Shown piece by piece: positions 1 to 64,000 of a DNA stretch of 64,000 nucleotides. The notes beneath the pieces were generated by a model. The model did no database searches and was not told the DNA's origin. It saw nothing but the letters and a program-made list of their open reading frames with translations. Each line of letters begins with the position of its first letter. Within the stretch, counting starts at the first letter, position 1. This DNA is from Octopus vulgaris. Taxonomy: Eukaryota. Location: the NCBI GenBank assembly GCA_951406725.2, contig OX597822.1, positions 23,932,001-23,996,000 on the forward strand, read 5' to 3'. The translations under genes and the position numbers were made by a program.

Positions 1-143
1 TCATAGTCAGGCATTGTATGTATATGGTGCATCCATGTATTCATGCAGGAAACATCTCAATACACACACACACATACCAATATACATGTATACACACACA
101 TATATATATGTGTACACACACACACATACCAATATACATGTAT

Positions 144-196
<53 letters not shown>

Positions 197-223
197 AACA
201 CACATGCTTACTCTCATATGCAA

Positions 224-254
<31 letters not shown>

Positions 255-347
255 TACTATTTTGTTTACATGAATAATAAAATGTCTTCTCTTTTAACTT
301 TTGCTGTTTTTCTTTTGTTTTACGCATTCCTTATTGTTTTGTTCTCC

Positions 348-391
<44 letters not shown>

Positions 392-397
392 GTATGC

Positions 398-606
398 ATG
401 TTTGTTTTCATGTTTAGTTACAATGAAAACAATTGCACGTTAATCTTGGCGTTACTCTATACTATTGTAGAGTACCAAATATATTTTTCTTAAGCAAGAA
501 TACTGTTGACAGTAACTTCGAAGTTTCAGCCATTCAAGCTATGGCTGGATGGCTTAACTGGCTGAAACTTCCAAATCACTATCAGCAATACTCTTGTTTA
601 AGAATA

Positions 607-610
<4 letters not shown>
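398..610. mobile_element. (TA)n-embedded fold-back element, Penelope-like pseudo-LTR family 1, copy 1
   Basis: Imperfect inverted repeat 481-540 vs 549-610. Both arms contain GAA-ACTTCGAAGT-type palindromes (perfect at 515-524). Small hairpin tactctat/gtagagta at about 453-474. Second copy at 3333-3540. Confidence 0.65.
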
Positions 611-669
<59 letters not shown>

Positions 670-860
670 ATACATACATATACACATACATACATATATA
701 TATATATATATACATACACATATATATATTTATATGATATGTAATATAAATACTATATGTATATTATATATATGCACTATAAATACTGTATATATATGTA
801 ATATAAATACTATATATATATTATGTATATTATATACATTCCATTTGTTTTTCTGTATCT

Positions 861-990
861 TCACAAGACAATATTCACATAGCGGTGATTTATTCTCGTC
901 TCTCTGTGCTTCTTCTGAACTGCCAAGAAATGGTTCAGCAGCTCTTTGAAGTCGATCTGATTCACCAGCTGACATTCCTCTTTCAGTTTC
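861..990 (-). CDS. Candidate exon of an unidentified minus-strand host gene
   Basis: Strong polypyrimidine tract plus CAG (AG at 992-991) in unique, GC-richer sequence. Two frames are open: KLKEECQLVNQIDFKELLNHFLAVQKKHRETRINHRYVNIVL* or ETERGMSAGESDRLQRAAEPFLGSSEEAQRDENKSPL. No homolog recognised. Confidence 0.5.
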
Positions 991-1697
991 CTGTGTGCAA
1001 AGAAATAGAAAAGAAAAAGAAAAAAAATCAGAACAATAATAACAACAACAACAACAACAAAAAGATAAAAAAAGAAGTCTTTTTTACAAGAGGGGCCTAG
1101 CCAATTACATTCACCCCAGTGCTCGACTGGTACATATTTTATTGACACCAAAACGATGAAAGTAAAGCGGACCTTGGCAAAATTTGAACTCAGGATGTGA
1201 AAATGGGATAAAATGCCATTAAGCATTATGTCTGGTGTGAATAATAATAATAATAATAATAATGATAATAATAATAATAAGGATAATGATAATGATAATG
1301 ATAATGAAAGGAAAAGCAAAGCCGACCAAGGCAGCATTTTAATTCAGAACATGAAGACGAAATACTGCTAAGCATTTCACCTCATGTGCTAATGATTCTA
1401 CCAGCTTGCCACCTTGATAACAATAATAATAATAATAATAATAATATTGACAGCAACAATATAAAAACAATATGATGTCAAGGCTGAAAAAAACTCTGCT
1501 GCTTCAGCAACATGGCTGTAAAATGCCAGTTAAGGAATGTGACCACCACCTACAACTTTAATTTGTTAGTAACTAGAAAGCCTTTGATCATTTAGCTCCT
1601 GCATCTGTTCATTCAAACTGACTTGGAGATTAGACATCATCAAACACACACACACACACATATATATTGTGACTTAAATGTGTGTGTGTGTGTGTGT

Positions 1698-2081
1698 AAA
1701 TCTACTGGAGGAAAAGCTCCCAGAAAGCAACTGGCCACCAAGTCTGCCCAAAAGAGTGCCCCAGCTACCGGTGGGGTGAAGAAGCCTCATAGATACAGGC
1801 CTGGAAGTGTTGCTCTTTGTGAAATCTGTAGATATCAGAAGTCTACTGAATTACTTATCCGTAAAATACCATTCCAGCATTTGGTCTGTGAAATTGCTCA
1901 GGATTTCAAGACCGATCTTCATTTCCAGAGTTCGGCTGTAATGGCTCTCCAAGAAGCTAGCAAAGCTTAATGTTTTGGTCTCTTTGAAGATACCAACTTG
2001 TGTGCAATCCACGCCAAGAGAGTTACCATCATGCCAAAGGACATCCAGCTGGTCAGGCATATCCATGGTGAACAAGCTTAA
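1698..2081 (+). pseudogene. H3: Histone H3 pseudogene (canonical H3.2-like: A31, SAVM at 87-90), 5' truncated at K9
   Basis: Translates [15 protein letters not shown]...KPHRYRPG...[39 protein letters not shown] stop/frameshift near 1968 is followed by [25 protein letters not shown]...GEQA*. Many Arg to Cys/His/Gln changes fit CpG decay. No introns, no start codon. Confidence 0.95.
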
Positions 2082-2217
2082 TTTCCATATTGAAGAAAAC
2101 ACACACATGTTTAAGTCACAATATATGGATTCAAGTAATCCGGTAATACTCATAATTTTTAAAAAAAAGCTTCTTAATGTATCATTCTATAAAATATATA
2201 GAATATATAGTATGGAA

Positions 2218-2430
2218 GGCAGCGAGATGGCAGAAATGCTGGCACACTGGGTGAAATGCTTAGGAGCATTTTATCTGTCTTTACATTTTGAGTTCAAATT
2301 CCATTACAGTCGACTTTGCCTTTCATCCTTTCGGGGTCGATAAATTAAGTACTAGTTGCATACTGGTGTTGATCTAATCGACTGGCCCTTCCCCCAAAAT
2401 TTCAGGCCTTGTGCCTAGAGTAGAAAAGAA
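2218..2430 (+). mobile_element. tRNA-derived SINE family B (representative copy)
   Basis: Head ggcggcgagctggcagaa...gagttcaaattcc (A/B box-like) and conserved body gcctttcatcctttcggggtcgataaattaagtac. More than 20 copies or fragments, e.g. 1075-1415, 5890-6365, 14150-15050, 27060-28120, 29040-30205, 46095-46585, 58795-59105. Confidence 0.85.
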
Positions 2431-2683
2431 TATAAAGTACGATACAAGAGAAAATGATAAGGAATGTATGACATCATAAATGACAGAGAAATAGTTTGAT
2501 GAAATATTATTTAACAATAAGAAAATTCAAATATCATGACAAATTGTTTCATAACTTAAAAACATGTAAATAATTTACATTATTATATTTAATAATAAAT
2601 AAATTATTTACATATCAGCATTAATGCAAAATGCAAATAAATCTTTCAAAGTAAAGCAGAATTTAAGATATATCATCAGGTAG

Positions 2684-2836
2684 TGATAAATATTACTTAA
2701 TAGACACAATACATGCTATGTACTACTAATAGTTTCATATGCTGAGAAATACCTCAAACTTATTCATCAGGCACAAACCACATATACTAGTAGCACATAA
2801 AAACATGTATTGTATCTATTAAATAATATTTATCTC
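2684..2836. mobile_element. Fold-back Penelope-like remnant next to (TA)n
   Basis: About 48-bp imperfect inverted arms (gataaatattacttaatagacacaatacatg / catgtattgtatctattaaataatatttatc) enclosing a hammerhead motif. Confidence 0.65.
2719..2775 (-). ncRNA. Minimal type I hammerhead ribozyme, canonical core
   Basis: Minus strand reads UGUGC-CUGAUGA-[stem II auaaguuugag/cucagcauau]-GAA-ACUA u UAGU-A^-GUACA. Stems I, II and III can all form; GUA cleavage triplet. Confidence 0.75.
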
Positions 2837-2853
2837 ACACCAGAGAACAGTAC

Positions 2854-2889
<36 letters not shown>

Positions 2890-2891
<2 letters not shown>

Positions 2892-3112
2892 AGGTTGGCC
2901 AAAGGTCACCTGACAGTAAATCAAAATTCCATAGATACTTAATATTCAATTTTCCTTATGAATGTTTAATAATTGAATGCTGTGAGTAAAAATCACCATT
3001 TTTTTCAACATTTGTCTATTTATTAGTAAAGTCTCACATAAAATAAATTTTTGTTTTAATCTTGGAATTAAATGGTTTTGATTTAATGTCAGGCAACTTT
3101 TGGCCAACCCTG
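2890..3112. mobile_element. Tc1/mariner-derived MITE
   Basis: About 37-bp TIRs ca(a/g)ggttggccaaa(g/a)gt..cctgaca.taaatcaaaa, with TA on both flanks. Confidence 0.85.
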
Positions 3113-3123
3113 TATATGAATAT

Positions 3124-3320
3124 ATAGTCAATTAAAAATAAAACCGAATAAAACAGACAACGTGAGGACATGCACAAGAAATAAATTAGCATGACACTCT
3201 GTGAAAAGAGAGAGTTTGACGTTTTGAGCAAAGCTCTTTGTTGGAAAGGTGAAAGGCTAAAGTCTGAAGAAAGAAAAGAAATTACCAACAGCACACATGT
3301 AGTTGCAATGTGGCTACATG
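3124..3320 (-). mobile_element. About 190-nt hammerhead mini-element, family 2 (decayed copy)
   Basis: Minus 3247-3214 reads uuu-CCAACAA-a-gagc uuu gcuc-AAA-ACGU-C-aaa, a CpG-decayed CCGACGA...GAAACGUC. Layout shared with 10470-10678, 32388-32565 and 39951-40160. Confidence 0.6.
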
Positions 3321-3332
3321 TGTGTGTGTGTG

Positions 3333-3535
3333 TATTTGTTTTCATGTTGAGTAACAGTAAAAACAATTTTACATTAATCTGATGGGTTACTCTATACTTT
3401 TGTAGAGTACAAATTTATTATTTTCATACAAGAATATTGTTCACAGCAATTTCAAAGATTCGACTAGCTAATCAGTCCAACAATGGCTTAACTGGATGAA
3501 ACTTCAAAGTCACTATCAACAACATTTTTGTATAA

Positions 3536-3540
<5 letters not shown>
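3333..3540. mobile_element. Fold-back family 1, copy 2, with decayed hammerhead at 3473-3515 (+)
   Basis: Colinear with 398-610. Reads cagu-CCAACAA-u-ggcu uaacu ggau-GAA-ACUUCAAAGU-C-acua and ends in (TA)n. Confidence 0.65.
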
Positions 3541-3576
<36 letters not shown>

Positions 3577-3620
3577 TTTGGTACTTTTTGTGATCTAGTT
3601 ATAGAGCTGCTCAGGGTCAA

Positions 3621-4058
3621 GAGGGTGGCTGCTGGAAGACTTTACGTTTGACAACAGGACTCTGCACCATGCCCCACAAGCAGGAAAACCCAGTCATGGC
3701 AGTCAGACAATTTTTGTGACCACATCACCTCTAACATCTGGCCACCTAACTCCCTAGACTACAACCCCCTTGATTATCAAGTGTTGGGCAAAAAGACCAA
3801 CAAAACTCCTTGTAACACCAAAGATGAACTGGAGGCAAAGATTACGGGTACATTCACCAACTTCAACAAGGAGACTGTCCAGAAGAGTTGCAGGAGATTC
3901 TGAAGTCATCTGGAGGCTGTGGTTGAAGCCAATAGTAATTTTATTGAATAAATTTACTCTTTAGTATTTCAAGATATTTTAATGTAATTTTGGCAAATAT
4001 ATCTGTTAAAATGGGATGTCGTTTTTGCCTAATTTATATATATTTACCACACCCAGTA
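3621..4058 (+). mobile_element. DD37D (maT-type) Tc1/mariner transposase 3' fragment with right end
   Basis: QQDSAPCPTSRKTQSWQSDNFCDHITSNIWPPNSLDYNPLDY has exactly 37 residues between the second and third catalytic Asp. Continues KDELEAKI...LEAVVEANSNFIE* (stop at 3951) with internal stops, and ends at TA. Confidence 0.9.
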
Positions 4059-4089
4059 TATATATATATATCTATATATTTATATATGC

Positions 4090-4420
4090 TGGTGGCACGT
4101 AAAAAGCACTGTTCAAGCATTGGGCCTCACAGAGGCAGTAACAAGTGACATAGACCTTTGGCAATATACTGTGCTTGTGAACACCTGACAAAGTGAGATT
4201 GTAGTAGGAGCTGATGTCAGTGTCATGTGAATGGTACTTGTGCTGGTGGCAAGTAAAACACACCCACTATACTCTTGAAATAGTTGGCATTAGGAAGGGC
4301 ATCCAGCCATAGAAACCATACCAAATCAGAACCTGGTGCAGCTCCCTGGTTTACTAGTTTTCAGTCAAACTGTACAACCCATGCCAGCAAGGAAAGCCAA
4401 CATTAAATGATGATGATGAA
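4090..4420 (+). mobile_element. Retroposon family C with (GAT)n tail
   Basis: Conserved 3' block ttggc(g/a)ttaggaagggcatccagc.gtagaaac...caacccatgc.agcatgga...ttaaa.gatgatgat. Confidence 0.8.
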
Positions 4421-4432
4421 AATGATGACATT

Positions 4433-4476
<44 letters not shown>

Positions 4477-4793
4477 ATAGCAATAATAAAAGTGTGACAA
4501 AGCTCAGTTGTAATAGAAGTTAATAATGTGATGTTTTGACAATGGTCATAATTGTGGTGGTGGTGGTGGTGGTGGTGGTGGTGGTGGTGGTGATAATGTT
4601 GATGATGACAGTGAGTAATGATGATGATGCTGTTTGTGGTGTTGTTGTTGTTGGTGGTGGGGTAGATGATGACACTGACAATGGTGATGATGATGAGGAG
4701 GATGATAATGATGATAGCAGTGATGACAGCATTAATGATAATAGTGATGACAGTCTAACAGTAACCAAAAAAAAAAAACCCTAAAAAAAGAGT

Positions 4794-4836
4794 TCAGCTT
4801 TTGACAAGGCAGTTCAAATGTCTACATAAGTTTACT
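4794..4836 (-). CDS. Weak candidate terminal exon (VNLCRHLNCLVKS*)
   Basis: Acceptor ttttccaccag followed by a short open frame in unique sequence. Confidence 0.2.
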
Positions 4837-5546
4837 CTGGTGGAAAAGATGGTGGTAGTGGTGGTCGTAGTGGTGGTACTAGTGATGATGAAAAAAAAAT
4901 GGGCCTTTGCTCTTTGAATGATACCTTTATGAATATGTAGCCATGTGTGTCTATCAGCTGGCAAAAACCAAAGAATCACCACCACCACCACCACCACCAC
5001 CACCACCATCACCACCAGTGCAGCTGCCCTCACCGCCATTGAGCGGAATGCTCATAATGAGCATGTCTTCCCATTTCAAGACAAGTGGTAATTGAATTCT
5101 CAATAAACAGAGATACACTTGCGGCTCTGTTTCTGTTTCATTGCATATATGCGTGTGCGAGTGAGCATGCATGTGTGAGAACACGTGTGTGTGTGTGAGT
5201 GTGTGTATGTCTGTGTGTTGTGTGTGTGTGTATGTGTGTGTAGGCGTTCCTGCACAAACAAAACAGGCCAAACAGAACTAAAGTGAACATGATAGGAACA
5301 ACAATCAATGCCCTTTATTTTTTATTGCATTTGTTGTATTTTTTATTGTACTGGGTTTTTTTGGGGTTTTTTTTTTTCGTTTTACCACTAATAGATATTT
5401 AGAGATGTTTTTAAGACAGTTCTTATTGGGAGAAGATAGAAGGAAAATGATGCCACTGTTGAAAACCAACCACACACAGCTGTATTATTCACTTGTATAG
5501 AATATTCTCACAACACATGCAATAATGTGTGTATGTGTGTGTGTGA

Positions 5547-5581
<35 letters not shown>

Positions 5582-6707
5582 CATGTATGTGTATATGCAT
5601 GTGTGTGTATGTGTGTGTTATCTTCATCATAATTGTCGTTGCCATCTTCATCATCACATCATCATTGCCATCACCACCATTATTGTTATCATCACCGCCA
5701 TCATCATCATCATCATCATCACCAACACCATCGTTATTGTCATCATTTAAAGTCCATGTTCCATGCTAGCAATGGTTGGATGGTCTGACCGGATTCTATG
5801 GGTCACAAGACAGCATCACACTCCAACCCACATCTACTTTGGCATGGTTTCTATGGCTAGATGCCCTCCTGAATGCTAAAACTACTGTTATGAGGATGAC
5901 AGCATTTTGTCTATCTTTATGCTCTAAGTTCAGATTCCTCTCAGGATAACTTTGCCTTTCTTCTTCTAAGGGGTCAATAAAATGAGTACCAATCAAGTAC
6001 TGGGGTCAATGTAACCAACTAATTTCCCTATCTATTTCAGGCCTATAGTAAAAAAGAATTATTAATATTATTTTTTAGTAAGGTAGCAAGATGACACGAC
6101 TCTACCTTTCATCCTTTTAGGGTCAGTAAAATAAGTACCAGTTGAGCATTGGGGTCAATGTAATTGGTTAGCCCCCACAATTTAAGACCTTGTGCCTATA
6201 TTAGAAAAGGATCATTATTATTGAGCTTACATTCTGACGAGGCTGACTTTGCCTTTCATCCTTTCGGGGTCGATAAACAAAGTACCAGTTGAGTACTGGG
6301 GTCAATGTAATTGACTAAACCCCACCCCCAAATTTCAGGCCTTGTGCTTCTTGTAGAAAGGATTATTATTATTATTATCTACAACTCCCTCTCTCCATCC
6401 ATCCATCCATCCATCCACCCATGTGCAAGAAAAAAACACCAAAAAATTTGAAAAGAAAATGATTAAAACAAAACAAATAAAACAACACAAAAATAATCAA
6501 ATTAACAATAAAAAAAAGCCCCTCGATAATTTAAAAGAAGAAAACCAATACAAAACCTTGAAAAAAAAAAACAACAGCAAAGCCATCCGACAGAAATCTC
6601 AACTGCTTTGTGACTGAAGCATGTTTTGCGATATTATCATTATTATCTCTTTATCCATTTTACCACCCAAGTATCCCTGAGTCAAGTAATTGAATTATTG
6701 CATGTCT

Positions 6708-6895
6708 TCATCTCTCGAAATAGAACTCGTTATGGTTAATAAATTTACTGTCATCAATATCATCATCAGCATCAGTACGAGCATCATCATTATAATCAAC
6801 ATCATCATCATCATCATTGCCATCATCATCATCATCATTGCCATCATCACTATTGATCCCTGACATGCTAATTCTTCCTCCACACAACATTTCCT
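6708..6895 (-). CDS. Candidate terminal exon with acidic tract
   Basis: Acceptor ttgaattccag, then (x)EMLCGGRISMSGINSDDGNDDDD...DARTDADDDIDDSKFINHNEFYFER*. Partly a GAT microsatellite. Confidence 0.3.
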
Positions 6896-7114
6896 CTGGA
6901 ATTCAACAATGAAAACTAAATGAGTTGGGAATGACTGAGAGAAGGCAGAATGAAATTAGCTCTGAAGCTCTGAAGAACAGAGGCTATTATAGTAGTGGTA
7001 CAAAAGACAGAGGGAGAGGACACAGCATTTCTCTGGTGAATGAGAATGGAGTATATTGGTGAATGACCCTATGCTAATTGTACCAGTAGCCTTTCTCTGG
7101 ATGTAATCAAATAT

Positions 7115-7650
7115 TGGCACCCATACTAGCGGGGTGCAAAGAGCACCATACGAGCGTGATTGTTGACAGAGAGGCTAACCGGCTTCCGTGCCAGTGGCAC
7201 ATAAAAGGCACCATTCGAGTGTGATCGTTACCAGCATCACCTTACTGGCACTTGTGCCCATGCTAGTAGGGTGCCAAGAGCACCATCTGAGCATGATCGT
7301 TGCCAGAGCAGCCAACTGGCTTCCATGCCGGTGGCACATAAAAGGGCACCATTTGAGCGTGATCGTTACCAACATCGCCTTACTGGCACCTCTGCTGGTG
7401 GCATGTGTAAAAAGATTTGAGCGAGGTCGTTGCCAGTACTGCCTGACTGACCCCCATGCCGGTGGCACTTAAAAAAGCACCCACTACACTCTCAGAGTGG
7501 TTGGCATTAGGAAGGGCATCCATCTGTAGAAACTCTGCCAAATCAAGATTGGAGCTTGGTGCAGCCATCTGGTTCACCAGCCCTCAGTCATTCGTCCAAC
7601 CCATGCTAGCATGGAAAGTGGATGTTAAACGATGATGATGATGATGATGA
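7115..7650 (+). mobile_element. Retroposon family C, long copy with internal tandem subrepeats
   Basis: Repeated gcc(a/g)gtggcac(a/g)taaaa(g)ggcacca..cgag(c/t)gtgatcgtt(a/g)ccag units and a (GAT)n tail. Near-identical copies at 37205-37622 (+) and 47085-47625 (-); others at 10210-10430, 22620-23060, 39570-39870, 57885-58053, 60750-60990. Confidence 0.85.
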
Positions 7651-7861
7651 TGTGTAGCAGCAATGTCCTGTGATCTAGGAGCAATACACCACAGTGGTTG
7701 CAGTACTCTAGCAAACCCCAGTGTAACAGTAGTAACAATAAAGGGATAAGGTGTGACAGTATGTGAGTCCATGTGTGACATGCCTTTCATGAAGCCATCA
7801 ACTCACGGCAGTTTAACTCTTCAGCATTCAGGTTACTCCATCAAATGTAACACTTATTTTA

Positions 7862-8246
7862 TTCTTTTATTCTTTAACTTGTTTCAGTCATTTGACTGTG
7901 ACCATGATGGAGCACAGACTTTAGTCAATCAAATCAACCTCAGGACTTGTTCTTTGTAAGCCTAGCACTTATTCTATCGGCCTCTTTTGCAGAACTGCTA
8001 AGTTACATGTACATAAACACACCAACATCAGTTGTCAAGCGATGGTGGTGGTGGGGGGAACACAGACACACACAAATATATATACGACAGGCTTCTTTCA
8101 GTTTCCATCTACCAAATCCATTCACAAGGTTTTGGTTAGCCTAAGGCTATAGTAGAAGACACATGCCCAAGGTGCTCCGTAGTGAGACTGAACTCGGAAC
8201 CATGTGGTTGGGAAGCAATTTCTTACCACACAGCCACTCCTGCGCC
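7862..8246 (-). mobile_element. tRNA-derived SINE family A
   Basis: Reverse complement of the ggcgcaggagtggctgtgtggtaag...ccttgggcaagtgtcttctactatagcc...gactgaaacaagtaaaaga consensus. Confidence 0.85.
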
Positions 8247-8539
8247 TTATTCACATTGTTTTCAGTTAATCATGCGTTGTCTCAAAGCTTCAAAGTTTCG
8301 ATGATGTGATTGTATGTTTTTTAGAGTAGAAAGTGTTAGTGGCTGGATCTGAGCAGTTTGAACATAAAACAGGTGGAATAATTATTTAGGCCAGATATGG
8401 CCAGTTTAGATGCGAAAGAGTTAAGTGGAATATTGATAGGACAATTCTCACAAGTCAGTAACAGAAGGGTCAATGCAGGTCATGGGCATTGACCTTTCTT
8501 CCAGACCAAACTAATACCAAAAACGAAAAAAGAAAGATA

Positions 8540-8915
8540 GGCACAGGCATGGTTGTATAGTAAGGAGCTTGCTGGTCAACAACATGGTTCTGGGTTCAGT
8601 CCTACTGTGTGGTAGCATGGGCAAGTGTCTTCTACTATAACCTCGAGCTGACCAAAGCTTTGTGAATGGATTTGTTAGACGGAAACTGAAAGAAGCCTGT
8701 CGTGTGTGTGTCTGTCTGTCCGTCTGTCTCACCAACACTGCTTGACAACTGGTGTTGATGTATTTATATACCCGTAACTTAGCAGTTCAGCAAAAGAGAC
8801 TGATAGAATAATTACTAGGCTTAAGAAATAAGTACTGGGGTTAATTTGTTCAACTAAAGCCCTTCAAGGTAGTGCCCCAGCATGGCCACAGTCAAATGAT
8901 AGGAACAAGTAAAAG
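8540..8915 (+). mobile_element. tRNA-derived SINE family A
   Basis: Full-length match to the family A consensus. Confidence 0.85.
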
Positions 8916-10108
8916 AAAAAGAAAAAAAACAAAAAATGAAAATAAAGAAGCCATTCTCTACTTCTTAGGATCTGAGAAAAGGAAGAGTTGTTATGGTAAT
9001 CATTGTTGTTTTTAGTTCCTGTTTAGCAGCCCTTATGATCAAAGACATTCCATCCTTGACCATCTTGTCTTTTACTCCTCCCCATCATCAGGCATAGTAT
9101 AAGGGAAACTACTTTATCGAATGAGTCCTCCTTTGTTTGAAGAAAGTGAGAAGTGAGCAATATGAGGGAGATTTGGGTGCAATTTCTAGCAGACTTAATG
9201 ACTGTGCAGAGCCTTCTACCCCACCCCACTGTCACTGTTAGCGCCAGCTCAGATGGTGGTTGTGGTGGTAGCGGTGGTGTTAGTGACAATTATTGATGCT
9301 GTGGTGGTGTTGATAGATGTAGTGGTAGTGGTGCTGGTGCTGGCAGTATTGGCAGTTGTGGTGGTGGTGTTGGTGGTAGTGGAGGTTTGGCATCAGTCTG
9401 AGACAAGATGGAAGGAACCATTTTTTTTTTATATATCTACCACAAAGAAGCAACAGTAATAAATATTAAAGAGTCTAAGCAGAAATTCAAGCCAAAAGAC
9501 AGGCAAAATATTGTTGTTGTTGTTGTTGCTGATGATGATGATAATGACTGATTGATTCACTTAATGACATTTTGGTCAATGCCAGAGAAGATGGAACAAC
9601 ATAAGAAACTTTGTGGCAATGCAAGAAAAAGAAAGAAAAAAAAAAATGAAATAAATTTTTTACGAAAAAAATAAAATGAAAATTTTGGAAAAAATAGAAA
9701 AAGAAGAAACTTTGTTTATAAATATGATGTTTGTTTTATGGTGGATCAGTTTTAAAACAGTAGCTTTTATTAATGCACAGACTAATTATGTAAAGAAAAC
9801 ACATACTATTTCATTTGACACACATATATATGTATATACATATATATCATCATCATATCATCTTTAACGTCCGTTTCATGCTAGCATGGGTTGACGTTCA
9901 ACTGGGTCTGGAAGCCGAAGGCTGCACCAGGCCAGTCAGATGTGGCAGTATGGATGCCCTTCCTAACGCCATATGTGTGGGTGATTTATGTGCCACCGAC
10001 AGGTGCATACGAGGCTGCAGACGGCCACGCTATGGTGTTTTTGTGCCACGACACAGGTGCCAGACGAGGCTGCAGATCGGATGGTGTTTTCTTCGCTCGG
10101 ATGGTGTT

Positions 10109-10145
<37 letters not shown>

Positions 10146-10469
10146 TATATATATATATGTACATATGTAGTACACACTGACATCTCAAAAGTAAGCATAC
10201 CTCTCTGTGGGTGATGCCGGTGTCATATGAATGGCACCCGTGCTGGTGGCACATAAAAGCATCCATTAAATTTGTGGAGTGGTTGGCATTAGGATAGGTC
10301 ATTCAGCCATAGAAACCATGCTAAATCAGACTGGAGTCTGGTGCAGCCCCTCAGCTTGCCACCACTGGTCAAACCATCTGACCCATGCCGGCATGTACAA
10401 CAGATGCTAAATAATAATGATGATGATGAAAATATATATATCTATATATATATATGTGTGTGTGTGTGT

Positions 10470-10678
10470 GTGACCGTGTGTGTATCGTTGGTGATTTTCT
10501 TTCTCCGTCTTTCCTTTCTTGGATCTTTCTTTTTTCTGTTTCTGACGAAGAGCTCTGCTCGAAACATTAAATCCTCCTTCTTTCCTTTTTTTCCTGAGCA
10601 TCCAATAATACTATTCTTGTTCCACGTCCTTGCATTGTTGTGTTTTCTCTTTGTGTTTTCATGTTTGGATTAACTATA
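10470..10678 (+). mobile_element. Hammerhead mini-element family 2
   Basis: Begins in (TG)n and ends ...aactat(at)n; hammerhead motif in the middle. Confidence 0.65.
10538..10572 (+). ncRNA. Minimal type I hammerhead motif (partly decayed)
   Basis: guuu-CUGACGA-a-gagc ucu gcuc-GAA-ACAU-U-aaau. Stem III ACGU has decayed to ACAU at a CpG. Confidence 0.65.
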
Positions 10679-11295
10679 TGTATATATATATATATATACA
10701 CCAAAACAAGAGATTGGAAAGATTTTTGATATTATTTATTCATGATTACACATGAAGGGTTTAGTCAAACAATTCGACCCTGGAACTTGTTTTTAAAGTC
10801 TGGTACTTATTTTATTGGTTTCCTTTGCTGAACTACTAAGTTAGAAAGATTTAAACAAACCCACAAAAGTTGTCAAGCAAACACAAATAGGGTGGTGGTG
10901 GTTGTGGTGGTGGTGATTGTTATATTCTCAGTGCTTCTCTTAAAGGTCACTGGCATAAAGACAGTGATACTGTTGGTATTTTTCCTATAAACAAATGGTC
11001 CGGAAGCTCTGTTCCTTCAAAACCAATTGTAAGGAAATGCTCTCTAGTTGAAAAACAGGAATGGGTTAACAAGAGAAAGGGCATACAGCTGTTAAACAAA
11101 AGAAGTATGAAGAAATGGAGGCAAATGAATGTGTGTATGTGTGTGCGTGTGTGTAGCACATCTTCCCCCTCGAACATGAAGCATTCATGCATTTATCATG
11201 AAAGTACTTAATGAATAATTCAATTATATTAAACTAGATCTATGACAGTCATCTACATGAAAAATGGAACAGGAATTTATGAATCTGAAAGTCTA

Positions 11296-11326
<31 letters not shown>

Positions 11327-11330
11327 CTGT

Positions 11331-11402
<72 letters not shown>

Positions 11403-11738
11403 CAATATTGTGGTATCATGGTATCAACCACACTATCAGATGTTGTTACACATCGCTGGTCACAATAAGCTTTGCATTGTTTTAGCCTTTGAATGACACC
11501 AACCTGCTGGCTAGGCAAGCAGGCCAACATTCCCTCTAATTAGAAGGCTATTTTATCACAGTGTAACCCATTTACAGCTGAGTGGACTGGAGCAAAAATG
11601 AAATGAAGTGTTTTGCTCAAGAACACAACATGCCACCCAGTCTTGGAATTGACCCCACAAATTTAGCAATCATGAGTGCAACACCCTGACCACGAGACCA
11701 CACACATACAAACACATATATAGCTATATATTAATTTA

Positions 11739-12117
11739 TTCTTTTATCCATTTACTCATTTCAGCCATCTGACTGTGGCCATTCTGGAGCACCACCTTGA
11801 AGGGTTTTAGCAAAACAAATCAACTCCAGGACTTCTCTTTTAAGCCTAGTACCTATTCTCTCAGTCTCTTTTGCCAAACTGCTAAGTTATGGGACATAAA
11901 CACACCAACACCAGTTGTCAAGCAATGATGAGGGAACAAACACCCACACACATATATATATACAATGGGCTTCTTTCAGTTTCCATTTACCAAATCCACT
12001 CACAAAGCTTTGGTCAGTCTGAGGCTATAGTAGAAGACACCCAAGGTACCATGCAGTGGGACTGAACCCAGAACCATGCGGTTGGAAAGCAAGCTTCTTA
12101 CCACACAGCTACACCTG
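11739..12117 (-). mobile_element. SINE family A
   Basis: Reverse-complement match to the family A consensus. Confidence 0.8.
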
Positions 12118-12512
12118 CTCCGATATATATATATATCATCATCATCATCATCATCATCATCATCGTTTATCCGTTATATATACATACATATTTACAAATA
12201 CATATATATTTGTTTATATGTAATTATCTCTATTTATTTATTTATCTACTTACCTAGACACACACACACATCCTACTAACGATAAGATGGTTATTAAATT
12301 ATTTATTATAATCTCCTTGGACTTGGAGCAAGTCCAATGTCTGCAAGTGAAGGATATAATTCTATAATTAATTGAAAGTACTCCAGGTCTTAATGGGTGT
12401 ACTCCCATAAAACATACCTGAAGTAAGTACCAACAACCACACTCATCACTGGCACCGTTTGAATGCTTTCTGCTTCTGTCAGATTCCCATTCACATCTAG
12501 ATTGCTTTATAG

Positions 12513-12805
12513 CAGGGGTCCTCAACCATTTTTTACCTATGGACCCTTTTTGATTACTATTTCATTCTGTAAAACCCCCACAGCCATTCAATGTTTAAAG
12601 ATACTTCTTTCAAAATTCCTGTTTCATTTTTCATACGTTGCCTTGTGTAAGATGAACAATGTAAAACTTTAGAGACCAATGTATAATATATACATCTGGA
12701 GCAAAATTTTTTCAGGTGTCCTTAAAATACTACTTTGTTGGGTGGACTCTCAAAAATTTTATATGGACCTGCAGGGGCCATATAGATCCCAGTTGACAAG
12801 CACTG
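12513..12805. mobile_element. hAT-type MITE
   Basis: Termini caggggtcctcaacc / agttgacaagcactg, with an 8-bp TSD ctttatag (12505-12512) / ctttacag (12806-12813). Confidence 0.8.
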
Positions 12806-12961
12806 CTTTACAGAAATATTAAACTGACCCCAGTACTTGACTGGTGGTTTATATTTTTCCCTGACTCTCCCCTGCTCCCTCTGCTTTTCCCCTCTCTAAC
12901 TTGATGAAAGTAAAGCAAAGATAACCTCGTTAAGCATCCAAGTGAGAATGTAAAAACAGTT

Positions 12962-13214
12962 TTAAAAAATGTAACTAAATGCAGCAGCCATTTTGCCCAA
13001 GACTCTTTCAGGTTCTGGTACATTTAAATTGCTAGAAACAGCAGCAGTGAAACTTCCCTTGAATGGCACCCCATCGAAACTATTATCATTCGCAGCAGCA
13101 GCAGTACCACCACCACCACCACCATCATCCTCACCATCATCATATTTGTCAACACCACCACATTCTCTTTTTTGCTTTTCATCTTCTTTATTACCATCAT
13201 TCCTCAAAACAGTT
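12962..13214 (-). CDS. Candidate terminal exon
   Basis: T-tract plus CAG, then open frame TVLRNDGNKEDEKQKRECGGVDKYDDGEDDGGGGGGTAAAANDNSFDGVPFKGSFTAAVSSNLNVPEPERVLGKMAAAFSYIF*. No homolog recognised. Confidence 0.35.
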
Positions 13215-13717
13215 CTGCTCTTTGTGTACCAAAAAAAAAAATTTATACAGTTCTGGTGAATCTTTTCCATCTTCTCTAACAGCACCACAACCACCATGAG
13301 CACCATCAACATCACCACTGCCACTATCACCACCACCACCACCACCACCAAAACTACCACTATCAACATCACCATGACCAACACTAGAATCAGTACCAAG
13401 CACAGATGCAGTTAAAGCTAATTATGTCATCTTGATGAAAATTAACCAAAAATAAAAAATTAAAAATAAAAGAATTTTAAATGAATAATAGAAAAAAAAA
13501 AGAGTAAAACTCTTCTTGGGCCACATCGCAGCAACCCTCCCCTCATTCATTCTACTAAAACACATCAAGTCATTTAGTGGGTATACTAAGAAATAAAACA
13601 CAAAACTAGTGCTGACAATAATCAACTGTTAATGAGGCTGTTAATTATGGGTGTGGCTGTTTCTGATATGTGTATTTATACACACACACACACGTGTAGA
13701 TATCTATCTATCTCTTT

Positions 13718-13750
<33 letters not shown>

Positions 13751-13827
13751 GAGAGAGAGAGAGAGAGAGAGGGACAGACAGACAGGTAGATAGATATTAT
13801 ATATATAAATATACATACATATATATA

Positions 13828-13860
<33 letters not shown>

Positions 13861-14005
13861 ATATACATACACATACATATATATACATACATAAATATGT
13901 ATATATATATATAATGGTATCAACCAGACAATTGGATGTTGTTATACATCGCTGATCACCATTTTAGGTTTCAAATGATGTCACCTGCCTGGCAAGGTAA
14001 GCAGG

Positions 14006-14058
<53 letters not shown>

Positions 14059-14364
14059 ATATATATATCTTTCAGAAACAACCTAAATAAATAAAAATAA
14101 AACAATAAAAACCAAAGTAAAGATCATGATTACTAATGATGATAATAATAAAACTGATTTCAAATCTTGGCACTAGGCCAGCAATTTTGGGGGTAAGTTG
14201 ATTACACTGACTCCAATACTCAACTGGTATTCATTTTATTGACCCCTCCCCCCACCAAAGGGATGAAGGGCATGTTGGCCTCAGCAGAATTTGAACATAA
14301 AGACAGACAAATGCTGCTAAGCATTTTGTCCAGCATGCTAATGACTCTGCCAGCTTGCCACCTT

Positions 14365-14411
<47 letters not shown>

Positions 14412-14795
14412 CAACAACAATAATAATAATCCTTTCTATGAAAGGCACAAGGCCTGAAATTTAGTGGGAAAGAGGGCTAGTTGATTACATCAACCCCAGT
14501 GTTCAACTGGTACTTAATTTATTGAACCTGATAGGATGAAAGGCAAAGTCAACCTCAGAGGAATTTGAACTTAAAATGTAAAGGGATGGTATGCCGCTAA
14601 CTATTTGGCCAGTTCAAATAAGATCTCCATGTCACACACAAATGGTTGAGATGCATGTGTCTGGTGTACCCTTATCAAATGAGTAGTCAGGATGGATATA
14701 TTGGGCTTCATATATTTGTACTCCAGTGTCACTTCATGCCATGCACTGTTCTCTCACTCAGAAATAATAATAATAATAATGATAATAATAATAAC

Positions 14796-14840
<45 letters not shown>

Positions 14841-15088
14841 CCTTTCTACTATAAGTACAAGGCTTGAAATTTTGGGAGAGGGAGCCAGTTGATTACATCA
14901 AACCTAATATTCAACTGATACTTATTTCATCAACAAGAAAAGGATGAAAGGTAAAGTTGACTTCAGCGGAATTTGAACCCAGAATGTAAGGACAGATGAG
15001 ATGTTGCTAAGCATTTTGCCCAGCTAACGATTCTGCTAGCTCGCTGCATTTATTATTATTATTATTGTTACTGCTGCTGCTGCTGCTG

Positions 15089-15148
<60 letters not shown>

Positions 15149-15185
15149 ATAATAATAATAATAATAATAATAAAATTTTAATAAT

Positions 15186-15740
15186 ATGCCCTGATGCAGT
15201 ACCAGACAATGGCTCTCATGGCTTCTGATCTTATCTGATTGGAAGTGTTATCCTGTACATGTTTTGTCTTGGTATAAAAGAGGGGCTTACAACAAATATT
15301 CTGCTTAATACCACAGATTTGCTTGTCAGTTGTTTGACCTTAACCAGTTGAGCAGGTCCCTTAGTGGCTGACGATATGTGCATCTCTGATCACAAGCAGA
15401 AGTAGTGGGGCAGCATCATAGTCATGCATTGAGAGGAATAATTTGAAGTCTGAATAATTCAACTCTGGAAACGGGTGTTTCGTTCAACATCCTTAAAGAA
15501 CCCTTATCCAGGGACCTTTTGAGCAGGATGAGCTACTCAACCTGAAGAAAATTCTAACTGGGCCCCACCTACAAAGTCATGCACTGTTTATCTTGATATG
15601 AGATCAGTATGATGCACACATATGGCTTTGATGCAAGTGCCTTGTGTACCCTTATTAGACGGGTAGTCATGATGGGTATACTGGGCTTCATATATATTTA
15701 TCCCAGTGTCACTTTGATGGCATGAACTGCTCTCTCACTC
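15186..15740 (+). mobile_element. About 555-bp non-coding element family D inserted in (AAT)n
   Basis: Starts atgccctgatgcagtacc directly after aat repeats and ends gctctctcactc(aat)n. Other copies at 14610-14760, 20688-20911 (-), 46615-46893, 48608-49010, 50948-51189 (-). Confidence 0.8.
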
Positions 15741-16698
15741 AATAATAATAGTTTGTAATTTAGGCACAATGCCAACAATTCATAAAATGAGTGGGTTAAT
15801 CAACCCCACCAATTAACCCTGAATGGATGTAATGTAAAGTTGTCTTTGGTGGAATTTGAACTCAGAACATTAACAGACATAATGAAATAGTGTGAGGCAT
15901 TTGGTTTCATGGTTTATAAAGATGAGGAGGAGGAAGAGAAGAAGGGTGAGATGAAGGCAGAGGAGCAGATGAAGGAGCAGGCAAAGCAGGAGTAAGAGAC
16001 AAAGTGGGAGGGGGAGATGGTCGTAAGAGAGGGAGCAGGAGGGGTGGAGGAGGGGGAAGAGGCAACAAAGGCCATCGTGTAGGGAGGCAATGATGATGAT
16101 AATAATGATAGAGATGATGATGATGATTATAGTGATGATGATAATGATAATGATAGTGATGGTGATGATGACAATGATGATGATCATCATCATCATCACC
16201 ATCATTATCATCAAGGTGTTCTATTTGGTTGCGTTGCTATGGCATGTTTTTTGACAAGGTAGGATTTCTGATACAAACCTAATCTTGGAATCTAGTAACC
16301 ATGGTGATGTGTAAATATTTACCTTCTAATTAGAAAACAGGTTATTTGATCTTTTGCAGGTAAATTCCTTTCCTAATAGACATCAGAGTGTGAGTGAAGC
16401 CTTTCTCTCGCATAGGCTGATAAACTCAAGAGTGAGTAAATCCTTTCGTGTGTATATAAGTGGGTGTGTCTGCATACATCTTAATGTGTGTGTGTGTGTA
16501 TGTTAAAATGTAGGTATAGGATTGTGCTAAAATGTGTGTGAAGGGGGGAAAATACGTATGTGTATGAGTGTGTGTGTCTCTCTTGTGCTGGTGTCTGTGT
16601 GTGTACACACTCATATGTATGCGAGTGCATGTGTGCACTTATATGCATATGTGTGTGTATATTTGTTGTGCTTGTATGTACTTATACAGGGCCATTGT

Positions 16699-17080
16699 GG
16701 AGGTGTAATGGCCCTGTGGTTAGGGCAGCAGACTCACAGTCGTAGGATCGCAGTTTCAATTCCCAGACAGGGCGTTGTGAGTGTTTATTGAGCAAAAACA
16801 CCTAAAGCTCCATGAGGCCCCAGCAGGGGGTGGTGGCGAACCCTGCTGTATTCTTTCACTGTAACTTTCTCTCACTCTTCCTTCCTGTTACTGTTGTACC
16901 TGTATTTCAAAGGGCCGGCATTGTCACACTCTGTGTCACGCTGAATCTCCCCGAGAACTACTTTAAGAGTACTACACATGCCTGTGGAGTACTCAGCCAC
17001 TTACACGCTAATTTCACAAGCAGGCTGTTCCATTGATCAGATCAACTGGAACCTTCATCATCATAACCGATGGAGTGCCA
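16699..17080 (+). mobile_element. tRNA-derived SINE family F, tail type 1
   Basis: tRNA-like head tggccc.gtggttagggcagc.gactc....g.tttc.attcc. The first ~190 bp are shared with the 21456 copy. Confidence 0.75.
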
Positions 17081-17119
17081 CTCATGTACTCATATATATG
17101 TGTATATATATATATATAT

Positions 17120-17357
17120 CTTTTATATTTTACTTGTTTCAGTCATTAGATTGTGGCCATGCTGGGGTACTGCCTTGAGGAGTTTAGTGGAACAAATAAA
17201 TTCTAGTACTTATATCTTTTAAGGCCTGGTATTTATTTTATCAGTTTCCTTTTTGTCACTCTGCTAAGCTACAGGAACATAAACAAACCATCACTGGTTA
17301 TCTAGTGGTGGTCAGGGACAAACACAAAGGTGCACACACATATATATGTGTACACAT

Positions 17358-17403
<46 letters not shown>

Positions 17404-17633
17404 ACACACACAGATATATATACATACATATATGCATGTATGTATTTATGTATGTACATACATACATACATACAATGGGATTCTTCAGTTCTCAGCAATC
17501 AATTCCAATCACAAGGATTTGGTCAGCCTGGGGCTATAGTAGGAGACACTTACCCAAGGTGTCACATAGTGGGACTGAAACTGGAACCACGTGGCTCGGA
17601 AGCATACTTCTAACCACACAGCCATGCTTGATG
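17120..17633 (-). mobile_element. SINE family A (diverged, internal microsatellite expanded)
   Basis: Reverse-complement match to the family A consensus. Confidence 0.75.
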
Positions 17634-18456
17634 CACATGTGTGCATACTCACTTGTGCATGTATGTGCACTCATATGTATGTATGTGCAAGTGTGTAGTC
17701 ACTGTTTTATATCGTTGTTGTAGTTGTAATAGTTAATATTTAGCCCCAGGGAAACCATGATCAAGAACATTTTATGATCAAAGGCATTCCAGCCATGACC
17801 ATCCCATCTATTTCTAACATACAGGAAACCCTCATCTACATTATCCACCGGCGTTTTTTACAGCAGAAGAGAGAATACCTTGTAGTATTTATTCTTGTTC
17901 TCTGTGCTCTGAGTTCAAGTCTCATGGAGGTCAATTTTCCCCAGTACCAGCCAAATAATGGGGCTGATTCTTCCTCTTTTTCTTACTCGGCCTATCTCTC
18001 TTGCTGTTACTCTGTCTCTCTCCCCCTTTCTTTTTGTCTCAAATTAAAATAGAGAATTTACATTAGGATGCACAGAAACGAGTGCACATGTACACATACA
18101 CACACACCATTACATATTTAAGCATAGATATATATACAGATGAATGCACACACAGTTACACTTATGAGCAGACACACACACATATGAATGCAAATATGCA
18201 AATACACAAGCACACACATGTGCACATGCATGAGTGCACACACACGTATATACAAGTGCACATACTCCTCCCCTCTCTTACTCTCTTTTTCTTTGGATCA
18301 GTTGTGTGGCACAATGAGAAGGATCATAAGGAATCAACTACAGCATCCCTTTCTCAAGAAACAGAAGGGGTTAAGCAAAGAATGAACAGCTTCTTCTCAA
18401 TTAAAGAAAAATAACCCAAAAGAAGTGAGACAATATTGAAAGATCCAAGAACACAC

Positions 18457-18866
18457 CTATTTCTTTACAACCCACAAGGGGCTAAACACAGAGGGGACAA
18501 ACAAGGACAGTCAAATGGATTAAGTCAATTTTATTGACCCCAGTGTGTAACTGGTACTTATTTAATCGACCCCAAAAGGATGAAAGGCAAAGTCAACCTC
18601 AGTGGAATTTGAACTCAGAACGTAGCAGCAGATGAAATATCTATTTCTTTATTACCCACAAGGGGCTAAACACAGAGAGGACAAACAAGGACAGACAAAT
18701 GGATGAAGTCGATTATATCGACCCCAGTGCATAACTGGTACTTATTTAATTGACCCCAAAAGGATGAAAGGCAAAGTCGACCTTGGCGGAATTTGAACTC
18801 AGAACATAGCGGCAGACGAAATACCGCTAAGAATTTCGCCCGGCGTGCTAACGTTTCTGCAAGCTC
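18457..18866 (-). mobile_element. Tandem pair of young SINE family B subfamily copies
   Basis: Direct repeat 18457-18640 / 18641-18866, each beginning ctatttcttta..acccacaaggggctaaacacagag. CpGs are retained in the second copy. Confidence 0.85.
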
Positions 18867-19269
18867 GATCGATTTACAAAACAGAACCAAAAGAAACAAA
18901 GAAGGCAAAGAAGAATTTGAAGGATCAAGAATTATTAGTTATTAGTGACAGGAGTTATGGAGCCGAAAAGCAAAACAAATGAGAAAAGATGCCTGTATGT
19001 TGTCTGGCATCATGTCATGTCTTGCCAAAGTAGATTTGGTTCCACGAAACTCGAGTTCTATTTAGTAACAACAAACACTGTCATATGATAGATTTTGGTT
19101 GTAATGAGCTGACCAGATTTATAAATAAAAGTTTTCACCTGCAAAGTATTCAGATCAACAGAGCTGTTCTGTGTTGAGAAATATGTTACAGGAAATAACA
19201 ACAACAAAATCAACAGCAGGATGACTAGAATGCCTGGAGTGCTCGTAATAAGCTTCAAAACATCTGGTA

Positions 19270-19670
19270 ATTGAATATTTCAATCTCAACAAAGCTGGTC
19301 TTTTTCAATGGCTTCTGTAGAGTGCATTCTTTGCTATGGAGTTGAAGCCTGAATTCTGAAGGAAGACCTTCAAAATCACCTTGATGATGGGGACAGCAGG
19401 GTTTACATAAGAGACGAAATCATGTCACGGTGCAAGCACAAGACCAAAGAGATTTATGAATACACTTCACCTATGTCTATGCTATTATTGTTCAATGCAG
19501 GGTAGGCTTTGCTGGCTGCTGCTACAGTGCTGAACAGCAGACCATTGGACACTATAGTCTGGACACTTTCACACCTTTAACAGAGGATGAAGATCTCTCA
19601 ATCCCATTGATGTCATTGGCTGAGGCACAAAATATGAAATTCAAGATTTATGAATATTAATGAGGACAGA
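19270..19670 (+). mobile_element. RTE-clade LINE, degenerate C-terminal fragment
   Basis: With frameshifts: KAGLFQ/ASVECILCYGVEA*ILKEDLQNHLD ... GFAGCCYSAEQQTI ... NRG*RSLNPIDVI. Resembles the RTE ESVLLYG.ETWTL...RFAGHC...RGR..TY.DVL region. Confidence 0.65.
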
Positions 19671-19708
19671 TTTCTGACACAGAATTCTCATACATATGTA
19701 CATATATA

Positions 19709-20111
19709 GGCACAGGTATGGCTGTGTGTTAAGAAGCTTGCTTCTGAACCATATGGTTCCGAGTTCAGCCCCATTGCATGGCACCTTGGGCAAGTGTCTT
19801 CTACCAAAACCAGAGGCTGACTAAAGCCTTGTGAGTGGATTTGGTAGATGGAAACTGAAAGAAGCCTGTTGTATGTATATATACATGTATATATTTATGT
19901 GTATGTGTTTGTGTTTGTCCCATACCATCATTACTTGACAACTGATGGTTGTGTTTTTATGTCCTCATAACTTAGCGGTTTGACAAAAGAGACCGATAGA
20001 ATAAGTACTAGGCGTTAAAAAAAATAAGTCCTGAGGTCGATTTTTTCAACTAAAAACCCTTTAAGGTGGTGCTCCAGCATGACTGCAGTCAAATGACTGA
20101 AACAAGTAAAA
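19709..20111 (+). mobile_element. SINE family A
   Basis: Full-length match; starts after tatata. Confidence 0.85.
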
Positions 20112-20360
20112 GTAGAGAGAGAGAAAAAAAAATTATTTCTCCAAAATTCCACATGGCAAAAAAAAAAAATTTCTTGTAAAATAAAACATAATTAAGAAGA
20201 ATAAATAATAAATAAAAAGGGATCATCGGGTGGTGGTGGGGGAAACAGTTATTTCTGGACTTATACAAAGCACCAAAGCTATTTTTCCAGTGTTTATTTC
20301 TAACTTTTTAAAGCAATTTTTGGTCAACAAGGAATAAATAAGCAATGATTAAGGTCTTAC

Positions 20361-20369
20361 TTGAAGTAG
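20361..20369 (-). CDS. Candidate 9-nt microexon (CTACTTCAA)
   Basis: Minus strand reads gttttggttttttag|CTACTTCAA|gtaaga: long U-tract acceptor, strong donor, frame-preserving length. Confidence 0.55.
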
Positions 20370-20487
20370 CTAAAAAACCAAAACAAAAAAAACAACCTTA
20401 AACCCAAACAAATAAATACAAACATTGCTAATACATACATTAATGAAAAATAAATTAAAAACCAAAATAAAATCAAAACAGCCTTAC

Positions 20488-20519
20488 TTTTAGATTTATT
20501 TTCCAATGTTTTACTAAAA
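20488..20519 (-). CDS. Candidate small exon (26 or 32 nt; FSKTLENKSK)
   Basis: Donor AAA|gtaagg at 20487. Tandem acceptors CAG (20521-20520) and TAG (20515-20514); ctaac branch-like motif upstream; 118-nt intron to the microexon. Confidence 0.45.
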
Positions 20520-20923
20520 CTGCTTTAAATACAAATTGGTCTTCGTTAGAAACTGAAGAATCTTAACCAATTCCCAAAGCCGAAACATGAAAATAAACTC
20601 CGGTTACTTAGTGACAAAAGAATTCCATTCACTCAAGAGCCACGTGATGAAATAAAGTAATGAATTATTATTATTATTATTATTATTGAGTGAGTGAGAG
20701 AGCAGTGCCTGCCATCAAAGTGACACAGGGGTAAAATATATGAAGCCCAGTATACCCACCATGACTACCTTTCAGATAAGGGTATACCATGATAAACAGT
20801 GCCTAACCTTGCAGATGGGGCCCAGTTAGGATTTTCTTCAGGTTGAGTAGCCCCTCCTGCTCAAAAGGCCCCTGAATAAGAGTTGTTTAAGGATGTTGAA
20901 TGAAACACCCATTATCATCATCA

Positions 20924-20996
<73 letters not shown>

Positions 20997-21455
20997 GGCA
21001 GCAAGCTGGCAAAATGCTTAGCATGCCAGGTGAAATGCTTAGCAGTATTTTGTCTGCCACTATATTCTGAGTTCAAATTCTGCCAAGGAACAAAATCATC
21101 AGAGCATTGGAGAAAATTCCTTGTGACATTTTATCAAAAGACAGTGAGCTGGCAGAATTATTAGAGTATTAGAAAAATATTTCTTGCAGATTTTTGCATT
21201 CTGGGCTCAAATACTACCAAGGTCAAATTTGCCTTTCATCTTTTTGGAGCTCAATCAAATAGAGTTACTAGTCAAGTACTGAGGTTGATGATGTAGTGAT
21301 TAACCCTGCATCTACATCATTCTCACCATCTTCACCACCACCACCATCATCATTATCATCATCAATGATGATGACAAGCATGAAGAAAAATTACTAGAGC
21401 AACAACAACTATACTATTCACAAAGAAGTCAATCAAGACAAGCAGCAGCAGCAGT

Positions 21456-21851
21456 GGAGGCACAATGGCCCAATGGTTAGGGCAGCGGACTCGTGGTCGG
21501 AGGATCGCGGTTTCGTTTCCCAGACCAGGCGTTGTGTGTGTTTATTGAGCGAAAACACCTAAAGCTCAATGAGGCTCCAGCAGGGGGTGGTAGCGACCCC
21601 TGTTGTACTCTTTCGCTCCAACTTTCTCTCACTCTTTCTTCCTGTTTCTTGTCTCCGACTTCCTACGCAACCACTGAGCCTGGATGCGCATTCATCCATC
21701 CGTCAATGCTCTCGGTGCCGAGGGTTGACCTGCTTTCTCTTCTGCGGGTCTAACGAATAGCAAAGGACCACGTTTCAGACTTCTCCCGAGGCGCAATCTT
21801 GCGAGCTCTGGGATGAAGACTGCTTCGCTCAACAAACAAACAAACAAACAA
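21456..21851 (+). mobile_element. tRNA-derived SINE family F, tail type 2, young
   Basis: Same head as 16699, a CpG-rich unique tail, an (AAAC)n end, and agcagca on both flanks (probable TSD). Confidence 0.8.
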
Positions 21852-24699
21852 AGCAGCATTTGCAGCAGCAATGACAGCAACAACAGAAATAATATAAACA
21901 AACATTAACAGAATACAATAGTACAAACCATACAACAACAATATGAAACGCAAGCAAAATCTACCAAACTACTACTACTACTACTACCACCCCCGCCACC
22001 ACCACCACCACTACTACTGCAGCAGTAACATAACTGAAAGTTAATGGCAGTGTTCCAACGTGTGTTTTTGAAATCCTTCTAAAGTAACTACAAATAATAA
22101 ATAACTATATAGCTAAAATAGATAAAACTCAAAGTAAACAATAATGAAAGTAAGATGGATAAAAAATATGGAGAATAAGATTTTTGGTGGTGAGAAACAA
22201 ACAAAAAAAAACAGCTTTGAATTTTTTTTTCCTTTCCTTGTAAAAAAAACATACAATCAAGAATATGAAAAAGTCTACAAAATGTGATAAAACACATTTG
22301 GCTTTTTTCTCTCGAAACAATGATTTATATTGATAAATCATAAATAAGTTTGCATATGCATACATCTTTGCTAAACCTGTATTCAGCATCACTGTGTACA
22401 TAGAAAACTGGACAACTAGTTTCAAATGATTGTTGCCATTTTATCAAGAATATATACTTATGTTTGTCCCAGATATGACTTCAACCCTTTAGCAGCCATA
22501 TTCGCCCCAAAAATATTCGATCTGTTTTGTGTTCAAACTTACCAGATCAGACCTCTCACATTACTCTCTAATGCCATTTTCAAAGTTACAAGACAATGCT
22601 GTGCTTGAGAGGAACTGTCAAGCCAAGTGAAATAATTGTGGTAACTGGCAACCATGCTGGTGGCATGTAAAGAACACCTTTCAAGCATTGGGCCCTATGG
22701 AGGCAAAGTGGCTGAGTTCCTTTTGAGTGTTAGGCCTCATGGAGGCAATGACTGAGACCTTTGGCATTATGTCATGCTTAAGAAGAAGACCCATCAAGCC
22801 AAGCAAAATTGCAGTCGTGGCAGATACCATAAAAGTACCCCAGTGTCACGCAAATGGCATCCGTGGTGGTGGCATGTAAAAGTACCAATTACACACTCAG
22901 GAGTGGTTGGCGTTATGAAAGGCGCCCAGCCATAGAAAACCATGCCAAATCAGACTGGAGTCTGGTGCAGCTTTCTAGCATGCCAACCCTGTCAAACTGT
23001 CCAACCCATGCCAGCATGGACAATGGACATTAAATGATGATGATGATGATGATGATGATGAATGTGAATAAATAAGCAATATAGATGACAGAATAATCTG
23101 AATGCTGAAGGGTTAAACTGCATCTGGTAGAGGGGCACTGGTTTGGAACTTTCAGGGTTTTAAGGAGTGTGGAACCACCTCTTAGCCACTGATATTCCCA
23201 GGTCTACTCTAATCCAGAATAGTGACAACCATCAGGGTTCCAGCTGTGGATTAATTAGCAAGTTATGGCAGAAACTCCAAGCACAAACTCTGACTGCTTC
23301 ATGAATGCCTAGGGAAGTCAGCCTCAACAGCAAATTAAGGAATGGAGTCACTCAGGCAATCCAGTGCCCTTTCTGACACCCCTCCAGGTGGAGCTCTCTA
23401 ACCCTAGAAAGTCACTCCAATGTAAAATCCATAGCATGCTGGTCACTGTAGCCATTTCAGTCCACTGAGACACTGTGGTCTGTCTTCTAAGTTCAAAGAG
23501 TGGAATCAGATTGTACAGACTGACTCTCAATTTAAAACTACTAAGTTCAGGCAGGAAGAAAAGCTTTGCAGCATCAAGAAATGGTTTACCTAACCACATA
23601 AAAGTGTGCTGCTTTTTCTTATAATCTTTGGACATAAAAAAAACTGCCATCATGCTTATGCCATTGCCATTTCTTCATGAATGAAATAGTGTTATGGCCA
23701 TCTTATCAAGAGCATATATCAAGTGCATATACTCATGTTATTACCATCTTAAGAGTGTATGCATATCAAGTGTGTATATACATGTTATTGATATCATAAG
23801 AGTGTGTACATATCAAGTGTGTATACTCATGCTATTGCCATCTTATCAAGAGTTTATACTTGTGTTCATTCTAAAGAGAGAGGCATCAGATTAAAACTAC
23901 TTACTAAAATGTAAAACTTATGAGTATATAAGTGCGGTCATAGCTGTGTGGTAAGAAGCTTGCTTCCCAACCACATGGTTCTGAGTTCAGCCCCACTGCA
24001 TGGCACCTTGGGCAAGTGTCTTCTACTATAGCCACAAGCTGACCAAAGCCTTGTGAGTGGATTTGGTAGACAGAAACTGAAAGAAGCCCATTGTGTGTGT
24101 CTGTGTGTGTGTGTGTGTGTCTGTCTGTCCCCTTGCCATTGCTTGACAACCGATGTTGGTACGTTTATCATCATCATCATCATCATCGTTTAACATCCGC
24201 TTTCCATGCTGGCATGGGTTGGACGATTTAACTGAGGACTGGTGAACCAGATGGCTGCACCAGGCTCCAATCTTGATCTGGCAGAGTTTCTACAGCTGGA
24301 TGCCCCTGTCCCTGTAATTTAGCAGTTCATCAAAGAGACCAAGAGAATAAGTACTAAGTATACAAAGAATAAGTCCTGGGGGGGGGATTTTTTCAACTAA
24401 AACCCTTTAAGGTGGTGCTCCAACATGGCCACTAACAAATGACTGAAATACGTATAAGAATAAAAGAATAAAAGGAATAGGTCCTGTGTTGGTCGAGGTT
24501 TACTATGCATTTGCAGATGTATGTGCAGGCCTTGGCAAGATCTTTTGAGGAAGACAAGAGGTTGCTCGAGAGGGCAAGTCTTTCCTCTCCACATTAAGAT
24601 GCTCATCCAAAAGGAAGGCTGCTGATTTTGGCTGATACAGCCTGACACCAACCAGTGTCACTATAGATGTTACTGTCAGGACTCAAAGAGTAGGGGCAG

Positions 24700-24840
24700 A
24701 TACTGCAAATGATAGACAAAATGCTGCTAACGATGATGATGATGACGATGGTGGTGGTGGTGGTGATGATAATGATGATGATGATGGTGATGATGATGAC
24801 GATGGTGGTGGTGGTGGTGATGATAATGGTGATGATGATG

Positions 24841-24872
<32 letters not shown>

Positions 24873-25130
24873 AGTGGTGGTGGTGATGATAATGGTGATG
24901 ATGATGATGCTGGTGATGATGATGACGATGGTGGTGGTGGTGGTGATAATGATGATGATGATGATGGTGATGATGATGTTGTTGGTGGTGGTGATGATAA
25001 TGGTGATGATGATGATGATGATGATGATGCTGGTGATGATGATGGTGATGATGGTGGTGGTGGTGATGATGATAATGGTGATGATGATGATGATGATGAT
25101 GATGTGGTGGTGGTGATGATGATGATAATT
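24700..25130. repeat. Compound (GAT)n/(GGT)n microsatellite with higher-order reiteration
   Basis: Directly visible; source of the spurious poly-Ser/Pro and poly-Met/Val ORFs. Confidence 0.9.
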
Positions 25131-25157
25131 TGGTTATATAAGTTGTTACACAAAAAT

Positions 25158-25314
25158 AGTACAGAATTGCTGCAGAAAGTTATGTTGCTTAGAACAGCAA
25201 GGATCATAAGAAGAAGAGAGTCCTTGAGACCTGAGGCGGCTGGTTGTAGCTTGTTCTCAAGAAGAAATTATTCTGGTTCAACACTCTCAGACTGAGATAA
25301 CCCACGAATAATAA
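25158..25314 (+). mobile_element. R4/Dong-like (restriction-like endonuclease) LINE extreme 3' end
   Basis: STELLQKVMLLRTARIIRR matches the LQK..LLGTARI.R C-terminal motif; short 3' UTR ending aataataat. Confidence 0.6.
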
Positions 25315-26133
25315 TCTCTATATAATAATAGCCAATATAAATGTTGTCTGGTTGATTGATTTCTCCAATTATGCTTTTTACATTGTGTAGAGAAAGGAGA
25401 GATAGAGTGATAGATAGAGAGAAAGAATTAACTTAAGAAGTACAGGATGAGTGCTCATATAAGGCTTGGTGGTAAGCAATGAGTAAAGGAATGCTCTTTC
25501 TCTCTCTTTCCACACACACTCAAGCTCAATGAAAGATGAAACATAGAAGAGGAGGAGGAGGAGATGACAGAATAATTAATATTGAATATTATTGTATATA
25601 TTTCTTATGAAAATTAGTATTTGTTTCATCATTTTGTATAAACACCAAGAAATTTGATAAAAAAAAAAGTTAAATCATAATTATTGTAGGTATGCCCATA
25701 TTTTCTGCTATTACCCATGGTGGCAAAAAAAAAGAAACTTTCAAAGTTACAGCTAAAACCCTAGTAATAAATAATTTACAAAGAAAGAAAGAAAAAAACA
25801 CCTTCAGAAAAGGAAAAAAATAGAAAAGAAAACCCAAACCCAACCGATATGTTGTTGAACTTCCAGTGTAACTTGCTAATAAAAGAGTGGTGCATTAGTT
25901 CTTTAAAGATCCATCATTCTTTGAGCCAGAATTTTTGTGTTTTATGATGAGGAATTACTGTGGTGGTTTTTTCACACAAGTAATTTAATCAGCCTAGTCT
26001 GTCTGCTACATGATTTTCACAACCCAAATGTATAAATGTACAGAACTTTCCTTCCTAACATGTAAACAAAAATGCCGACAAATATATTTATTGGCGTCGT
26101 TCCAGCATAATGGACATCTTCATATACTTCCTG

Positions 26134-26173
26134 TTAGGCAGTAGAAATAACTTTCTCTAACAACATATCGCCG
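26134..26173 (-). CDS. Weak candidate terminal exon (GDMLLEKVISTA*)
   Basis: Acceptor gtttagtattcag in a CpG-retaining unique island. Confidence 0.2.
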
Positions 26174-26619
26174 CTGAATACTAAACTTCGAAGCAGTTGT
26201 TGTATGGATGGATGTATGAGAGGAGAGTTACGGATGGCTAAGTGGGTAGGTGGATGGGTTGTTAGATTACAGGTCGAAACAGCATATATTAATGGGTTTG
26301 TTTTCTGTCGCCTACAAACGTAGTGAAGAGACTTAACTCCCATTAACCCATTCCAGCTAGCTGTAAATAGAAACCAAAAGATAGGTGCAGAGAGATTATT
26401 AGTATAACTAATAAGAACACTGCATACATAATTAATAACTGTTTCATTCCATTGTAGTGCTGAGTTCATATTTCCCCTTATCACTGGTGAAAAATATCTT
26501 AGATTGTGAGAAGTGTTGTTGTGAGAGGGCGTTGGCAGAACCCAGTAGTGAGTAATGAGTCAGTAAGGGCACCTTTACCATCGTAACTCAGTTTACTGGA
26601 AATAGCAGCCAAATCTTCA

Positions 26620-26840
26620 TTAAGCCTTTAGTATTTAAACTGGCCATATCTGGGCCCAATTTGTTTCATGTTTAAACTGGCCATATCTGGTCTCTTAGAC
26701 TTATCCTAAATTGCTATTCCAAAAATAAACAATCACATCATTGAAAATTTGAAGCTTCAAGGTAATGCATGATTAATTCAAAGCAAAGTGAATAAATAAG
26801 GATTTCATTGGACAGAATAATCTGAATGCTAAAGGGTTAA
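26620..26840. mobile_element. TTAA-flanked piggyBac-like MITE
   Basis: ttaa-.cctttag ... ctaaaggg-ttaa; same family as 33842-34049 and 34451-34878. Confidence 0.7.
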
Positions 26841-27327
26841 ATCACATTCATCTGAGAATATGAGAAAAGATGTTTAAATAATGAGGTTCTGAGTTCTCTG
26901 CCCGTATAAGAAAAAAGACAGGATATTCACAAGCGGAATACCTTTGATCATAGGTGTGCTTCATCAGGACTGAGCTTCGGTTAAACAACAGCAACCAGTG
27001 ATTTAACTATCTGTCCTTACTTCTCTTAAAAGGTCCTAGTATCAAAGTTTGAAATCAATATTTATATTAGAATTTTTACATCTGAGTTCAAATCCCATTG
27101 GGGTTAACTTCGCCTTTCAACCTTTCAATAAAATAAAGTACCAGTTAAATAGTGGGGTTGATTTATCTATAATCCTCCCATTAAAAATGACCTAGTACTA
27201 AAGCTAGAAATCAAAATCGTTATTGGAATCATTACATTCTGAGTTCTAATCCTGCAAAGGTTAACTTTGCCTTTCAACTTCTGGGACTGATAAAATAAAG
27301 AACCAGTCAAATAACAAGGATAATATA

Positions 27328-27684
27328 CAAGGTGGTATCAAAAAGTTCCCAGACTAGTTCTGTAGCGTGCCAACAGATGGCAGCACACAGTTGTGTGACA
27401 GTGAGGGATAGCAGTGACTTTCATGAGGCAGTGTGCCAAGTGACATTGCTGTATTTACTTTGCAAGTTGTGAAATTTGCATTGTTGTGATCACGTGTATG
27501 CTGTAGTCTGCGATTGTGTCATAGGAAATTTGAACAAAGAGCTAACATTAAACTTGGGAAGTCTGCTACAGAGACATTGAGCATGCTTCAGCAAGCTTAC
27601 AGCAATGAGGCAATGAGCTGTACACAATGTTTCAAGTGGCATGGGTACTTCAAAAATGGAAGAATGTCCCTGGAAGACGATGAG
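27328..27684 (+). mobile_element. mariner element, left TIR and transposase N-terminus
   Basis: TA-caaggtggtatcaaaaagttccc end. 27526-27684 encodes KFEQRANIK-LGKSATETLSMLQQAYSNEAMSCTQCFKWHGYFKNGRMSLEDDE. Confidence 0.9.
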
Positions 27685-28512
27685 TGATATGAACTTAAAA
27701 TGGACTTGTGCCAAAGCTAAAATTAGAAATCAACATTTATATCAAGAAACTTTACTTTCTCAGTTCAAATCCTGTTGAGATTAACTTTGCCTTTCATCCT
27801 CCAGGATCAATAAAATATAGTACCAGCAAAATTCTGGGGGCTGATTTACTCATCTATATTTAAAATATCCCTAACATATATGTCTCTGAACCAAAGTTGG
27901 AAGTCAACATTACCATCTCAAGGGTGCCATGCTGGCAGAATCGTTACCATGTCAGGCAAAATGCTTAGCATTTTGTTCTGAGTTCAAATGCCACCAAGAT
28001 TGATTTTGCCTTTCATCCTTTCAGGGTTGATAAAGTAAGTAGCAGTTGAACATGGGGTCAGTGTAATTGATTTAACCTGACCCCAGAATTGCTGGGCTTG
28101 TGCCAAAATTTGAAACCAACAATATTCTGATGGAGGTGTGTGTGCTATTTATTCCAGTCTTTTTAAAAATTTTTTTCTGCAAGACTTAGCATCCTGAGTT
28201 CTGTGATTCCACCACTTCTCATGGGTCCCACTCCCATAACTACCTTCAACAGATAGCACATGGTAGCTATTTTATCATTTACACACAAAGTCTTTCATAT
28301 ATATAAAAGACACATATACACCTGGTATTTTGATTACCTTTACCTGGTTACATGGTAACTGTAAACCCTTTTTGTTTCTTTCTAAATCGTGATCATCTTT
28401 ACAGGTGTTTAGCTAAACTTGGCAACAATTTGTACTGTAATTACATACAGATTATATATGTGTGTGTGTGTGTATGTATATCTATCTATCTAGCTAGCTA
28501 GCTATCTCTCTT

Positions 28513-28551
<39 letters not shown>

Positions 28552-28763
28552 CTATCTCTCTCTCTCTCCCCATCCATCCATCCATCTATATATATATATA
28601 TATATATATACATGCACATGTATATACCCATACACATGTGCATATATATTTTATCTGCACACATATATGTATGCACATATACATGTATTGTTATATATGT
28701 ATCTATCAATCTCTCTCTCTCTCTTTCAGTATATATGTGTATGTGTATGTTTGTATGTGTGTG

Positions 28764-28825
<62 letters not shown>

Positions 28826-29416
28826 ATTTTTGGAAGATAAGGATGCCAGATAGGCAGGTTAGTTTAGGTAGGCTGGAATGGTAAATTAGTAGACTAAATT
28901 CTCTGAAATATTTCAGTTTTCTTGTTTTTTTTTTTCTGTTTATATTCTGAGTACAAAACCAACTTGGATATGATTGTTTCTGCCTTTCATCTTTTTGAAG
29001 CTGATAGAATAAAAATAAGTACCAATGAAATATTGGATGAAATCATTTAGGGCAGCAAGCTGGCAGAACCATTAGAGCACCAGTCTGAGTTCAATTCCTA
29101 TTGGATTCTAACTTTGCCTTTCACCCTTCCAGGATCATTGACATAAAGAACCAGTCTAGTATTGGGTGCTAAATTGCAAACCACTATTATTATTATTATA
29201 AGGCAGCGGGCTAGCAGAATCCTTACCATGCTAGGTAAAATGCTTAGTGGTATTTCATCCATCTTTACCTTCAGAGTTCAAATTCCATAGAGGTTAACTT
29301 TGCCTTTTGTCCTTTCGGGTCAATAAATTAAGCACCAGTGAAATACTGGGGTTAATGTAATTGACTAGTCCCCTCCCCAAAAATTTCAAACCTTGTGCTT
29401 TTAGTAAAGAGGATTA

Positions 29417-29786
29417 TTATTACCTCCGCCTTAGCAAAGGTGGAGGTATTGTTTTCAGTCATGTTCGTTTGTTTGCCCGTGGACAAGATATCTCAAGAAC
29501 CGTTGGATGGATTCGGATGAAACTTTCAAGGATGTTTGGCCTCTTGACTGGTACGAACTGAGTAGATTTTGGGATTAATCCAGTACCGGATAAGGATTCT
29601 GGATTATTTTTACATTATCTTTTACTTAATTTTCAAGAGCTGTCAGGTTCATTTTTAGTATTTTTATTTGTGAGAGCAGTCGAGTTTATTTCAGATATTC
29701 TCATTTTAAAAATCATCTCTGGTTAATCATTCAGAGGACGTTGGTGTTGCCTTGGTGGAGGTTTTCACTCTCTGAGTGATCTTGTT
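29417..29786 (+). mobile_element. Non-autonomous Helentron/DINE-1-like (HINE) element
   Basis: 5' subTIR tacctccgcc with adjacent inverted partner ggtggaggta, 3' subTIR ggtggaggt, terminal hairpin cactc-tct-gagtg, T-rich ends. Confidence 0.7.
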
Positions 29787-30254
29787 ATTATTATTAGGCA
29801 GCAAGTTAGCAGAAAAGTTAGCAAACCAGGGAAAACGCTTAACGGCATTTCATCTATCTTTACATTCTGATTTCAAATTCTGCCAGGGTCAATAAATCAA
29901 GTACCAGTTGAATACTGAGGTTGATGTAATTGATTATCCACCTCCCCTGAATTTCAGGCCTTGTGCCTATAGTAGAAAGGATTATTATTATTAAGGCAGA
30001 GCTGGCAGAATCATTAGCACAACAGGCAAAATGCTTAACAGCATTTTGTCCATCTTTATGTTCTGAGTTCAAATTCTGCTGAGATCAACTTTGCCTTTCA
30101 CCTATTCAGGGTTGATAAATCAAATACTGTTGAACACTGGGGTCGATTTAATCAACTCATCTCCTTCCCTATCATACTGGTCCTATGCCAAAATTTGAAA
30201 TCATTATTATTATTATCATCATAAGCATCATCATCACCATCATCATCATTATTA

Positions 30255-30305
<51 letters not shown>

Positions 30306-30506
30306 CATTATTATCATAGGTTTGCTCAAGTATGGTTGACCTTCGACCAAACAGTAACAACTGTTGCAAAGTCACATATCATGCCTCTGTTGACTCCTAT
30401 TTGGGGGTGAGAATCTGGTTGTATTCTTCACTCACTTTATTTTTAATAGAAAAAAACCCAAGTTACATCCTGGTTGGTAACTCACACTAAAAAGGGTTTA
30501 AAGGGA

Positions 30507-30574
<68 letters not shown>

Positions 30575-31661
30575 AAACTGATAAAATACAGTTGTTATAT
30601 TAGATAAGACAAGTGAGTCATGATAGACTCTGGGAAGGATTGTCTCTCCCAAAATAAATCTTCCCCTTCAAGTCTAGGCATCTGGAAATGATCACATGTT
30701 CTCATGATTCTGATACCATTAAGGTATCAGCCTACTCCCTTCCTTTCAGTCACGGTAAAATCTGGAACTACCAGCTATACATTACATTATAGAGTTAGAG
30801 AGGTAGCTTGACCTGTGAGAAATAACAGCCTAATTTCTCTCTAATTACATTCCCCAGTCTTGATAAAAGAAGAATGGACACATTAAATGATGTAGTCCTA
30901 GATGCACAATGTCTGAAAGACCTTTATGAATAGGTCTGCTTGAACAGAGCTGATCAAAGGACTCTCCTAAGCTATGGTCCCTTAAGGCCAGTTTCATGCA
31001 TTCTGGCGGGATACATATTGCCAATTCATCACAGGATTACTCATTTTTGGTAGATGGACAGGAGCAATGTGAAACAAAGTGTCTTGCTCAAGAACTCAAT
31101 GCAACACCCAGTCATGAATAAGAAAGCTCAATCTTACAATCATAAACACAACACTCTAACTAATAAAATACGCACCTCCACTATTTACAGACACACACAT
31201 ATACTTATTCTATCCCCATCTCTTTTATTGAACTAAGTTATGGGGACATAAACACACCAACATCAGTCGTAAAGCGATGGGGGGCAAACACACACACATT
31301 AATCTATACCTGTATATAGATACACAATGAGCTTCTTTCAATTTCTGTCTATCACATCCAATCACAAGGCTTTGATTGGGCTTAGGCTATAGTAAAAGAC
31401 ACTTGCCCAAGGTGCCATGCAGTGAGACTGAACCTGGAACCATGTAGTTGGGAAGCATCCACCTACATATATTATACATAGAAATATATATATATATATG
31501 TATTTATATATGAGTATATAAATATGTATATACATATATATATGTATTTATATATGAGTATATAAATATGTATATACATATATATATGTATATACTTATA
31601 TATACTTATATATATATGTATACACATCCATACGTATATATTATATATATATATATATGTA

Positions 31662-31809
31662 TATACTGGTAAAAACGGTAAGATAACAAAAGAAAGAAAG
31701 AGACCTCAATATTATGTAAATAGAATATTCTAGCAAAAACTGTCCGACGAACGGCAACGTGAAACTCAGAGTAACAGGTTTTGTTGAATTTTCTGCTGCT
31801 TTAAATAAA

Positions 31810-31810
<1 letters not shown>
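31662..31810. mobile_element. (TA)n-bounded head-to-head Penelope-like remnant
   Basis: Left part is the reverse complement of the tail at 50200-50265. Right part is a hammerhead plus a tail whose reverse complement recurs at 31921-31955. Confidence 0.7.
31734..31783 (+). ncRNA. Minimal type I hammerhead motif with CCGACGA (U4C) core
   Basis: caaaa a cugu-CCGACGA-acg gcaa cgu-GAA-ACUC a GAGU-A^-acag g uuuug. Stems II and III pair fully, stem I has one mismatch; GNRA loop on stem II. Confidence 0.8.
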
Positions 31811-31850
<40 letters not shown>

Positions 31851-31852
<2 letters not shown>

Positions 31853-31957
31853 GGAGTAAACACATAAATGTGAAACAAGGTGGAAAAAAGAGTACTGAAA
31901 TACCAGGGGTAGAGTAATATGCTTTATTTCAAAGCAGCAGAAAATTCAACAAAAATG
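31851..31957 (-). mobile_element. 3' tail of the same element family as 31734-31810, inverted
   Basis: ctttatttcaaagcagcagaaaattcaacaaaa is the reverse complement of 31779-31810 (one indel); abuts (TA)n. Confidence 0.65.
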
Positions 31958-32328
31958 ACTAATACACACACACACACACATATATATAGCAATACAGGAG
32001 ATGTACTGACATTGATTACAAAGAATATGAACAACAGAGAGGGGTTTGTGCTTACTAAATTGAAATGTAGTAGAGTTTTAGATATTTAATATCATGAGGT
32101 GAAAAGAGAGAAAAAAAAACTTTGATCGACTAAAACCATTTACGTGATTAATGAGTGAGCAAAAACTCCCTATACAAGTGTTTTAAGGTCTAAAAACAAC
32201 AGATAAATGAGGTGACTCTAACAAGATTGGTTAATTAAAATTCTACAATAATGTAGATAATGCATACACACCACATGAACGTGCATGCACACACACACAC
32301 TCTCATACACATTCATTTTTGTCCTTGC

Positions 32329-32375
<47 letters not shown>

Positions 32376-32387
32376 ATGTATGTATGT

Positions 32388-32563
32388 ATAGTTCCAATTT
32401 ACAGAAAACAAAAAATGAAGGCAGGTGTAGGAACAACAAGCAGGTGTATTATTTAAATGTTTGAGAAGAATAGAAAAGTCTTTTACATTTCAAGCCTATG
32501 CTCTTTGACAGAAAGGATTAAAATGAAAAAAAAAATGGAGAGAAAAAATGTGTAGAGATTAAC

Positions 32564-32565
<2 letters not shown>
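32388..32565 (-). mobile_element. Hammerhead mini-element family 2, CUGUCGA subtype
   Basis: Minus 32515-32480 reads cuuu-CUGUCAA-a-gagc auag gcuu-GAA-AUGU-A-aaag. Confidence 0.6.
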
Positions 32566-32628
<63 letters not shown>

Positions 32629-33841
32629 TGTCTATTGTTTTTATATATCTTGCTGTCTCCTTCTCTCTTATTCTTTAACCTTTCTTTCTCTTTTTCTCTT
32701 TTATTAAATCTTGATTTTTTTAACTATTTCTTTATTTTCTTCCACTTTACCTTTTCCACCAGTCTTTTCTTTATCCCTCTCTCTCTCATACACCCTCTCT
32801 CTCTGCCTCACCTTCTCTCTCCCACCTTTTTCTTTCTTCTTCAGTGAATGCATCGCTTTTTGTTTTTTTCAGGTACTTCTTTGTCTTACTTATTCATTCA
32901 CCTTTCTTTTTTTCTTTCTTTCATTCAGTAAATCTCTCTCTCTCTCTTGTTGTTGTTAATCTCAGTCTCTCTTCTCTCAACTACTCAAGAATATGGCTAC
33001 CACCACCACCACCACCACCACCACCCTACCACCACCATTGCCACCAATACAGCCATCACTTCCGCCGCCGCCACCACCATCACCCCTACCTCTATTCTAC
33101 AGTACCTTTGACATTATTCCAAGCTAGTAGTTAGTCAACACAGTTTTAGATAAATCCACCGCTGGTATTTCATTAGCGAGCTACAGACAATAAACAAACT
33201 GATCTTAACTAAGTGTCGGAACAAACAGGTGCTTCTAAAATGAATGTCTTGGCCAGTTTCTTGCTGTCAGATTCTGTTGCTTTTTCTTTAATTGGATTTA
33301 TTGTCATTTAGAAAATGGCTAAAGTACCTCTGAGGTCAAAAACTCCACATTAAACACTAATAAAGAATTGTTAACTCTTTTTTATAATTATTCCAATTCA
33401 GTGATTTGAATTCCAATTTCGTTTTGTTTTTAATTTTGCAACAAGAAAAACTAATTAAAATAAGATAAGCGTACAATTAAATAAAATTAAAATTAAATAT
33501 AATTTCACCAAAATGCAATTTGATATTTAACGCTTTCAATACAAAGCCACCTAAGACTGCTGTTTGTTCTCTGATACAAACTTTTTTTTCTAAAATTATC
33601 TAAATTAACACCTTCAATTAAAATTTCATGTAAATTTATGTTCTAAATGTCTGCTTAATAACGACAAAGTAATTTTAAAAAGATTCTTTATTCTTTTCAA
33701 AATTAATTGAAACAAAAGGCAGTGTTTTTCAAGAAACATTGTAACAAAAGAATTAAATAAAGAAGATTCAACCTTTTGATACAGACCTACTTGAGTCTGC
33801 CTGGTTCCATAATACAAACATCTTGTTTCAAAGTGATTTAA

Positions 33842-34049
33842 CCCTTTAGTGTTTGCATTATTCTGCCAAAATTAATCCTTTTTTATCCACATTGTTTTGA
33901 ACTAATCATGCATTATCTTGTAGCTATGAGATTTTGATGAGGTAGCTGTTAATTTTTAAAACGATATTGTAGGGTTGGTGTGAGAGACCAGATCTGGCCA
34001 GTTTGAACATAAAACAAGTAGAATACTTTTGGCTGGATATGCTAAAGGG
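33842..34049. mobile_element. piggyBac-like MITE
   Basis: ccctttag / ctaaaggg termini, with TTAA on both sides (33838-33841, 34050-34053). Confidence 0.8.
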
Positions 34050-34450
34050 TTAAATTAAAACTTTCCATCAAAATTTATATTCCAAATGCCAGCTTTATAA
34101 TGACAAAGTGATTTTACTAAATTCTTCATTATATTCACAATTAAAACAAAGGCTATATATTTCAATAGAGGCATGACAAAGAAAGGGTTGAAGTTTGAGG
34201 TTTCTATTGACATATTAAGAGTCAGCTTGAAGCTAAATGGGTTGCCTCCTTAGCAAATATGAAATAACAAAAGAGCTCTAACCAAGAAAGTAGATCAAGC
34301 CAATGAGAGCATTTTAAGTAGTCAGCTGACATTACAGAAATAGTAGACGAACAACCCTCAAGTTGTCAAAGCCCACAAGGCAGTGTCTACATGATTGCAT
34401 GATCTGCTAGATATAGCATCCAAATCTTCCTTGAATCACACCCTGCTCTC

Positions 34451-34878
34451 TTAATCCTTTAGCATTTAACCCTTTAGTGTTCAGATTATTCTATCTTGAA
34501 TTAATCAAGGATTATCTCATATCTTCAGGATCTTGATGGTGTAATTACTTAATGTAGAATAACATTGTAGGGCAGGTGTGAGGGCTTGGATCTGGTCAGT
34601 TTGAACATAAAACAGATTAAATATTTTGGCCAGATATGGCCGGTTAAAATACTAAAGGGTTAAGCAGACCATACCTAGTCAAAATATTCCATCTGTTTTA
34701 TGTTCATACTGACCAGATCCAGCCTCTCACACCTACCCTAAAATGTCATTTAAAAAAATAAACAATCACATCAGCAAAATTGAAATCTCAAAGATATGAG
34801 ATAATGCAGGATTAATTCAAAACAATGAAAATAAATAAAGTATAACATTAGACAGCGGAATCTGAATGCTAGAGTTAA
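34451..34878. mobile_element. Two nested piggyBac-like MITEs
   Basis: Inner copy 34470-34659, TTAA-flanked, sits in an internal TTAA of an oppositely oriented outer copy. Confidence 0.75.
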
Positions 34879-34977
34879 TAAAAAGGGATACATTGGACAA
34901 TGTAGTTCCTCATATACAAAAAGATGAGATGGTCCCCTTTGAGATGTCACTGAACATGGGGCTAAACAATAATAATG

Positions 34978-35021
<44 letters not shown>

Positions 35022-35023
<2 letters not shown>

Positions 35024-35420
35024 CGCAGGAGTGGCTGTGTGGTAAGTAGCTTGCTAACCAACCACATGGTTCTGGGTTCATTCCCACTGCATGGCATCTT
35101 GGGCAAGTGTCTTCCACTATAGCCTCGGGCCGACCAAAGCCTTGTGAGTGGATTTGGTAGACAGAAACTGAAAGAAGCCCGTCGTATATATATATATATA
35201 TATTTATGTATGTATGTGTATATGTTTGTCCCCCCAACATCGCTTGACAACTGATGCTGGTGTGTTTACGTCCCCGTAACTTAGCGGTTCAACAAAAGGG
35301 ATGTGTTTATGTCCCTGTAACTTAGCGGTTCAGCAAAACAGACCAATAGAATAAGTACTAGGCTTACAAAGAATAAGTCCTGGGGTCGATTTGCTCGACT
35401 AAGGGCAGTGCTCCAGCATG
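35022..35420 (+). mobile_element. SINE family A, young
   Basis: Starts directly after (TA)n; internal duplication of about 40 bp of the gtccccgtaacttagcggttc block. Confidence 0.9.
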
Positions 35421-35807
35421 ATGATATGTTTGTATATAAAACAGTCGCATTTATAATTTCAGCTGAAGATTCTAAAAGAATTAACCTCCATTAAGCTCTG
35501 TTCCAATTCTTCCCAAATTAGGAATGAAAAAATCTAACAGCAAAAATACAATACTGGAATGGAAAACATAAGGTTGAAGAATACAGACACATACATATAC
35601 TACACAACACACACATACATGTACACATACTACATATGCACACTAAACACACATACACACATTACATATACAGTATAACATATATATATACATACATCAT
35701 CATATATATATATATATGCACTACATACGTTACATACATATACACATACTAAACATACGCACACATAAGTACACAGAAACTTAATGCAGACTGTACATGG
35801 AAAGAAT

Positions 35808-35840
<33 letters not shown>

Positions 35841-36116
35841 CCATACATATTAAACACACACACACACATAGCATACACTATGCACACACCAACACACATC
35901 ATACATACTATATGCACACACACAGACATGCGCATACATACACACACAGACATACACGTATACACATGTACACATACGTGGAGAGGCTTTTGGTTTATGA
36001 CCATAACCATGTTGCATGTGTCAGTAATAAAAGTCTGTTGTATCTTAGTAATCAATTATCTTGATATGAAGACAAACAAACAATATGACAAACGAGCCAA
36101 CAAGATAGATCCATAC

Positions 36117-36164
36117 TTTGAGATAATGGAATCTTTTTGCTTTAACATAACCGATGCCAAGGAA
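36117..36164 (-). CDS. Candidate 48-nt symmetric exon (SLASVMLKQKDSIIS)
   Basis: tttctttctgtcttaag| 48 nt |gtatgg; two frames open; unique island. Confidence 0.4.
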
Positions 36165-36607
36165 CTTAAGACAGAAAGAAATCGGATAAGAACTAGTTCC
36201 AAGAGTGTTAGATATGTTTTATTTACTTCTATCTTTTACTTGTTTCAGTCATGAGACTGCGGCCATGCTGGGGCACCACTTTGAAAGGTTTTAGTAAAAA
36301 AAAAAAATCAGCCCCAGTATTATTAAGTTTCTTTTAAGTCTTACTCTGTTGGTCTCTTTTCCCAAACAGCTATGTTATGGGGATATAAACAAACCAACAC
36401 TGGTTGCCAAGTGTTTGTGGAGACAAAGATAAAGACAGACAGACAGACAGACAAACACACATACACACACAACCTAGCAGGTTTGCCATGCAGAGACACT
36501 CTTGTTGGCTCACTAGACAGAGGGCCCTAATTGGCTTGGCCCACCAAATAGATACACCCTTATGGTCAGCCTCATAGAGATACCCTTGATTACCTATAAA
36601 AACAATG

Positions 36608-36942
36608 GGTAAAGACCCCCTTCGGTCAAGAATGACCATGCGATTGCACCTAGAAAGTTCCCCTCCTAGGCACAAATCCAGGCAAAGTTTTTTTTATGGA
36701 AGACCAGCAGTCACTCATGCATATCAGCCTCCTTTCTCCATACCACTGATGTTATCCAAGGGAAAGGCAAAGTCTGATACAGCTTGGCAACAGTGACGTC
36801 GCAACTCATTTCTACAGCTGAGTGAACTGAAACAACATGAAATAAAGTGTCTTGCTCAAGAACACAACACACAGCCCGGTCCGAGAAACGAACTAACTAC
36901 CTAATGACTGAGCCTGATGCTAGAACCACTGAGCCATGTGCC
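36608..36942 (-). mobile_element. tRNA-derived SINE family E
   Basis: Head on minus ggcacatggctcagtggttc.agc, body gtgttcttgagcaagacactttatttc. Other copies at 11520-11700, 40745-40965, 52622-52866, 58316-58640 (+), 61590-61813. Confidence 0.8.
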
Positions 36943-38755
36943 ATAACAAGTTACCCATAGAAGCATCCCGTTAGCACACTCCAAAGAGACAACCTTATTG
37001 GATCACTCAGTTAGAGAGACCCTTGTTTGGGTAACCCTGTATAGACACCTTTGTATGTCCACTGCATAAAAGCTTTCCCATTGGTTAGTGAAGCCAATAG
37101 GGACCCTCTTATTTGCACACACACACACACACACACTCTCTCTCTCTCTCCCTCTCTCCTCATGTATTTCTTATGTGGGTGTCATTTCTCAAATCAAATT
37201 CAATGACTGGCATACGTGCTAGTGGGGTGCAAAGAGCACCATACGAGTGTGATCGTTGCCAGAGTGGCTAACTGGCTTCCATGCCGGTGGCACGTAAAAG
37301 GCACTATGCAAGCGTGATTGTTACCAGCGTCGCCTTACTGGTATCTGTGCCGGTGGCATGGTGGCATGTGTAAAAAGATTCGAGCGAGGTCGTTGCCAGT
37401 ACTGCCTGACTGGCCCCTGTGCTGGTGACACGTAAAAAGTACCCATTATACTCTTGGAGTGGTTGGCGTTAGGAAGGGCATCCAGCTGTAGAAACTCTGC
37501 CAGATCAAGATTGGAGCCTGTGGTGCTGCCATCTGGTTCGCCAGCCCTCAGTCAAAATCGTCCAACCCATGCTAGCATGGAAAGCGGATGTTAAACAATG
37601 ATGATGATGATGATGATGATGATTTGAGAAGTTCATTAAGAAAAAATATATATCTATCTTCTACCCTCTATAATAACAAGTTCTACTGAAATGTATAAAA
37701 GGCTTGAAAGGAAGCGCATGAGACACTTTAGCCATTTGACCCTCCCTCACCTCCACTGCCCACAACAACACATCCTTTGTCACGTTTCCTTCTTTTGTCT
37801 TTATTTATTCTTTTACATGTTTCAGTCATTTTACTGCGGCCATGCTGGAGCACCATTTTCTTTTCTTTTACTTTTGCAGCAGTTTATTAACTGGAGTAGA
37901 TTTCAAGAATAACTATGGCCCCTGCTTCCATCCTTCACCCCTGTTTTTTCTCTCTTCTAGTAACTTCTACATGATGAAAAGGGGTAGGGGACACATGCAT
38001 AAAACTACATGGAAAGCAAAAAAAAAAAAATTAACCATGTCTAACCATCCATGCACACTATCACACATATATACATACACATATACACATATACATACAT
38101 ATATGCACATACACACACACACACACTTATGTACATATATTTGCATTCATACACACATATGCACACATATACACGTATATATACACACATATACATAAAC
38201 ACATACATAAACACAGACATAAATCACATACACACACATACACACATATTCATTCACACATATACACAATCACAAATACATACCTTGCATGACTGAATGA
38301 TTTCATTGACCTTTTCATAAATCCATATCATTTTCTTTATTGATCAAATATAAGATGTTTCAGTTTGACCTTAACAATATGCAACAATACTGTAAATACT
38401 AGTAATGTAGGAGGGGAAAAGGGGGTAGCTATAGGGGCCAGCTAAGGAAAAACCCTTTAAAAATTCGTTTTTTTCTCTCTTAGCTGTAAAGCTTCTGCAA
38501 ATGAACAAACTTTTCCTTCAACGCATGTGTGCATGTGTGTACAAACACATGCATGCACACATGCATAAGTATACACTCACATATGAATTCATAAACACGT
38601 GTCCAAGCACAAACATACACGAACAGACATACACATGTGTATATGCAAGCATGCACACACCCATACACATGCACAAATACATGCACCCACACAGATATGC
38701 AGTGAGCATATTTCTGATATGAATTAACATATTGTCTTATGAGTTTTCCATCTTA

Positions 38756-39127
38756 CAGGGGTTGGACAAAATAATGGAAACACCTAGCATCATAGCATCA
38801 TAATTTTGAAATATCTATAAAACCGTCAAAAGCTTGTTTATTTTTATGTTTTTTGATTTATTGTTAGTGTTACTTAATATGTTTTGCTAAACTTGCTGTT
38901 TCTTTTCAGATATCATCAGAAAAAGGTAATTAAAATTCATTAAAATGACAGATCTATCGGACATTCAAAGAGGTCAAATTGTTGGTGTTTGTATGGTAGG
39001 CACTAGCGTAATGAAAACAGCCGAAATGTTTGGTGTATCAAGAAGTACTGTCTCAAAAATAACTACGGCCTTTGAGAAAGAGGGAAAAAACTCCTCGCTG
39101 AAACAAAACTCCGGAAGAAAACCAAAA
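38756..39127 (+). mobile_element. Tc1-like element, left TIR and transposase N-terminal HTH, truncated
   Basis: TA-caggggttggacaaaataatggaaacac. From 38945: MTDLSDIQRGQIVGVCMVGTSVMKTAEMFGVSRSTVSKI...NSGRKPK (GRPR-like motif). Confidence 0.9.
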
Positions 39128-39867
39128 TAATACATAGATAGATTGATAAATAGATAAATAGATAGATAGATAGACAGACAGATATGTAGATAGATTGTAT
39201 CAGCATTTCCCAACTGGAATTCTTCAGAAGCTTAGGGCTCCGTAAGATGTTGTAGAGGTTCCATGAGAAATAGTGACAAATAGGTTAATTTAAGCTAATT
39301 ATATGCAAATGTATGTATTTTTGAGTCATTTTTGTATTAAAGTCTGTTCCTAATACTATTATGCATGCATATATAATGAGGTGCAGGTGTGACTGTATGG
39401 GTAAGAGGCTTGCCTTTGAAAGATGCAATTTCAAGTTCAGTCCCACTGTATGGCATCTTGTTCTTGGGTAAGTATTATCAGCTTTAGCCCTCAGCAGACC
39501 AAAGCTTTGTGAGTGGATTTGGTAGATGGAAACTGAAAGAAGCCATCATATATATGTGTGTGTGTGTGATGCTTGAGAAGAAGACCCATCAAGCCTAGCA
39601 ACATTGCAGTTGTGAGAGATACTGGTGTCAAGCAAATTGGCACTTGTGCCAGTGGCACATAAAAGCACCCCAATGTTACACAAATGGCACCCGTGCTGGT
39701 GGCATGTAAAAGCACCCATTACACACTTGGAGTGGATGGCATTAAAAAGGGCATCCAGCTGTAGAACACTTTGCCAAATCAGACTGGAGTCTGGTACAGC
39801 CTTCCAGTATGCCAGCCCAGTCAAACCATCCAACCCATGCCATGGACAACAAACGTACATAGTGATG

Positions 39868-39898
<31 letters not shown>

Positions 39899-39950
39899 CA
39901 TATAAATATGCATATACATATACACACATATATGTATATATATATATATA

Positions 39951-40159
39951 TATGGTTCAAATGTATGAAAAACAGAAGACAGAGACAGGTAAGGGAACAA
40001 AAAAGTGTATTAGTTTGACACTCAGGAAAAATAAAAAAGTCTTTGATATTTCAAGCCTATGCTCTTCAACAGAAAGGAATGAGGAAAGAAAACACATAGA
40101 AAGAAAAAAAAATAGAGAAAAAAAATTCTCTGGATTAGCAGTTTCACATACCAAATGTT

Positions 40160-40160
<1 letters not shown>
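39951..40160 (-). mobile_element. Hammerhead mini-element family 2, CUGUCGA subtype
   Basis: Minus 40076-40041 reads cuuu-CUGUUGA-a-gagc auag gcuu-GAA-AUAU-C-aaag; lies between (TA)n and (TG)n. Confidence 0.6.
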
Positions 40161-40211
<51 letters not shown>

Positions 40212-40213
<2 letters not shown>

Positions 40214-40620
40214 CGCAGGAGTGGCTGTGTGGCAAGTAGCTTGCTTACCAACTACATGGTTTCAGGTTCAGTCCCACTGCATGGCACCTTGGGCAAGTGT
40301 CTTCTACTATAGCCTTGGGCCAACCAAAGCCTTGTGAGTGTATTTGGTAGATGAAAACTGAAAGAAGCCCGTCGTATATATGTATATGGATATATATATA
40401 TGTGAGTGTGTTTGTGTGTCTGTGTTTGTCCCCTCAACATCGCTTGACAACCGACGCTGGTGTATTTACGTCCCCATAACTTAGCGGTTCAGCAAAAGAG
40501 ACTGATAGAATAAGTACTAGGCTTACAAAGAATATGTCCTGGGGTCGACTTGCTCGACAAAGGCGGTGCTCCAGCATGGCCACAGTCAAATGACTGAAAG
40601 AAGTAAAAGAGAGTAAAGAG
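40212..40620 (+). mobile_element. SINE family A, full length, in (TA)n
   Basis: Close to consensus; (TA)n on both flanks. Confidence 0.9.
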
Positions 40621-41270
40621 TATATATATATATATAGATAGAGAGAGAGAGACAGGGAAACAGACAGGTGAAACTCTGAGTTATAGTTTGTGAAATCTTT
40701 TAGCTTCAATAAAATAAAACACAGATAAAGGGTAAAAGGGTGAAGATCCCCATCAGTCATGAATAACGATGGAATTGCACCCAGAAAGTTCCCAGCCAAG
40801 GCACAAGTTCGAGCAAGGTTGTTTGTGGAAGACCAGCCGTTGCCCATGCAAACTAGCCTTCCCTTTCTGTGTCCCCCGATGTTATTCAAGGGAAAGGCAA
40901 TGGCCAAACAGCTTGGTACCAGCGATGTTGCAACTCATTTCTGGGAATTGAACTCACAACCTCACATACAAAATACACAAAAATGTGCACAGACACACAC
41001 ATACACAAATCTATACATACATATATTAGAAGGTTTTGAGATGATGTACAGGTGGTTTATATTAGAAGAAATGAGGTATTCAGAAATTCGGATGGTTTTA
41101 TATTTACAGATATTTATTTGTATGTTACATGTTTTTATATATCATATAACTTATATCATATATCATATATTAGTGCTTTTGTTCATTCTGGTGGATTTTT
41201 CAAATGGAACTAAGTTCCTGTGGAAAAATTTTGACCATTTTATATTGTTGTTGAGTGTGTAGTGGTGGGG

Positions 41271-41348
<78 letters not shown>

Positions 41349-41607
41349 CAGAAATACAACTACACACACTTGAACACAAAGATATAGACAAAATATAAGG
41401 ATCCCTGATGTATAGAATGATTGTGATGTTTAAATTATTCTTTAGTTATTGATTCAGTTTGGTTTGTTTGTTTTTATCTTAGAGTTCTTCCCTATCTCCA
41501 GCTTTGTCTCATTTCTGTATTACCGATATATCTTCGAATATTTGATAAATGCCAATGGAGAAATTTAAACGTGTTCGCTGAAGAGAAAAAAAAAAATTTA
41601 GACGTAC

Positions 41608-41639
41608 TTGCCTTTCTTCGAATAAGAACAAAGATGGTA
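41608..41639 (-). CDS. Candidate 32-nt exon
   Basis: ctttgtcatcttcag| 32 nt |gtacgt; all frames open. Confidence 0.3.
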
Positions 41640-42127
41640 CTGAAGATGACAAAGTTGATGATGAAAATGATGATAATGATGGTGGTTGCAGTGGTGTTGA
41701 TGATGATAATGACAGTGATGATGATGATGATGATGATGACAATGACGACAATTTTGGTGGCGGTGGTAGTGGTGATGGTGGTAGGTATGTTGGTGATAGT
41801 TATGATGATGATGATGACAACGATTATAACAATAATGAAAGTGGTGATGGTAAGGGTGGTGTGGATGATGATAATGGTGGTGGTGATGGTGGTGAAGGTG
41901 GTGGGGATGTGGTGATGGTGATAACGAGGATGATGATGAGGCTAATCAAGTAAGAAACCTATACATCAAACAAAATCATTACCAGTATCACTATTATTAT
42001 TACTATTATTATTATTATTAATAGTACAAAGCATTGTTAATAATACTTAGAGGTGTTATTTTAATAAGTGCCATTGAAATGAATCTGAGAGACACCCAAG
42101 AGTCTGAGAATGACAGTAGGCGTCAAC

Positions 42128-42158
<31 letters not shown>

Positions 42159-42941
42159 ATCCATCTTTTTCTACTTTTTAAATTTACTTTTGGGCTGCTC
42201 TTTTCCTTCTTTGTTTTTTTTATTCAAAATCTATATTCCGAAAATTCATAAAGCATTGTTCCGTCGCATCTCAAAGACACCGAGAACAATTCAATCCTAT
42301 CTTAATATCTTCCAGACATCGTAGAATTCTCTTCATTGCTTTTGTTATTTCTCGCTCTCCCCCCACCCCCAAAAGCAAAGACAAAAAACAACCTCTTTCT
42401 CTTAATTCCCTGTCATTCTTTGTCTCCTTCATCTCACTTCCTCACCTTACTCTCTCTCTTTCTCTCTCTCTCTTTTGCTTTGCACTTTTCCTTCCACTGT
42501 AAAAATTCAAATTCCATTTAAAATTTTAAGATCTGCAAGAACTAATATGCAATGCCAAACCACTCCATTTATTCAGTGTAGAAGGCAAATCTCTCTCTCT
42601 CATTAAATTCCTCACTCTTCCTTTTTCCTTTTACTTCAACAATGACATCAACACCAAAGGAAACGTCTAGCCTGGTGATGCGCAATCTGTACCCTGACAA
42701 GCTATCTGGCTTTTGATGTTATCCATAAACACATACACACTATAAGTAGTTTCGAGTGATTTTGCTGCGACACTTGCACTGTTCCCTTCTTGAAATTCAT
42801 AAAGTGTGACGAATATTTACAACAACTTCAATTATGATAAAATTCATGTGCAGGAGTGGTTGTGTGGTAAGTAGCGTGCTTACCAACCACACGGTTCCGG
42901 ATTCATAAAAACATACATGGATATATACATGTGTATATATC

Positions 42942-42992
<51 letters not shown>

Positions 42993-43029
42993 GCGTGTGT
43001 GTGTGTGTATATACATACATACATATAAA

Positions 43030-43071
<42 letters not shown>

Positions 43072-43156
43072 CATGCATATATATATACATACGTACATAT
43101 ACATGCATATATATATACATACATATATATATATATATTTATGCACACACACACAC

Positions 43157-43207
<51 letters not shown>

Positions 43208-44353
43208 TATAACTACATTTATATATAAATACATATACACACACACACGTATATGATGAGTTCCTTTCAGTTTCCATCACTACCAAATTCACTCACAAGG
43301 TGCCACACAGTGGGACTGAACCTGGACCCATGTGGTTGAGAAGCAAGCTTCTCACCCCAACCACTGATGTATTCAACCAAATCAATCCTTTACTCAGTTG
43401 TCATTCCCCCGAAAAACCTACGAACCATATTCACACAAATCACACTCTCCAGTCTCAAAAAGAGAAGGCCACATTTTAACATTGCCATCCTATATATTTC
43501 CAGGGTTATGGTCATGGTTGGAATACCTTATACAGAGCCAGCCATGATATGTGTGTGTGTGGTGGGTGTAGAGCTAAGCTATGGCGCAAATGACAAAAAC
43601 CATCAAGTTATGGAACCATGCTTTGAAATAATGGTAAACGTTCATATCATATTACTGCTATCATTTTCACTCTTACTTACACATCACTTGCTCACTCATC
43701 ACTCTTTCACCCATTACTCACTCACTCATCACTCATTAGTCACTTATTCTCACTCACTCCCTCACTCATTCACCACTCATCATTCATCCATCACTCATTC
43801 ATCAGTTTACTCATCACTCACTCGCCCACCCACTCACTCACAAACCTTTTATTTAGACATAATCTGGAAAGTGCTAATATTTCAGAAGATCTTGGAGAGG
43901 TAAAGAGGCCAAAGCAGGATTATTACATATTCTGTTTTAGAATTTGCAACCAAAGAGAGAGAGAGAGGGGGAAGAAAGAGAGAGAGAGAGAGAGGTGGGG
44001 ATTATGGAATGGTAATGAGAGAATTGCATTAACAGACAGGAAAGGTGGATTGAGATAATTCTAGAAATATTTAAGGCTGCAGGAATAGAATTGGTGCAGA
44101 AGTGAAATGTGGCGTCATGCAGTTTGTGTGCAATGGTGTGTGTGTGAGTGTGTGTATGGGTGTGTTACAATGTGGATATAAATATGTATGAGTGAGAGTA
44201 AAAGTGAGCCTGTATGCATGTGAGAGAGAGATAGAGATAGAGAGAGAGAGATAAAGAGATAAAGAGAAAGAAAAATAGAAAAAAGCAGAGAAAAATGAAG
44301 AGAGAGAGAAAAAAGTGTTGAATTATTAGTGTGAAGGTGAGGGAGACAGAAGG

Positions 44354-44406
<53 letters not shown>

Positions 44407-44489
44407 CATACACCCACACATACATATATATAGAGAGAGAAAGAGAGTGACAGATAGAGGGGGAGAGAGAGAGAAATAGGTTATATAAA

Positions 44490-44580
<91 letters not shown>

Positions 44581-44780
44581 ATATTATATTCCTCTATGTT
44601 ATATTTTAATAATTACTGGTATCTTTATATATTAATACCTTTTTATATGTAAAGCATAATATGTTCTACATGTATGTATATTCTTGTAATTGTCATTTTA
44701 GTAAATAAATAAATAAGTTTATATAATATAATGTCTAAAAATTGATGAACCACCTATTGATCCCCTCAATTTTCTTATTG

Positions 44781-44818
<38 letters not shown>

Positions 44819-46337
44819 GGAGAGAGACAGACATACAGACAGACTGACTGAGAGAAAAAGAGAGAGAAAGAGATAACTAAAGAGAGTGTGGAGAGTGAGA
44901 AACTGTAGACCCTTGAAGTATTTTATTACATCTGTCAGTATTTTGAGTTCAAACTCAGCCAGAGTCGACCTTTGCATTGATATCCAAGACCATTGTTTTA
45001 AAAAATACCAGACTGAGGTTGAGTGAATCAAATTATATGTCTACAAAGTACATCAACTTGCTAGAAATACCAACTATATTCCCATGAATTACACTCTACT
45101 GTCCTAAAAAAATTAGAAGGTCACACTTGGACAATGCCATTTTATATTCTTCTATAGTCATGGCCATGGTTGGAATGCCTTATACAGGGCCAGCCTGTAT
45201 AAGTAGAAATCATCTACTTATGAGCTATGCTTTGAAAAAAATGTTAAATGTCCTGTACCATTTTTATCAGGTCCTTCTTGGACCTTAGCAAGATAAAGAG
45301 GGGAAAAACAAGAAGCAGTAGAGAGTTCTAGAAGGAGTGGTAGAGATGGTAGGGGATTAAGGCAGATGGGTCAAGCATAGAAGTTTGCTGCCCAGCCACA
45401 TGGTTCCAAGTTCAGTCCCGCTGCATGGCCCCTTGGGTAATTATCTTTTGTTGTAGCCTCGGGCTAACCAAAGCCTTGTGAGTGGATTTGGCAGATGGAA
45501 ACTGAAAGAAGCCCATTGTATATATGTGTGTGAGTGTGCATATGTGTGTGTGTATTTGTGTCTGTGTCTGTCCCCCACCACTTCCTGACAACAAGTGCTG
45601 GTGAATTTATGTCCCTATAACTTAGCAGCTCAGAGACAGACAGAGAGGCAGAGAGAGAGACAGACAGACAGAGGCAGAGACAGAAACAAACAAACAAATA
45701 AACAAAGACGTAAGGTAAGTAGAAAAAGAATGCAAAAAAGAAATGGTTGATATTTAAGAATAGAAGCTAAAGTTAGAAAAATTAATAAAATGGATCAGGA
45801 AAATTGCAAAAATAAAAATGAAACAAAACAAGCAAAATTTAAATATAATTTAAAGCCAGACTTTCATTATTAAATTTGCAATCTTCTTATTTCAATTTTT
45901 TTAAATCTTTTCTTTTATTTTTCTGTTTTTAATTTCTTTGACTGTCCCCTTTGAAGAAAGTTTATTTTTAAAATTTACTCATTTTAATTCCAAAGTCTCC
46001 AGAGCATTAAAGAATTATAATATTTTGGAAAATATAGAAATTGATAAATAATAATAATAATAATAATAATAATATTTATTATTATTATTATTATTTCTAA
46101 TCTAGGCACAAGGCCTTGAAAATTTTGGGGGGAAGAGGGCTAGTTGATTACATTGACCCTAGTGTGTAAATGGATTTTATTTCATTGACCTCAAAAGAAT
46201 GAAAGGCAAAGTTGACCTCAGCAGAATTTGAACTCAGGATGTAGTGGCAGACAAAATGCTGTTGAGCATTTTGCCTGGCATGCTAACGATTCTGCCAGCT
46301 CGCCACCTTAATAATAATAATGATAATAATAATAATG

Positions 46338-46370
<33 letters not shown>

Positions 46371-48324
46371 GCTTCAAATTTTGCCACAAAGGCAGTCATT
46401 TTGGGGGAGGGTGCTAGATGATTACATCAACCTGTGCTTCACTGGTGCTTAATTTATCAACCCCAAAAGGATGAAAGGCAAAGTCGACCTCGGCAGAATT
46501 TAAACTTATATTGTAGTGACGGTGTTAAATACTGCTAAGCATTTTGCCCAGCATTGCTAACAATTCTGCCAGCTTGCTGCCTTAATAATAATAAGAAGAA
46601 AAAGAATAATAATTTCTGATCACGAGCAGAAGTAATGGGGGAGAGTCATTGCCATGTGTTGAGAGGAATTCTTTGGGGTTTGACTAATTCACTTCTGGAA
46701 ACATATGTGTTCCGTTCATCATCCTTAAACAACCCTTATTCAGGGACCTTTTGAGCAGGATGAGCTACTCAACCTGAACAAAATTCCAACTGGGCTTCAC
46801 CTACAAGGTCATGTGTTGCTTATCTTAATATGAGATCACCATGTCACGCACATGTGGTTGTGATGCATGTGCCGCATGCACTGCTCTCTCACTCAATAAC
46901 AACCACCACCACCATTATTATAGTAATAATAATTTCAGAGGCACAAGGCCAGAAATTTGAGAGGAGATAAGTGATTAAATCAACCCCAGTACTTGACTGG
47001 TACTCTCTCAGCATGATTTAAAGTGAGAATATAAAGGGCCAGAATCAGTGATGGTAGTAGTGTTGGTGGTATTGATAATCATCATCATCATCATCATCAT
47101 CATCGTTTAACGTCTGCTTTCCATGCTAGCATGGGTTGGACGATTTTGACTGAGGGCTGGCGAACCAGATGGCTGCACCAGGCTCCAATCTTGATCTGGC
47201 AGAGTTTCTACAGCTGCATGCTCTTCCTAATGCCAACCACTCCGAGAATGTAGTGGGTGCTTTTTACGTGCCACCGGCACGGGGGCTAGTCGGGCGGTAC
47301 TGGCAACAACCTCGCTTGAATCTTTTTACACATGCCACCGGCACAGGTGCCAGTAAGGCAACGTTGGTAATGATCACGCTCGAATGGTGCCCTTTTACAT
47401 GCCACTGGCACAGAAGCAAGTTGGCTGCTCTGGCAACGATCACGCTCGGATGGTGCTCTTGGCACTCTACTAGCATGGGCACAAGTGCCAGTAAGGCAAC
47501 ACTGGTAATAATCACACTCGAATGATGCCTTTTATGTGCCACTGGCACAGAAGCCAGTTAGCCGCTCTGTCAACAATCACACTCATATGGTGCTCTTTCC
47601 ACCCCGCTAGCACAGATGCCAGTCATCGAGGTTATTATGATGGCATTAAAGATGATGCTGATGATGATGACAATATGGATGGTGACAATGATGATGCCTA
47701 TAATGATAACAAAAGATAACGACAAATTCAAGTATGACAATGATGATTGCAATGTAAACATTATTAACTGATAACTCTTCAAAAACTAGTGTCCAATATA
47801 TTCATCATCATCATCATCATCGTCATCACCATCATCATCATCATCATCATCATCCTGCTCCTCCTCATCATCATGGTCTACTGTCCATTTACTAATAATA
47901 TGTAGTGTTGATAGGCACACACACGTGATGTGTAGCTAAATAAAAGGATTTAATATCTTAACAGAAGAGCATGTATGAAGACAAAGAACAGGCGTTTGGT
48001 AAACTAGATATTTATTGCAAAAAAAAAAAGGGTGAAAAAGTAAACTAAAACCCTAAATGGATAGAGAAAACAAACACACAAACAAACACAAAAAGAAAAA
48101 CACTCAAACACAAATGCATAATATGACATGGATCAATTACCAAAAGACATCTTCCAGCAGAATAGTAACACTCCTGGTTATTAGAATTGCTGAACTTAAC
48201 AAAGTAGCACCAACATAAAATAATAATAGTATTATATCAACATGCCTTGTCAAAATGAAAAACATTAATTACTTAACAAGATCGTTATCATCAGAATCAT
48301 CATCATCATTGTAATAATAATAAT

Positions 48325-48592
48325 GTGCAAATTATTGTTGGGTCTTTGGGGACAGTATTGGAAAGCATCAAGAGGAATATAGAGGAAATGGGAATAGAGT
48401 GCCCGGTAGAACTGTTACAAAAGGTTTGTCTCATTGGCACAACCAGAATAATCAGGAAAGTATTAGATAGTTGGAAAGAACAGATAGCATGGTACCATAG
48501 GGTGCAGGTAGCAAGCCAGCTACTCGTGTAAGACTTTAGGAATTTCAACAAAACCAGAGTTTTAAAAAAAAAATTTTGTAAATAAAAAATAG
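48325..48592 (+). mobile_element. R4/Dong-like LINE 3' fragment inserted in (TAA)n
   Basis: VQIIVGSLGTVLESIKRNIEEMGIECPVELLQKVCLIGTTRIIRKVLDS is a restriction-like endonuclease C-terminus; (TAA)n on both sides. Confidence 0.8.
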
Positions 48593-49486
48593 TAATAATA
48601 ATAATAAATGCCCTGATGCAGTACCAGGTAGTGGCTCTCATGGCTTCTGATCTAAACTGATTGGAAGTGTTACCATGTACATTGTTTTGTCTTTGTATAA
48701 AAGATGGGCTACAGCAAATATTCTGCTCAATACCACAGATTTGCTTGTCAGTTGTTTGACCTTAACCAGTTGAGCATGTCCCTTACTGGCTGATGATATG
48801 TGCATCTCTGATCATGAGGAGAAGTAGTGGGGGAGCATCATAGCCATGTGTTGAGAGGGATTCTTTGGGGTTTGAATGAATCAACTCTGGAAACATGGGT
48901 GTTTCATTCAACATCCTTAAACAACCTTTATTCAAGGACCTTTTGAGCAGGATGTATTACTCAACCAGAAGAAAATTCTAACTGGGCCCCACCTGCAAGG
49001 TCATGTGCTGTGAATTATCCAAACCCCAAAGAATCCTTCAAAATAGATGGTTCATATGATGCTTGGCTGCATTTAACTTACAAACTATACCATTGGATAT
49101 CCATGATTGCTTTTAACTTATAAATTAGATCTAGTCCATTGGTTTTAATCCAGCCAGTTAGATTAACATTATTAGTATTAACTATTAACTTGAGCTTGGC
49201 TTATTGGTTAGATCAACCAATTACACTACTTTGACAGGAAATTGAAGCAGAAGAGCATAAAATAAAAGATAGAAGCAAAACAAAAAAATACTTCCAGAAG
49301 AGAAGAAACGTTACTGAGATACGTTTTACAGGTTATAGCAAAAGGGAAGAAAGTGTTTGGATCAGTTATTTGACATTTAACCGTTCTTAGACTGACTCTT
49401 AAGAAATGTCAAGAGTACCATGAAGTCAGTAGCAGGTCATACAGATTGAAAAGTTATGGAGAGATGAGAAGGAAGGTATGGGGTTA

Positions 49487-49547
<61 letters not shown>

Positions 49548-49644
49548 TGGGGAAAAGTGAGATGAGAAAAGGTAAAGAAAGGTGTAGTGAGAGCAGAGCT
49601 TGTCAGCACTGCCATATAATCAAAATTTTAAAATTGCAAACATA

Positions 49645-50058
49645 GGTGCAGGAGTGGCTGTTTGGTAAGTAGCTTGCTAACCAACCACATGGTTCCGGGT
49701 TCGGTCCCACTGCGTGGCATCTTGGGCAAGTGTCTTCTGCTATAGCCCTGGGCCGACCAATGCCTTGTGAGTGGATTTGGTAGACGGAAACTGAAAGAAA
49801 CCTGTCGTATATATGTATATATATATATATAAGTGTGTGTGAATGTGTTTGTGTGTCTGTGTTTGTTCCCCTAGCATTGCTTGACAACCGATGCTGGTGT
49901 GTTTACATCCCCGTAACTTAGCGGTTCGGCAAAAGAGACCGATAGAATAAGTACTGGGCTTACAAAGAATAAGTCCCGGGGTCGATTTGCTCGACTAAAG
50001 GCGGTGCTCCAGCATGGCCACAGTCAAATGACTGAAACAAGTAAAAGAGAAAAGAGAA
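49645..50058 (+). mobile_element. SINE family A, full length, young
   Basis: CpG-rich and near consensus. More copies at 23935-24460, 31210-31455, 45370-45630, 52920-53295, 55290-55675. Confidence 0.9.
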
Positions 50059-50072
50059 TATATATATATATG

Positions 50073-50265
50073 CATCTGTAAAATATATGTGACAATTATT
50101 CAGTAGCCATGATAAAACTCCAAGTTTCAGATGTCGGGGTGAAACTCAGAGTTTTATCATAGTTACCAAATAATTGTCACATATTACATTTACAGATAAA
50201 TTCCTCTATTCATATAATATCGAGGTCTCTTTCATTCTTTTGTTGCCTTACCATTTCTATCAACA
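50073..50265. mobile_element. (TA)n-bounded fold-back with hammerhead 3' halves
   Basis: About 55-bp inverted arms meeting at gtttc...gaaac. Right arm GAA-ACTCAGAGT-T has the same stem III as 31761-31772. Confidence 0.7.
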
Positions 50266-50275
50266 TATATATATA

Positions 50276-50516
50276 AATTCAGAGGACTGACCACTAAAAT
50301 TGGACAGCCTATATGCTATTTTCATTTGTCTTGCTTATTTTTACATTTTGGTTTTTTGTTGAGATTTTTCTTGAGAACACATTCTTCGTGGTAATGTCGA
50401 TTTGACGTCTATGTTTAGCATATAGGCTGTCCACTTTTAGTGGTCAGTCCTCTAAATTTTTGTATGTAACACAATTTTTAATCTTCAGATTTTTTCTACC
50501 CTTATTTAATTATTTC

Positions 50517-50519
<3 letters not shown>
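50276..50519. repeat. (TA)n-bounded element with about 43-bp inverted repeat
   Basis: aaattcagaggactgaccactaaaattggacagcctatatgcta vs tagcatataggctgtccacttttagtggtcagtcctctaaattt. Confidence 0.8.
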
Positions 50520-50560
<41 letters not shown>

Positions 50561-50565
<5 letters not shown>

Positions 50566-50662
50566 GTTAAAGAGGACAACAAACGTTAAGGCAAGCCAAA
50601 CATCTCAAGTAATCTTGAGATGTTTGCTTTGCCTTAACGCTTGTTGTCCTCTTTAACAATTA
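50561..50662. repeat. 102-bp near-perfect palindrome
   Basis: 49-bp arms with 2 mismatches and a 4-nt loop taat (50610-50613), adjacent to (TA)n. Confidence 0.9.
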
Positions 50663-50800
50663 TATATCCGCTATATCAGAGATCTGCAATGGCTCCATAA
50701 CTACCATCTCAGTTATACAACCTTGGAGCCTTTAGTAATCCATTACAGCACTTTCCTAGCATGCCTATTCATTTAGATCACCTGTGAACTAAACCCTCAT

Positions 50801-50837
<37 letters not shown>

Positions 50838-51718
50838 CCACTAGGGTCAATATAATCAACTAACATCCTTCCCCTAAAGCTGTTGGCCTTGTGCCAAAAT
50901 TTGAAACCATTATTATTTTTATTTTTATTATCATTATTATTATTATTGAGTGAGAGAGTAATGCATGCCATCAATGTGACACTGGGGTACAAATATACAA
51001 AGCCCAATATACCCATCATAACAACCAGTCTGATAAGGGTACATCAGGCACCAGCATTACAACCACACATGCATGACATAATGATCTCATATCAAGATAA
51101 ACAACAAATGACCTTACAGGTGGGGGGCCCAGCTAGAAATTCCTTCAGATCAAAAAGTCCATCCTGCTCAAAAGGTCCTTGAATAGGGTTTGCCCAGAAA
51201 TGCTTTGTCTCCCTTACTAGTAGTCCATATCTCTCAATCTTCTTCAATAATTCATCACAAACCTTATTGTCAGCTAGACAAGACACTACCATTACTACCC
51301 GTGGTCTTCATCATCATCATCATCATCAGCATCATCACCATCATCATCATCACCATCATTATCATCATCACCATCATCATCATCATATCAGCATTGACAA
51401 TGCTGATATGATGATGATCATCATCACCATCACTGTCGTCACCATCGTCATCATCATTGCATTGTCATTATCAACATCATCATCATCAACACAGCAGCAT
51501 TGTCATTGTTATCATCATTGTCATCATCATCATCGTTGTCGTCATCACCATCGTCATCATTATCCTCATGACCATCGCTGTCATTATCATTGTTGTCATC
51601 ATCATCATTGTTATCATTATCATCATCATGATTGATATCATCATTGTCTTAGTCACTATCTGTCTTCATGATATACGACTAGTGAGAGTGGGCGTATTGT
51701 AAATTATTAATTGTGTTA

Positions 51719-51794
51719 CTATGTAACTGTTGAATCTTTCTGTGGTCCATTGTTAAACGAAGACGATGATAGTGGGAGATGAAGAAGACGTTGG
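51719..51794 (-). CDS. Weak candidate terminal exon (QRLLHLPLSSSSFNNGPQKDSTVT*)
   Basis: Acceptor tttctatgtatttgattag in a CpG-retaining unique island. Confidence 0.25.
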
Positions 51795-52331
51795 CTAATC
51801 AAATACATAGAAATTTAACAAATTTCAATAATAAATTATATAAACAAACAAAAAACAAACCAATGTGAAGTGTCACAAATGAGCAAACAGCATCACAAAA
51901 ATACACAAATCCATGATTAAAACAAGTCGTTGGCCATAACAAATGTGATTTCGCAGTTAACTGCAATGCTTTCTATCTTAATAAAAAATTTTATATAAAA
52001 AGGAAAATGTAGAAATCAATAAGCACGAACCACAAACCAATATATATATATATATATATATATAGAAAGAAGACAAAAATCTTCTTTGTCTAATTAAAAG
52101 TATTTGCGATTTAATTAAAATGATCAGTCATAGCAATTTGTCAGGAATATTTCGTCTCACTAGAGAAAGGAAACAACATATGTTAAGCATGTCATCTCCT
52201 ACTGACCCTTTGTCTCCAATTTTTTTCCCCTTCAACAAAGGATTTTAGTCTGAAATGTTGAACTCCCCTGCTTCATACATACAGCATACAATTAATTATC
52301 TTGTATAATATATATATATTATAAACAACTT

Positions 52332-52381
52332 ATATTATTATACCCACTACAGAAATAATTCTGTAGTGGGTATAATAATAT
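52332..52381. repeat. Perfect 23-bp hairpin
   Basis: atattattatacccactacagaa-ataa-ttctgtagtgggtataataatat. Confidence 0.9.
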
Positions 52382-52572
52382 GTGGAAATTGACGATTTAA
52401 AAGTCTGTTATCAGCATATTGGCATAGAATTAATTTTCTTTTGACCTTGTTTATAATTTTAACCTATAAAGATATTTCAATATGCTGCCACATTTTTTTG
52501 ATGAAATTTTTTTCTGTAAAAAAACTTCATCCTATATTAGTAGTAGATTTATTATATATATATGTATATATC

Positions 52573-52616
<44 letters not shown>

Positions 52617-54697
52617 GTATGAGAAGACCCCTTTTGGTCATGAATGACCCTCCCCTCTCCACACCACTCATGATATCCAAGGGAAAGGCAAAGGCCAATA
52701 CAGCTTGGCACCAGTGACATCTCAGCTCATTTCTACAGCTGAGTTAACTCAAGCAACATGAGATACAGTGTTTTGCTCAAGAACACAACATGCAGCCCAG
52801 TCTGGGAATCAAATTCATAACCTTATGATCATAAGCTCAACGTTTAAACTACTGAGCCATGCACCTTCATATTTTACATATATATATGTAGTATATTATA
52901 TGCATATGTATATATCATATCTTTTATCTTTTACTAGTTACAGTCATTAGACTGCAACCATCATGCTGGAGCACCACCTTGAGCAATTTTAGTCAAGTAA
53001 ATTGCTGCCAGTACTTTTTTTCTTTTAAAAGCCTGGTACTTACTTTATTGGTCAATTCTGTTCAACTGCTAAGGATGGGAATGTAAACACACTAACACCA
53101 GTTGTCAAACAGTGGTGTGGGACAAACACAAAGTTACCTGCACACACACATATTATATATATGTGTATGTATGTATTTATATAAATATATACAATGGGCT
53201 TCTTTCAGTTTCCATCTACCAAATCCACTCACAAGGCTTTGGTTGGCCTGAGGCTATAGAAGACACTTGCCCATGGTGCCACACAGGACTAAACTTGGAA
53301 ATATGTTCATGTTTCATTATCTACCTTGCCTAAGGTTCGTTATCCACTACAGGAATTTCTTTATCCTCTATAGGCATATACATGCTACAGGTGCTTCCTT
53401 GGAAGTGTTTCATTAAATGTCTTCAGTTATTTCTCTATATCCAACAGGTATTTCATTATTATTACCTGCAGCTGTTGTTCAGGGTCTTTTTCAGTGCTGT
53501 CAGTGCCACAGGATCTGCCTATCTCATATGGGCCTTCTCAGCCATGACCATTCCCATGAGAAAGAATACTGGAGACAAAGGAGGAATAATGTCTTGGATT
53601 GATGTTTCCATCACCTTTGACAAGCTGTCATAAGCACATTAGACAGAATTTGAATGCTAAAGGGTTAATTATCTATGTACAGGTGTTTCATTGTATATCA
53701 CCTGGATATAACATTTTAATAGACATTCATCACTTCACTCCAAATCCCAATAGCTTATGGGAGAAAAAGGTACACTATAATCTCTAGCAACCTATCCAGG
53801 GGTGAGCAGTTTACATCTAATCCTTGTCTATTTTTATACCACAAAGCTATATTAGTCAATTGTACACATCTAGGAAATACAACAGCAACAATAACAACAA
53901 CAAAAATAAAATTGTAGTAGAAAAACAATAAAAGATGAAGAAAAAATTAATAATGTTCTTTATCATTCATTAGTCTTCAGTCATCTTGTAACAGGTATCA
54001 CAATGAAATATTAATTAATACTACAATGACCAGGACACAAACTCCAACTTCACTCTCACCACTTATATATATAACACATACACACTAACACATGGTCACC
54101 AGAAAATAACAGCCTAATCTCCCTTAAATTGCATCCACATGTTTGCACAGGCGAATAAGGGAGCCTCTACAAGGTTGCCAAAAAATAAGCAGCCAAATCC
54201 CCACCAAATCCCCCCCACCCCCCACACACACATGGATACATATTTCTGTTTTAGAAAATGATATGGTGGGTATTGTAAGCCCAGGTTTTGTGAGACTGTC
54301 ATGGCAGGAATGCCTCTGATCACATGTTTGCTTAATCAGAGCTCACCTGACATCTAACAACCACACACACACGTTCATGTGTACACACACATACATGCAC
54401 ACATTGACACACACACACACACAGACACCCATACATGCATGCATGCACACACACACTGACACATACACACAAGCACACATGACAGAAGATATACTTTGAA
54501 GTTAATAATCAGGATGTTAGCAACCTGTTTTTCCTGTACAAAACAAAAAACCAAATTTTCTTGCAGCCACATACACCTCCCTTCATCACACCAGACAATG
54601 CTGCAAGTCAATACAGAAATCTCTTGGTATTCAGTCATCTTGCTAGAAATAGCAACAAAATCTCCCTCAAATTACACAGCTCAGTAGACTTAGAAAA

Positions 54698-54728
<31 letters not shown>

Positions 54729-54796
54729 CGCACATGTGCACATTCACATGCATACACACACATACACACAGGTAGTGGTATGTCTGAGTCCCCATT

Positions 54797-54941
54797 ACGC
54801 CGAGGTCGATTTTGCCTTTCATCCTTTCGGGGTCGATTAAATAAGTACCAGTTACGCACTGGGGTCGATATAATCGACTTAATCTGTGTTTCTGTCCTTG
54901 TTTGTCCTCTGTGTTAGCCCCTTGTGGGTAGTAAAGAAATA
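54797..54941 (+). mobile_element. 5'-truncated young SINE family B copy with TSD
   Basis: ggtatgtctgagt(c/t)ccc on both flanks (about 54777 and 54942). Confidence 0.8.
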
Positions 54942-55893
54942 GGTATGTCTGAGTTCCCAACCTCATGGTTCGTTTCTTCTATTATAGACTCAGGCTGACC
55001 AAAACTTTGTGAGAGTATTTGGTAGGCAGAAACTCTGTGAGTGTGTGTGTTTGTCCCCTACTGCTTGACAACTGGTGTTGGTCTGTTTACATCCCCATAA
55101 CTTTGCAGTTCAGCAAAAGAGACCAACAGATTAAGTACCAAACTTAGAACCCAAAAAACAGGCACTGAGGCTGATTCATTCAACTAAAATTCTTCATGCT
55201 GGTGCCCCAGCATGGCCACAATCTAATGACTGAAACAAATGAAAGATAAAAATTATATATATATGTAGGCATAGGCATGGCTGTGTTTAGGTGCAGGCGT
55301 AGCTGTGTGGTTAAGAAGCTTGCTTCATAACCACATTGTTCTAGGTTCAGTCCCACTGCATGGCACGTTGGGCAAGTCTCTTCTACTATAGCCTTGCGCT
55401 GCCCAAAGCCTTGTGAGTGGATTTGGTAGATGGAAACTGAAAGAAGCCCATCTTGTGTATATGTATGTGTTTGTGTGTCTGTGTTTTTTCCCCGCCGCAT
55501 CATTTCTTGACAACTGATGTTGGTGTATTTATGTCCTTGTAACTTAGTGGTTCAGCAAAAAAGACCAATAGAATAAGTACTAGGCCTACAAAGAATAAGT
55601 CCTGTGGTCAATTTCTTTGACTAAAGGCGATGCTCCAGCATAGCCACAGTCAAATGACTGAAGCAAATAAAAGAAGATATATATATATATATATATAAGC
55701 ATATATATTATATATAATATATGTATATATGTTTAAGGCGGTGCTCCAGCATAGCCACAGTCAAATGACTGAAGCAAATAAAAGAAGATATATATAAGCT
55801 TATATATTATATATAATATATGTATATATGTTTAAGGCGGTGCTCCAGCATGGCCAGTCAAATGACTGAAACAAGTAATAAAAGTGTATATAG

Positions 55894-55932
<39 letters not shown>

Positions 55933-56435
55933 TAGATAGATAGATAGATAGATAAATATGTAAGTATGTATATATGTTTGAATAATATTGTGGTGGTCAT
56001 GACTGGACTGCCTTTCATCATAGGGATCTGCTCAGTTGGAGTTGACCTGGTGCTACAACAATAACAACGGCAACAACATACAGCTGCATGTTACATCAGA
56101 TTTCATCATGTGTGAAAGTATAGCATGTCAGTCTTTCTCCTATACCCCATACCTACCTACCACCACTACCACTACCACCACCACCACCACCACCACCACC
56201 ACCACACCACCACCACCACCACCACCACCACTCCCCCACAACCTCCACTATCACAATGCAAACTTCCCACTGCTATGCAACATGGTGCATGGTGACCAGC
56301 GGTGTCATCAGGTGACTGCTGCACTACCTGATCACCATAGCAACTCAGCCAACTCCCTAAGTCTAGTCCAGTCTGGCCCAGTCCAGTTGGACATACTTAC
56401 ATCATCCTACCAACCTTGACCCCACCCTCTTCTCT

Positions 56436-56469
<34 letters not shown>

Positions 56470-57486
56470 GGAATAGAGGAGTTGTTATAGTGACGGTGAA
56501 AAACTATCTCTCAATGATTACCACCACCACCACCACCACCACCATCAACACTTCCAAGATCACCATCGCCACAACTACCACCACTATCACCACAACCATT
56601 GTACCATTAAGACTACTAGTGCCATCACTGCTACTTTTACTAGCAGTGCTGCCACCACCACCATCACCTTCACCACAACAACAACACCACATACTAGTGG
56701 TACCACTGCTACCAAAGCTATTATCACTACTACCACAACTGCCACTGCCATTACTACAACCACTCCTACTAGTGCCTTCACTACAACTATTACAAGTGTT
56801 ACTGCTGTGGCATCATCATCACCACCACCACCACCATTATTAACACTGTTAGTATCACTAGTTCCATAATTACGAGCATCATCAACCACTACTACCACCA
56901 AAACTGTTACCACTACTACCACAACTACTATAACCATTACTACTGGTGCCATCACTATCACTATTTCTAGTGCTACTACCACCAACACTACAACTTGTGA
57001 CACCACCATTAGTACATTTGTTACCACTACCACTATTGTTACTACTACCAGTACCACCGCCACTATCACACCTTCCTCTCCCTGTTCTTAAACTTGGTAA
57101 CCAAGCAACCAGCAAGACTACAAGACAACATCCTTACTCTGCCACTTATTACAACTTCACCTTTTGTTTTTCACCTACCCACCTACCTCCTTACCTACCT
57201 ATCTACCTACCTACCTACCTACTTGCCCACCTACCTATCTACTGCAGTACCACATCAAGGTAGATTTGAACAGGTAGCTGCCACACCTGTTTGAGACAAT
57301 TCCTACACAACACCACCACCATCACCACCACCACTACCAGGGCCATCACCATCGCCACCACTGTCAGCAGTACAACACCGCCAACACCATCATGGCAATA
57401 TTATCAATAATTATAATAATGCTAATGAAGAATGAGCAACTTATTAATACAGAACCATTGCTATATATATTTATTTTATAATACAA

Positions 57487-57630
57487 AAGGTGAACTATAG
57501 CGTCGCTGTTTAGTTACATGTTTCCAACAGACCAATTATCGGTTTCCTGCATTTCTGATGATAAGGGGGGAAAAGGGTCACTGGTTCCCTGAATATCTAA
57601 CGACAAGAGTGACAGAGGATTGTCTACCTT
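57487..57630. repeat. About 144-bp dispersed repeat, copy 1 (copy 2 at 58160-58304)
   Basis: Colinear diverged copies; possible short TIRs aaggtgaac / gtctacctt. Confidence 0.75.
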
Positions 57631-59514
57631 GGTGTGACAAATACCAATGCAGGCACAGTTCCCTCTGAGTCATGTATGAGCTTGCATGCAGACATGCATT
57701 TTGCACTCAGTGCACACAGGGAACTAATATGCACCCAAGAAAATAGAAATTGATGTGTGCATAAAAAGTTAGGTACCTGAAACAATGCATTAATTAATTA
57801 AGCAAATCAAATATAAAAACAAAATCAAGTACAAAAACACAACAAAAGTCCATGGGATGTTCACAGTTAATATTCCTCCGCAATCCCTCTACACTCACGG
57901 AGTGGTTAGCGTTAGGAAGGGCATCCAGCTGTAGAATCACTGCCAGATCAGACTGGAGCCTGGTGCAGCCCCTGGCTTCCCAGACCCCGGTCGAACTGTC
58001 CAACCCATGCTAGCATGGAAAACGGACTTTAAACGATGATGATGATGATGATGAAAGACAAAAGGCAAAGCTGACCTCTGCAGAATTTGAACTCAGAATG
58101 GAAAGACAGATGAAATTCTGCTAAGCATTTTGCATGGTGCACATTACTTTATTATGTAAATGGTGAGCTATAGTGCCCTTGTTTAGTTACACGTTTCCAA
58201 CAGACCAATCATTGGTTTCCTGCATTTCAGATGTAAAAGGGTGAAAAAGGGTCACTGATTCCTTGTGTATCTAATGACGAGAGTGACAGAAGATTGTCTA
58301 CCTTCTTCATAGTTAGGTGCATGTCTCAGTGGTTAGAGCATTGGGCTCACAATCATGAGGTAGTGAGTTCGATTCTTGGACCAGGCTGTAAGTTGTGTTC
58401 TTCAGCAAACATTTTATTTCCAAGTTCACTCATCTGTAGAAATGAGTTGTGATATCACTGATGCCAAGCTGTATTGGCCTTTGCCTTTCTCTTGGATAAC
58501 ATCAGTGGAGTGGAGAGGGGAGATTGATATGTATGGACGACTGAAGCAACCTTGACTGGACTTGTGCCTCGGAGGGGAACTTTCTAGGTGCAACGCCATG
58601 GCCATTCATGACCAAAAGGCGGGGGGAGGGGGGGTCTTTAACCTTTATTATTCACAGTTAATGTTATTAAGCCGATTGCATATCATTCATTAGCAATGAT
58701 TTCAAAATCAGAAGCTTTGAAGAATGTCAACAATATTGTAATAGTTTGTCATTATGACTCGAAGTTTGATTTGTTTTGAAACAAAATATTTTTAAGGCAA
58801 CAAGCTGGCAGAATCTTTACCACACAGCATTTTGTCCCATCTTTACATTTTGAGTTTAAAATCTATTGACGTTGACTTTGTCTTTTATCCTTTCAGGGTT
58901 GATAAAAATATGTGCAAGTTGAACACTGGGGTTGATATAATCAACTTATTCTCTCCCTGTAAATTATTGGCGTTATGCAAAAATTTGAAATCAATATTCA
59001 TCCATAACAAAGTCGACCTCAGCTGAATTTGAACTCAGACAAAATTCTGGAATTCCACTGAGTATTTTACCTGGCATGCTAATGAGTCTGCGAGGGAGCT
59101 GCCTTAAACACCAGATTAATAATGACAAAGATATTTTAATAGATTTTCCATTACTTTAAAAATAAACAAAGGCAAATATGGTACCATATTTCTCTTGAAA
59201 TATGGTACCAGAATTTTAAATAATAACACTTGTCATCATTTATATCTCAGAAAAATCATTCAAGTGTCAAGGCATCAACAGGTTTCAGTCCCCAAAGAGT
59301 TAAGATTTTATTTTAAGGTTTTGTTTGTTTTTTTTTCCTTAGTTTTCTTTTTTTATTTATTTCCCTACTGATGTAAAGATTTATTCAACTGTTGATGTAG
59401 TATTTCCGATTGTTTACAGACATATCACTTTTGATGAAGATTACGATGGTTACCAACCTTGACTGCATTCTCTTGAGATTAAGCCAACATATATATATAC
59501 ATATATGATGATGA

Positions 59515-59549
<35 letters not shown>

Positions 59550-62500
59550 TAGATAGATAGATAGATACATGTATAAACTTGTATTTAACTTTAAAACTGG
59601 GCTTATCTCAATGAAAAAGGGCAAAATGAAACAAAAATAAATGAGTGTGTGCATATGTATTTATGTACATGCATGTGTGTGTGTGTATATATATATGTGT
59701 GTGTGTGTATACATGTGTGTGTGTGTGTATACATATATATGTAATATATAAATTTAGATTTGTACATACATATATATATATATAGACATACACTCACACA
59801 CACACACATACATATATATATACAGATTTATATATATATAATGTGTGTATATACATGTATGTGTAATGTACAAATATAGATTTATATATATGTGTTTATA
59901 TATACTTATATATAATATATATATATACTTATATATAATGTGCAAGCATGCATGTGTGTGTGTGTGTGTGTGTGTATTACTGAGAAGGAGACAAGTCCTG
60001 AAATCACATGTTTCAACTGATAAATATAATGAGTTTGGAGAAAAACAATTAATGAGAGATAGAGACAGAGATGCCATCACCACAGGATTTGTATCTGAAC
60101 TTCATCTGGAACAATGCCAAATCTAAGAAGGAAATACTCAGAAGCTTAATCACTTTATCAGTACACAAAGTTATTTTGTATACTCGTGTGTGTGTGTGTG
60201 TGTGTGTGTGAACTAGGAGGTACGGCAGTAGAGTTGTTAGGGTTTGTGTTTCTAGGCCAATGAGATAAGGCCCATTATTACCTCATTTATATCAAGGAGT
60301 TTGTATGACGAGCTAACGAGAGAGGGAGAGAGTGAGGGAAGAGAGAGAGAGAGAGGAGAGAGTGAGGGAAGAGAGAGAGAGAGATGAGAGAGTGAGGGAA
60401 AAGAGAGAGAGAGAGAGCTGCCTTTATGCACTTACTCAATCAGCTAGAAATAGCAGACAAGTCCCTCTCAAAAATCACCCCTCCTATGATCTTAGAAAAA
60501 AGGAAGGACATTGGAATCATGTAGTCTTAACTGGCACTGTTGGTTATGATGATGAGGCTTCCAGTTGATGTGATCAACAGAACAGCCTGCTCATGAAATT
60601 ATAGTGCAAGTGGTTGAGTGCTCCACAGACATGTGTGTCCGTAATGTATTTTCCAGGGAAATTCAGCATGTCACAGCAGAATGTGACAAGGTTAGCCCTT
60701 TTGAAATACAGATACAATTCATTTTCGCCAGCTGAGTGGACTGGAACATCATCCTCATTTAACATCCACCTTCCATGCTGGCATGGATCAGATGGTTTGA
60801 CAGAAGCTGACCAAGTAGGAGCCTGCACCAGACTTCTGTGTCTGTTTTGGAATGGTTTTTACACCTGGATGCCCTTCCTAACACCCAACCACCCAGCAGA
60901 GTAGACTCAGTGCTTTTTACATGGCACCAGCACACGTGAGGTTAGTTTTGGCATGGTTTTTACAGCTGTATGCCCTTCTGAACACCAGCCACTTTACAAT
61001 ATGGATTGGATGCTTTTGAATTGCACCAACACTGGCAGGGTCACCAAGAAATAACTTGCAAGACATAGATCTTTGATAGGAGAAGGGGCATTTGAGGAGG
61101 GGATCTTATGTCTGATAATGAAAAATTCAAATGTGACAGACAGAGATGCAAAAACATGTGTCTTGATATAGAGGAATGTAAAATAAAGTTTCTTGCTCAA
61201 GGAAAAACACACTGCCAGGAATTGAACTCATGACCATGAGCCAAATACCCTAACCACTAAGCCATATGCCTTCACCCATTATGAAGTCTTAGATACACAT
61301 TAGCATCATCATCTTTGTCATTGTTTTAACATTTTAACAACCACTGTTCTAAACTTCGCATGGGTAAGATGTAGCTTGTTGAAGCAGATTTTTTTATGGT
61401 TGGATGCCCTTCCTGTCACCAACCCTTACTTGTTTCTGTACAAGATAATATTTCCCCATGATTGAGATTGCTTTTATGTTCCTATGGCCCTATTAGAGTC
61501 AGTTCCTTTGATCATTTTCAGAACTTGTAATATTTGTGAAAAGAAGGGCAGAAATCTTTAAGAAAGAGGGTTAGTTTACATTACTCCATAACAAGAATAT
61601 AGCTGGTTTCCCAGTTTCTCCGGCTTATATATATTCCTCCCTGGATGGGACACTAGTCCGTCACTGGATTACTCATTTTTACAAATTGAGTGGACTGGAG
61701 CAGTATGAAATGAAGAGTTTTGCTCAAGAACACAACACAGTGCCCGGTACAGGAATGGAAACCACAATCTTATAATCATGAGCCCAACACTCTAACCACT
61801 GAGCTATGCACCTCCACTTTAAGCAAAAAGACTTAACAACATTAAGATCTCTGATTGTAATGAGTGAATAATTTTCAGTTCATTTAAATAATGAGTTTTA
61901 GGATCCTTGATTATAATAAATAGCTTCCATTGTCTATAATAGTATCATAGTAATGAAACAAAATGGTAACACTGCAGTTCATTTTTCTCTTTTCCATTCT
62001 CTTTTCTGTCTGATATTTATTCCAAATGAGAATTTATCATGTCAAAACAGATGGGAACAATATCTTGGAATGGAGTTTGGTTTCAGACACGAAATAAAGA
62101 ATACAACAGAATGATAATGATTGGTTATGTGTAGAGATGCTGACATTAAAAATTTGGTACGTCGTAACTTTGTAGCTTAACTGAAAATTAGTGTCCGAAG
62201 TAAACAGAAAGAATATCCGGGACTGAAACTAATTACATCGTTTGATAATTACTTGGAGATCGTTTCACTTGATTTTGTACACAAGAACACATAAGCATAA
62301 ATGATAAACATACACACCGATGTATAAGTATATATGTAATAATAATAATAATAATAATACATACACACACACACATATATATATATATGTACACAGAAAT
62401 ACACATACACACACACATATACTTATGTGATTATGTAAATCTACAGATATACAAATACATATACACATTGTTGTATACACCTTTCCACTTACACAGATAA

Positions 62501-62974
62501 CACACATTCATTCATAGAGACACACACATACACATAGAAACATACACACATACATGTGTACATTTATGTACAAATATTCATTCATATATATATATTCACA
62601 CAAATACATACATATGCAAACATACACACATACACGCACAACCAGGCACAAAAATACAGACATATAGAAACATATATTCATTCATGCATACTCATGTACC
62701 TACACATATATGCACATACTTGCACACATACACACAGACAACTAATCACACATAAATACACAGATTACACACAGACAAAACACACATACACACACACACT
62801 GATTTAGACAAGCAAAAAGATGGAAACATACACGTAGACATACACACGTATATAGACAAACATATATTCATTCAAATATAAGCATATATAAATACACACA
62901 CATACATACATACACACATACAGACGTGAACTAGACACACACATACACAAACATACATTCATTCATTCATACTC

Positions 62975-63005
<31 letters not shown>

Positions 63006-63385
63006 CATATATCTGCAAGCACACACACATACACTCACACACAGACAATCAAACACACATACACACACACAAACTGATGCAGACAAACAAATAGATGTAT
63101 ATAGACTCATATACATTGTCACACGTATCCTCACACATACACACAGAGACAAACATTCATTCATATACATGTATATGCAAATATATCCACACACACACAC
63201 ACACACACTGATGCAGACAAACCTAGAGAAGCAACAGATTCACAGCTATTTAACAACTCAACAAGAACACTGGTTGGTTTAGCAACAACCAGTCTTTTCG
63301 TCCTGTAGAATCGGTAAAGGAAGGCCACTGTTGCATAACATCCCACGTTGGGTGGTTGCCATAAGCCATACATAATGAGGCTTAC

Positions 63386-63405
63386 CAATGTCAGACTGCT
63401 TAGCA
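63386..63405 (-). CDS. Candidate 20-nt exon (AKQSDI)
   Basis: tctttag| 20 nt |gtaagc; strong donor, ambiguous acceptor. Confidence 0.3.
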
Positions 63406-63639
63406 CTAAAGACTTCCAGCAATGAAGATTAACAGGAAAACAATACAACACCACCAACAACAATAATACCATCAATGACATCAATGAAGAAGCTTCTATG
63501 TGGTCATTCAGTCTGTTAGAGATCATAGTTAAACCTCCCTCATATTAAACTCTATGGAAGGTTATAGTAGGCAGAGTAATAAGGTAATTCACTGCTGTGT
63601 AACTGAAAAAAATACAAGATAAAGGATGAAGTAGTCATG

Positions 63640-63890
63640 GCTGGCTAGCTGGAATACTATTCTGCAGAGACCTGAATAAGTGGAAATCTGAAGGAGCAAA
63701 ATCTGGTGAATATGGAAGGTGCTACCCCATCTGATCAATACTACATTGATCTGATGGGGTAGCACTGACTGAGGAGACAAAATGAGGTTGAAACACCGGC
63801 ATCTCAAAGTCTCCTTACACCAATGAATTGTGTGTTGTGAATGCATATTGTCTAAAGGGTGGAGGTGTTCACTGGTGATGAGAAACAATA
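63640..63890 (-). mobile_element. mariner transposase catalytic-domain fragment
   Basis: Minus strand encodes PYSPDFAPSDFHLFRSLQNS (mariner YSPDLAPSD motif); otherwise degenerate. Confidence 0.8.
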
Positions 63891-64000
63891 GCAATCAGAT
63901 ATTTACATGTGAATCTGCAAGAACATATTAAGCATGAATGATCATCATCATTATCATTTACCGTCTGTTGTTGACGCTGGCATGGGTCGGATGATTTGAC

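Follow-up and report, generated by a model that had tools for sequence, protein, structure and literature searches.

A type I hammerhead motif with C in place of U at core position 4, carried by subfamilies of a Penelope-like element of Octopus vulgaris

The DNA analysed here, hereafter the window, comprises 64,000 nucleotides of the genome of Octopus vulgaris (contig OX597822.1, positions 23,932,001 to 23,996,000). Within it, 50 bases of the forward strand (31734-31783) parse as a type I hammerhead, with a three-way junction and stems I to III in the order of that type (Table 1). The core of this motif departs from the canonical one at a single place. A cytosine, at 31745, occupies the position of U4 and forms a CpG with G5. 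C3, G5, A6, G8, A9, G12, A13, A14, A15.1-U16.1 and H17 are all present, and they are kept in the consensus of both lineages of the carrier element described below (A, to which the window copy belongs, and D), so that the canonical CUGANGA core fails at U4 alone. The first-pass annotation of this DNA had proposed just such a hammerhead, with a CCGACGA core and one mismatch in stem I, and it was right on both points. A descriptor scan of the 64-kb window returned the motif as its sole strong match, while 200 dinucleotide shuffles returned none. Rfam gave no hammerhead match, either for the whole window (none among the 150 rows listed) or for 31690-31812 (E up to 10).

Table 1. Coordinates of the hammerhead motif, of its carrier and of related repeats in the window.
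Feature	Position	Strand	Remarks
Old family B copy with a minimal hammerhead (stem III: ACGT)	3150..3320	-	core 3244-3238 decayed from CCGACGA
Old inverted-pair remnant, family C	3425..3535	+	core 3477-3483, probably CCGACGA before decay
3' tail of another repeat with a hammerhead (family F)	31665..31725	-	head-to-head junction
Remnant of the 3' pseudo-LTR, Hydra-clade Penelope-like element (PLE), C4/C7, GCAA-loop, U11.1 subfamily	31726..31810	+	85 bp
Stem I, 5' strand	31734..31743	+	pairs with 31774-31783
Core C3-C4-G5-A6-C7-G8-A9 (CCGACGA)	31744..31750	+
Stem-loop II, ACG-GCAA-CGT	31751..31760	+	3 bp, GCAA loop
G12-A13-A14, palindromic stem III (ACTC-A-GAGT) and A17	31761..31773	+	stem III: four pairs round one base
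Stem I, 3' strand	31774..31783	+	one A.G mismatch; 9/10 pairs in total
(TA)n tract, target type of Hydra PLEs	31811..31850	.
Inverted copy of the element's own 3' tail	31851..31954	-	truncated downstream of the cut site, coreless

Stems II and III had both been described as fully paired. This is correct for the short stem II. Stem III, by contrast, closes round a single base, so that its full pairing is impossible in a monomer. Indeed, the hammerhead fold of the monomer is computed at -4.6 kcal/mol, against -4.8 kcal/mol with stem III open, whereas a double hammerhead made of two copies reaches -20.8 kcal/mol, near the co-fold optimum of -22.6 kcal/mol. The cut is predicted 3' of A17 (31773), at a GUA site, and a second copy is predicted to be necessary for it.

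The motif sits in a remnant which is truncated at its 5' side just upstream of the hammerhead, and which is 100% identical over 85 nt with copies on other chromosomes. This unit is present on many chromosomes, frequently as inverted pairs within (TA)n tracts. In the genome searched (2.8 Gb in 227 contigs), it matches the 3' end of full-length elements. At eight loci chosen for paired matches the parent element is a unit of about 3.36 kb. Its ORF, of 711 amino acids, is followed by a 3' UTR some 1 kb long, and the hammerhead lies close to the 3' end. Pfam found no match for this ORF. Its motifs, as read at one locus (L032), are RWK at 37, DKT at 113, CxCx5C at 562, CxxC at 667 and CxH at 695, and it is by these motifs that Hydra-clade PLEs are recognised (Craig et al. 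2021, PMC8557442). With its single ORF, these motifs and a C-terminal endonuclease, the element is by sequence a Hydra-clade PLE. It also has the habits of the clade: it uses (TA)n targets and leaves copies that are truncated at the 5' side, inverted or arranged in partial tandem. Its length, by contrast, exceeds that of the clade, said to be 'generally' under 3 kb (PMC8557442).

A tblastn search of the window with the element ORF found nothing, and the window holds no second core, so that the copy studied here, having neither partner nor ORF, is likely to be inert. Over 71 nt, the inverted tail next to it departs from the majority tail at 3 places. Two other views of the locus were considered and dropped. 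A non-LTR retrozyme would consist of non-coding tandem repeats with one hammerhead per unit, whereas these are dispersed remnants of a coding element, with no tandem array here. As for a 3' splice site immediately before stem I, such as D. virilis has, it would need an AG which is not conserved in lineage D. Elsewhere in the window, tandem duplications at 18457-18823, 47330-47623 and 55689-55927 (periods of 184, 65/137 and 99) are apparently pieces of interspersed repeats. We take 1750-1970 (+), inside the ORF 1596-1970, to be a histone H3-like fragment with several substitutions, probably a pseudogene.

How common is C4 in the window's own family? An exact pattern, leaving positions 4 and 7, loop II and position 11.1 free, has 4,733 matches in the genome, and its control none. 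C4 is found in 1,567 of them and U4 in about 3,150 (estimated as 4,733 minus 1,567). Copies picked by their tail instead (the first 100 matches listed) span the core in 73 cases, 43 with U4 and 30 with C4. The consensus of the family, which the first-pass annotation had offered as a test of C4, thus goes against it: the majority is U4, and the commonest and youngest subfamily is canonical. The two states nevertheless live on different backgrounds. Position 11.1 is U, G, C or A depending on the subfamily, and it is A that accompanies U4 (75 of the 76 U4 rows among the first 100 matches listed). Only 26 of the 1,567 C4 copies carry A11.1; the other 1,541 are off the U4 haplotype. A query made of 3' UTR sequence from a C4 copy, the motif being left out, retrieved 30 loci. 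All 25 that could be scored had C4 (24 CG and 1 CA); five loci gave no match. One of these five (L150) has U4 with G11.1 and is a possible intermediate between the C4/G and the U4/A subfamilies. The C4 copies further follow an ORF of their own, whose protein is about 87-91% identical to that of the U4 ORF. No intact ORF was seen other than with U4, and the two C4 elements of nearly full length that were inspected (L248 and L253) carry frameshifts. At another locus (L162) a C4 motif lies upstream of an ORF start, in a partial tandem. That C4 copies sit off the U4 haplotype, and that sister lineage D shares C4, shows this base to be an inherited state of the subfamily and not decay of the window copy. 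The earlier view of a young copy whose C4 is unlikely to be decay survives in its second half; as to youth, the U4 subfamily is the younger of the two. Difference spectra, hardly a test of A-to-I editing as the source of C4, had no A>G or T>C excess that stood out.

Lineage D, 52-76% identical in its protein, has C4 in 17 of 20 copies and TG in the remaining three; the forms expected of CpG decay number 6 CA and 3 TG of the 20. Between the consensus of D and that of the window subfamily of A, 43 of 47 positions of the motif are identical, against 100 of 185 in the flanks (Fisher p = 6e-7). The four differences fall at N7, in loop II, at the centre of stem III and at a stem I mismatch. This conservation of the motif above its flanks points to selection having acted on it with C4 in place. 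No compensatory double change was seen in A and D; across families the stems differ in sequence and still pair.

The median distance to the group consensus is 0% for U4 copies, 1.4% and 2.7% for the C4 groups and 6.8% for D, figures that are underestimated, many A copies having been picked by exact patterns, and of which that of D is not like for like. It is by this measure that the window's C4 subfamily appears older than the U4 subfamily. The simplest order would have C4 ancestral in the lineage and U4 regained, through a CpG transition, in the youngest subfamily, and C7 and U11.1, which D and the window subfamily have in common, support it. The tree of the ORF (25 rows) leaves the root unfixed: its best version takes two changes, and both alternatives survive AU tests (p 0.115 and 0.258). 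The idea that the outgroup has a stem II of 4 nt was discarded, this being a deletion in one copy. Octopus transposons are mostly unmethylated (PMC9476566), which makes CpG retention only a soft clock; old copies here nonetheless show loss of the CpG type.

Two other families had been said to point to the same core, and the sequence CCAACAA is indeed present at 3244-3238 (-) and 3477-3483 (+), as decayed cores of other hammerhead-bearing repeat families. For family B, the first of these, the claim stands. Its copies have 81 C4, 18 U4 and 1 G4 among the first 100 of 121 matches, and the TG (15) and CA (13) of these 100 are in balance, as expected of CpG decay; by this count the master of the family carried C4. 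Stem I of this family has only 3-4 bp. For the second, family C, it holds in part: C4 is present, in a mixed family (22 C4, 25 U4 and 10 other, n=57). Family B2, a larger relative of B with 12,590 matches, has 75 C4, 23 U4 and 2 A4 among the first 100 listed. In a tree of its flanks (30 copies) the U4 copies cluster, with one change counted, two groups drawn, and at least five in 500 shuffles. C4 copies are also found in families E (2/5) and F (2/6), so that both versions coexist in families A, B2, C, E and F. A U4 copy of family B (CTGACGA) lies at 10505-10580 (+), which places both core types of B in one window, and decayed inverted-pair remnants of families C and F lie at 480-580 and 50095-50280. 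Type I hammerheads with C4, a stem I of 6 bp and a palindromic or near-palindromic stem III are seen in further repeat families (L226, L229, L230 and L232). At yet another locus (L243:980-3065, +) a 5'-truncated Neptune-like PLE ORF adjoins an inverted B2 element, an observation of adjacency only.

With a loose pattern, the genome yields 25,261 C4 matches (control 6,264) and 49,154 U4 matches (control 5,531), that is, about 19,000 C4 versus about 43,600 U4 matches above control, stems being unchecked and overlapping matches double-counted. Among 19 hand-picked C4 matches outside the two commonest haplotypes, 11 have at least three contiguous stem I pairs. A metagenome scan with the C4 Hydra pattern brought up 15 loci, none with more than three stem I pairs, and these were taken as chance.

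Does the motif cut? If elements were copied from cleaved RNA, 5' ends might pile up at the predicted site. The 100 tail-picked copies have no such pile-up, U4 and C4 alike: 3 start at -2 to +2, two of them being artefacts of internal deletion, 4 start farther downstream and 93 extend beyond the site. The inserted copies thus come from RNA uncut there, which does not amount to the death of the C4 form, since cut-site ends are wanting in U4 as well. A cluster does exist elsewhere: 38 of the 100 copies begin 36-47 nt upstream of that site, where a CTAG palindrome stands at the stem I foot, and microhomology between inversion junctions might account for it. Where tested, PLE hammerheads with their palindromic stem III are inactive as monomers and weakly active as dimers (PMC4209133, PMC6765202), and the minimal ones are already slow with U4 (PMC4209133). 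If the reduction due to U4C and the low activity of CUGA-turn mutants are added to this slow scaffold, the summed activity could be near zero.

On balance, and with moderate confidence, we favour the following account. The motif is a type I hammerhead placed in the 3' end of a Hydra-clade PLE, with a C4 handed down by master elements that were amplified repeatedly, and it likely is still a weak ribozyme. Two copies would pair through their palindromic stem III and then cut after 31773, as U4 PLE hammerheads do but more slowly, while a lone copy would not. Slow cleavage being enough, position 4 would be nearly neutral between U and C. That whole subfamilies, in thousands of copies, have inherited C4 is what leads us to predict that the motif likely still self-cleaves, slowly and as a pair.

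The competitor to be taken most seriously, though we consider it unlikely, is that C4 effectively abolishes catalysis, while the fold persists because it serves some purpose other than catalysis, for instance flagging the 3' end of the RNA to the element's reverse transcriptase. The 5' ends just described, almost all from RNA uncut at the site and many clustered at the stem I foot, would suit this idea. So would the low activity of mutants of the CUGA turn (U-turn) in a mutational scan (PMC9901934) and the spread of Naiad PLEs without canonical hammerheads (PMC8557442). Every other catalytic position, however, is intact across lineages A, D and B, natural CCGA hammerheads do cleave (2026 preprint), and the cut-site test, with U4 copies equally devoid of ends, cannot separate C4 from U4. 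At the other extreme, C4 might be adaptive or compensated, either cleaving like U4 thanks to a change of partner or alternating under selection between a slow C4 and a fast U4 state. This we hold to be improbable. C4 did persist over a deep split, despite a CpG that decays in old copies of D and B, and both versions recur in families A, B2, C, E and F; but a tolerated transition would equally produce repeated exchange of U and C. Furthermore, no change of partner was found: a compensating base at N7 or 11.1 was sought and rejected, C4 occurring with C7, U7 and A7 and with all four bases at 11.1. There remains the view that C4 is a sporadic mutation of the window copy, or the structure a product of chance. 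The U4 majority of the family and the silence of Rfam might have encouraged it, but the empty shuffles and the fixed position of the motif at the PLE 3' end speak against it, and the haplotypes of nearly all C4 copies, together with the C4 state of the copies retrieved by 3' UTR and of lineage D, have already refuted it.

The excess of loose C4 matches above control suggests that canonical descriptors likely undercount. The prediction that CUGANGA searches would miss such motifs is correct for the descriptor used for PLE hammerheads, which is CUGANGA (PMC8557442), yet less so in general, CYGANGA having already served as a search pattern, with C/T degeneracy reported (PMC13481778, 2026). As a bolder and rather doubtful proposition, about one third of the PLE-type hammerheads of this genome could be C4, several unrelated families having switched between C4 and U4 at master level, and CUGANGA censuses would then miss a large animal class. 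Craig et al. asked whether the hammerhead of PLEs processes RNA or is a mere passenger (PMC8557442). If C4 tunes or silences cleavage, the matched natural pairs of this genome would show whether self-cleavage is at all necessary to Penelope elements. Autonomous subfamilies, some canonical at position 4 and some not, each number many hundreds to thousands of copies. These subfamilies, one to three bases apart, are ready-made pairs of constructs.

In the literature searched, to which neither the main paper on variants of PLE hammerheads (Lunse et al. 2017) nor the first supplement file of PMC4209133 belonged, no mention of C4 came up for hammerheads of PLEs or of animals, so that its occurrence in subfamilies of an animal PLE is apparently unreported. 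Whether U4C itself had been described was a question left by the first-pass annotation, and the answer is yes, in viroids and viroid-like RNAs. In a viroid, U4C considerably lowered activity in vitro while infectivity was kept (Perreault et al. 2011, citing Ambros and Flores 1998). It was also seen in four variants, an earlier case being said not to affect self-cleavage (PMC9608096). CCGA further occurs in ZV1 and several betaviroid-like RNAs, and both strands of ZV1 and betavdl786 cleave in vitro (2026 preprint). The surprise is thus limited, U4C being already known as a tolerated natural change.

Compared with these relatives, the octopus motif shares the change from CUGA to CCGA with the hammerheads of PLMVd, CtaHVd-LR1, zeta virus ZV1 and betaviroid-like RNAs. 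Those, however, belong to circular RNA replicons, are of type III in ZV1 and the betaviroid-like RNAs, and are known as variants or single genomes, whereas here C4 marks whole retrotransposon subfamilies in the genome of an animal, within a minimal scaffold of type I. The minimal PLE hammerheads (Cervera and de la Pena 2014, PMC4209133; PMC6765202) resemble it in their palindromic stem III, predicted need for a dimer, thousands of truncated copies and inverted pairs. Family B fits their consensus (PMC4209133), and dimer-cleaving variants are on record (Lunse et al. 2017, via PMC6765202); a core variant named for these hammerheads is U3-A8, not C4. Close likeness is also seen with the Hydra-clade hammerheads of PMC8557442 (such as Hydra-2_aMil and Hydra-2_aJap in File S2). 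They too are of type I and near the 3' end, and their palindromic stem III has four bases round one base. The cut-site base is A, a mismatch at 10.1/11.1 is frequent, and the (TA)n targets and ORF motifs agree. The sole octopus family of File S2, Hydra-1_oBim, has a different hammerhead. All 26 Hydra rows of that file, compiled with the canonical descriptor, read CTGA, whereas the window lineage reads CCGA. A sea-cucumber Hydra hammerhead has the stem III layout of the motif but U4, and the coral Hydra-2_aMil, which has the same stem I core, the stem III layout of 31761-31773 and the same cut-site A, likewise carries U4.
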